A DNA stretch of 64,000 bases. Source: Lytechinus pictus (Eukaryota). Every line of letters starts with the position of its first letter. Positions within the stretch are counted from its first letter, which is position 1. This document shows, in pieces, positions 1-64,000 of this stretch. The notes beneath the pieces are model-generated. The model was not told the DNA's origin. It saw only the letters and a list, made by a program, of their open reading frames with translations, and searched no databases. The translations under genes were made by a program, and so were the position numbers. The stretch is from contig NC_087245.1 of the NCBI RefSeq assembly GCF_037042905.1, forward strand, positions 32,490,001 to 32,554,000. Direction: 5' to 3'.

Positions 1-2243
1 TTTAATTTATTCTTTCCCACATGTTCTTGTCTTCCTCCCCCCTTCCTTTCGTAGTTTCTTCTCTTTATATTTTTTATTTCCTTTTTCCTTTCCCTTTTCT
101 TGTTTCCACTTTTTCTTCCATTTCTTTATCTTTCTTTCTCCCTATTCATTTTTCTCATTTTTTTTAAATCCTGATAAGCTCCGACCGGGGTATGACTGCC
201 CTCTGCCTGTTACGCCACTGCCTCCGCAGTAGTTTTGTCCCTAGGGAGATTTTAGAACCGAAGATACTAACTTCATGGAAATAATAGATTCAATCGGTAT
301 ACCCTCCTTGTTTTCCCCAGTTAAAGTTTCTGTGAAAATAGAAAACGAGAAGTTCCATTGGTATCCCTCAACATCCACTAGCGTGGTGCTAGAAAGCTTT
401 AAAAATACTAAAAATTCCTTAACAGAATATTAACCTTACCTCAGATAAGGATTGTATAGGCCTAGCTCCCCCCCCCCTACACAAAAAACCCACCAGAAAT
501 CGAGTTACGATTATGAATACATGCATCTTGAGAATTACCAACAAACTGTTTAAAAAAAGGGTAAAATTACAAAACGTCCTTTGGTATTTCAATGTCAATT
601 TACTCAATTACATAATAGGTTTTGAAATTGAAGTGCAAATAAATATCAAAATAATTGGTTCGATGTATTGTCAAACTATAAAGCACAGCAATTAGCAAAC
701 TCATTTTCTCTTACAGGGTGCGACATAATATATATACTTATAATGACCGACATGCATTGTTGTAATTGTGACGTCATGCCCGACATGTATAGTCATACAT
801 TTCAAACGCGGGCTTTCAGAAGCAAGTACGATAGCAATAGCATTTATCCCGCTGAAACAGTGAAGTGTTGAACATTCATCAGTAATTTGAATTAACTAAC
901 ATGACTTGTGAATGTCATTATCATATGAATATCTTTCTCTTCATATCAATTTTGTCTACTTTGATTTTTCTATGACGGTCACCGTCCATTATGGGCACTG
1001 TGTTGAAAAAAAAAGAATAGTCCGTGTTTAGAAATTATGGAGTTTTAGTACCGCGGTGTTGAACGGATTCAAGAACATAGAAAATGTTTTGTCTACTTTC
1101 ATTCATGATAAAGAGCAACGAAGAAGTCTTTGTCGAGCATTGGTCAATCAAAACAGCAGTTTCGTCCTGGACTCTGGGCAACCGGCATATTTGCAGTATT
1201 CGTCAGTTTCGAAACTTAGGAAGAACATGCTGTTCCGCATCACCAATTTTGACAATGACCTCCCAGCTGTCTTTGTCATTTGACCGGCATTTTCAATGCA
1301 TTTACTGCGTTCTTGAATCCGTTCGGCGTCGTAGAGCGAAAACTCCTTATGTTTATTGTACTAACTTTATGCAGAAGATCGATAGGCCTACACCACTTAA
1401 ATCCTGGAAAATCGATGTGCAGTTCTGGTTAACATTGTTTAACTGAGTTGCATGTGTTTTCATTTAGGACAACGCATGCATTTCAAGAAAGAGGCATTGA
1501 TTGGTTTTAATTTCAATACTGTACAATTCATAATCACATTTTCCCGAGTTTCCTCCTAATAGTCGAAATATAAATGACGCATACTGTGTAGAGATCGTAT
1601 ATCTCTGAAATCAAAGGAACAAGTTCATTTGCATAAAAAAAGAGAAAAGATCAATGAAATTTTGAGAACAAATCTGGACAAACAATAAAAAAGTTATGAG
1701 CATTTGAATTTCAAATCACTAAAGCTATGGAGATAAATTGGCGATATGACAAAGATTTATGAGTCACATAATTAAAACTCTCCCCGTTATACCATTAAAC
1801 ATATATTTTCCGCATTATAATGATTGCACAAACCCTTTGTTCGTGATATATTTTATGAAGCCTCTTGTACGTGTCCTCCGATGAAAGAAAACACAGGTCT
1901 GATAAATAGATAGACTTGATAAAAGTGATAATTTGAGTTGAATCATGTAGGGAAGTACTTGGGGAGTTGTACAAATGTGACAATTTGTACATACTCCCCA
2001 AATACATTTTTGTGTTATTGCCAAATCATTTCTGTTTAAAGTTCTATGTCCAAATCATTATGATGTCAACTTTCAAAAGGCTTATGACTTTCATATTTTA
2101 TTTCAACTTTTCTAACTTTCATATTTCGTTTCTTTTCTTTTTTTCTTTTTCAGCTAACTTTCCCCCAAAAGGTTTCTGAGGTTATTATGTGTACAATTTG
2201 CTGATCAAAGTTTATATCAACTTTATGTTGATCGAAGGTTAAT

Positions 2244-2620
2244 TCAATTCAATTTATTTACATTCTCATTAAAACATGAAAAAGATACATAAGATACATA
2301 AGTAAAACATAAGTCACAACATACAGAAAACATATTTATGAGAATGAGGGGCCAACAAAAATGAGCAGATAGCCTTATCGAGCGTTGACCCAATATCTAT
2401 AAAACAAAAACGATAAATTTATTACAAAAACAGATAATATAAATAAAAACAGATATTAAACACATTCAAAATAGCGTAGTCATACAACAAATTAATAATA
2501 CAAACTTAAAAGATGTAATTTGTAATAACCCAATAACGTTTTAAAGAATTGAGGGTTCGGCATGTTTAAATAGAATACGGTAAATTATTCCAAAGAATAG
2601 GTCCTTGAAAATAAATTGAG
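2244..2620 (-). mobile_element. LINE 3' end fragment (L2/CR1-group)
   Basis: Minus strand encodes FQGPILWNNLP, a typical ORF2 C-terminal motif, followed by an AT-rich 3' UTR ending in a short AATAAA/TTGAA-type tail. Confidence 0.55.
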
Positions 2621-3723
2621 TTATGAGTGTATTCTTCAGGTAATAAGAAGCACAATTAGGTAATGGTTACTCAATAAGAAGGCTTGCGTATACAAACTCG
2701 GTCATTATTCTCTTCGCAGGTCCATGCCATGGTTGAAAATGACCAGAGAAGAAAGAGTGATTTTCAACGATAAAAAAAATCACTGTCTGGCTGCTATGGC
2801 ATATTATAAGCGAATAGTGAAAAACTACAAAATACAGTCTTCCTCAATCTACTAGTAAAAATGTATCTTATGAAACCTATAAGTATACAATCTTATCACT
2901 CATCAAACAATTATTTGGTATAGGAGCCTATACGCACCTTGATATCAGGAGCCCCTCATCAACTGCATGCATGAAGCAACTGGACTGCTACCGTGGAGTT
3001 ACCCCACACCCCTCTCGGCCAGAGCAGCCCTCGCCCTCGGCGGCCGTGGGTGGCTGGTCAAAGACACCATAAACTATTGTCTCCAAGTCTCCATCCTTCC
3101 GAACCTTGCTCCCGTTTTCTTTCTTTTAATACTATAAGTCCCAAGCTTTTCTGCCTCCGCATTTTCCCTTCCATAATTATGTTAATCCTTAGTAGAATTC
3201 AGTTCGACAAAACCAGTTCCATTATAGTACGATTTAAGGCTGCCACGGAGCGGAATTATATTTACAAACGGAAGGTCAAGTGCAGGCTTCACGGGATCGG
3301 ATCATCACCAATCAAATTTTCGCGCGGGTCCGGCGGTCCGGTCGTCGACTTCTGGCCGTATCAGTGGACGTCTGGACCGCGACCGAAATTAGAACTACCC
3401 TGTCGCAGAGGGAGCTGCTCAATAATTATCAAACAAACTTTCGTTTTTTTTTAATGAAATATTGTTATGACCATGCGTGACGGTCATAACAATATTTCGT
3501 TATAAAAATCGAAAATGATGAATTTTAACAAATTGAATACTTCTGACAAATACGCACATTAAAATGCTGTAGGAAGTAAAAATCATTTTGAAAATAAATG
3601 AATTGAAATTGAATTATTAAACTAGATCCTCTCCTTAAGACTGCCACTTAATTATAGGCCTATCATTAAATCATTTCATCCATTTAATACACTTGCACAT
3701 ACGATATTCCCTGTTAGTCTATA

Positions 3724-3962
3724 CACTGTAAAAACTGTGGTGTTAAAACTGACACCAGTGGGTGTTAATAGAGGACCACACCCTCTGGTGTTAAAATTAC
3801 ACCCTAGAGATTGAATATAACACCAAAGAGTGTATATGTAACAACCAAAGGTGTTGCAATAACACCTATAGGTGCTAAACTAACACTGTCAATTTAACAC
3901 CGGTGTAAAATAACTGGTGTGGTCCTCTTTGTACACCGGTTAACACCGCAGTTTTTGCTGTG
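3724..3962. mobile_element. Non-autonomous DNA transposon (CACTA/EnSpm-like MITE)
   Basis: TIRs CACTGTAAAAACTGTGGTGTTAA ... TTAACACCGCAGTTTTTGCTGTG, flanked by TA on both sides; internal ACACC/GGTGT repeats. Confidence 0.75.
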
Positions 3963-6740
3963 TAGGCCTACCAAATAGAAAACAAATATTTTAAAAGTCT
4001 GTATATATGTATGCCGGATTTTTAATGCTAAAATTCCCCATGGCATTTGTTTTACGGGCCCCGCAAAATTTTAGAGTTTTTAGTAGTTATTTTATCTAAT
4101 TTCCCCGAGACTGTTAAACTTCACCCCATCAAAGAAAGAAGAATAGACTTCTATATTTTATACTAATTACTTTTGAATAAAAGTATTTGTTTTTGAATGC
4201 CTTCAAATTCCTTCAAATACAGTGACCATCAATAGGCATATTAAAGTAATGAAGCAAAAGGTCCCGCAAAAGGTAATCGCGATTGTCTCATTTCACCTCG
4301 ATTTCCCTAACAATCATTGAAAATACAAAACCAATGGGTATCCTGCCTCGCATCTAGCTTTATATAGATCGCCCCTCCATATATACCGAATGCAAACCCG
4401 TCAAAATATGGATTCGGGCTAATATAGGCATGATAGGGGAAGAAAGCTCTCAAGCTAATGGTGACGAGTAGATGATGGCTGTGCTGACTATCGCTGGGCT
4501 CACTGGTATTCCATTTTCATCTGGACACAGGATGTTTTTATACAAAATATATTTTGGACAACCATTAATTTTGATTTTTTTTAATAATGTCTAGTTACGA
4601 GACACGAATGATAGTATAGGCTACAAGGGCCTCGGAACGATTTTGAAGGTGAGAGCGAGGGGGGGGGGCTGAGTGGAAAATGGGGGTGGGGCTGTCCACG
4701 AAAAAAATCGCAACCAAAATTAATGGTCATTTTTACGTTTTTGTACACAGTTTTTTGAGAAAAAAAAGTGGGGGGGGGGGGGGGGCTGAAGCCCCTGGTT
4801 CCGCGCCTAATGGGTCAATACACTTTCAACACTACAGAAATGACAGACTGAAAGTGATGATTTTAATTCTTGCTCACTGCCATTGCCTGTAATATAGGGT
4901 GCCTTAATACGATTTTAATATGGTAATTGTTTCAAAAAGCAAACGGATTCAGAAAGCAAGATGTAATGATAATTTTTCGCGCTCGCTTTGTTTAGTTTAG
5001 CTTTCATTACATAAAGTGCGTAGAATGACAATTTTTAGGCCAAAATGTCAAAATATTTCAGCTCGCGCTTCGCGCTCGCATTATTTGATTGTTAAAACAT
5101 GTATCATCTTCATGGGTGACTGCAAACAATCCCTTAACAGATCCCTTTTCGATCAAGCCAGAACGTTTATTAAAAGTTTCTTCTCGCGCTTGGCGTTTGT
5201 AGTAATTATTTAGTTACATACGCATTTTGTTCAGGATCAAAAACATTGCCCAGAATGTTAAATTTTCAGGACAAAATACATGAAAGCTAAACAAAATTAG
5301 CTCGCGCTTCGCGCTCGCACTTTTATATAGGGCTTATGAAATTATTTCAAATTTATGTTGTTTTATAAGCCTAAAGCTAAGAAGTAAGTATGAGGACTAC
5401 CCCTTAAAACAAATAAGATGAACTTTGAGCAGCCGATCAGGGAGAATATGGGTGAAAATAATTTCGGGCCCCATTTCTTATTGGCGAAAGCTGGATCTAG
5501 CCCTGTGACAAATACACTCATAATTATACACACAGAGAAAAAAAAATTGTTGCCCCCCATTAAAAAGCAAGGACCCCCAGTGCCCCCCCCCCCCCCCCCA
5601 GGAAAAAAAATCCTAGCTACGCAACTGGTCGAAGGTGGTGAACATCTAGTTAGTTCGGGCAATTAAACAATAATTATTGACGAAACCAGGAGGCAAATTC
5701 ACAAGGCCCTGGGAACAATTTTGGGGTGGGGTTGCTGATGTACATTTTGACAAGCAAGCGAGAATAAAAAAAAAAACAATTCCCCAAAAGGGGGGGGGGG
5801 GTTCACAAACATGTTTCTTCGGTCTCGAAAATATTGACAAGCACCCCAAAGTAGAATAAAAATGGGTTTCACTACAAAATATAGGTCAGTTTGATAACAT
5901 GTTTCCATTTTTTAACACCTACAATAATTTATGGGAGTGCTGCCTATAATCAGCTAGACGCAGCACCCCCAAGGAAAATCTTCAGCACCCCCGCATCCCA
6001 TGCAGGGCCATGAAAATCACAAGGTAATAGTTGGGTCACGGTATTAACTGACATTGATTGCTTGTCATATCGAAAAGTTTAATTTTCTCTTCTTTTTATT
6101 CCGGATGGGGGCGGGGGTCCTCTCGCTCGCTTTGCACCTCTCACACGGCAGCATTTACTTCTTTTTTAAAATTAATTTCTTGAATGTGTGTACACCCGGG
6201 CGTTTGAAAGCCTCAGTTATGCATACATTTACGTAGGAATTGTGACTTTATTCGTACGACTGCATGGTGACCTTATCTTTGCCTTGAAGATGAGGGATAT
6301 GATATGCAAGGCAGACCAAGCTTGCATGAAAAAGAAAAATACCCTGAGCTAGAACTCAACTGCTGGAATACAAATTAGACGCTTTGTCGATCTTTGATCA
6401 ATTTTTTGTGAGAACTAAAAGGGGGTCAGATCTCATACACTTTGTTGATTTTGCTAAAAAAAAATAATATACTCCTTTTCCTATTTTTGACAATGTTTCT
6501 CTTTCTTTTCTCAGGTACTCCTGTTTGCATGCTAGCAATTTTTTTTAATTTTTTTTTTTGGGGGGCACGTGACCCCATATCCCAGTGTAGTTATTCACCT
6601 GGATCATGACTATCACTGACCTGTCAAGCATATACAAGGAGGATATTAATTCTTAAAAAATGTGACAAAACAAAATTTTAAAGGATTGCACTTATATTTT
6701 TTTTGCACTGAACGTGCAAGTAAAACAAAAACAAAATCGT

Positions 6741-6880
6741 GATCGATAGCGCTGCTGCATAGTATCGATATCTAGCTGAGGCGGAAATACTATCTCTCGA
6801 ACCCGAGAAACGAGAGTTCTTATTTATTCTATTTGCGAAGCATCTGAGTCTCTCCCAGTTATCTAAAGTATATAGAAATC
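6741..6880 (+). promoter_or_regulatory. Putative PDCL3 core promoter / 5' UTR
   Basis: CpG-containing patch directly upstream of ATGCAG|GTAATG, with TATCGATA (6763-6770) and GGCGGAAA (ETS/E2F-like) motifs. TSS not determinable. Confidence 0.4.
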
Positions 6881-9800
6881 ATGCAGGTAATGAAACGAAG
6901 TTTTGAGTGAGTGAATGATATTTATGATTATATATTTGTGTTGATTTTTAAGGGAATGTTGGGAAATTGAATAGAGGAAGCCTGAATACAATACACAAAA
7001 ATGCACATTCGGGACTGAGCTGTGAGTACGTTTAAACATTGCACTCGTGATAAATCAATGGAAATGAGAAGTGGGCGGAGCTCCAGCAGAGCTTATCAAT
7101 AGTCATTGCCGTGCGTGGATTTCCTTATTTGGTTATTAAAACATCTTCTTGTGTCTGGCAAAGGCTAAAACGTTTAAGATCTACATGTGTAATCATGATT
7201 GTTTTGTTGTTTTTGTTAATTTTCACTGAATTGGTTGTTCATTTGTACTAACTTTAGCCTTTTTAATGATAGGGAAGTTAGGGTGTCTGGAGAAAAGAAA
7301 TATTTTTCTTATTTCAAGAAAATATCACATTTTTTTGTGAATTTGAAGAGAATTAACCATCAGACTGACAGAAATATAACATTTTTTGTTTAAATCCAAT
7401 TATTTGCTGCAAAAAAGAAGAATGAAATTAGGTCAATTTTCAGCATTTCCTTGCCATAGACTGTGTAGTTAATAAATGGACACACACAAATCCAAATTTT
7501 TAGCTTCCGAGAGCTGTTATAAAAACTTATAAATTCATTATTAATGCCAAAAACTTGTCCATAAAGTGCCTAATATGAATTTTTATGCTCTTTCTGATGG
7601 TATGATTTTTATAAAGATTTGAAAACCAGATCACTATGAAAAATTGCGACAAAGTGAACAAATTTGTGCAAAACAAAAATTTCATTTTCCCATAGAAAAC
7701 GCATGGGGAAATGGCAATCTCAACACACACACAAATAAGGGTTTGCAATTTATCTCTAAATCCTCATTTCAAATAATCCTATAAACTTGTCCTTACTGTT
7801 AAAAGAAGCCCCTGAATTTTCTCTTTCCATACATGCCAAATACAAGTTAAAGGACAAGTCCACCCTAACAAAAAGTTGATTTGAAAAAAGGAGAAAAATC
7901 CAACTAGCAAAACACTGAAAATTTCATCAAAATCGGATGTAAAATAAGAAAGTTATGACATTTTAAAGTTTCGCTTAATTTCACAAAACAGTTATATGCA
8001 CATCCTATTCAGTATGCAAATTGGCAGACTGATGACGTCACCCACTCACTATTTATTTTCTATTTCATTATATGAAACATAAAATATTCTAATTTTCTCC
8101 TCCTTGTCAAGTGAAACAAAGTTTTATTTCTCCCTGAACATGTGGAATTACCATTATCTTAACAGTTCCTTATTGTCAAATTTGTAAAAATTGAAATATT
8201 TTATTATTCAAACAATAAAAAACAAAAGAAATAGTGAGTGATGGACATCATCGACTCTCTCATTTGCATATCGCTGAGTTGTACATTTAACTGTTTTGTG
8301 AAAAATAAGCGAAACTTAAAAATGTCATAACTTTCTTATTTTACATCCGATTTCGATGAAATTTGCAGCGTTATGTTTGTTTGATTTTTCTCTATCGATT
8401 CAAATCAACAATTTTCTGGGGTGGACTTGACCTTTAATAATTAATTCAGATCACATTTTTATAGCAGCCTGAATTTCCAGAAAAAATTTGCCATATTTTC
8501 CCCTAAATCAGCCTGTTTTAAGCTGACACTTTTCAGTGTGGCTTCAGACACCCTAATGATAGGCAAGAGTACCGTACTTGGGTCAAACCAAAAACTTTTG
8601 TAATTAGACCTACCACTACAGACACTGATTGAGTCAGCTAAGGTTAGTAGGCCTAGAACTTTGTAGAAGGAAACTTTATATTTTCTGAACATACACTATA
8701 CATGTAGGTATACATGCACTAAATGATAATTGTTGAAGTATTAGTAATACTCTCAAACTTGTCAAAGAATTTTCTTACCATGACACAGGTACATGTAAAT
8801 TAGATGGCCTTATTACAAAACAACATCTAAACTCAATCACAATTATTGGAAATACTCCTGTAAAATTGCAAAAAAACTGACCACAATGCACAACCATATC
8901 GTCCATCTGCCACGTCGACATCTGGTTTCAAGAATTAAAAGACTTTGTAATATATAACACTTACTTTGCTTGGAAGACGATTGACAGATGAATAGAATTT
9001 GTAATAGTATGAAGGTGGGCACCATGTCTGCGCACCTAATTATGTAATTTTTAATTTAACATGAATTTGTTTTAATTCCACAATACTTTTTCCATTGATA
9101 AAGTTCCTTATATGCTTATGAGGAAGTGTGCCAAAAATCTCATAAAAATTGGAAATAGATAATGGCCAGTCATTTTCAGATTAAAAAAGAAATGGTGCCC
9201 CATGTCTGCACACCCATTCACTTTACACACGATTCAGGGATTTTGATGAAGAAGGCAGCGTGTTGAGGCCGTCAGATGAAATGCCTAAAATTAAGTATTT
9301 TCCACCATTTTGAGTCAGATTTTTTAATGAATATCTGTCTATGTATTGCAGGTGTAAAGTTTTTTATCGTTGTGTATCTTCTTTTACTAGTATTAGAATC
9401 GTGCAGATAGGCATGCATGCAGACATGGGTGACTGCACAGACTTGGAGAACCTTACCAGAACACCATTGTGATTGGCACTTGTATTCACAAGAAGAAGAT
9501 CAATTCGGAGCAAGACGAATTGTTACCTGTAGACTTATTCTTGAAATTAAAATATAACCACAGAAACAGTATTTCAAAAAGCTGGTTTCAAGCAGATCGT
9601 ATTGTGAGAAATTACTTTGAATATGCGCTTCAATTTTTCCATTTAAGACTTTCATTTTGTAGCTTTTTCATTGGGTGAGGCACCTCACTGAAGGTCCCAA
9701 AAGTAAAATGGTTAAGCATATTTGGCTAGCCACCATCGGTCAAGTGCATATATCGGGCAATCTTCCATCTGTGTAGGCGAAGAACATGAAAAAAGATAGA

Positions 9801-12800
9801 TACACTACCTGCTACACACAAAGAAAAAACATGTGAAGGATGGAGTTATGGTAAATGCATAGCAAACTGCCATGAGGGCGCGTCGGGGTCTAGTGGTTCT
9901 GACTCTTGCCTTTCAAACAGAGGGTCGTGGGTTCGAATCCTAGCCAGGGCGTGTTTTCCTTCAGCAAGAAATTTATCCACACTGCTGCCTGCACTCCACC
10001 CAGGTGAGGTAAATGGGTACCGGCAGGAAGTAATTCCTCAAAAAGCTGTGCGCACTGGAATCGGTAGACTAGCTTAGCCGGGGTAATATAGGAGCACCTT
10101 GAGCACCTAGCAAGGTGGATACGCTATACAAATCCTATATTATTTATTTTATCGTGAAAATACTACCCTGCTTAACATTAGGCAGCATGTGGATGTACTA
10201 TGTTTATATTCACCAGTAATTTCATAAGTCATGTCCACTAGTTCAAATTTATGTCCACTAGTTCAAATTTTATGGTAATTTTTCTATGTATGAGTCAGTG
10301 GAGGAAACAGATTGAATTGAATTTTCCAAAACATTTATCATCGATCTTCATGCTCAGTCCCCAAATATGCAACATGAAATAAAACCAAGAGATAAATATA
10401 TTTCAGTTATTTATATTTGATGCTCTCTATTAAGGATCCAAATGAGGATACACAATGGAACGACGTCTTGCGAGCCAAAGGTATTATTCCCGAGAAAGAA
10501 GCAACGGTGACGGAGGATCAGATAGAGGACTTGTTAGACCAAGCTATCAAGCACAAGACTGGAGTAGGTGCTGAAGGTGAATTATAATAATATTAATAAT
10601 TTAAAAAATGATAATAAAGTAATGATAATGATAATAAAAATGAAATCACCATCACATGTATGATGTTTAATTCCTTATTACAATCATCTACAAAATTAAT
10701 TTAAAGATCAATTTCAAGATTGGTGCAAATCCTCCCTGAATTGATTGGTTCAATGATGCTGAAAATGTTCATGTACAGGTTTCAGAATTTGCACTGAGGT
10801 TTGAATGTAATGTAGGAAGTATTATTAGCAATTTTGTCCTTTTATTGGTATGTTTATTTTTACCAGAGAAAGCATTAGAGGACATGACATTAGATGAACT
10901 GGATGAATTAGAAGATGAGGAGGAAGAGAGGATACTTCAACAATACAGGTAAGGAACAGTTTAATCAAAATATTAAATAATGATAATAATAATACATGAC
11001 ATTTGTATAGCGCAGTTTCCATCTTGATTAGATGCTCAAGGTGCTCCAGAGTAGAACAACAAAAACTATTTATATGTACATATAATACATGTCTGAACAA
11101 TAAGTCAATGTCTATCAAAAACACTCTTAAACAGGTATGTTTTCAGGTTGCCCTAGAAGGTGGTCACTGAAGTCTGGGCTTTCAAACTCTGTGGAAGAGA
11201 ATTCCACAGAGAATTCCAATATTAATGAGATTTATAATGTGCTAAATCCACTCTGCAGAGTGACCAAGGTGCAGAAACTGAAATATAAAGTTAGGTTGGC
11301 AAGCATTGAACATTATAGGAGAATGAAACCCTTGGAGGAAGTAAGCTTGTGTGAGAGCAGAAAAATCAAAGAATGAGTTCACATCGAAATGCTGTACAAT
11401 CAGTAAGACAGCTACAAGCATTTGAATGTCTAGAACACAATGGAAGTTCTCCTACTGGCAATGCAAACAAGATATTTCCTATCCCTTTTTGTGTGTATTT
11501 CAGGCAACAGAGATTAGCAGAGATAAAGAGGATACAAGACAAAGCAATTTACGGCACAGTCAAGGACATTTCTGCTCCGGATTATGTACAAGAGGTTAAC
11601 AAAGCTGGTGAAGGTGTATGGGTAGTGTTACATCTTTACAAAGTAGGGTGAGTGGTATACGTATGTCCTGTATTTACTTCTTACAAAAATATGAGTTTGA
11701 GACAAAAAAATTGAAGAAGTTATTGATGAATGTTCGTTGCAAATCCAAAGAATAATAGGAGTAATGTGATGTATGTTTTTAATATTCATTGACCTCACAT
11801 GCAAACAGATGTCTCTTGGTATAATCGATTTTCATAAAATACCACCTTCTCTGAAAATTTAGAATTATTTTATCAGTGCATTCATTTAGGTTACGACAAT
11901 TAAATCCATCCACGCTTTTAGAATAATGCCTGTTCATCGATCACTGGTTAAAAAAAATCCATCTCCTTAAGTCACGAGTCTCACCAAATTACATCTATAT
12001 ATTAAACATATATTAAAAACTGGGCAGTGGTGTCAGAAAAAACATTCTTTATAATTTTTTTCTGGAATGTGCTTAGAAACAGTTTATGATACTAGTATCG
12101 GCATTTAGAATATGATTAAATCTATGAAGTAAGCAACTTCATGATGGTACATGATACAGTACATAATTCATAATCTCTATACCGTACACAAATGAAAAAA
12201 AAATGTATGTACCGGTAATATATTACAATTAATTATTATCCTAGATCATTTTATAATACCTTAGATCAAGTTCTTGTGAAATCACATTAAAGCACATTAT
12301 ATTACATGGTATCTTAAAAAAATGCACACTACATGTACATTTTGCTACTACATTGCAGAAATATAAGATTTCTTGAAAGTTGCTATTGAAATTGATGAAT
12401 ATTGTTTTGTAAAAAAACAATATCAAGTGCTTCCCTTTCAGACCTTTCAACCAATGTAAATTCTGATGAAAGAGTACAAATTTGCAATTATTAACCACTA
12501 TAAATAAAAAAAAAATTCTACTGCTATCTACAGCACCCGCACCTGCACCTGCATTGCAGCATTTTGTTCAGTAATTACCAATCTTAGTCACGAACCCTTT
12601 TTATGAGGCCGCCATCAATTACAAGCTTAACCGCTCACGGTGGCGGTCTCCTGCGTTCATTTGTTAATGTTGCTTTTTGTTATTATTAGAATGTGAAGTA
12701 TATGCCCACATCATTTTTTTTTTCTAATTATGTATTATGCTTATATTGTATACATTATGGATTATTTCGTATATTGCAAAGAATGTAAATATTTTTGATA

Positions 12801-15053
12801 ATGTATTGTGAACGCAGAAATAAAAATAAAACTAATTATTAATTCATTCTTATTTTTCCTGATAACTTCACTGCGCAGTCCTGGGGAAACTACTGTTTTT
12901 TTGTTAATTTTATCTGAGCACAATAATAATAATAGTTAAATTTATATAGCGCTTATTACAATTTGTGTCTAAGCACTTAACACTTTACTTACTTTACTCT
13001 GTTTCTACTTTCAGTATTCCTTTGTGCGCACTCATCAACCAACATCTCACGCAGTTGGCGGACAAATTCAGGGCCACCAAGTTTCTTAGGAGTATATCCA
13101 CGACGTGTATACCGAACTACCCGGACAAGAACCTGCCTACATTATTTGTGTACTATGAAGGAGAGATGAAAACGCAGTTCGTGGGTCCATTGGAGTTCGG
13201 AGGGATGAACTTAACGATAGAAGGTTAGTTGGAGCATGGACCTATAAGAAATGGACGATTAACGCGATCATTCTTTTGATGCAATCATAGTCGCCGTCTC
13301 CTGATTATGTGCATATTAATGATAACATACAGGTGCTTTGACAATAGCGACTACCAAGGCGAATCTGATCTTCACAAAGGAATGTTTTGCTCTTTTTGCC
13401 GTTTGTTGGCTGATGTCTTGTAGCAGATTATACCTTTCAATTAAGATGTTTCAGATTTGGAACAGCAAATTGAGAAGCAGACGATTTTTGTGATATCAAA
13501 TTTATTATTATCGATTTGCACGCTTCTGCACACTCATAATGACTTTTCTAACAACCAGAGGGGGACGACCCCTACAAGAAACCCACCATGTTTCTCTGGA
13601 ATATTATGAGGAAATCTTTAAAATTTGATTATAAATTACAATCAATCAATTTCATTTTAGCCTCTATCTTGAAATATTCATACATTTTTCCAAATAAAAA
13701 CCATGGAACTAAGATAACCATTTGTAAACCAGAACTGCACATTAATTTCCGAGAATTCAGGTAATTTATTACCTTCTGCGCATACAATTTGTCTAATGTT
13801 AAATGTCTAATCACCGAAAGCTTCTGTAACTCATGGTTTAATTGACGGCGACCATGATGGTATCACAGGAGATAAATATGAAGAGAATGTTATTCACATG
13901 ACAATGACAGTCAGATGTTAGTGAATTCATTAACTAACCGATTAATGTCCAGCTTTCATAGGTCTATGGTTGGAGTGTCATCAGCTGGATAGCAACCTGT
14001 ATCCCTCTTTGTCACTTGTTTTTCTCCTTTACTTCTGAATGACCCGTATTCTGAACTCCGGTTCAATTTAATCTCTGGGGCCTGTCTTACAAAAAGTTAC
14101 GATTGTATTGATCCAATCAACTGTAACTCTATGGAAATCCATCAGGGTCATAATTTTTTCGACTTGAAATTTGCACAATGTCCTTTGTAAACAAAGAGAA
14201 CCACAGTGCATCTTTAAGAAAACAATGAATGCATGAAAATACATCATAGCTAGGAAATATTTTGAACAAGCATGCGTAATACATGTTGACGTTGATGGCC
14301 ATCTATAGTTGCGATTGATCGTATCAATTGCAACTCTTTGTAAGACGGGGCCCTGGTTTAAAGTTGTGGTTTAACTATGGATAGCCAAAGATTACACAAC
14401 TCTATGTAAACCAATACAGGTTCAATTTGTCAGATTAATTGATATTCAATTTATTCATAACTGTCTGGGAATAATAACTAAAGTAGTTTCCTTCACTGAT
14501 AAAACATGGGGACAGAACATGATAAAGATGAGAAACTTACAATGTGAACAAACTGAGCTATCTGGTGTCCTATGATTTAAGCACAGAGTATGAACGTTGC
14601 CACAGATAAACTGTACTTTACTGGCCATTGGACTAACAACTTTCGCTCCTGTTACAATTGCTACTCTGCTTTTTCTCTTTGAGGTATAGGGTAAGGTTTA
14701 GGCTTGTGATAGGGTTTTCTTTGTCCAGAATAATGTGAGGATTAGGGTACATTAGGTTTTATGTTAGGCTTAATGTGAGGATTTTCTGTAGAAGCCATTG
14801 TTGCAGGAGCATGTGTCAGGGAACCATTAATCTGTTTCTTTTTATCTTTCATACCTATTTCTCTCCATGCCACTCTAATGTTTCTCTCGATGTTTCTTCA
14901 CCTTTGCTCATAGAGCTGGAGTGGAAGTTAGCTGAAACGGGAGCTATGAAAACAGACATGAAGGAGCCTCCTAAGCCTCAACTCAGGAACACCCTCACCG
15001 TCTTCTCAGGGCGAGGCCAGAATGCTGATGATTCCGACGACGACGACTACTGA
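6881..15053 (+). CDS. PDCL3: Phosducin-like protein 3 (viral IAP-associated factor homolog), 240 aa; join(6881..6886,10435..10576,10867..10948,11504..11647,13015..13223,14914..15053)
   Basis: Spliced translation [24 protein letters not shown]...[31 protein letters not shown]...[34 protein letters not shown]...[16 protein letters not shown]...|[10 protein letters not shown]...DDSDDDDY* matches the hallmark PhLP2/PDCL3 motifs. All introns are GT-AG and phases are consistent (723 nt). Confidence 0.95.
7851..8433. mobile_element. Non-autonomous Kolobok-like DNA transposon, family A copy 1 (PDCL3 intron 1)
   Basis: TTAA|AGGACAAGTCCACCC ... GGGTGGACTTGACCT|TTAA: TTAA TSD with AG...CT termini and long internal inverted arms. 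Confidence 0.85.
9874..10150 (+). mobile_element. tRNA-derived SINE
   Basis: A-box-like GGTCTAGTGG and B-box GGTTCGAATCC, body CACCCAGGTGAGGTAAATGGGTAC, tail CCTTGAGCAC...CGCTATACAAATCCTATATTATT. Related copies at 39111-39394 and 62750-62895. Confidence 0.8.
10978..11250 (-). mobile_element. L2-like LINE 3' end in PDCL3 intron 3
   Basis: Minus strand: CCTTGAGCATCTAATCAAGATGGAAACTGCGCTATACAAATG followed by a (TAT)n tail; similar to the tail at 43645-43711. Confidence 0.55.
14078..14352. mobile_element. Harbinger/PIF-like MITE copy 1, apparently nested in an older element
   Basis: CTG|GGGCCTGTCTTACAAA ... TTTGTAAGACGGGGCC|CTG (3-bp CWG TSD); closely similar to 17432-17696. Confidence 0.8.
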
Positions 15054-17431
15054 AGACTGCCAAAAGGGGTGGAGGTTCCCGGATTCAACTCGTCCCTTTT
15101 GCTATTTGACATGGATATTATCCCCAAGTTTCGTTCTGATGCAAACTACCTAGTGACAGCTTTGGTAGTTCTATTACATTGCCATTCTTACAGGAACTCT
15201 GTCACCATCTTTGCAGGGCTTGACTAGATTATTCGTGATCTTCAGAAAGGATTTCTTAAGACTTTCTCTGGCATTGAATTTAACTTCATCTGTTCAGTAC
15301 AACTCACAGGTCAACAGGTGTTTCCCTTTTGATATTTATTATTAAGCATTTTGCAGTAAAGAACTATTTATAACATTAACTTCAACCATGAGACCAAAAT
15401 GGAAACAACCTTGCCATCTTTGTTCGGTGTGACTGGTATGTAGTTAACTTTAAAGAGGATATGTAAAATAACTGTCTTCCAAACTGAAAATAGTACAATA
15501 TTTAACATATCAAAGCATTCTTTTGCTCTGTGACCTTATAGTTTCCTACCAAATGGAATATCGTTTAAAGCAGATTATCGACAAAGCCGATCAGTGTTGA
15601 CAAGCTATACAACATTTTGAAGCTATCGCTTAGAATGCTTTTCATAATTGGGGGCTGTTTCCTATTAGGAACGACTAACCAGTGTTACAGGGAGTGTTTC
15701 ATCATAATCTTCTGACAACTTTCCTTTATTTCCATTGGCTTAGAAGCACAGGTGTTTGACTAATAGGCTAAAAAAAGTTGTATTCATGTATTCTCACCCT
15801 ACACTACAAATACCCCATACCAGAGCTATTGTTTATAAATTATTTATTGCTATCAATATCGGGTATAATCACTCTACAGTGGCATTGAAGTTTGCTGTTT
15901 TGAAGTGCTGAGAAACAGCTAATGTACATGTGTAATTCACCAAGTGTAAGCATCAAACAGTAAAATTGGGTAAAATAAGTTCGTCCTATACGTGGGTTCT
16001 TCCTGAAATGATTTTTCTCCAGTTTCTGGTTCACATGGAAAAAGTGTAACGCTTTCAAATTATAATGGGTTCAGCCATTCATGAAGTGACGTAAAAAATA
16101 GGGAAAATTGGGTTGGTAGTGCAAGAAGGTTTATTACTTTTAATATGGAATTGCCTAAAATCAAAGTCAGGAATGATCGAGTATGTAGGTGATTGCAAGT
16201 ACTATATAATGATAGTTTGGAACTCGAACTTAGACCCACTTCTCATCTACTGGCTGAAACTAGTGAAAACCAGTTTAATATGTAATGGGAACGCTTGAAG
16301 CGATCTTGGAAGTGATATTAAGTGGTCTTCCAAACCAGTTTGAAAAACCACTCTCAATGTGGTTTTCAAGACTGCTTTATTTGCCTCGTTTAACTGGTTT
16401 AAGCGTGGATGAGGACACAATCGTTCTTCGCACAAGTATGGGTGCATGTTAGACACACTAGTACTAAGTACACACTGGGTGATTTCAAGTTCAGAGTTGA
16501 CCTTTAGGTGTTGGGTCAATTTTTACACAATTATAACGCCAAACATAATATGAAGATGGTCCCGAAAAGTCACTCACTAGTTGTTAAGATGTCCATAATG
16601 TGATCTGGATCAGTTTTGCAAACTCTGAATAAGTTTTGGAGCTAGGGGAAGCAATTCAAATTTCAACACCAAGGCCAACACCGGACTTGAAATCACACAT
16701 TGTGCGTAGAATGCCTACGCTGCGGTTTCAAATTTTGTGCGAACATGTGACCCCATGGAGATGGAGATGAGAATGCTAGCATACCAATCTTCTAAACGGG
16801 TTTCCTCTAGGGGAAAACCAGTTCAAGAAAGTATGATGAAAGTAACATGATGAAAACTAGTGTATGATTGATATAAGACCATCAAAAGATGGACTGTATT
16901 GTGTAGAAGTAATCTTGATGAATTAAAATTAATGTCTCCATAAAACTCATTGTGCCATGTCTTCCCATCATTGAAGTCAGGAAATTCATTCATGCATGGT
17001 TTATAATTATAATGTGTTGAGATAACAAATCACACAATGAACTGAGACTGAAACATAAATGATTAATTAGCTTGCCAAGTCAAGCGTTATTTTCAACCCA
17101 TGGTCATAAAATTGTAGTTATAAGATATCACTCACTTGATGTCACTGGTAGAAACTATGAAGTCATTGAGATGACTGTCAATAATATAAAAAATAAAAAT
17201 AAAAACTATTAAAGAGACTTCTTAATCATGCTTAATATTTTTTTTTTATTATTTCTTTTGTATCCTACTCTTTAAAGTACGAAATTGATATATTACAATG
17301 TGAATGGAATGAGTACATAAAATGAATAAGTATATGTATTCATTTATATATCAGGAAAAAAACAGCTGAATAGTTGCGCCTCAAATTATTAGACTTCATG
17401 TAATTACTGGTTCGGGAATGGTTTACATCAG

Positions 17432-17696
17432 GGCCCCGTCTTACAAAGAGTTACAGTTGATCCAATCAATCGTAACTCTATGAAAATCTATCAGTGTCAT
17501 TTTTTCTACAGGAAATTTGCACAATGTCCTTTATAAACAAAGAGAAGCACAGTGAATTTTCAAGAAAACAATGCATGAATATACATCAAAGCTGGAAAAT
17601 ATTTCGAACAAACATGCATAATAGATGTTGACGTTGCTGGCCGTCCATAGTTGCAATTGATCGGATCAATCACAACTCTTTGTAAAAGACGGGCCC
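17432..17696. mobile_element. Harbinger/PIF-like MITE copy 2
   Basis: CAG|GGCCCCGTCTTACAAAGAG ... CTCTTTGTAAAAGACGGGCCC|CAG (CWG TSD). Confidence 0.8.
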
Positions 17697-20600
17697 CAGA
17701 ATTTATGACCATCTGGTACATGAACCCCCTCAGGCCCAATTGCTTTCCAAGCATACTTCAAGATTGGTTTGTGTATGTGTAGGGGGCGAGGATTGGGGTG
17801 TTATCAAGTTACTCATTACTTTATCCACAATTGACTGAAATATGGCAAGCCAAAATGTTTGTCAAAATGATTTTGAAACCATTACCATTTTTGTTACGGT
17901 CAAAAAAAAAAATCTGGGATATAAATTGTATAGTGCTGGGTAAATATTGAGGGCTCATATTTTGCTATTTCATATTCCAATATTTCATAAAGTCGTGCAC
18001 AACTTTACAGGTGGCTGTATGAAACTGGCCCTATTTCAAGGATGTTATATACACATCTGTATTTGTGTCAGGTAGTAATGAATTAACTAGAAAAGTGACA
18101 AAAGTTAAATGCTGCAAACAATTGCTAATCAAAGTTATAATTAAAAATACACAAACATCTTTCTAGGCAGATTAAAATGTTGGGAGCAATATTTCTTTTG
18201 TCATGATATGTATAAGAATTTCAAGTTACTTATGTGTATGTTCAGTGTTGAGGAAAAGGCTTATATACAATGCGTGAATAGTAGAACATGGAACACACAA
18301 AGAGTTGCTACCATTTACAGAGAGATATTGGGGGGGGGGGGTTACACTGTTTTTACAAATCTGTTTTGATAATCATAATTGATAATGTTATCCTTTCAGT
18401 TTTTATATATTTAATTGTAAATACAAGCCATTTCTGAACACATTAAACATTCATTTTGTCTTGTTTATTACTCTGTTTGATATTTCATCCCTTGCTTCTT
18501 TTTCCCTTTTCCCGTTTTGTTTATTTTCGGGGCGAAATCCTCGGGGGAGGGGGGCGGGGGAGACTACCCCCTCAAGTTTCTTGGGTTCATTATGTCCCCA
18601 CGTTGGAGTAATGTGTTGTGTAAAAGCTATATCTGTGCAATGCCGTGCTAAACATCGGCAACTTTTTAAGGTTTAAAATGGCTGAATTGATCTCGATAGC
18701 TTCCACTGGGGACCCCACATGCATATAGTGCTTTTATCTGATGCGCGCCTGGTGTGCGCTACGCGCAGATTTATATTTAAAAAATCCTGTTCATTGCATG
18801 TTTGTTTTAATGTATATAAAGCATGATATGACCGGGAAATTAATGGTTCTTGGCAATGCCCCCCTCCTCCACCGACCCCTGTGGCAATTGGGTAGTTGGT
18901 TGTGCTGGAGATGACGGTGGTCTTGATGACAATGAATAGTGAGGGTGGGGTGATTATAATGGCGATGATGTTGATGATTGTGGTCAGTGGCGGCGCCGCA
19001 GGAGGGGCATGCATGGGGGACCTCGCCTTATGGGTTTTTTCAAGTTATAAAAAAGGAAAAGAAATCTGAAGAAAATGCAAAAGACGCGTATATAAAAACA
19101 GGCATACGAGGTCTTGGGGTTGTTACGCTTTATCACCTCTGTAATTTATACCAGATAAAAAAAAGGCCGTCTTGCCCCCAATCCAATTCCCCGACGTCGC
19201 CCTGGTTATAATGGAGATGATGATGTTGAGTGTTTATATTGAAGGTGGTCATAATGGAGGGGCGGGTCCCATCTTCGCCACTAACGGGAGGGAGAAATTT
19301 TTCATCCAAATAAGCCAGTTCGTAGTTCCTTTCTGCGCATGATCAGAGGAAGGCCATTGGTACTAAAGTGACATGGTGGTTTAAAATTTAATGACATAAG
19401 CACCAACTTTGATGCCTTGATTATTCATATTTTCTTTTGATCATGTTTTTCATTTACATCCACAAAAAACAACAATGCGTCCACGAACGCCTGGTATTTC
19501 ACAGTTTGCCAAGTACATTGTGCAACATGCTATAATATGCATTCAAAGTAGAAATCAACAAATACCTTCATAAAGGGTTCATAAGTGTGCTAATCTAGTC
19601 ACCTGGTCTACTCAATTTCTTCATCCTGCTATGTAAGGCATGCTTACGTAATATCTTGCTTTGAAATCTGCCTCTCATAATGAAAGAAAATGAAAGGTCA
19701 TTTGACCAAAATTGTCCATGATGTAACTACGAACAGTTCTATTTCCCCGCTTAGCCCCTGAAAGCTTTTCTTTTTTGACAGAGTCATCCTCTCTAAAGTA
19801 AAGACTGAAGTTTTAGGTACTAGTAGTTATACTAGTACAAATTTGTGGATATATTGTGTGATCAGACCTGAATATTGTACATTCTGAGCATTTTCTTAAT
19901 TAAGACCAAGATGTGTATCTAACTTGACGCGAAGCGCCTGGACTGATTTTTTTAAAATACACTGATCCGAAAAGGGACCTGTTTGGAACTGTGTGCAGTT
20001 ACTCATGAGGAGAATACAAATCTCACCAACCAAATAATGCTAGCGCGAAGCGCGTGCAGAAAAAGTATTGATACTCCGACCTGAAAAAGCTTGACAATAG
20101 CTGTCATAAATAATAAAACCTAAAGATTTGACTACATTCAGCCCAAATCAAAGAAATAACCTGTCATATACAAGCATCCTTGTTTAAAGTGAACTAAGAC
20201 GTAGTCAACGAACACAGTAACTTCACTGCACAATAAACATTCCGGTTTAAAGTTGTTTATTACAAACTGTATGATTTCGATTTTCGAATCATATTCATTT
20301 CAATGTTATTCAACATAATTTCATGACAAAATATATTGAATTTTCTTGTTATTCAAAATTAGTTTCATTTTATGAGTTAAGAAGTCAATATGGAATGAGA
20401 AAATATTCAATATGGAATTGGAGAAAAGAACGTTCCGAACATCATTTAGGGGATGATTATCAAATCAAAGGACTTCTCTGATTGTTTGCGGATTCAGTCC
20501 AAATGTCCATATGATTTAAATGAAGATGGAGACCAAAGAGTTGATTGGAAATTAATATCGATGACTGATGGCGTAAAACGACGAATGCCGAAGGAAAACG

Positions 20601-21061
20601 AAGAATGCCGAATGTCGAAGAATAACGAAGAATGACGAAGTGTGTCGAAGAATGACGTCATCGAAACTTGGCGCGGTGTGACGATGCACCCAGAAGCTGT
20701 CAGTAAAGCTAAAATTCAGTTATCAGGATTGCTGAAGCCTTAAAGCATAGCCCCAACAAAGACGTACTGCTCATTAGTAACATCTTCCTGACCAAAAGAC
20801 CCTTGAAAATTTAATAATATCCCATTATCCAAAATTGAATATTCTAAAGTTTCAACATTTTCAAATATTTTTTATTAATAATCATTGTTTTAGTACCCGT
20901 CTTTCTTGTTATTCATTGTGCATAGACAAAATGTACACTATTAATAATTTCTCAGTAAATTGAATCAGTCCTTATAAAGTCAACACAAAGTCACTTCTGA
21001 AAATTATCAAACAAGCACTCATCCCAACACTGTACATAGTATACTTGAGATAATTAATTAA

Positions 21062-21645
21062 AGGGATGGTCCGGGCTGAAAATATTTATATCCTAATACA
21101 TAGAGTAGAATTCACTGAGCAAAATGCCGAAAATTTCATCAAAATCGGATGACAAATAATAAAGTTATTGAAGTTTAAAGTTTAGCAATATCTTGTGAAA
21201 ACAGTCGTCATGAATATTCATTAGGTGGGCTGATCATGTCACATCTCCACTTTCCGTTTTCTTATGCATTACATAAAATCATAATTTTTTTCTTTATTTC
21301 ATACTTGTGTGAATATGTCTCCCTTATAATGAAATAAGTTGCATCAATAAATATCTAATGCACTAAATCAGTTGTCAATCCAATTTTTCTAGTTTTTGGA
21401 GGAAAAAAATTGAGTAAACCTAATTTCATATAATAAAATACAAAAGAACAAGTGGGGATGTGACATCATCAGCCCACCTAATGAATATTCATGACGACTG
21501 TTTCCACAAAATATTGCTAAACTTTAAAATTCAAAAACTTTGTTATTAATTTTGTTATCCGATTTTGATGAAATTTTCGGTATTTTGCTCAGAGAATTCT
21601 ACTCTATTTATTAAGCTATACATACTTTCAGCCCGGACCATCCCT
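21062..21645. mobile_element. Non-autonomous Kolobok-like DNA transposon, family B
   Basis: TTAA|AGGGATGGTCCGGGCTGAAA ... TTTCAGCCCGGACCATCCCT|TTAA with long inverted arms; shares the AAATTTCATCAAAATCGGAT motif with family A. Confidence 0.85.
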
Positions 21646-23046
21646 TTAAGACAATCACATATGTCTTGCCTAGCCGACTGACAAGAAGCATCGGTGTTTC
21701 TTTCATTTTCAAAGACAAAGTCTTGAGTACAACTCACTATCATAATAGTCCTTTAGATCAAGAATAATTTAAAGCTGAAATAAAGAGTGATAAGAATATT
21801 GAATAAACTCACCGCATCTGTGGATATAATAAAACTACAGAGAGTGGTTAACTAAAAGTTAAAACAAAAATTGAGGGTCGTTTCTTGCTGGCTCCTCGGA
21901 ACACAGCCTCAATCAAAGAGAAACAAAATAAATCTGAAACCACTCTCTGTGCACAGCAGCAATTAGGTGCACTGTAAACCAATATATTTCGGGTGGGTCT
22001 TGGAATCTTAAATGTTTTTGTTTTTCTTCACCCGTTGAGAACCAGGGACCTACAATAAAAGGACCTGCAAGAACTGAATTGGCCTTTAACTCTTTCTTTA
22101 TTCAAATGACTAAACGCGTAGTCCTACAATGACGAGAAATAAAATAATGTCATCACAAGGCCAAAAATGAGCAATTTAACGTTTACATCCTTTCAAACAA
22201 AACACGGCATAATCACAAACGTACAGATGGGGGGGGGGGGGGGGGGGCATGCCCCCGAATTTTTCACGACAAAGAAAAATATGAGAAAAGAGAAAGAATT
22301 AAAAAAAGGAAAGGTAAAGGAAAATTGTGAAATATAATACCTCAATTTTGATTATTTCATGTAAAGATCTATCACAAATTTGATTTTTGTGTTAAAAATG
22401 TTATTCCTCTTTTGCTCGCCGCTCTCTCGAAGATTTTGATAAATTGTGCTCCATGCTTTATGACTGGCCCCTCTTTTTTTGGTTCATTACGCTATGCTTG
22501 TGAGAACACCATTTATTATATTTTCTCTGTTAAAACTTTTCTAAGTGAAATGATTTCTTTTTCCAATTTTGTTGTAGTGACAATTTTGACACATATAAAT
22601 GAATTACTTTTCGTAACCATTATCAGAATATTTGAGTGCGAAGCGCGAGGTGATGATTTTTGTTGTTTTGTTGTTGACATGATGATGGTGGTGGTGGCGG
22701 TAGTGCTTGTGGTAATACTACATCATCGACTCATTTGCATAATTGCATATCAGATTAAAGTATATATGCACCTTTTGAATTCAAGTCTTTGAAAGAAAGA
22801 AAAAAAGGGAGAGGAATTTTTGCTCGCTTGCTCCGCTCCCTCGCAACTTTTTTATAATATAAATTTTGCCCGATACACCATATCTGGCATCCTCAAAATT
22901 TTTGGCTCATTACGCCACTGCTTGGTCCCGATAATCATAATACCATTTTTTTCATTCTCATCTGACCTTTAATGAGTTTTCATTGAACAAAATCTCGACC
23001 GTTTAATCCGTATTTGCTATTTTTATTTATTTTCCCTTCTTCTTAA

Positions 23047-23632
23047 AGGACAAGTCCACCCTAACAAAAAGTTGATTTGAATAAAAAGAGAAAAATCAAA
23101 AAAGCATAACACTAAAAATTTCATCGAAATCGGATGTGAAATAAGAAAGTTATGACATTTTAAAGTTTCGCTTAATTTCACAAAACAGTTATATGCACAT
23201 CCTGGCTAGTATGCAAATGAGGAGACTATGACGTCATCCACTCACTATTTCTTTTGTATTTTATTATATGAAATATTCTAATTTTCTCCTCATTGTCAAG
23301 TGATACAAAGATTAATTTCTCCCTGAACATGTGCAATTAGCATTGTTTAATACTATAAGGTTCAGTCAAGTTGGTCCTTATTGTCAAATCTATAAAAAAT
23401 GAAATATTGTATAATTCAAACAATAAAAAACAAAAGAAATATTGAGTGATGGACATCATCGACTGACTCACCTAGTTGTGCATATCACTGTTTTGTGAAA
23501 AAAAATAAGCGAAACTTGAAAATGTCATAACTTTCTTATTTTACATCCGATTTTGATGAAATTTTCAGTACTATGCTAGATTAATTTCCTCTATTTATTC
23601 AAGTCAGCATTTTCCTGGGGTGGACTTGACCT
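23047..23632. mobile_element. Non-autonomous Kolobok-like DNA transposon, family A copy 2
   Basis: TTAA|AGGACAAGTCCACCC ... GGGGTGGACTTGACCT|TTAA; same orientation as 7851-8433. Confidence 0.85.
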
Positions 23633-24528
23633 TTAAGTTTAAGTTATTGATCATTTACCCTCATCATCCTCTGTTAATGTATTTAATTCTAAACAACTGA
23701 AACAACTTTTTCAAGGCACGCTCACTCGCCACATTTCTCCAATAATTACACACCCATTGAAAGACGATGCCTGGTCATCATTCTGTCTTCCAACTATTGA
23801 AAATTTGCTAGCCCGCTCGCTTCGCTCGTTCTCATATTGACACCTACTGCCATTCACTACTGTATATACCAACAAATCCTTTACAATATAGCCGTCGAAA
23901 ACAAATTCGCGATAAGCCTTCAGCATAAAGATGGAAGTATTAGTGTAAACATTTACAGGAAATACCTACGTATACATTGCAAGTGATGTGATAACTACAC
24001 ACCACTTGAAATAAATTTTTGAACACCATCTTGTCTTCCAACTACTGAATATTAGCTTGCGCTTCGCTTGCTTGCATACTGATATTGACTGTAATTCATC
24101 ACTTTGTATCACAACAAATCCATTGCAATGTAGCCATTGAAAAAACATCATTGCAGGCCTTTAACTCGATGATGATTGCATTATATCTACACGGTTATTT
24201 ACCCCCATATACATATCCGTTGGTGAGGGGTGTCCCCAAAATTTTGAATTTTAAGGTGGATATGTTGATATCATCCCCCAACTGCTCTGACCGGATTTAC
24301 GCCAGAGGCATTGTTTGTTCAGATTATTGGAGAAAGTTAGCCTACGTGCAGTAGTATTTCGCCTACTTGAAAAAAAAATGCGAACACAGGAGAATAGTTT
24401 GGCTTAATTAGCAATTGTAGTTTAGTCAATTAATAGTCATTTTTATCGAAATAAACATTTTTTACCAGCTATCCCCCCAAAAAAATATATAAAAAATAAA
24501 AAAATCGTAATTTCTTTCTCTTTAATGT

Positions 24529-27500
24529 TTAGGGCTTTGGTGTGTTTAACCCGATTTCAGGCGTGCCTAGGAAATAATATTTCCAGTCTTGTGACCCATT
24601 CTTCAAGCCATAATACCCAATAGCCAGTGTTAGGAGGGTATTGAAATTGCCCGCGCCCCCGCTGTAGTCCCCAAAGCACTTTAAGTCTTCCAAATGACGT
24701 ATCATGCCATCTATGCATAAATCATATTCTGACTGGCGCAGCGACGACAAGGCGCGTCGAAAATGACGCCAAAGATGAGCGAGGTTAATGCCACGAAGCG
24801 CCAGCAGAGGAAGGATTAAAACCATGATCTTCTCCGAAAATATGATTGCATTCATCACATTGATGGTGATGTATTCTTGTGTTGTTTTGGCGTTGTGCAA
24901 GGCTTGGTAATTCCAGCTTAGGTGTACAGCGAGCCCGAGAGTTGCGAGGTTGACCGTGAACAACATCCAGTAATGAATTACGTAGTTGAAGATTTGGAAG
25001 TCACGATAGGTTTCGGATAGACGCCCTCGGCAAAAATCCAACCTACAGTAATGAAAATAACAAAAAATGCACAAGTGATAGATCGGGTCTCGCAAGTACA
25101 CCGGTGTTTGTTTCGCGATTACAATCCTACACACCTAGGTCTACGACAAAATGAAAAAAATAATTACAAAAATGATTCTTACCTTTTCTTATGTTTGACG
25201 ATAAAAGCGAGGTCGACCTCCATCTCGTTTTCAAACGATTTCCTCATGAGGAACAGAAAGGCACAGAAAGCGACGAAAACGAGGAATAAGAAAGACTCGA
25301 GCGTCGATTGGAATTCCCAAGGACCATGACTGTGTTCGACGAGGGAACCGAATGCGATCTTGATGGCGGCATCGATCATAATCCATACACAGCCAGCAAC
25401 AATGAACCAGGTGCCGTCTGGTGATCGACCACGACTTCGTGTGGATGCATTGGACAGATACTGGAGTCTGCGCATGACGTAGTCCTGATGGAGGATCGTT
25501 GGCCAACTCCGTAGTTGGGGCTTGATCTCGTTGCTTGATTGGGAAGGACTCCGATTACCTTTCATGTCAAGAGCAAAATCCAACGCTTAAATTATTAAAG
25601 TATCATAATTTTAATTATTATTGTTTGTATTCTCTTCCCTCTATGGAGATCTTCAGAGTCATATATACCTCTTGAACTCTTAAATGGAAATGATAGACGT
25701 ATTGTAGTTATAATTTGAATTATTGTGAATTCCCTTTTTATCTATGTCGGGGTTTAGTTTTTTGCAACGGCTGATCAGCAGTCTTCCATGATGATGATGA
25801 TTGATGATGATAATGATGATGATTATGATGATGATGATTTGGATTATGATGTTGATAATGATGATTATGATGACTACGACGACGGCAATGATGATGATAA
25901 ATTCTAACATCATCAGCAAATTATCTAATCATCCATTAAGAAAAAACAAAGTCTACATTGGCAAACTGGAGATCGAGGGGGAATGGAGGGGGAGGGGTAA
26001 TATAGGGCCCACTTGAAGTCCTATCGTAATTACAATATTTCTGGTCAACATACACAATCATGTATGTGTTATTGAAAAAAAAAAGCGGAATATTAAGACT
26101 TACCATTGAAGAGATGTACAAGGTGAGAATAGAAGCAAATGAGGGGAACAGATCCTATAATACCAAGGAATGAGAAATACGACGTTAGGTGCATGATCTG
26201 GTCTTTCTTGCCGAAATACTTCGTAATATAGATCGCAACAAGATATAAGGTGGCCGCCGTTAGGATTGTCATGGTAACAAAAGAGACGAGACTTCCAATG
26301 TAACGGTGCCTAGGACCATGGCCTGAAAGTGTAAGAAGAGATTTGACGGGTCACAAAGTCATTTTATTTGTTCATTTATTGGTAAAAAAAAAGGATGAGC
26401 AACAGTAGAGACTGAATTGGTCAATTTACATAAGCTGTTCCGGGAAGAATTAAATGTGTATAATGTCCTTGCAAAAAATTATAATAAACTATGTGTAGCG
26501 AAAAGGATGTAAGGAATAAATAATGCTTATAGCCATGAATATAGCCATAATATGTCTGTAAAGCGCTTAGAGACGTCGTTCCGATGTATTAAGCGCTATA
26601 TAAAAGCGGATTATTATTATTATTATTATGAACTGAAGGGAGGGGTACGTGCCGTTTAGAAATTGTCCAAACAGTCATTTTGTGAAACAATTTTGCAGAA
26701 ACATCCATGAAAACTGTGCAAGAGATCGTTATATTTGCAATCGGATAAAATGACCTCGATGGCATTATTATGTTCTTGTGGGTTTATCTCTTCTTGCCTT
26801 CCAGAATGGATCACCGAAAGATGCTACTATTACAGTTAAAATAATATATCATAATATCTTATCCACACCTAAATAATGACATCCAGATGGGGGCGCGCTT
26901 AGGGGACAATACCCGCAAAAATTTTCCCAAGGAAAAGAAAAGAAGATGGAAAAAGAAAGAATAAGAAAAGGTAGTAAGATCAATTATTTTTGTATGATGT
27001 CCAAATTTTTCACAAAATTAGATTTTCATTAAAAAAAAACACCATATGAGATCATGAAATGTTTTTCGCTTATCACGCCACTGAGCTGAGAATTAATTGA
27101 TTGATGCAATATTGCCTTCTATTGTGAGGATAGGATTTTTTTTCTTTGGAGACGTGTGGGCATGCATTGAAAGAATTAAATGATCATGTAAACGGATAGT
27201 AAATAATGAAAACGATTTCATTGTATCATTATATGACCACTACGAGCGTTTACTCAAAGCTTGCGTGATGGGGACAATGTTCAGATTGTAAAAATGACGA
27301 TGACAGTCATGGCAGTGATGGTGAAGGTTATGGCGAGGCCAAGGGCGGAAATCTCTCCCCAAAGGTAAGGGGGGGGGGACAAGGGGCTGGAAAATTTGAT
27401 AAGCAAAAAAAAAAAAGAGGTTATCACCCCAAAAAGTAAGGTCATCTCGTCCAAAATACATGTCTTATTTCGATTTTGAATAATGTATATCCTTCCATCA

Positions 27501-28505
27501 TAAAAAAACAAAATTAGTAGGGGGGACATTTGATATTGTGTCCCCCCTACTATTTTGGGTAGGGGGACGCGTCCCCCTTGTCCCCCCTGGGATATCCGCC
27601 CATGGGCGAGACTGAAAATACGATGATAGTGGTTGTGGTGCTAGGATAGTGACGATGTCGTTGGCTGCCATAATTCTGAATATTTGTGTTGATGGTGGGG
27701 ACGATGGCAAAATAAGGAAAAAAATCAACATGATAATGATTTAACTTATAATGTTTTGGGAGAAGGCTATGAGGATCCATTAATATAATGCTGGTGGGAT
27801 GGGGGCCGGGTGTCCAGATACTTTAAAATTTTGAAAAATCTTTTTTTTTTGCTTTGGATTGCACAAAAAATATAAATTCAATAGGCATAGATCGAGATGT
27901 AATTTATTTCAGTTCTGTTCTTTATAATATTGCCTAAGGCATTGCACTAAAAATTGATGAAACTTTGCTTGTTAACATTTTCAAATGGTCGTTTTAAAAT
28001 CGATTGTCCGGACACACAACAATATTGGGTATACCCCCACACCACGGCATGCACGCTTACCTGTTTCACTTGTCGGAAGAGGCCTAGCATCGCCGTCCCA
28101 AGCCATACTCTTACAAACTTCACATTCCACAGAACGTGATGATCGTTGCGCGCTGCCTCCGATTTCTTGGCCATTGGTACACTGAGAGTGAGAACTCGCT
28201 CGATCTCGACCGCGACCACGGACTCGAGTAGGCAAAGGCGAGCCGTTGCAACCACGGATTTCAAAAGGTGAGACAAAATCTTTGTCGAAAACGTTGGGTA
28301 CTCTACCGTCATCGTGCGAATCCCTGCTAGCGTCGTCGTCATCGTAATCGTCTACCCCACCTCCTCGACCTTCCCACATCACGCATTGGTCGCATTTCGT
28401 CTTGATTGTGATAGGGCGGGGGTAAAAGATACCCAACAACTGGAGGCTGGTCTCGATCAAACGTGTCCATTTCGTTATTGCACTCATGTTATTTGTTCGC
28501 GACAT
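24529..28505 (-). CDS. Uncharacterised multi-pass membrane protein, 517 aa, gustatory receptor-like (GRL)/7TMIC-like layout; complement(join(24529..25042,25183..25558,26104..26322,28061..28505))
   Basis: Four exons join in frame (1554 nt, phases 1,1,2) with GTAAGC/GTAAGT/GTAAGA donors and AG acceptors; an in-frame TAG lies just upstream of the ATG at 28505. About 7 hydrophobic segments plus an N-terminal 'SLQLLGIFYP' helix. The gene model is well supported; the family assignment is inference. Confidence 0.85.
25788..25900. repeat. Degenerate (GAT)n trinucleotide microsatellite in intron 2 of the minus-strand membrane-protein gene
   Basis: ATGATGATG... run with TAA/TTA/ACG interruptions. Confidence 0.85.
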
Positions 28506-29944
28506 TCCCAGCTAGAAGACGTTGTGGGTTTGTTTCAATGTATATCGCTAGTGGTACGATAATGGATCTGGTTAGTTCAGTTCGGTTTCCACCCCCAAAT
28601 TTATCAATAGCTTGTCCTCCCGTGCATGTCATAAATTTGATTCCAGCATCAGCCATTGTCGCATTTTATGGATATAGAGTATACAGCCTAATATGATAGA
28701 AACCATCCATTATAATGTCTTCTAATGACCGAAACTGTAAAATCATTACTCTGTTCATCATTCCCTATTCATCATTCATGCCTGGCATTCATGTCATTGG
28801 CGTAAAGTGAATCCGGTCCTAGGTGTGGCGGGGAGCGAGGAGGGGAGGGGATAGTCATGATAATAATGAGCTAAAAATCCACATTTAGGGGCCCGCGGGC
28901 ACCTCCACATCAAGGGCTATTATGTCCCGGGGGTATTATGTATACGGATACGCGGAGTACACAAAACGTGATAATAATACTATCTGACCTACACCCTTGG
29001 TAATGTCAAGAAAGTCCGATCACAATTTTTCTTTCTCGATGGCCGTTTTAATGGTTTTGTTGTGACATAAACTATGTCCCTATACCCTTCCGATTGTCAG
29101 TTTAGATGTCGAAATGGTTAACTGTTATGTGTACAGCTTTGCCTGATAAAGCAACAATTTGGAATTAATTTTCATTTTGTTTTTAGTTTTCATTTTTGTA
29201 CCTACATTAATGACTTTTAACGCAATCTTCCTGAATGGAAACACATTTTGGAGAAATAAAAAAGGTTGATCTATGGAGAATGGGCAAAAGTGGATTTAGT
29301 CCCTTTCGCATGTAAAATCTACATATGTCTATGCTGGCAAAATGAACATAAGGGGGGGGGGGGACTGCATAGACAAAAAATCAAATCATGCATAAAATCT
29401 TCAATATCACTATCGAAAAGTCACAAGCTCCCTTTCACTTTTGATGAGTGATTCAGCATATCCTCGGTTTACTCCCTCGATATAGAGCTTCATTAAATAT
29501 AATCTTAGTCACAATCAAAGGCCCCGAAGAGTCACACCCGCCCTCCGTGGACGAAAAATGCTAACCCTGCCCTATACGTCTCCAAATATTGAGGCATTAT
29601 TTTTCACATCATTTAGTAAAGTAGGAAGGAAGCCGGAAAAGGGGACACTCATGATGAAAACATCTATGCATTCAGTGGCGGATCCAGGGGGGGGGGGCAC
29701 AGGGGGCGCGCGCCCCCCTAATATTTGAGCGGCGCCGAAGCCGCCGCTCAAAAAAAATAAAAGAAAAGTAAAAGAAAGAAAAGGCGCCGCTTGAAAAAAT
29801 AAAAATAGAGGAAAGAAAAGAAGCCACTTAAAAAAATTATACACTGATATAATATTAGTAACAGTAAAGGAAAGACAATACCCCAGCAAAGCACAATCAT
29901 ATCATCTTCCTTATCTTTTCTTTTAATTACCCTTTTCCCAACAA

Positions 29945-31400
29945 CTTCGCCGGTTGAAAATAATCAGCAGTGCGCTGCCTGCATATAACTGGCGCCAATC
30001 AAGAATAATCAGCGCCACCTAAATCTAAATCGGCGCCGGACAAGAATTTTTTTATTTTATTATTTATTTATTTATTCATATTTCACCAGGGTAGCTCATT
30101 CAACAAAAGTTGATCTTCCATGAGGCCCTGGATAACAAACAATACAATTATATACAATTAAAAACAATCAATGGTGATAATACATATACAATCATCAGTC
30201 CATATGCTATTGTTAAAATACAGACGTATAAAGTGATAACAGTATTATATAAAGTAATATATCAAAAAAGAGATGATAGTTTATAGCATCAGTCCTGAAA
30301 GGGGAATGGTATTGCATCCCAGTTGATCAGCCTAGGCAAGATTGAGGAAATGTCTTTGAACAGAGAGTTTGAAATTATTGAGGGTTTTAACATTTTTAAC
30401 ACTTTGTGGGAGACTATTCCATAGAACGCAGCCATCATAATATAAAGCAGTTGTATAATAATCAGTACGGCATTTACCTATAACTATATCATGATGAGCA
30501 CTTTGTCGAGTATTTACATTATGAACTTTAGAAATTTCTTTAAAAACATTTTTAAAACAATCTGCTGATAAGTCATGAAGACATTTATAAATAAATATAC
30601 ACCTGAAGTATTCTACTCTTTTCTTAAAAGGCATCCATCTTAAACGAGTAAACATTTCATTAGAGGGGGTGTATATATTACAGTTTAAAATAAGTCTTGC
30701 TGCCCTCTTTTGCAATTTAGTCAACTTATCACTTTGACCTAAATATCTATTCCCCCAAATTTCACAAGAGTAATCCATTTGTGTTTGAATGAGGCATACA
30801 TATAATAATTTCATTGAAGCTTCACCAACATATGGTTTGACTCTTCTGAGCATGGCAAGTCCTGCAAATACTTTTCTACATACATAGTCAACATGATTGC
30901 ACCATAACAAATTATCATCAATAATAACACCAAGAATAATCAGCGCCATCTGGTTATAGATCGGCGCCGGTAAAGAAAAATCAGCGCTGCCTGAGTCTTA
31001 ACCGGCGCCGATCAAGAATAATCAGCTCCACCTAAATCTAAATCGGCGCCGGACAAGAATAATCAGCACCACCTGGTTAAAAAAATCGGCGCCAGTCAAG
31101 AATAATCGGCGCCTCCTGGTTCTAAATCGGCGCCAGTCGATTATGAATTGCCGCTGCCTGAATCTTACGTGACGTCGGTAAAAATAATCAGCACTACTTG
31201 TTCTAAATCGGCGCCGGTCAAGACAAATCGGCGCTGCTTTTGTCTTAACCGGCGCCACCTAAATTTGAATCGGCGCCGGTCAAGAATAATCGGCGTCCCC
31301 GGGTTCCAATAAATAGGCGCCGGTAGAATAATGAAGAAGGGCCTATTGCCAACCAAATCTAGATCGGCGCCGGTCAAGAATGATCAGCGGCACCTGGTTA
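29945..31400. repeat. ~42-bp GC-rich tandem repeat (consensus about AATCGGCGCCGGTCAAGAATAATCAGCGCCACCTGGTTCTA), interrupted by a LINE fragment
   Basis: Degenerate units at 29945-30047 and 30931-31400, most with a GGCGCC core. Confidence 0.8.
30048..30930 (-). mobile_element. 5'-truncated LINE (L2/CR1-group) ORF2 C-terminus plus 3' UTR
   Basis: ORF 30332..30949: LGVIIDDNLLW..HVDYV...DYSCEIWG...LQKRAARLI...LWNSLP; (AAAT)n/poly-A tail at about 30048-30076. Confidence 0.9.
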
Positions 31401-32230
31401 TACATTTTATTGTTGAATGGTCATAACGAATAACAAAGCTTATCGCATGCCCTTACAGCATGTACAGAGTGGACTGGGGCGGGGCAGTTGCCCACAGATG
31501 TCATGAAATCTTTAATTTGTTATTTAAAAAATCCCAGAATCATTCAAAAGTGTAGAGCAAATCCTTTAATTTTGATCTTATTTTCCAATGCTTTAATAAA
31601 AAAAAATGTCAGTCACTTTTCTTCTTTACACATTCCACATTGTGCCACCTCTATGGCCTTTAGTGTAAGACAGCTACTATAGTGTTTTATGAAGATGATT
31701 CGATATTTTAGTCCAAAACTTTGCTAAAACCCGTTGCTAATACCGGGAGTGTATAATTACGCAACCAGACGTATATTCGTTAGACCTTAAACCACTAAAT
31801 ATTATTTTCAATGTATAAATACAGTTTGTCAATACTTTTGTTTTAACGTTTAAATGTTTACGCCACAAAATTTGATTTATTTTCATCTTCCAGTAAGTTA
31901 AATATTATTCATCTGATCACTCAGGAAGAAGTTAAAAACAAAGATAACGATACCTGTAAAACTGGAGAACTATTTCAAAAGCTCTGTCTTGAAGGATCTC
32001 TTTCTGAATTCAGGTCTTCAGCATTATATCCAGTTTCATCAAAATAATTAGATAAAAATTACTCATCATTACAAATTGCATTATATTTAGTGAAAAGCGT
32101 CACAATATATATAAATACCAAATTCTGTATATAGGCATATACATCATGTACATGAAAATTGAATGATAATATATAAACCTGGATTGGTGATGTATTCCAA
32201 ATGATTCATGATGTAGTATCATTGTATATA

Positions 32231-32889
32231 CAGAGGCGTCGATCCTGGGGGGGGGGGGCAGGGGGCGATCGCCCCACCAATGAAAATATTGGGGGGGGGC
32301 AAACATATCGTTTTGCCCCCCCCCCCCATGATTCCGCATTTGCAAACATGAAATAAGATGGTAATGTTACACATAAATCAGCAAGCGAGATTGAGCTACA
32401 CAACTCGTTCTTTATTTAAAATCATGCTCAAATTGTCCGCTTTTCAGATTGGAATATAAAAATTTTCAGCTCGCGCTTCGCGCTCGCATCTATTGTTTTT
32501 TTAGATACCCATCTTAATCATTGGTACCAAAAATGCTTAGAATATCAAGCTTTCTGGTCAGAATATAAAGAAATTTCAGCTCGCCCTCGGCACTCGCATT
32601 ATCTGTGTAGTGAGATATGTATCCTCCTCATGAGTTACTGCAAACAGTCCTAAACAGGCACCTTTTTCCTGTTTTCAGGTCAGTATACTAAAAAATTTCA
32701 GCTCGCGCTCGCATTAATTTGTTGGTGAGATATGTGTCTCTATCTCATGAGTCATATAAATAAATAAATATATATATATATGCATATGTGTGTGTGAGTT
32801 TGTTTGTTTTGTGTGATCGAGCGCCTTTGGAAAGTTGATTCATGATTTTGCCCCCCCCCCCCCCAATCTGAAAAAAGGATCGACGCCCC

Positions 32890-32891
<2 letters not shown>
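32231..32891. mobile_element. Non-autonomous TIR element (hAT-like termini)
   Basis: CAGAGGCGTCGATCC ... GGATCGACGCCCCTG inverted termini, subterminal G/C runs, internal GCTCGCGCTTCGCGCTCGCA motifs also seen at 5060 and 5300. No exact TSD found. Confidence 0.6.
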
Positions 32892-32934
<43 letters not shown>

Positions 32935-34384
32935 AAAAAAAACTTGTATCTCAATTAATATACAAAAGTATTGGCCTCATCGCAATAAAAGGGTTAGTAC
33001 ATGAGATTTTGAAATCGCACATAACATGCATAATTTGTGTTACTTTTTGCTTGTTTCTTTCTTTAATAAGTTGTTAAATCTCTCTCTATATATGTTTTAG
33101 AAAGATTATATGTTAGAATTGATGTATATTTTCTGTTATAATGAGATATGTGGACTTCAGGGAATGGTCGTACGCAGCAAGGGGATGGGGGGGGGGGCAA
33201 ATTCCCGATCAGCTGTTGTAAAAACACTTTTTTTTCCTTAACATTTCATGAAAACTATGAAAAATGTGCAAATGTGAGATGTGCACCAAATACTTCTTTT
33301 TACACTTGTAAAAAAAAAATCGCCCCATTGAGCAGCTCGGTCCGTTTACTCTATCGTTTTTATTTTATTTTTTTAAATAAGTTCGAGTCTTGCCCCCCCC
33401 CCCCCGGAAATATTATCTGCGTGTGGTCATGCAAAATGGCATGACTAGAAATTTTGAAAAGAGCATTTGACAGGGTCAGACTTTACCCCTTTTTCAACAT
33501 TTTCTTTTATGGCGCCGGTGAAGTGCAAAAATATGTACGCCGCTCGGCAGTGCGCCCCCCCCCCCCTTTCGCCAAAAGCTGGATCCGCCTATGCTTATTT
33601 ATGAAATCTATCGTAAAACGCACTTAGGCCTATGTTGAAAAGTAATCAGCTGCAGTAGTTATGAACGGCCTTAGCCTATATATGGACAAATGGAAATTTT
33701 TGAAAATCGCGAGTTATTTAGTAAATCAAATGGCTCACTTTTAAACACTTTTTGCAGCATAATATTAGACAGATAGAATAAAGAATACACATTGTATACC
33801 GGGATTGTATATACACAGCTGTGTCAAAAGACTGGTTGCCAAAAAAGAAGAAGAGTTATATAGATCCCCATCATCGATTCCCCCCCCCCCTTCCCACCTA
33901 GACCCCAAACTTGGCTAGTCTACCTGTTTCACAAAGACTTATAATAACAAATGCACATTATTTCTCCAACAAATTTAGTGTCAGCCAATCAGATTGAAAA
34001 ATTTCGGTATATATTAAAATATATTCAACATATAAATATATATAAATGTAACAATATATATTTATTTAACTATATGTATGTATATATATATATATATATT
34101 TATATCATTACATTTGTTACTTTGTAAACTGTATCAAGAGAAAAAAAAAAAAAAACATATAATATAACAATATATACATATATATATATATATATATTGT
34201 TAAATAAATATATTGTTATATTATATGTGTTTTATTGTTTTTCTCTTGATACAGTTTACAAAGTAACAAATGTAAAAATAAATCGAACCAATTAATTGAG
34301 CTCATTATAGGTCCCAGGTACATGTACAAGTCATGAAATATTGTTTGAAAAAACCTTGTGATACAAAATAAGTTTATAATGATG

Positions 34385-34517
34385 AAAGGCTGGTCCGAGT
34401 TTTGTCGCGATCAGTGACGTGGCGTCTGGGCGCGGCGCGCGGTCTGATCTGGCGAACAATAATTGATGACGTGAATAGATCAGCTGCTGAGCTACGTAAA
34501 TAAGAGGAGTAAATAGG
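34385..34517 (+). promoter_or_regulatory. Putative SLC50A1 promoter and non-coding first exon
   Basis: Isolated CpG-rich patch with two TGACGT (CRE-like) motifs, followed by a candidate donor AATAGG|GTAAAT; a candidate acceptor TTATCCATAG|A lies at 37045/37046 upstream of the ATG. Confidence 0.4.
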
Positions 34518-35688
34518 GTAAATAATATCAGCTTCTAAAACAATTTATACTGATGTTATTTTGGTTTAAGTAGTTAGCATATTTGTACAATGATTTTAGT
34601 GTGTTTAGGAATGTTTTCTTGTATGTTAATGATATGAAAATTAGAGGCCTAAAATATAGGTATATTATTTTCTATCTAGTCCCACGTGTTGTAAAATTTG
34701 TTATGTAATTGTACGGGACCAGTAATTGTCAGTGGCAGTGCCATATTGAATCCTATTACCGAACACTCATAAATTCAATCATATCAAACTTAATATAATT
34801 CGCATGTGAAATATTTGGTCACTTGAAAGGCCGTAGTTACTGACCAAACATGTGTTTTCTGTAGGAAAAGTTTGAAAATTTACAAAGTCAATGAATGACT
34901 GAGCCAGCTGATCATGATGAAAATTGAAAGACATGATCATGCTGATCAGCATTTCTTAATTTTTGTTGGTTTGAAATAAATAAAGATTTTGAAAATTAAT
35001 GTGTAATTTGCCCTTTTTCATCATCTATGGGCATTATCCTGGTTTAACTAAGTCACCAGTCCATTCGCTGCCATTTATTTCGTCAGCGCTGGTGACTTCT
35101 TTCCACTCCCATTGACTTTGTACACAACGAGTGCACACCGACACACACGAGAATAGAGGTGACTAATTTTACGATAAGGCCCATCTATCTAGATCCAAAT
35201 ATGTAATTCCTTTGGAGAAATCAGGGAGTTGGGAGGTTTTTGAGCATATTGAAATGTGGAAGGCCACGCTATTTGAGCGATTCGATCATTCCATACTCCA
35301 TATAGAGTTAAATACCCTCGAACATAGTTTTTTTTTTTCACTAACGATATTCATTATAAAAGCGTGATTTTACATGCTGAAGATGTGCTTAAAATATCAA
35401 AATACTTTGATTCTTTTTTGTTTTGCTTGTAATATTTCTAAAATATGTTGTCATTTTTTTTTTTACACCTTTTTGTAATCGGTAAGAAGCAATGTTTACA
35501 ATTTTCTTTCTGTTCATTCTAATTCTTCATGCAAGTGCCGATTGAGCTGATCAGCAGAGAAGTGTTTACCAGCCGTCATCTCCAAAACTTCACTGATAAA
35601 ATCAACTAGGTATCTGCAATTAATATGGAAAGAGTACGATTAAAATTGAAATTAAAAAAGCATGCGCTTTCATTGACACTGGGTCTGC

Positions 35689-35690
<2 letters not shown>

Positions 35691-35722
<32 letters not shown>

Positions 35723-36567
35723 TTGATGTTGGGCATAAAGTATAGAAGACTTATTTGCCCCTCTGCATCTTCTTAGAACTTGTCCTCAGTTATAAACGTA
35801 ACAATTTCACATGCATGTGTGGGTTTGGACGATTTGTGAAAATTCTGTGTCTGGGTCGAAGCGATTATACTTGGTTTTCCAGGCCTTCTCTAGATTTGAT
35901 TTGAATGAATTTATACTGCTACTGTTTACGACCTCAGAAGGTAGGTCATTCCATAGGTTGATTACCTGTGCGAGAAATCCCTTTGCCTGAGTGTTGAATG
36001 AGCTCTTAGCTTGATTATTTTTCTAGAATGTCCTCTTGTCCGAGGTTGAGTGTCAAGTTTGAAGAAATTTGTACAGTCTAAATCATCTATGCCCTGAATA
36101 ATCTTAAACGTTTGGATCATATCCGCTCTATTTCTCCTATAGGATAACGTTGGTAGATTTAGTTTCTTCAGTCGTTCCATGTAGCTCAAGTTCTTCAGAT
36201 GTGGAATTAGCTTGGTTGCTCTACGTTGGATTTTTTCCAGTTTTATGATGTCTTTCTTGAGATAGGGGTGCCATACACTACTGCAGTATTCTAAAGATGG
36301 TCGTATGATTGACTTGTAAAGTTGAACCAGACCTCTTTCATCCAAATTTGAGAAGGTTCTCTTGATAAGTCCTAAGAGGCGGTTTGCTTTGGCACAAGCT
36401 TTGATCACATGTTTAGAAAATTGCAAATTGTTATCAAAGGTTACTCCCAGGTCATTTTCCTCTGTCACTTTTGGAATTTCAGAAGTGTCATCTGGTACTA
36501 GTAGGTAGCTCATACCTGGATTTTTTCTTCCAATAGACATTACTTTGCATTTCTTCTTGTTGAAAGT
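35691..36567 (-). mobile_element. 5'-truncated CR1-group LINE with poly-A tail
   Basis: ORF 35962..36540: KCKVM...ENDLGV.FD..L.F..H...LYKSIIRPSLEY...WHP...LEKIQRRATK...TRGH; T-run at 35691-35719 is the poly-A tail on the minus strand. Confidence 0.9.
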
Positions 36568-37122
36568 TACTTCCGCCCGAGCAAATCACCCGTCGACTTT
36601 CGCCGGGGAAGAGATGTCAGTGCGAAAGGGTACATTTTTTTCTTTGCCGGGGAAGTGAGGAATGCGTGCTGGAGAAGTTTGCCGGAGAAAAATGAAGAGG
36701 CCAGTTTGAAAGGGGTATAAGTAAACTGCATGTAACCACGCTTCGTTCAGGGTAGATATAGAAGTTTAGATTATCCATGAGTAGGTTGCTTGATGTCAAT
36801 GTTGGACTAAGATGTTTGTCGCCTGTCACGTCACGCTGCACCTCTGAATTTTTGCGAACAAGAAAAATGCAAGGTGCATGTGTGCGTCATCACAGAATAT
36901 CACTGGGAAACTTGGCTGTTAATTTTTGTTGGTCTGAACATGATTAACATCCCCAACTGACTCGCCAATAGCCTGCAAAGTATCATTGAAAATTTTAAGA
37001 GAATTTTATAGAAATATATATTTTTTTAAATCTATTTATCCATAGATCGTGAGTGGCATCAAGATCCAGAAAGTTTGAAGTTGATGGAGAAATCAGCCTT
37101 TTTAAAACAAGGATAATGCATC

Positions 37123-40100
37123 ATGGACTTTCAATCTGCACTGTCTTTTTCTGCAACCATTTCTACCATTGGTCTCTTTTTGACTGGCATGTAAGTATGA
37201 TGTCCTCGGCATTGGAGTGTTCCATTACCTTGGGACTACATTTGTACTTGCAAAGTTTTACACTGTGAAGTGCAATTTTAACTTCAACGAATTGTACATT
37301 GGTGTAATTAATAAATAAATGATAAAGTTTGGTTATCCACTCCAAAGTAAATTTTTCAATAGAAGTTATCAGTGGGAAGCTGTAAGTATGTATAAGTTCA
37401 TGTATATACAAACATTAATCATTTGATGTTGTATAATTTGGGCTAATGAAATTTACCATTTCATTTTCTTTTTTACTTGCAGACAAATTTGCATGAAGAT
37501 CAGATCACAGGGTAATACAAAGAACATCTCCATTTTTCCATTCATCGCAGGTATCATAAAGTAAGTGTACTCTATAATGACCTCATGTATAGCTTGTATC
37601 TTAATCCAAGGGTCAAGGGTTCGAATCTCACCCAGCATTAATGTTCTTTGGCAAGGCGCTTATCCACATTTGTCACTCTCGACCCAGGTGTTAAATGGGT
37701 ATCTGGTATGATGTGAACGTCAATGTGATTAGATTTGCACGTGTGCACTGATAAATGGTTGCCTGGCCAGGATACTTTCAGGGAGTGGAAAAAGTGTACT
37801 TAATTTGTGGAAAAGTGATGGATCCTTTGACTGCGGTAATAATAATAATTACAATATAAAGTGCTTAGAAACACAAGTATGAAATGCTTTTATTTAAAGT
37901 ATTGTTACAATAGACATGACGATATAGGTATACATGTATAGATAAACTATGCTGTAATAGGAGACCTACTCGGCCTTGTATATTGGGCTCCATAAGTTCC
38001 TATGAATTTTATTTATATTAAAGGTCAAGTCCACCCCAGGAAAATGCTGACCTGAATAAATAGAGAAAAATCAAAGTAGCATAGTGCTGAAAATTTCATC
38101 AAAATCGGATGTAAAGTAAGACATTTATGACATTTTGAAGTTTCGCTTATTTTTCACAAAACAGTGATATGCACAACTAGGTGAGTCAGTCGATGATGTC
38201 CATCACTCACTATTTCTTATGTTTTTTATGGTTTGAATTATAAAATATATAATTTTTTATAGATTTGACAATAAGGACCAACTTGACTGAACCATATAGT
38301 ATTAAACAATGTTAATTCCACATGTTCAGGGAGGAATTAATCGGTGTATCACTTGACAAAGAGAAGAAAATTAGAATATTTCATCTAATAAAAACAGAAG
38401 AAATAGTGAGTGGATGACATCATAGTCTCCTCATTTGCATACCAGCCAGGATGTGCATATAACTGTTTTGTGAAATTAAGCGAAACTTTAAAATGTCATA
38501 ACTTTCTTATTTTACATCAGATTTTGATGAAATTTTCAGTGTTATGTCTGTTGGATTTTTCTCTTTTTATTCAAATCAACATTTTGTTGGGGTGGACTTG
38601 TCCTTTAACGTTTGTCATTTTGGTTTCATCGTTACTTAAACAGGGACGTTTTTAGTATAAACTTTTTTTTTTTTTTTTTTTTGCCCTCCAGCACAGTGCT
38701 ATGGACCAAGTATGGTGTACTGATAAAGGATCAGACAGTCATTTTTACCAATGGAGTTGGTATTGTTCTTCAAACGGTTTACACACTTGTCTATTACTTA
38801 AACACAAATGATAAGGTAAGTATATTGTTTATCTTAGCACTCTTAGCACTATTTCATGAAGCCTGTCAGCACTGACACGGTGTGCAATTCATGTGTACCA
38901 TTTGGTTTGCATGACTAGCTCTTCTGTACTGGTCAAGTAAATTCTGGAAATCTATTGGCCTAGGAAGGTAGGGATCTTTCCTCCTTCATGATTGGCTCTC
39001 AAACACCACAGGTTTTACATGTAATTGCATGCCATTCATACTTTTATGCAGCTGTGTAATTGGTCTTTATTTCACAGCTGATTGATTTGATTGTATTCAT
39101 ACATGTAGATGATAATATTTATATAGCGTTTTTCTATATTAATATACAGTACTCTTCTGCGCTTAACAATTGGTATCATAATTGTTATTACCCCGGCTAT
39201 ATCCGAGCCGCCATATGGGCGCTCAAGCATTCAAGGAATTTCTTTCTACCAGGTACCCATTCACCTCACCAGGGTTGAATGCAGCACAAAGTGGGTAAAT
39301 TTCTTGCTGAAGGAAAACACGCCATGGTTTGAAATCAAACCCATAACCCTCAGATTGAAAGACGAGAGTTGCAACCACTAGACCACGACGCCTCAACAGA
39401 TATATGCTTAGCACCCCCTCCCCCTTCCAGAAAAAAAAGTTTGCTTTTACAGAATGGAAAAAAACTAGGGACAGTCAGTCATGTTTGTTTTTGTCTTTTA
39501 AGAATGATACAAAAGCTCCTCATACTTTTCTGTTGTGGATTTCCCACCTCAAATGTAAATATAAAATGGAGATACATGTAGTGTTATTTTTTTAAGGTCA
39601 TAAATATTAAAACTTAGGTCGATCAGCACATGTTTTTTTCAAGGGGGGGGGGTCATATCTGAATGAAGTTGGAGTACAGCAAACAAACTTTCCTCATTTT
39701 TTGTCCGATTATAAAAGCAAAAATATTTTCATTTGATTTCTTTTATTTTTTTTGCAGAAGAATGTACATTCCAAGCTCCTATACACAAGCCTGATCTTGT
39801 ATCCAACATTAGGAGCTGTGAAATTCATGGACATATCAGCAGCAACAGCCATTCACTACATAGGCTTAGCATCCTCATTCGCAACAGTACTCATGTATGC
39901 AGCACCTCTTAGTGTAGTGGTAAGTAAACATATTCTTAAACCCTGAGGAGACTTGGGGGCCTTCTTCTCGACATTTTCACGATTAATCTGTAACATGAAA
40001 AGCCTGTGCAACGTTGTTTAGTGAGCCTTTTCTTTCAAATCTGGCGCAACATCTGAGACCTAAAAATGTCATCAACGAATTCCATTAAAAAAACTCTCAC

Positions 40101-41341
40101 TTACACACACAAAAAAAGAAAGGAACATATATATGAGAAATTTCAAAAGCAATGAAATGATAAAGCATTTTGAAACCAATTATTTTAATATTTATTTGGA
40201 GTTGATGAGATATCTGTGTGGTCATGATTAGGTCCATGATAAAGCACTCACATGTCTCTATGTATCACTTTCCATAGCAAGTGGTCACCCAATTGGTCAG
40301 CTTGCTGGGTGATCTTATGCACAGTATATGACAAATCTTAATTATTTGTCCCTTTCTTTTTTTATAGATATTTATGACTTTCTTTTGGTCTGAAAATTTT
40401 GGGAATGATTATTTGTACACTTCAAAGACATGTGTACATTTCTTTCCATCGGAAGTAATTTTTTCCTACTTTTTTTCTAGGCTCAGGTCATCAAAACCAA
40501 AAGTACTGAGGCCCTCCCCTTTCCTCTATCATTTGTGGGATTGATAGTATCGTTGCAGTGGTTCTTGTATGGACGTCTTGTACAGGACTCGTTTATTCAG
40601 GTGAGTTTGAGCAAGTTAAGCAATTAATTCCTATTGTTGGGTCACTAAGCAAGTCCTATACAGTAAAGGGTGCAAGATCTGACTTTGGGGTTGAGAGACT
40701 CCGGATCTTTGGCAGTGCATGGCTTTGCAAGGAGAGGCAGACCAAGTGTGTTGCATTGTATGGAAGTGATAATAATTATAAGATCACAGTTATTGATCAC
40801 ATTACAAATGTGACATTTACACAATGATAAGAATAGATAATAGACATAATTCATATAAACAAGTTCGAATCTAGATAAGGGATAGATAAACTCTTCGCTT
40901 TACCCCCTAACTGAGCCAGGCAGGAGGGGAGGGGGGGCATTGGTTTAACCAAAGCGTGATTATTTCCTTATGTTGTATTCCAAATCAGAAATGATTGAAT
41001 TACAGAAAGTATGAGGAATATGTTTTACTTGTACAGAATGTGACCAAAGCTCCAATAAGAGAATTTGGTAAACAGGTTGTTGATGCGGCCTGTATTTATT
41101 TAGTTTTCCTGTATTGCACCTGACGACGATGGTACAAAGTTCAATGCACTTTCATTTTGGATTACCCTAGATGTTGATAACATGTATTGGCACAATTATC
41201 ATGATATTGATTTTTTTTTCCTTCTTCTAGATTCCCAACTTCATGGGTATGCTTCTGGGCGCATTTCAAATGTCTCTCTTTATTCGATATCCTGGCCCCT
41301 CTCGGAAATACGACCTCTCGGGACCATCGAGTGTCATTTGA
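37123..41341 (+). CDS. SLC50A1: Sugar transporter SWEET1 (MtN3/saliva family), 220 aa; join(37123..37190,37483..37560,38692..38815,39758..39919,40481..40600,41231..41341)
   Basis: Translation MDFQSALSFSATISTIGLFLTGI|QICMKIRSQGNTKNISIFPFIAGIIN|TVLWTKYGVLIKDQTVIFTNGVG...|...MYAAPLSVV|AQVIKTKSTEALPFPLS...QWFLYGRLVQDSFIQ|IPNFMGMLLG... shows two MtN3 repeats with W..YG, N..G, MY.APL, TKST and PN..G motifs. GT-AG introns, 663 nt. Confidence 0.95.
37575..37885 (+). mobile_element. Degenerate tRNA-derived SINE in an SLC50A1 intron
   Basis: B-box GGTTCGAATCTC and body ACTCTCGACCCAGGTGTTAAATGGGTA, similar to the 9874 SINE. Confidence 0.55.
38022..38604. mobile_element. Non-autonomous Kolobok-like DNA transposon, family A copy 3 (inverted relative to copies 1 and 2)
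   Basis: TTAA|AGGTCAAGTCCACCCCAGG ... GGGGTGGACTTGTCCT|TTAA; reads as the reverse complement of 23047-23632. Confidence 0.85.
39111..39394 (-). mobile_element. tRNA-derived SINE (minus strand)
   Basis: Reverse complement begins GAGGCGTCGTGGTCTAGTGGTT...CTTTCAATCTGAGGG...GGTTTGATTTC, matching the 9874 SINE head and body. Confidence 0.75.
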
Positions 41342-43384
41342 AGGACTTGCTTAGATAGCAATGAAGAGTAAACAGTAACACTCACAGAGGAAACCGGTTT
41401 TATCGGCTTTCTCTCTGACACCAAGAATCTTGAAGTTTCTATTCCTTGATTCATCCTTGTGCAATGACGGTATAGGTTACAAAAGGCAGGAGGGGATCGA
41501 AGAGACGAAACATGTGTGCTATTGTATTCTCAACAAAGCTTTTAACCTGTTGCCAGCTGGAACTCGGTGCAAACTGTACAAGGGCTATGGGAATTACAGA
41601 ATTCAGTATTCAGCGGGTTAATCTTACTCCATGAGCATGGTCGCATCGACTTTTGAATTCGGCCAGAGTCAGCTTCGTTAGCCCTGTGAGTCATCAGTTA
41701 AAGTGCTTGAACATGGTAGTGACATTTGAGGGGGAGGTTGGATGATACCTTCTCCCCCTCCCTTTGAATTTGGAATTTTATACAACGTAAGAGAAATAAT
41801 AATCTTAGAGTGACCAAAAATCTCATAAAATAACCTTGAATGAAATGTACTGTCGTTGCTGTTGAGACAACTTCTAAAAAAAACCTGAGTAAGATGGTGT
41901 TCATGATATACTGCGAGTATGTTTAATGTTAAATGAATAAAAAAGAATATGTGTCTCTCTCGGTCTCCCCTCTCTCGTTGCTGATCATTGGATTTTGTAT
42001 GGCCATGTGTTAGGGAAAGAAACATGAATTACAAGTTGAACAAAATTCAACAAGAAACATGAGAGAGGAGGGTTTATGAGAGCTTGAATAGAAGTCGGGA
42101 AGTTCTGTAAAGTTGTAAACACTATCTATTTTGATGATTGACAGTTTAATTAATATCATGGTGACGTAGGGTATTGACAAATCCCATATTTGCTTCAGTA
42201 CACAGAGTTACGGAAATGACATCTTTTTTGAAGTTCTAGACAGAATTTTATATTTTTTTAAGTGAACCTATTTATTTGTTGTCTATGCTATTATATTTGG
42301 TACACGTGATACGGAAGTACAGATACTGAGGAACAATCGCAAATACTTGATGATTCTGCCCAGGCCCAAATTAGAGAGCTATCTCTAGCATCTAGATTGC
42401 TATCTACTCACTAAATTGCCAATTTGATGTAGCCTTCGATATCTCACCTTAAAAAAAAAACAGCTTTCGTATTCCTTGTCTCGTTTCTTTCAAATTTACA
42501 CCATACAGTTTGTCTTACTATTTCTACTTCACAAGTCATTTTACATGTACAAGCAAAGTTTAATTTCCCTTTAACCAAATGCCACTTTCATGTAGCACAT
42601 TGAAAATGTTTTTGCATGATGGAAAGGGATTGAATTCTGAATACCATTATAAGTACCATCATAACTTTCATTACAATTTGCATCATAAGTTGCCTAGTTA
42701 GAGCGTATAAAACATGTGTTGTGCTTTGTAGCTTACAGGATATTGACTAATTGTTTAATTGTTAATTTTGCTTTGAATTTTGTGTAGGATCTTCAAACAG
42801 AAAGTTCCAATGGTATTTTATAACACATTTCAGAATACATGTACCCTAAAACACAATTAGGTAAACTGTACTCTGAATAACATCCCCAATATTCATCTAC
42901 AGCGCTTACTATTGTGTCCTAAACATTGAATTTGAACAACTCCTTATGCCAAATTAATATATGGAATTACCTGCATTTTTGAAATTTTAGGGTGATAATA
43001 TATATTTAATGTTGCTGGGCCTCTAATGCCACATTTTACAATAAATGTGTCGCTTTTATTTCCATATTTTTGTAAATTATTGTAATCATGTTATAATTTT
43101 CTTTAATGAACTAGTATCTGATAATTTTTTATAGATTTAGATCATTTCTTGCAATAAATCTTTTTGTAGGCATTAAAAGTTTGCAGCTCTATGCATTGAA
43201 ATAGGTGATGGTTTAACTTAATATTTTTTTAAAGACAATCATTTATTACAAATGACATATCTCTGAATTACCTTTGGGTTCAACTCCACTTTGGAGAAAT
43301 GCTATAATTTTTTAGTTTGGCAATCCCAAGCAAAAGTGGACATTTAAAACAAAAAATATGTTGGCTCTTGTCCAAATCCAGACA

Positions 43385-43711
43385 AAATCAATTCTCATAC
43401 ATATTCCACTATCTAAAAAATTCTGGGGCGATCGATCCTTTGCTCATGCCGGACTGGCCCTGTGGAATTCACTACCACAAGAGTTGAAGAACTCAAACTC
43501 TGCAACATCTTTCAAGGGCAACCTAAAATTGCATTTGTTCACAAGCAGGAACTAGGTTTGAAAACAGACATTTTTCCTCATTTATAATGTACCTTTTCTT
43601 GTACTTCTCTAAGTTCACTTTACTTTTATGTTTTGCTCTCTTCTAAGCGCCTTGAGCATTTAATCAAAATGGAAAAGACGCTATAAAAATCCTATGTATT
43701 ATTATTATTAT
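43385..43711 (+). mobile_element. L2-like LINE 3' end
   Basis: Encodes GDRSFAHAGLALWNSLPQEL...SFKGNLKLHLF*, then AAGCGCCTTGAGCAT...CGCTATAAAAAT...(TAT)n tail. Confidence 0.75.
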
Positions 43712-46319
43712 AAAAAATTGTGGATGTTGGCAATTTATATCTCATTACAAACAGAGGAGCTGCTCGTCTGTGACGTCACAAGATCAAAATTTAAAAATTC
43801 ATAACTCGGTTTATTCTTTGAGGGATTTTCATCGGACCTCTCTAATGTTTCCCTCTAATTTTCTGCTTTTGTTAAAATCAACTTATCGTCAAGGTGATCT
43901 TCCCCTTCAAGCGATCATATTTACAACGTTATGCTGCATATCTCCGAATTTGTATGTATTTACAGTGTCTTTAATATTCTGATCAACTCAACCATAGTAA
44001 TGTTGGGGGCTACTTTAAATGAATGCATGTATATGCTGTGATATTTTGCAATCTGCCTTTAACTTTAAATGTATATTTTAATTGATTTGTTAACATCATC
44101 CAGAAAATTTAGATTGGAAAAGATTTGTTTTAACGGTAGTATGAAAAGTTACTATCAATATAGTAACTCTGACATCCAATGGTAACTTCCCTGAAATCCT
44201 TGATTCTGATTGGCTGATTAGCATTGTTACCATGGTAGTTACTATTGAATGGCAAAATTACTATGATAGTAACTTTTATGCAACGGGCCCAGGAGGGAGA
44301 AAAATCATTATTGTTTGGCTATAACTGAAAAATGTATCTATTAATGAATTTGACAGACTAAATTTCAAATGCACGATTGTGGTATATCAGTAAAGTATTA
44401 TATTTGTTTTAAGAATACGATGCTATTTCTCCTTAATAGTATTAGATAATTCATTCGGTTTTCTAATTTGATTCTTGTGTACATGTAATATGTATCTTTC
44501 TGACCATTCCTTCTTATTTTACATCATTATACATGTGTGCCAATTTTAGTTGATTTTTTTTATTGAACGAAGATTGATTAGTTCGAAATTATTTTGATTT
44601 ATTGCCAGTGGGTTTTACATGTAGGAATTAATTCAGTTTGCTCACGTACCTGTACTGTGCCTTTTAAGTGCATTTTTGAAAATGATCTTTTATTGAATTT
44701 GGAGGGGAGGTAACAGAAATTTGTGACAAAGCTTTTAATTGACTGTAAATATTGCTGTTATTTCATATCTTTTCATTCATAATTCTTTAAGTATGCACAT
44801 GCTTTTCTTGTAAACAGATCTGTGTTGAAAATTTTTGTTTCAGATTTGCAATTCTGTAAAGATGCAATTTAATAAAACATTTCTTTGTATACATCTCATT
44901 GATTATTATCACATTGACTATCTTTAATCAGAAAAGCCCATTGCACATTCCAAGCCGTTTGCTGCCCTTTTTGGAAAAAAAATAAGTGTTGATTTTTTTT
45001 TTCATCTCAAACAAAATAAGATTATGGATTAAAGGATTGACCAGCGACGGGGGCAAGTAAAGGAATGGGGTCTAACGGCTGATGAGCATGTAAACATAAA
45101 AAAAACCTGTTAAGGTTACAATCATTTCCAAATAAAATATAACTCGCAAAACATTGAATGAAAGCCTTAAAATCAAATCGACCTCCAATCCCATAGTCAT
45201 TTGAAGTATAGCGCCTTTTCCTTTCGGTTACAAAGAGAAGTGGTTGTCACGTCACGTTTCGTCAGCATAACTATTTTTGTTGTCTATTTGTCATTTTAAC
45301 CTCATATTGACAATGGATTAACTATTTGCATATAATCACTTTCCTGAGGCTCTCGATTATCTTGTTGAATAAAGCAATGTATTAAAACAAATACTGGTAT
45401 TTTGATGTACTATTTAATAATGTCAGTCTTGTTTTTTTGTTTTTTTCAGTCAAGTGTTGTTACCATGGACTGCCAAGTTATATTAGTATTTTCTCTCTCT
45501 CTCCGTTATTTTGATGAAAAAGGTCGATGGAATTTTCTTCTTCAATTGAAAAAGGAATAGGCTTACCGATAAAAATCAAAATGATTTGACTCTTCGTACA
45601 AACCAGATTTTCCCCCTGTAACTGTACTGTTCGATTGGTTTAGATTGTTCATGTAGGTGAGTGTGGGTGTGTGAGAGAGAGTGAGAACATAGGGGTAGAG
45701 AGAGATTTGAAGGACTTTAGAAAAATAAACCTCACTCGCCATAAGAACGATTGATCACAATGGTTTTGATTATGACATAAATTACTGAAGTTGGGCTCCA
45801 CCATGCATATTGATATGCGATCGAGCAAATTCTCAATAGTTCAAAGACTGGATGGAGTTCAAAACTGTTTTTCTTTTGAAAGTATTATAGCGATAAAATT
45901 AGGATTAAACAGTCGAAATGTATTCAATGAAACTCATTTACTCATTGGTTGGATGTGAGATGAGAGTGGAATAAGATGTCATCATATTAATAACGCACAG
46001 ATAGTGCTGGAGATTATCAAACTGGTGGCCAGTGACATCCCAAAGATACGAAAGACAACCCGCTAGGAACCGACCAGATTGAACAAGAATCATGCAGAGA
46101 AAAGATTAAAAAAAGTAAGCTTGATAAGAATAAAAGGAGGACATTGGGATGGGGTCGACGAAAAAAAATACCGTGATGATATTTATAGTAACATTGGACC
46201 ATTATGTAACTCAAGTGTCACGCGCGTAAAACATTCCCCGTGCATAGACTTGTGTGTTAAAATGGCACTCTTGAAAAATTCATAAAACATAAACGTGAAA
46301 TTAGATGGTCGAATTTTTA

Positions 46320-46887
46320 CCCGGGGGGGCCACTTCCATTGACGAGTGGATACCATGCGCGACCATGGGGTCTCGAAAAGCACCCTAAACACGTATTTTC
46401 CAAATTCTGAAAATGCACCCCTTAATAAGTATTGGCGTCTAAAACCATACCCTTAACAAGTATTGAAAAAAAAACGATACTCTTGACAAGTATTCCCTGA
46501 AATGAACCCCTAAACAAGTACAGTGATGGGTCCATCAGTCGTTGGTTTTACCTTTAATACACACTTGGTTTAGTACGGCCCCATGCATATCATCTTCTAC
46601 ACCTCGCGCAAATCGGACTCTATATTAAACACGTAGTGCTGGGGCAAAAAGGACATCCTTTACTCCTTTATAAAACATTTTAATTTTGTTTTATCATTCC
46701 CGCAAATATGACCCTAAACACGTAGCTTTCCTAGCGAAATAGATACCCTTTTTTCATTATTTTTGTGTTTTTGACACCCTTATCACGTTACGTACGTAAC
46801 GTGCCCTATCTTGAAAAAGACATCCTTTTTACGTGTTTTTTTGGTCGCGCATGGTATCCACTCGTCAATGTAAGTGGCCCCCCCGGG
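46320..46887. mobile_element. MITE with ~45-bp TIRs and 8-10 bp TSD (hAT- or MULE-like)
   Basis: CCCGGGGGGGCCACTTCCATTGACGAGTGGATACCATGCGCGACCA ... TGGTCGCGCATGGTATCCACTCGTCAATGTAAGTGGCCCCCCCGGG; flanking direct repeat (G)AATTTTTA(C). Confidence 0.9.
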
Positions 46888-47757
46888 AATTTTTACTACC
46901 ATTGGATAGGATATATATCTGACATTCCATATCTGACCAGAAAAGGGTAACGTAGCCAGCTTATTTAAAAAATAAATCGCCATTTATGAAGATAACTATG
47001 ATGGGATCAAATTTATCAACTGAAACAGTAAAATAGCCCTAATTTTTCCGCCAGTCAAAAAATTGTTCCAAAGTCATTGATATGTCTTCCCAATTTGGGG
47101 AAAGGAAATTCAGTAGTTACCATTTCTAGAATCAGTGTTAGATTTTCAATTTTATTCATACACTTTTGTCAGCAATCAGCAATATCAAATTGAAAAAAAA
47201 ATCGAATGGGCTGGGTCGAACGAATATCTTTAATTTTCCTGTTGTAATTAGGCTCATGAAACTCCCAATTCTATGCATTGGAGCATACCCTAGTTTACAG
47301 GCACGGACCTTGATTGAAGCTTTGGTCAACAAGTGGGTAACACACAACTAAGACTAGCACAAATACGACATGCTGTTGCAATTTCCTGAACGAAAGCGAC
47401 CTTCTGAGCACAGGTCACTGTATATTCAGACCACTTTCCTACATATATGTATACATATGTATATATATGTATATATATATTATACATGTACTACAGCTTT
47501 GGCAACTCTTTTATAAAGAGTTGCCAATAAAAGAGTTGCCAAAGCTGTAGTACATGTATAACTTCACACATTTGTATACTTTCTCCCATACGTGTACTGT
47601 ATCAAAACAATAGCTTTGATCCAGCTAGCTGAGGCATGGCGGCTTGTCATTGTTCAAAACCCACCTTCACCCGACAAAGGAAATTATAATTGGTATGGTG
47701 TCGAAAATCTGTCTATCTGACGGTCAATCGGATCGGGGTTGCCCTAGCCACTAACCC

Positions 47758-47829
47758 GTCTCTGTGGTCTAGTGGTTAAGGCACCGGCGTTCAAAGTTGG
47801 GGGCCCGGGTTCGATTCCCGGCAGAGACA
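47758..47829 (+). tRNA. tRNA-like cloverleaf (72 nt), anticodon position reads TCA; probably repeat-borne or a pseudo-tRNA
   Basis: Acceptor GTCTCTG/CAGAGAC+A; D stem GTCT/AGGC; anticodon stem CCGGC/GTTGG (two G-U) with loop GT-TCA-AA; 4-nt variable loop; T stem CCGGG/CCCGG with TTCGATT loop; followed by T6 at 47830-47835. G at position 32 is atypical. Confidence 0.55.
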
Positions 47830-47931
47830 TTTTTTCGGCATCACCAATTTTTCCAAAAAGGGTAGATAGCTCTGGGGAACCTTGATCTAAGCTACGCCTA
47901 CCATTGTTCTCTTCATCAATTTCTTTCACAC

Positions 47932-47984
<53 letters not shown>

Positions 47985-48187
47985 GGCAAAGTGGTAATGC
48001 ATTGTACTTAGTTCCAACAGTTTATTTTGAATTCCAAACTTTCGACGTTAAACATACGTCTTCCCGTATGTTTAACGTCGAAAATTTGGGATTCAATTCA
48101 AAATAAACTGTTGGAACTATAAGTACAATGCATTACCACTTTGCCTTAAAAATATCTTCTATGTCCAACACGCGGAACGTAATATCG

Positions 48188-48234
<47 letters not shown>

Positions 48235-48284
48235 ACTATTGACTGTATTGACTAAATTGACTGAAGCCATCACCCGTCATTTTA

Positions 48285-49368
48285 CAGTCAGACCGCAGGT
48301 CCCAAGAAAGTGGCTTCTTTCATCCAAGTGATATTCATGACTTGAGATGTTTTGCATATTTAATGAGCTTGATGCGGACCAAAACACCTCTTTTCATTCG
48401 GTCATTGCTGCTCTAATTGTGCATCGAATTTCATGAATTTGGTACCATTGTAAAGAAGAAGAATCATTCTTTTAGGTCATGTGTTTGGATTTATTCAAAG
48501 ATTTTGTAATATAGGTTAAAATTTTGATCTAAAATATGCTACAAAATAAATATTTTCACCTGACAAAAGCTGCTATTTTCACACTTTATTTTTGTTTGAG
48601 CCCAAATGATTTTTATATCATGATGAAGCTGAATATGTATGCTTTGAAATGATATAGGTTTCAAAATAAGAATTGGTTTAATCGGGTCAAGATCACACTT
48701 TTCATTTGCCAAGTACATAAAGCAGCTTGAAAACAAGAATACTGCACTCTGATTGGTCAAAGAGACCACACAATGGCAAATTCCAACGGTCCCAGTGCCT
48801 GGGTTCGTGGGAAGGTCACACTTCCCATGTGGTAATCTCCTCAAATACCCCGCGCCTGTTGTTCTGTGAATCTTATCCAGCCAATCAGAACTCTGGATTT
48901 CATGCAAGTACAAAATTTCAGAAATCTCGTCTTGTACCTTGGTGGGAAAAGTGTGATCTTGACCCGATTAAAAGGTGCTGCATATCAAGAGTGGCATTGT
49001 GAGAAAGTACAGAAGTTCAGCTTTATGTTGATATCAATATCATTGAGGCTCAAAATAAAAAGTTTTGCACAATTTGCAAAAGAAAACAGAGGAAGAAAAT
49101 TCAGTTTTGAGGCACATTTTCAGGCCAGAAATTTACTTATTTAACAAAATATTGTATACAAAATAAATGACCAATATAAAAGAGTAACATTTACTCTATC
49201 TGATGGTGCAATAATATTTCATTTAACTTGAGGTTAAATCAGGTAAATTCTTAGAGAAAGAAAATCTCACGAATCACGAGATTTTGCAAGGAGGAGGATT
49301 CAGCCACGAGATGATTTGGATGAATCTGGCCTTTTTGCTCATTAGCATAGGGACCTGCGGTCTGACTG
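48285..49368. mobile_element. Non-autonomous TIR element, superfamily unclear
   Basis: CAGTCAGACCGCAGGTCCC ... GGGACCTGCGGTCTGACTG (19-bp perfect TIR) flanked by TTTA on both sides; internal inverted pair TTAATCGGGTCAAGATCACACTTTT / AAAAGTGTGATCTTGACCCGATTAA. Confidence 0.8.
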
Positions 49369-49400
49369 TTTATGACTTTCAGCTACCAAAGCCGCCTATA

Positions 49401-50200
49401 CAGTGCGTCCCAGAAAAAACGAAACCGAGATTTAGCGATGATTTATCATAACTTAATCATAAATAAAATAGACAAATGACCTACCAATGTAAAGCTTAGA
49501 ATCTCCTCTTTCATCTGATATTAGTGAGTGAGTGAGCAAAAACTATTTGAAGAAAGGATACCAAAAACTCATTTGGCGGGGGGTATCTGAATTTCAAAGA
49601 GAAAATCGCATGACTGAAAAGTTCAATATCTGCTCTTTTATTTGATACCTTAATCACAGAAAATGGTCGAGAAGTAAAAAAGTTATGATCCCTCGAAACA
49701 ATGCTTGTATTTCCATAATTTCATTAAATAAACGTATTTTCACTGGCTTCCCACAGAAGCTATCGCACGGTAACAAAAGACTTAATGCATGGCTGATCGT
49801 CAACGAAACGGAATGTCGAGAGAGTTTGAACGCTAGCCTGTAAAACCTCTTCATTTTATGAAATTATTGAAATTCAAGCCTTATTTCAAATAACCAGAAC
49901 TTTGTTATTTCTTGACCATTTTCTGTAATTGAGGTATCAAATTAAAGAGCAGATATTGAACTTTTTAGTCATGTGGTTTTCTTTTTAAAACCCAGATACG
50001 GCCCGCCAAATGAGTTTTTGGTATCCTTTCTTCAAATTGTTTTTGCTCACTCATGCGTGAATGAGGAATTATCTAAGTAATACCAGATGAAAGAGGAGAT
50101 TCTAAGCTTTAAAATGGTAGGTCATTTGTCTATTGTATTTGTGATTAAGTTATGATAAATCATCGATAAATCTCGGTTTCGTTTTTTGTGGGACGCACTG
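49401..50200. mobile_element. Tc1/mariner-type non-autonomous element with long TIRs
   Basis: TA|CAGTGCGTCCCAGAAAAAACGAAACCGAGATTT ... AAATCTCGGTTTCGTTTTTTGTGGGACGCACTG|TA; inverted arms extend over roughly 300 bp. Confidence 0.9.
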
Positions 50201-50959
50201 TATAGAGATACTCAGTGGTGTCAGGTGTCAGAATGCAGTGTGTGCCAGTGCGGCTATTATCAGCTTTTCATTGTTACCCTTTTGTAAATGTCATGCCAAG
50301 CACGACTGAATGAAAAAATATTTATGATACAGATCTGGCATTAAGGGTATTAGGTAGGTGTTATGCTTTTGGTAAAACCACAGGTTAGTGGGCAACTACA
50401 AGTTTTCTCTAAAATATGTTTCATATCTGTTTGATTGACTGAATGGTTTATGAAGATGCAGTGGTGGTTATTTTATAACTTATGTAATCGGGACTAATAA
50501 TAAATCTAAGACATTCTAAGTGGTATGAAAATATCATTCCAATTTTTCGTCTTAAAGCAGGCCTTGCAAAAAGAAAATCGTGTTCTTGTTACTCTATGTA
50601 CACTGCAGAGTTTTCGACGATGGAAATTTTGCTTCATTATTAAGTTATTTGTGACTCACATCTTTATGATGTCCATATTGTTCATTATGTGATCATACTA
50701 TCAATACACTGAGCATACTGCATGATTGTTTTTTTTTCAGCAGAAAAAAATTGCTGAACTTTCCCGGAAAATAACAACAGTGCAAATTACAGTATTTTGC
50801 AGGCATTCAGTTTGTGACTCCCTAGTTTCATTCAATACAAAAATTATAAATAGTGGGGCTATTGATTATGATGAAGACTAATGTACCAATCGGCAGAGGG
50901 ATGGACAAATATCCAGATTGGTTGTTTTACAAAATCATTATCCTTAATGTTACAACAGG

Positions 50960-52054
50960 TCACATTTAGTTTATCTTGCTGCAAGATATAGGAGATCAAG
51001 GTGATATCTACCTCATCATGAGCAAACACACCATCAGCAAGTGTCTCCATTGTCGTATGCTACCCTAGACCATGGACCTACTACTAGGTCCATGCCTAGT
51101 ATAGGCATACTCAACATGCTTGTCAGCCTCCGTTTGTTGTTCTTGCTCCTCATGATATCTCTCGTAGGCAGATTACTGGTGATGGAGAACTTATGGTCTA
51201 TGATAACTTCACCAGCTCTTAGCATTCTCTCATAATTCTTGACAGAAATGTCATTGTACACGTCGAAAAGAGCACTCTTCTTTCTTCCATCTGTATAGTG
51301 ACTCAAATGTCCTTGGGAAGGTGAGATGAGATCTAAGGAAGTGCCACCATGGGGAAATAATGGAAGTGTCGAGATGGAGAATATCACGGGAGAGGTCTTT
51401 GAGCATTGTTTAGATCAGGATGGTAAAGACAACGAGGAAGAGGATATCCCTGAATACCTTAAGGTCAAGTGGAAATCGAGTAAACTTCTCGAACTTGCTC
51501 GAACTTATTCGAGAGGAATACTACACACCACTGAAACATCTTATAATAGGCTGTTATATATTAGTCTGGGATGAGTGGTCATAAGCTCAAGCTTTCCAGA
51601 TGACATCTGGTAGCCATCTTGAATTAAACCTGAAGATGATCCTATATTGCAAAAGTCATAACATAAACGGATTCTACACACCCCAAAACCTCTAAAAAGA
51701 GGTATTGCTCATCATTCTGGGGCAAAGGGTTCAAAAGTCGATCTGGCGGCCATCTTGGATTTGACCTTAAGATGACCTTATATGGCAAAATTGATAATAG
51801 AAATGGATTCTTCACACCACACACCCCTAAAAAGAAGTATTCCTCATCATTTTCGTACAAGGGGCTCAAAAGTTAAGTTTTTAAGTTGGTATCTGGCGGC
51901 CAGTTTGGATTTATGCAAATTAGCAAAATTACCCAAAGTTGCCGTTTGGGCAACCAAGCTGAATTTGTTCTAGGACCCCATAGGAACATGAATCATGAAA
52001 GAAACTTCATAGGAAAGAACATTTCTAGGTTGGTGTACTGAGCCAATGGGACTG
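50960..52054 (-). mobile_element. Decayed DNA-transposon coding remnant (Academ/XPG-like nuclease suspected)
   Basis: Frameshifted minus-strand ORFs give FDVYNDISVKNYERMLRA...KNNKRRL...HDEVDITLISY, resembling the FD.Y...S.K..ER..R and HEEAD motifs of AcademX-type proteins; candidate terminus CAGTCCC at about 52054. Confidence 0.5.
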
Positions 52055-52745
52055 TCAAATCTACTATAACCAGGTAATTAGGGAGGAGGACCGACAGGGC
52101 TTTGACAAGACCCGGATGAAAAGCGTGAACCATCATCCTTCCTAAGATGACAACGTATAGCGCCATTTGTCAGCATGATCACAGATATTGGATGGTGACA
52201 CCATGGTAACTTGAAGCACTTTCAAGTATTCGACTAGTCTAGATGTGGACGTTAGTAGTTATTTTGTTTGAAAACCCCTACATCAGTCCTCTCTCTCTTT
52301 TCACCTTCTCCTTCGAGAAGGAGAAGGTGAAAAAAGAGGGGACTAGTACTGATTTAGAGGTTTTCCAAACAAATAACTACTAACGTCAAGATCGAGACTA
52401 GAGCGAACCTTGAAAAATAGACCCGTTTTTTCTGCACCATTCTGCTCCAACAGTGGACATTGAACCGAAGCAATCTGGACAAACAACATCAGGGTTGCAT
52501 GCGTTTTGTTTTTTACAGACCAGACATGTAACGGTACTGTCGCGAGACCGTACAATAAACTCTGCTCAAAAAGCTCATTTTTGTGCGGCGTTGAGGTCTT
52601 ACTGAAACTGACTAACTGAAACGGATCTCACTCAGATATATCGTATCAACGTCTTAACCCTCCGACAGACGTGAACCACAGATATTGCATTCAGTTTGTA
52701 TACTTTTCACATGCACCCGTTTGAAGGGTGTCATAGCAGCCAGTA

Positions 52746-55700
52746 ATGGCATCTTCAGATGAGAAAAGTTTGGACCCATGGCGATACGTCATAATTGTTT
52801 CCAAGTTCATGGTTTATTTTCTGCATATTGGACTAGTCAAATCTCTGTCTGTACTCATTCCCTATCTCGTCATCCAACTGGACGTGGACACCGCAACGGT
52901 TGGCGTCCTTGTTACCATGGAAATCGGAATATATTTTATGGCTTGTAAGTATTTCCCTGCGTTCATGAATTTGTTTTTATGTTTAAAGGTAGTTAGGTAT
53001 ATTGCATGATTCAAAATCACTGCTACACCTTTTCTGTTTACCATTGGGAGAGCAAATGAATTCATTAATTTTGCTGATCAAATGTATCCGCGAAATACAC
53101 GATTAGCTAATATTATTTAAACTTATAACTTTAAGAATTATTTTCCCTCTCTCCTTTTAATCATACCAGAAGTGCTTAGCTAAAGGTTGAAATATATATA
53201 TACAGCTGTGCATTATCTTTGTTTATTGGTCTTCGCATCTTCATGCTCATGAAATACTAGGATTAATAATCAGGCTAAAATACTCTTTAAAGAATCGGTA
53301 TTTAACAACATGCATTCCCATTTCTTTGCCAAATGGGGTCAATCAGGAAAAATCTACTCTACTCATGTTTTTCATCAAATTTGGATCTCAAATTCTGGGT
53401 TTCGCTAAGAGTCTGCGAAAACTAAAAAAACACCAACAACAATAAGGGCCACTCAATTGCGATAAAGCTCGGAGAGAACCCTAGGTGACTTGGGGCACTT
53501 GCCCCCGTCCCCAAAAAATATAGAGAGAAAAGTCCACGTCTAACAAAAAAAAAACGATTAAGGGTAAACAGCAGAACAGGGAATGGAAAATGGTTAATGT
53601 GATGTTATTTTCGGAGGCTCGCTCGCCACTTTTTCAAGGGAATTTTAAACCCATACATATCCCATGTTCTGCCCTATCATTTTTTTTCTGGCAACTGCAA
53701 AGGTCATATGCCTATCTTCATATTGAAAAAAATCCAGATTACCAATTAATTTTAGCATGTTTAGAAAGACCAGTAGCATTACAAAATAGATCTATATACA
53801 CAGCTTTCTAATTTTTAGAAATAAAGTATTAGTATCATTGATTAAATGTTTATCGAAAAGTAATTAGTTCGCACTAACAGGCGCATCTACTACTTCTAAA
53901 CATATGCTAAAGAGAGGCATGACGCATGACCTCTCGAAATGTTGAGGTCGTGATATTTTCACTATTGTTTTCTCTAGCCGGCTGGCTCTTCCGGTCTGTT
54001 AACCATTTTCAACAATTGTTTTTGTATATAGGTCCACTTGGTCATTTTCTGAACCATAAGTTTGGCTCTCGTCAGGTGACAACAATAGGAGGCATCTTAG
54101 CTGCAATTTCGTTCATGGCAGGAACATTCTGCAAGACAGCGCCCTCTCTTGGGTGCCTTTTATTTTTCACAGGTGATTATACATCGTTTGCTAAAAAAAA
54201 AAGAGATACACATTTAGACTTGCAACTTAAACATATTTTGTTTTATATGTTTTTATTATAAGTTTTCTTTAAATTAGTTTTTAATATAAGTTTTATTTTA
54301 CATGGAACCACCACGTAGAACATTAGAAGGGCGCACTAGTGTTAATTTTCACCAGAGCTGCCAGAACGTAGGGGGTGGGGATTCAATCTGACAATAAACT
54401 GGTCTTCATTAAAGCAGAAAGAGAAGAAAAAATATTAGTGAAGATGTGACGACAATTCGTCAAAGAACAAGGATGTTATTTTTTCTTCAGTTTTTTATAT
54501 TGTGACGTCACAGATAAGCAGCTCCTCCATATGTCGGATGATAGATTCCACAAGATCCATTTTCTGAAAATATGAAATGAGTTTATTAGTGAGGTGGATA
54601 AATCATCACACACATCATAATTGCACACCGCCTTCTACATGTTCTACATGACAAATATTATATTTATCATGTTTATTTAAACAAAATGAATTTATGGGAT
54701 TGATATTACATGATATATAGGGAACTGCTCGCATGTTATGACGGCAAAAATTGGAGAAAACAAAATTAATGACTTTTATTTTTAGATGGATTTTCAATAA
54801 ACCTTCGTCAATATGTTTGTTAATCATTTGTTAATGATTCTATTCCATCCAACACTTTGTCAGGGTGCACTTTTCCTTTAAACTGCATCTTAAAGGGGCT
54901 TAAAAAATTTTTTTTTCAATTTGTTTCCCCTCCACAGGGATTTTATTATTATTCAAAAACATAACAAGATATCTTTTCAATGACAAATCAAATTAATAAC
55001 AACGAAATACAATACAACAGTAATTGTAACAAATATATAAATTGAACTGTCAGGTTTACATAATAGTAAACAATTTAAGGAACAATGGCGAAAATGGCGA
55101 AAATGGCGAAAATATTCTTGCTGCTGAATGCAAGTCAGAATATGAAATTAACAAGGACAACGCTTAAAACATAACTTTATACAACAGTACTCATGCAGAA
55201 CCTCTTCATGTAATTTGAGGAACATTTGAAAGTTCCCAATATGTGTAAAGGAAACTTTGAATTGTTTAATTTCAAAGCTCTATTGATTTTTTAAAGCTCT
55301 ATCCTTTCCATTTTTAAATCTTTATCCATTCAGTTCTTTAAAGCTCTGTCCATTTCATTCTTCGAATAGTAGAGAGGACAAGCCGAACAATCATAATAAG
55401 AGACAGTTTGTCTTCCTGTCACTGATACATATTTTCTGGCCATTTCAGTCAGTAGTACACTCTGATTAAGGTTTGGTCAAAATAACCAATGCGTTGGTGA
55501 CCGAAACAAAAGTGGTCAAATTTACCAATTTATTTGTTGGATTCTACCAATAGAAAGGTTGAAATCGAACATTTTATAATCGGAAAACATACATTACCCA
55601 ACAGATTGATTAAATTTGACCAATCCTCTTTAAGAGTGTCCGTTTAGAATGATAAGCACTATAAAACTGTGAGCAAGCATTTTTTTTTTTAGTGAAAGAT

Positions 55701-58410
55701 ATCCTGTGATTTTTCAGTTCAATTTTCTCTGGACATCGTTGATAGAGTCAAAGCTACAGCAACACGTGAATGTTATGTTTATCTTCTTTTCCATAATATT
55801 CAACCATAGGTCTCCTTGTTTATCATCTTTTCCATAACTGATATCTTCAACCATATAGGTCTCTTCGTTTATCTTCTTTTCCATAACTGATATTTTCAAC
55901 CATAGGTCTCTTCGTTTATCTTTTTTTCCATAACTGATATCTTCCACCATATATAGGTCTCTTCATTTATCTTCTTTTCCATAACTGATATCTTCCACCA
56001 TAGGTCTCTTCGTTTAACTTCTTTTCCATAACTGATATCTTCAACCATATATAGGTCTCTTCGTTTATCTTCTTTTACATAACTGATATCTTCAACCACA
56101 GGTCTCTTCGCTTCCCCGTTGAATCAAGGATCGAGTGAAGTGCTTCACCAACATTACAGAGACAATTTCGGATTAGCTTCGGCAATCACGATGATGGGTA
56201 GTCAAATCGGGAGTTTCGTAATGCCCTACCTGACCTTGATAAGTATGGATGCCTATGGGCCAAGAGGGAGCTTCTTGATCCTTAGCGCCATGATGTTTCA
56301 TTGGGTACCAATAGGAGCCACGCTGCGTTCATATCCGAAAGGCCAATCTGAAAGTGGAACATCCTTGTCTAAACTGTCTACAGGGAACGATAGTGATGAC
56401 GCTGGGTGTGAACGTGAGCCACTTCGAACTAGAAACGATGATCAGGTCTGTCAGCTTCAGAGCAAAGAAATAACAGCCACAGCGAGTAGCCCCCGCGATT
56501 TACAGTCTGATCCAAACACTGGACAGATGGAGAAAAGCCAAAATCTTCGAGAAGGAATGTTCAGCATGATCCGAAACACCATGCTTGATGCCGTAGATTT
56601 TGTTAAAAAGGAACGCGTTTTTGCATGCCTTCTGCTTCCCAGCCAGGTCTTTTTCGACATGTCTTACATCGGTTGGTCAGTGTTTTTGTTCTCCTACGGA
56701 ATAGCCGAAGGATTACGTAAAGACACAGCCGTGTTCTTAGTCATGATCGCTTCCGTTGGCGGCATCGTCGGAAGACTCTTCCTCGTAGTATTCCTGTATA
56801 AGTACCCATTGTTAACGATACCATTGCTGCCAACAAGCCTCTTGATATCATCCATATCGCTCCTGGCGTACCCTATTAATTCCTCTCCGACCTATCTATG
56901 CATCTGCTCTTTTGTCGCCGGGATTGGTTTCTACAATACGTATTCAACATTCGACGGAGTTATTTCTTTGAAGGTCCGGAAAAATAATTTCCCAAAGGCC
57001 ATTGCTTGCTCCCTGATGGTATCCGGGGCCTCTTTTCTTGCTTCTGGAGTACTAACAGGTAAATATATACACACTTAATATTGAGGGAAAAAGCTGAGAT
57101 AGAAATAACCTTTTCAAAATTGAAGAGGATTTCCCATCATTGAGAGCCCTGTGTAAGATGGGTAACTCTGGCTTTTTTTTTCATATCTAACTCTATCTAT
57201 TTCATGGATTTATTTTCTTCAAGTAAACAGATTCAGCAAATATATTGGCTCAGTGTGTGTGTAGGGGGGGGGAGGGTGGGAGGTGCTGTGGCCAAGACGC
57301 CTGACTGCACATGGAAGGTCCGGGGTTCGTTCCCCGGCCGCGGCACCTTTGCCCGTGAGCAATGCATTTTTTTTTTATGTTCTTTTATCCTGCATTCAAA
57401 TAAATGGAAATGCTATACGCATAATTGGTATTACTAGGTGTGCACTTGTTTAAAGAAAAAAGAAAGGAGGTGTAGGGTGTGTTGGATGGGTATGAATATT
57501 TGTGGGGGCACGGGTCCAGAGATGTTAATGTATCATTACGTAGTCATGGTAGTGACACAACTCAGTGGTCTGATTATATGGAAACACCTATAGTATAGTA
57601 TTTATTTTCCGTTTAAAAAAAGCAAAACGAATGGATAGCCCATATTCAGTTTAGTCGACATGACAATACTGTTCTTCCATGGGGTCCATATACAATAAAA
57701 AGTAAACAAATATGAAAGAAGAATAACATAAACGTTAATCAAACAAAATAATAAAAGTGGTAAAATGTATCATGTTACTAACAGGAAAAGATAATAAAAT
57801 TCAATAGTTTGGCAAGAGTTTACACGAAATATTTCATAAAATGAATGAATTGAATGAATTAGACCACCATGATAACTCTTACAAAATCAATCACGCTTAG
57901 ATTAATTCTGTAAGTCCTGAAATATTGTAACAGCAGTGGTTTTCGACCAATTTCTAAATTGATCATGCAGAAACACGCACATTAGACATGTTCCATACTT
58001 TATGATATTTTTATTCCTGAGAACAAAAAAGGGTAATATAAAAAAAACGAATAAAATGAATGTTACATAATTATTTTACATACATTCTTTTACATATTTT
58101 TTTTCTTCAAAACGTACAATTTAGCATATTTTATGACTGAAAGAGCATGCATATACACCCCTTCATTTCTCATGGAATTTTCACATGGTCTGGAGTCGGT
58201 TGCCCGGCGTTACTTTACCACGCTCGTGGTAATAATTATTTTCCTCTCTTCTTTTCTTTTTATTTTCCACCAGGTTTCCTTCATGATTTGCTTGGTTCAT
58301 ACAGGGCAGTCTTCCGTATACTGGGGTGCCTCGTTGGGATCATCGGTGTAACAATTACGATTCATATCTGCGTGGAGGCGAGGATAAAACGGACGAACAG
58401 GGGCCTATAA
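52746..58410 (+). CDS. MFS transporter, SLC16/monocarboxylate transporter-like, 477 aa; join(52746..52944,54032..54172,56102..57058,58274..58410)
   Basis: In-frame splice (1434 nt, three phase-1 introns). About 12 hydrophobic segments with a long hydrophilic central loop; motifs 'KFGSRQVTTIGG', 'YGPRGSFLILSA', 'GGIVGRL' and 'GFLHDLLGSYRAVF' are typical of SLC16-like MFS proteins. Orthology cannot be assigned by eye. Confidence 0.9.
55777..56110 (+). repeat. Minisatellite, 7 copies of 47-51 bp, overlapping the exon-3 splice acceptor of the SLC16-like gene
   Basis: Unit GTTTATCTTCTTTTCCATAACTGATATCTTCAACCA(TA)nG|GTCTCTTC; AG dinucleotides start at 55808, 55857, 55904, 55955, 56002, 56053 and 56100. 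Confidence 0.9.
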
Positions 58411-60018
58411 GTACTTTTCTTCAAGCGGGTCGTTAATAACTTAATATTCCCTTATTACATAATAAGTCTATTGCTGTTTTGTTTGCTCTGAAATACACTT
58501 GACACGTGACAGGAAAGTTTGCCACCTCCCTAATAAATCGAAATACCCACGTGAATCGATATTTCAGACTTGTGTGTAATGATAAAGGTGTGCGTAATCT
58601 TTGTTCATAACTTACAGGAAATATCTTTGGCATACAGATGGGAGTGGCTTGGGACCAACAAATATAAGGGGAAAGGAGAAAAGGAAACGGAAAAGGGTGA
58701 AATGTAATATAATTTTCTAAAAGGATGTCAAAAACTGTAACAGAATTAAATGTTTGTATTAGAAAGGGTCAGAATTTTTGCTTACTCGCATTTTGTTCCT
58801 ACGCAATGGTTCCCCCTCAAAATATTTTTTTATCATTACGCTACTGAAATACATGGTACAGTTTGTCTTTTCTCAAAATATATTTTAAAAAGTTTGTCAT
58901 AAAAGACACACACACACAAATTTTTTTTTTGTTATTCACTACCTTCGCTAGCTTGCATATGTGCATAAGTCCACATTTGCGTTGGCCATGTTGGAACTTG
59001 CCTTCCCCAAAAAACTTCCAAGGATAGGATGAAAATAAATAAAAAGGAGACAAGAAACACACAAATGATTATATGTTATTATTCTCTAAATAGTCTCCGG
59101 ACTATGAACCACAAAGCCCCACCACAGCACTTGCGTCCTTTGGCAAGGCGATTTTCTATATTTGCCACTCTCCACCCGGGTGTGGTAAATACGTACCCGG
59201 TAGGACAAATGTAGGAAGAAATTACTTGAATCGAGTGTCCGATCAGGGTATAGCCATGCTAAAGCCGGGTTGATAGTATGCAGCGCTTGGAAACATTGTG
59301 TTAAGCGCTGTACGAATGTTGCATATTATTATCATCATCATTGTTATTGTTATTATTATTACTATTATATTATTATTTTTTCTATTGTTATGATTATTCA
59401 TGTACTGCACTTTTCCAAAAATTTCCCAAGGTGCTTACAACAAGACAAAGAATACAACAAAGTCTAAAATGATATTTGCAATCCTAAAACTCTGGATTGG
59501 AAAAAAGAAACGTCTGAATAAGTCCCTTTTAAGTAAAGAGGAAGATGGTGATTGTCTGAGTAAATGAGGTAAATTATTTCAATATTTTTAAATAAATATT
59601 AGGCCACAATCTATCACAAACTTCGACTTTTCTTTTACAAAGGTCCAAGTTTTCGCTTTAAAATGTTGCTCCACAAATATTTTTGTGGAGCAACATTTAA
59701 ATGTGTACACTGTAATATTTACCCTATGAAATATCTGTTTATGTTCATCCTATATTTTTTATTTTGCAACTCGATATATATATATGAAATCTCGCAATAA
59801 AAAGTAAAATAAGATACACGTCTGACTTGTAATCAATCTCAAATTCTGCCATGATTCAGATATTCAATTGTGAAGTCGGGGGATAAAATATTACATCAAA
59901 TGAAGTTTGTTTCTCTGGGATCATTGTAGTGTTGTTTCTACATTCAACACTCAGCATCAAAGCGTGCATTTTATGGTGGGTAAGTGGGGTTCACTATTTT
60001 TTTTTGCACAACTGTATG

Positions 60019-60020
<2 letters not shown>

Positions 60021-60096
<76 letters not shown>
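60021..60096. repeat. (TA)n microsatellite
   Basis: Long TA run; other TA runs at about 32898-32931, 47938-47978 and 48189-48232. Confidence 0.9.
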
Positions 60097-60099
<3 letters not shown>

Positions 60100-60638
60100 C
60101 ATCATAGGAAGATTTTGAATCATATAAATACCAACTGTTTGGTGCGAACATATTCTTCATTCAATGAATTGTCTACGCCATTGTCTTAATCTTGCATTAA
60201 CATTGGTTTATATCTACTTTCAGGCAGTTAGATTAAAAGGAAATACCAACTTATCAGTCCAATAATAAACAAGCATGAAATACTGAAGACACGGGGATAT
60301 AAACTATAGCATATACCAATTCAGGTCATGGTTAAAATTATGATTGCTTGAAGGTTTGCATCGCGGAAGTGGTGTATGGTACACCAGTCTTCTCTCCTGC
60401 TCCTGCTATACAATTCAATTCCTCGACTCAGGCCAGCCTTCTCTCATCTACCCAAGCCTCTCGCCCTCCCCACTACTCAGCTTTCCACTCCTTCTGGCTT
60501 AAAGTCCTTTTCAGGACTGCACTCAGAGATAGTGAAAAGGTCAAATCAGCATGGACTCGCGATGGTCGAATTGTTGCATTGATTCTAACATCGAACAACC
60601 GTGAAATAACAAAGATCATCTCATGTGCTAAAGACCAG

Positions 60639-60809
60639 GGGGGTGTTTCATAAAGCTGTTCGTAAGTTAAGAGCGACTTTAAGAACGACTGGTGATCCTT
60701 TCTTGTGGTAAATGGTATATTCATTGGCGACGGTTTAGTGCATAAGAAAGGATCACCAGTCGTTCTTAAAGTCGCTCTTATCTTACGAACAGCTTTATGA
60801 AACACCCGT
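60639..60809. mobile_element. Palindromic MITE (Harbinger-like)
   Basis: GGGTGTTTCATAAAGCTGTTCGTAAG.TAAGAGCGACTTTAAGAACGACTGGTGATCCTTTCTT ... near-exact reverse complement ending ...TTTATGAAACACCC. Confidence 0.8.
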
Positions 60810-61163
60810 CACTATTTGATTTGAATATCTCAGAGATATGATGGGACTACAGAGGACATTATTTATCTTACCTGGCTCAAGTGTTTCTTTCGTCCCGTAT
60901 TGCATTATATAATCTGTTTTCCATTTTCCATTTTCTTTTTTAAATGTATATGTGATACTTAATTGGGCTGGTCGTGTGTTGTTTGGATGTGTGAGAGTGT
61001 ATTCGTTTGTACTGATGGATGATTATTGTAAGCACTGCAATTCTCATAGATCTACTCCTACTCAATTTCTATGTACACAATGTATATCAGATATATTCCC
61101 TTTCAATCATTTTATTGACGATTACGAATACTATTGGTCATTATATAATTTATTTTGCCTTAA

Positions 61164-61546
61164 AGGTATTGTTTAACTTTGTGAGCAGCCGATTTAAAAA
61201 AATTCTCAAACCAGGATGAAACATGTGTACAAGTGCATGTATTATAACTAATAAACCCTGAAAACAACCATTATTGCGAATGAAAAGCTAAAACTACGAG
61301 GCAAACCCCGAGTTTGTAAATAGGCGTCTTATAGACGCCTAAATAGTACACATAAGTGTATGGGATGAAATTAAGATGGTGTTTTCGGTCACTTTATATT
61401 TCAATTTTTGAAGCACTAAATAATTATTTTCGAACGCAATTTTTTCTGGGCTTCATTTTTGTAACATATCACAGACACAGGTGACAAGTGTGACCTTCTA
61501 TATAGCTCAGATTTTTTTAAAGTCAAACCAATGTTAACCAATCACT
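61164..61546. mobile_element. Kolobok-like non-autonomous element inserted in the LINE
   Basis: TTAA|AGGTATTGTTTAAC ... GTTAACCAATCACT|TTAA (imperfect TIR, TTAA TSD). Confidence 0.65.
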
Positions 61547-62749
61547 TTAATCATAGCATTGACACCGAGAGAATTAAAAATATGAAATAAATCCATTTAA
61601 TATGAACAATACTCAGCAAAATAATTTTCTCAATGACATTGTTGTATATGATGACTTTCAGTGCATATCTCAAGGTGAAAGTAATTATATTTTTCCAGAA
61701 GAATTTCATGAAAGATTTACTAATTACAAGGATTATTTTTCAATGATTCATTTAAATATGAGAAGTTTATGTAGAAATTTTGATAACTTTCAGATCTTTT
61801 TGTCATCTTTAAGGTATAATTTTGATATCATCGGTGTGACGGAAACATGGTTTACTCCCAAAACTCATCACAGTATGTATGATGTAAACAATTATTCTTT
61901 AGCTCAAATTTCAAGACAGGAACGAAATGGTGGAGGTGTTGCTATTTATATAAACAATTGTATTGATTATGTGATTCGAAATTACTTATCTTTATGCTTA
62001 CTGATGATATTGAAGTACTTTTTATAGAACTCAAAGGATCCCTTACAAACTCTGTAATAGGTTGTGTGTATAGACCCCCTAATACCAATTTATCATCCTT
62101 TAATGACAAACTTAATTTATGTTTAGAATCATTGGGTAAGGAAAAGAAAAACATTTATATGATGGGTGATTATAATGTTGACTTATTACCATAAACACTC
62201 CAAAACAAATGATTTTTTAGAAACAATGTTCTCTCATAACTTGTTTCCTGTCATAAGTAAACATACACGAGTTACATCAAGTTCGTGTACACTTATTGAT
62301 AATATTTTTATTAATACTTTTCATGAAAATGTTGAAACTGGTTTGCTATACACAGATATTTCTGATCATTTTCCTATATATTGTCTAATTAATGTAAAAA
62401 ATAAAAGTAAATTTCTGGTTTTTATACCTGTTAGTAGGGTAGATGTGTGATACAATTTATGTTTTTGGTTTTAAAGTATAGATGAAAAGTAAAATTTGAC
62501 AGTTCTGATCAATGTTGCATGGATCTACTAAAACTGTGTCTTTTTTCTAATTTACAAATAGTTCAGTTTCAGTTTAGAAGCTGGAGTTTATTTTTTGTTG
62601 ACAGATAAAAAAAAATTAAAAAGAGAATGATTAAACAAATTATGAAGAAAATTGAAATCCGACATATATGAACAGGCATTGCTTGCAGTGACCAGAATAT
62701 TGCTTGCAGTGACCAGAATATAAATCAATAAAACTGCATGGCTGCATGA

Positions 62750-62895
62750 GACCGGTAGGAAGTAATTCCTTAAAAAGCTGTGTGCGCTATGAACGCCTAG
62801 CTTAGCCGGGTAATATAGGAGCGCCTTGAGCACCTAACAAGGTGGATATGTGCGCAATATAAATACCCTATATTATATTATTATATTATTATTAT
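62750..62895 (+). mobile_element. SINE 3' half
   Basis: CCGGTAGGAAGTAATTCCT.AAAAGCTGTG...CTAGCTTAGCCGGGTAATATAGGAGCGCCTTGAGCACCTA matches 10020-10145. Confidence 0.75.
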
Positions 62896-64000
62896 TCGGG
62901 GAGGGGTAGCCTAGGGCAGGTGACCCTTATTCATTTTGCCTTTTTTGAGGGGAGGGGGAGGTTGAAGAAGGAAAAGGTTTAAAAGTCAATATAAAACTGA
63001 TATGTAAATGGTGCATAGTCAGAAAATTCCATGTGTACAGTCAGTGCAATATTAAATTACTATAGGAATACATGTAGCTGCTATGACCCCACCCCCTCCC
63101 CGAGTAAGTAAAACATATATTTTTTTATCTTTTAATAATTCAAAATGTGAAGTATTATGAAACTTTTATGACTTAAAAAAATCTTACATATAAGTACCAA
63201 GAAATCTATGCCTTTGGAAATTATATAGCACTGGTAAATGTTAATCTGTAATGTCAGTTACCGACAAACAATAATAAAATGTTCAAATCAAAGAAAAGGA
63301 ATTAAGAAATAGAAAAAGTTTTTTCATTGAAATGTTCTTAGTAACTCAGGTATACTTCCACATCAAGCTCACTTTCATATGAAGCCCTGCACAGAAGATA
63401 CAATACAATGATTCCACACATTTGACTTCCATGTGTTATCTCTATGGGAAATTAAGTGTAACGTCAGTTACCGTAATGTCAGTTACCGAGCATGGTCGTG
63501 GAAAAATTATCATACCCCCCAAAAGACAAAAACAAATTATTTAATATTTTGACACATCTTAACCTAGTAACGAAGGTATATTTACATATTCAAATTATTA
63601 CTCCAGCTACTCAGGGACATGAGATACTTCAGTTTTACTGAACACCCTGAAATTGCATGTCCTTTTTGCGTAATGTCAGTTACCGACACATTTTTGCTTG
63701 CTAATGCGTAATAAATGTGGTTACATTGAAAAACTTAGTTTCAGAGTATACAGCAAGGTTCACTTTATTAACTCTATCAAAAGCAAACTCCCATCATTTG
63801 TTGTTTTAGAGATACACACAATGAAAGGTGTGTAAGATTGTGTCGTGTAATGTCAGTTACCGTGAAAATGCCAAAATGTATTTCGTTTTTCTCTCTTTGC
63901 TGACGATACAGTTGTCATATTATCTCACAAAAATATTCACACACTTATATCATCAGCCAACTTTGAATTACGTAAACTGACATCCAGGTTTCAGAGCAAT

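Follow-up and report, generated by a model that had tools for sequence, protein, structure and literature searches.

A sea urchin member of the 7TMIC superfamily that probably represents a separate lineage with a putative zinc site

The Lytechinus pictus gene LOC129265903 is genuine and intact. Its product belongs to the seven-transmembrane ion channel (7TMIC) superfamily, within which it very probably forms a separate lineage together with its relatives. The best explanation as a whole, which we hold to be moderately likely, is that of a Class-A-like, ligand-gated 7TMIC with a putative zinc site, from a distinct lineage whose members multiplied in echinoderms and hemichordates next to the canonical Grls of these animals.

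The gene occupies four exons on the minus strand of the window, by which we mean the whole stretch of 64,000 nucleotides analyzed here (28505-28061, 26322-26104, 25558-25183, and 25042-24529). All introns have a GT donor and an AG acceptor, in phases 1, 1, and 2, and G+C content is 0.43-0.51 in the exons versus 0.33-0.37 in the introns. Spliced together, the exons yield 1554 nt encoding 517 aa and one terminal stop, bearing out the intact four-exon reading frame of the original prediction. All hydrophobic segments quoted in that prediction were found in the spliced protein, although only six of the seven it counted were recovered by Kyte-Doolittle analysis (window 19, threshold 1.0); the seventh, TM7b, fell below the threshold yet forms a helix in the predicted model.

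Exon 1 (28061-28505; aa 1-148) encodes TM0 and then the two CxxC motifs with the acidic loop between them, and is followed by a phase-1 intron just before TM1 that is common to the three loci inspected (the window gene and two paralogous loci). TM0, a re-entrant helix ending in L-x-x-L-G, lies at 28431-28484 (aa 8-25; helix 2-18 in the model of P0003, the Lytechinus variegatus orthologue). The family consensus here is W-P...L..LG, and TM0 aligns in register with canonical Grl TM0. Two pairs of putative Zn ligands follow, namely C38-x-x-C41 (28383-28394), in conserved Cys columns, and C128-x-x-C131 (28113-28124), succeeded by a conserved Trp and a short hairpin; between them runs the variable, acidic, disordered loop (28125-28382; aa 42-127). 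Exon 2 (26104-26322) encodes TM1 (approximately 26314-26216) and TM2 (approximately 26206-26108), and exon 3 (25183-25558) encodes intracellular loop 1 with a conserved W and R-L-Q-x-L, TM3, and a long TM4 with conserved F-x-Y...R-x-S-F. Exon 4 (24529-25042), without an internal intron, carries TM5, TM6, the cytoplasmic helices (anchor region and TM7a), TM7b, and the stop. TM7b, the predicted pore helix, extends over 24589-24657 up to a conserved Gln, with the family pattern T..[FL]S.[IL]G.[YF].[GA]L....Q in place of TYhhhhhQF.

Searching with exon 4 returned three proteins, all annotated as "uncharacterized": two L. pictus models of LOC129265903 (99% and 98% identical) and L. variegatus LOC121406504, which is P0003 (92%). 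P0003 has the originally predicted splice junctions and is identical to the window protein at 468 of 509 aligned residues. RefSeq model P0001 of LOC129265903, 99% identical over exon 4, has a later Met and another exon-3 acceptor, and through the later Met is without TM0 and the first cysteine pair. This later start and longer exon 3 were set aside in favor of the original model, given the P0003 junctions and transcript contigs. An alternative 134-aa frame over exon 1, which needs a phase-0 intron, was discarded because exon 2 requires phase 1. Near the C-terminus (approximately 24570), the window frame is one codon shorter, in frame, than P0002 and P0003, reflecting either polymorphism or an assembly difference.

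Transcript evidence comes from Logan contigs of run X1 (presumed RNA), which cover the four exons. An RNA check of all three junctions had been proposed originally: intron 1 is skipped in these contigs at the joint 26321/28060 (CT..AC on the plus strand) and intron 3 is skipped with its flanking pieces adjacent within one contig, whereas at intron 2 the contig pieces stop at the exon edges, and splicing is only implied. Among the 26 coding differences of X1 (taken from 40 listed of 137 difference rows), 13 of the 14 amino-acid changes are P0003 residues, so the contigs derive from the orthologue and not from this genome; 12 of the 26 are synonymous, against a fraction of 0.265 expected without selection. 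RNA-seq runs X6-X8 (approximately 25% of each read; tissue not given) had zero depth on all four exons. Repeats in intron 1 (26.4-26.7 kb and 27.3-27.65 kb) and intron 2 (25785-25900) are interspersed and attract reads of other genomic origin at high depth on either strand, and intron 2 also contains a GAT microsatellite.

Membership was judged by the superfamily features of Himmel, Moi and Benton 2023, with the orthologue P0003 modeled in place of the window protein. The model has seven TM helices with Or-like packing, a TM0 (helix 2-18, its motif conserved) within the aligned range 1-489, and a long TM4, TM5, and TM6 that together form the anchor (helices of 43, 50, and 29+13 residues). TM7 is split into helices 443-458 and 468-486, aligned to the end of Or chains, and we take the helix ahead of TM7b to be TM7a. 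Extracellular links are short (3-6 aa for TM1-2, TM3-4, and TM5-6) and intracellular loops long (48 aa for TM2-3 and 46 aa for TM6-7b); the predicted N-in/C-out orientation follows from the superposition only. These features support the gustatory-receptor-like, 7TM ion channel architecture first proposed, and the window gene product almost certainly has the Or/Gr fold.

The resemblance is a distant one, with an identity of only 7-13% and an rmsd of 4-5 Å between the P0003 model and solved Or/Gr chains. Foldseek with the P0003 model gave no match at E ≤ 0.001, ESM Atlas structure searches with the Atlas's own low-confidence models gave no 7TMIC match and no informative rows, and the hits of a PDB sequence search with the family profile were confined to a fusion construct and designed helical proteins (E ≥ 0.036). 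Pfam searches on exons and full proteins returned no meaningful match. A four-copy prediction of P0003 residues 256-495, with the alignment unused and the fold uncertain, scored 0.00 and so weighs neither for nor against a tetramer, and exon 1 folded alone (pLDDT 58, pTM 0.27) was too poor for structure search.

Word-indexed searches gave only the three Lytechinus proteins, so HMMER was needed to find a wider family: phmmer against 1.84 billion representatives (E ≤ 0.001) returned 84 relatives. The 30 looked up comprised 19 echinoderm proteins, 4 from Ptychodera flava, and 7 without a name. The named echinoderms (Lytechinus, Diadema, Amphiura, Asterias, Acanthaster, Patiria, Apostichopus, Holothuria, and Anneissia) represent all five classes, and no named non-ambulacrarian relative was among these 30 of 84; restriction of the family to Ambulacraria is likely. 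Members in echinoderms and a hemichordate make the lineage at least as old as Ambulacraria. One relative, A0A2G8K354, is auto-named "Gustatory receptor" in UniRef, while none of the 82 aligned members matched 7tm_7, Trehalose_recp, DUF267, DUF3537, PHTF, or any GPCR family in Pfam at E ≤ 0.05. Genome searches with three queries converged on the same seven L. pictus loci, a lower bound, located on C1 (two), C2, C10 (three), and C12. A quick tree without an outgroup, built from the 62 of 82 rows that reach 330 aa, contained several deep clades spanning echinoderm classes, with local expansions in sea cucumbers and Ptychodera. Two long-branched clades of unnamed proteins (P0071 and P0074; P0077, P0081, and P0082) could widen the family range, and P0060 (722 aa), with two N-terminal halves apparently in tandem, is probably a fused model of neighboring paralogues.

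As defined by TM7 motif and introns, this family falls outside canonical Grls. The canonical motif, (T/S)Yhhhhh(Q/K/E)(F/L/M) as given in the part of PMC7746228 considered, occurs in none of the 74 members covering the region, even with Y or F allowed, in agreement with the absence of TYxxxxxQF noted originally. Instead, TM7b reads [YF]x[GAS]x(3-7)Q in 55 of 74 members, with a Gln eight residues past the aromatic in 61 of 72. No intron was found from the end of TM5 to the stop at any of the seven family loci (in two paralogues an intron lies right at the end of TM5, in phase 0 in one case and phase 1 in the other), whereas a candidate phase-0 GT donor stands just after TM6 at all 11 canonical loci (recognized by pattern in 10 and by eye in L025). 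These canonical loci were found with 7tm_7, which led to two loci in the L. pictus genome, one of which led to 11, none of the new family; L008 passes the 7tm_7 cut-off. The family and canonical searches miss each other's loci, and the family HMM scored below zero bits on all 11 canonical frames, which end after TM6. The branch lacks a 7tm_7 match, the TM7 motif, and the post-TM6 intron, and its profile misses the canonical loci, which supports the divergent branch that the original prediction raised as a possibility. Eight canonical Grl loci (L021-L023, L025-L029) cluster in approximately 100 kb of G000 (C5:7.89-7.99 Mb); others lie at C3:4.70 Mb (L024) and on C8 (L030 and L031), where the two copies look near-identical.

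What is new here is a split CxxC...CxxC pair, sometimes with CxxH, around a variable acidic loop, the family pattern being R-x-C-x-x-C, the loop, and then C-x-x-C...W. Cys occupies 36/37 and 30/33 aligned rows at the first pair and 34/44 and 44/45 at the second; the first half is CxxH in four members, all of a Ptychodera-containing clade. In members with both motifs, the loop varies from 18 to 282 aa with 11%-35% D/E. Its pLDDT is under 50 over P0003 residues 54-114, and in the same full model the cysteine halves reach 84-94 (94 over residues 121-130). TM0 is covered by the alignment in 37 members, the other 45 rows being shorter and excluded; of these 37, both halves occur in 27, a single half in 3, and no half in 7, against 0.066 CxxC per 100 aa elsewhere in family proteins. 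The co-occurrence gives Fisher p = 2.6e-5, but the counts are not phylogenetically independent and the p value overstates the case because most double losses sit in one clade. As zinc fingers show, paired CxxC motifs on the cytoplasmic side in which His can stand in for Cys are a mark of tetrahedral Zn coordination, and these patterns suggest that the two halves are likely to form a putative cytoplasmic zinc site here. A redox role has reportedly been assigned to an N-terminal cysteine of nematode LITE-1. The words "zinc" and "cysteine" are absent from the main text of a 2025 structural review of Grs (PMC12635824).

The placement of the family could be read differently: it may have arisen inside the canonical animal Grls, as a rapidly diverging variant Grl that shed the TM7 motif and the 3' introns. 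Comparing the family profile with canonical Grls by hhalign gave a weak, in-register match over TM0-TM2 (probability 52%, E = 1.4e-4, 88 columns), which points to a Class-A relationship and fits such an origin, as do the automatic name of A0A2G8K354 and the description of the TM7 motif as "diagnostic, but not definitive" in the part of PMC7746228 considered. However, no signal was found over TM4-TM6 against the canonical frames (which are without TM7 exons), single-sequence comparisons reached probabilities of only 3% and 0.2%, intron patterns differ, and the lineage is at least Ambulacraria-old, so that we regard nesting as a minority reading and a separate lineage as the preferred one. That the gene encodes a GPCR or another unrelated 7TM protein, or is spurious or dead, is extremely improbable: there is no convincing Pfam match of any family and runs X6-X8 gave no exon reads, but transcript contigs and structural superposition largely refute it, and neither a GPCR 7TM fold nor a match to GPCR family profiles was found.

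The cysteines, in turn, might be sites of palmitoylation or disulfide formation, or owe their pattern to chance. They are near the membrane, about a fifth of members are without them, and the N-terminal piece alone folds poorly; nonetheless, the strict CxxC spacing, the joint retention or loss of both halves, the His substitution in four members, the predicted cytoplasmic (reducing) location, and the confident modeling of both halves make this quite doubtful beside a zinc site. A broader alternative accepts the 7TMIC fold but assigns it a non-sensory role in development, gametes, immunity, or internal metabolite sensing. Consistent with this, copy number is modest (at least seven loci), several deep clades span echinoderm classes, and, in the parts of the sources considered, GrlHz has a broad expression (PMC9998090), Benton et al. 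2020 cite expression of S. purpuratus Grls early in development (PMC7746228), and non-sensory or developmental settings are reported for GrlHz, PHTF, and cnidarian or urchin Grls (PMC9998090, PMC7746228). Lineage-specific duplications in sea cucumbers and Ptychodera, with approximately 20%-30% paralogue identity, are by contrast typical of receptor repertoires, and zero exon reads in three bulk RNA runs (tissue not given) fit sparse expression; on balance, a non-sensory role appears somewhat unlikely.

The most likely role is that of a ligand-gated receptor-channel in a sparse cell type, probably chemosensory. By analogy with its superfamily, the window gene product is a likely ligand-gated channel, while external chemosensation specifically is plausible but tentative, narrowly short of an even prospect. 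The CxxC (or CxxH) halves, judging from their sequence, would close on one Zn2+ on the cytoplasmic side, and this clamp would pin TM0 to the start of TM1, loop out the disordered acidic segment, and perhaps tune gating or trafficking. As in Or/Gr structures (PMC12635824, in the parts considered), four subunits would assemble via the cytoplasmic anchor (the TM4-6 extensions and TM7a), TM7b would line the cation pore at their center, and the gate would open once a small molecule, endogenous or carried by water, is bound among TM1-TM6. Gating may differ, since the Gr Gln/Phe gate motif is absent in the family. More speculatively, and in our view rather unlikely, the family could be a second, uncatalogued ambulacrarian Or/Gr-type repertoire, older than the echinoderm-hemichordate split, in which the cytoplasmic zinc clamp of most members makes gating responsive to Zn2+ or redox state and the acidic segment serves for regulation; if true, this would be a 7TMIC that carries an accessory metal-sensing module and acts as a deuterostome ionotropic chemoreceptor.

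Chemical sensing in sea urchins, sea stars, and acorn worms is poorly known. An echinoderm receptor survey (PMC6267866) discusses GPCRs and IRs in the part considered, where "GRL101" is an unrelated GPCR and was rejected as a candidate. No description of this branch was found in the literature and supplements searched, which, in part, included Benton et al. 2020 (PMC7746228), Eyun et al. 2017 (PMC5850775), and a sensory-receptor review (PMC11526382). The largest 7TMIC screen, that of Himmel, Moi and Benton 2023 (10.1101/2023.08.30.555482), did not formally screen animals, and its preliminary animal screens showed no obvious new animal-specific 7TMICs, according to the parts considered; its supplements could contain family members found by PSI-BLAST. 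From the supplement of Benton and Himmel 2023 (PMC9998090), 12 of 53 files and file 49 were searched. Files 4 and 49 hold at least eight Lytechinus entries, none of them the orthologue or an identified family member, and the family identifiers sought (five in file 4 and three in file 49) were not found among the entries listed. The family is probably a branch of ambulacrarian 7TMICs, so far uncatalogued, to which a putative zinc site has been added. It adds a Pfam-invisible lineage across two deuterostome phyla, approximately 7 genes beside the 11 canonical Grl loci of the genome, and supplies candidates for testing in an urchin open to genetic work. In addition, the TM0-TM1 motif offers a handle on TM0, whose function is described as poorly understood in the parts considered of 10.1101/2023.08.30.555482.

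Three uncharacterized giant-virus proteins of 420-450 aa were the best viral fold matches (BFVD A0A1V0SCD1 from Catovirus, A0A3G4ZRZ0 from Edafosvirus, and A0A4D5XEV6 from Mimivirus LCMiAC02; prob 0.95-0.99, E = 0.006-0.17, TM only approximately 0.3), and an ESM Atlas cluster of 53 members, 77% viral, is a close feature neighbor (0.94). These proteins may be viral 7TMICs; such proteins were not found in the literature searched, and "virus" is absent from the text of 10.1101/2023.08.30.555482. Elsewhere in the window, exons of a Major Facilitator Superfamily transporter lie at 53923-57078 on the plus strand (MFS_1, E = 3.9e-17 for 56086-57078). Fragments at 30332-30997 (minus), 35962-36585 (minus), and 61578-62027 (plus) presumably resemble LINE retrotransposon proteins; only the last of the three has a match, to Exo_endo_phos, weak and below cut-off.

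Compared with known systems, the family shares its fold with insect Or/Gr channels (MhOR5 7LIC/7LID, Orco 6C70, DmGr43a, and BmGr9) at the 7%-13% identity given above. Unlike these, it is without TYhhhhhQF and has the split CxxC pair with its acidic loop between TM0 and TM1, as well as a conserved P-x-x-A-x-G-G break after TM6. Canonical echinoderm Grls (loci L021-L031 and, in Benton and Himmel 2023, for example L. variegatus LOC121411727 and LOC121415159) occur in the same genome and have the TM0 L..LG in common with the family, but have a candidate phase-0 donor after TM6 (11/11), where the family is without an intron (7/7). GrlHz, DUF3537, and PHTF are likewise lineages of 7TMICs that show no clear TM7 motif. 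The ESM feature neighbors of the family include DUF3537 clusters (0.93), yet 0 of 82 members match PF12056; PHTF has a very long IL1, whereas that of the family is only approximately 48 aa, and there were 0 of 82 PHTF matches in Pfam. GrlHz spans Holozoa, whereas the named relatives here are all ambulacrarian (30 of 84 looked up), a possible point of difference; none of five family identifiers was found among the entries listed in the Benton and Himmel supplement file with the GrlHz set. The fly-specific Grls (Grl36a, Grl62a-c, and others) set a precedent, as 7TMICs confined to one lineage that structure alone reveals (PMC9998090, in the part considered), but whereas those occur in flies only, the present family spans two deuterostome phyla and adds a putative metal-site motif.
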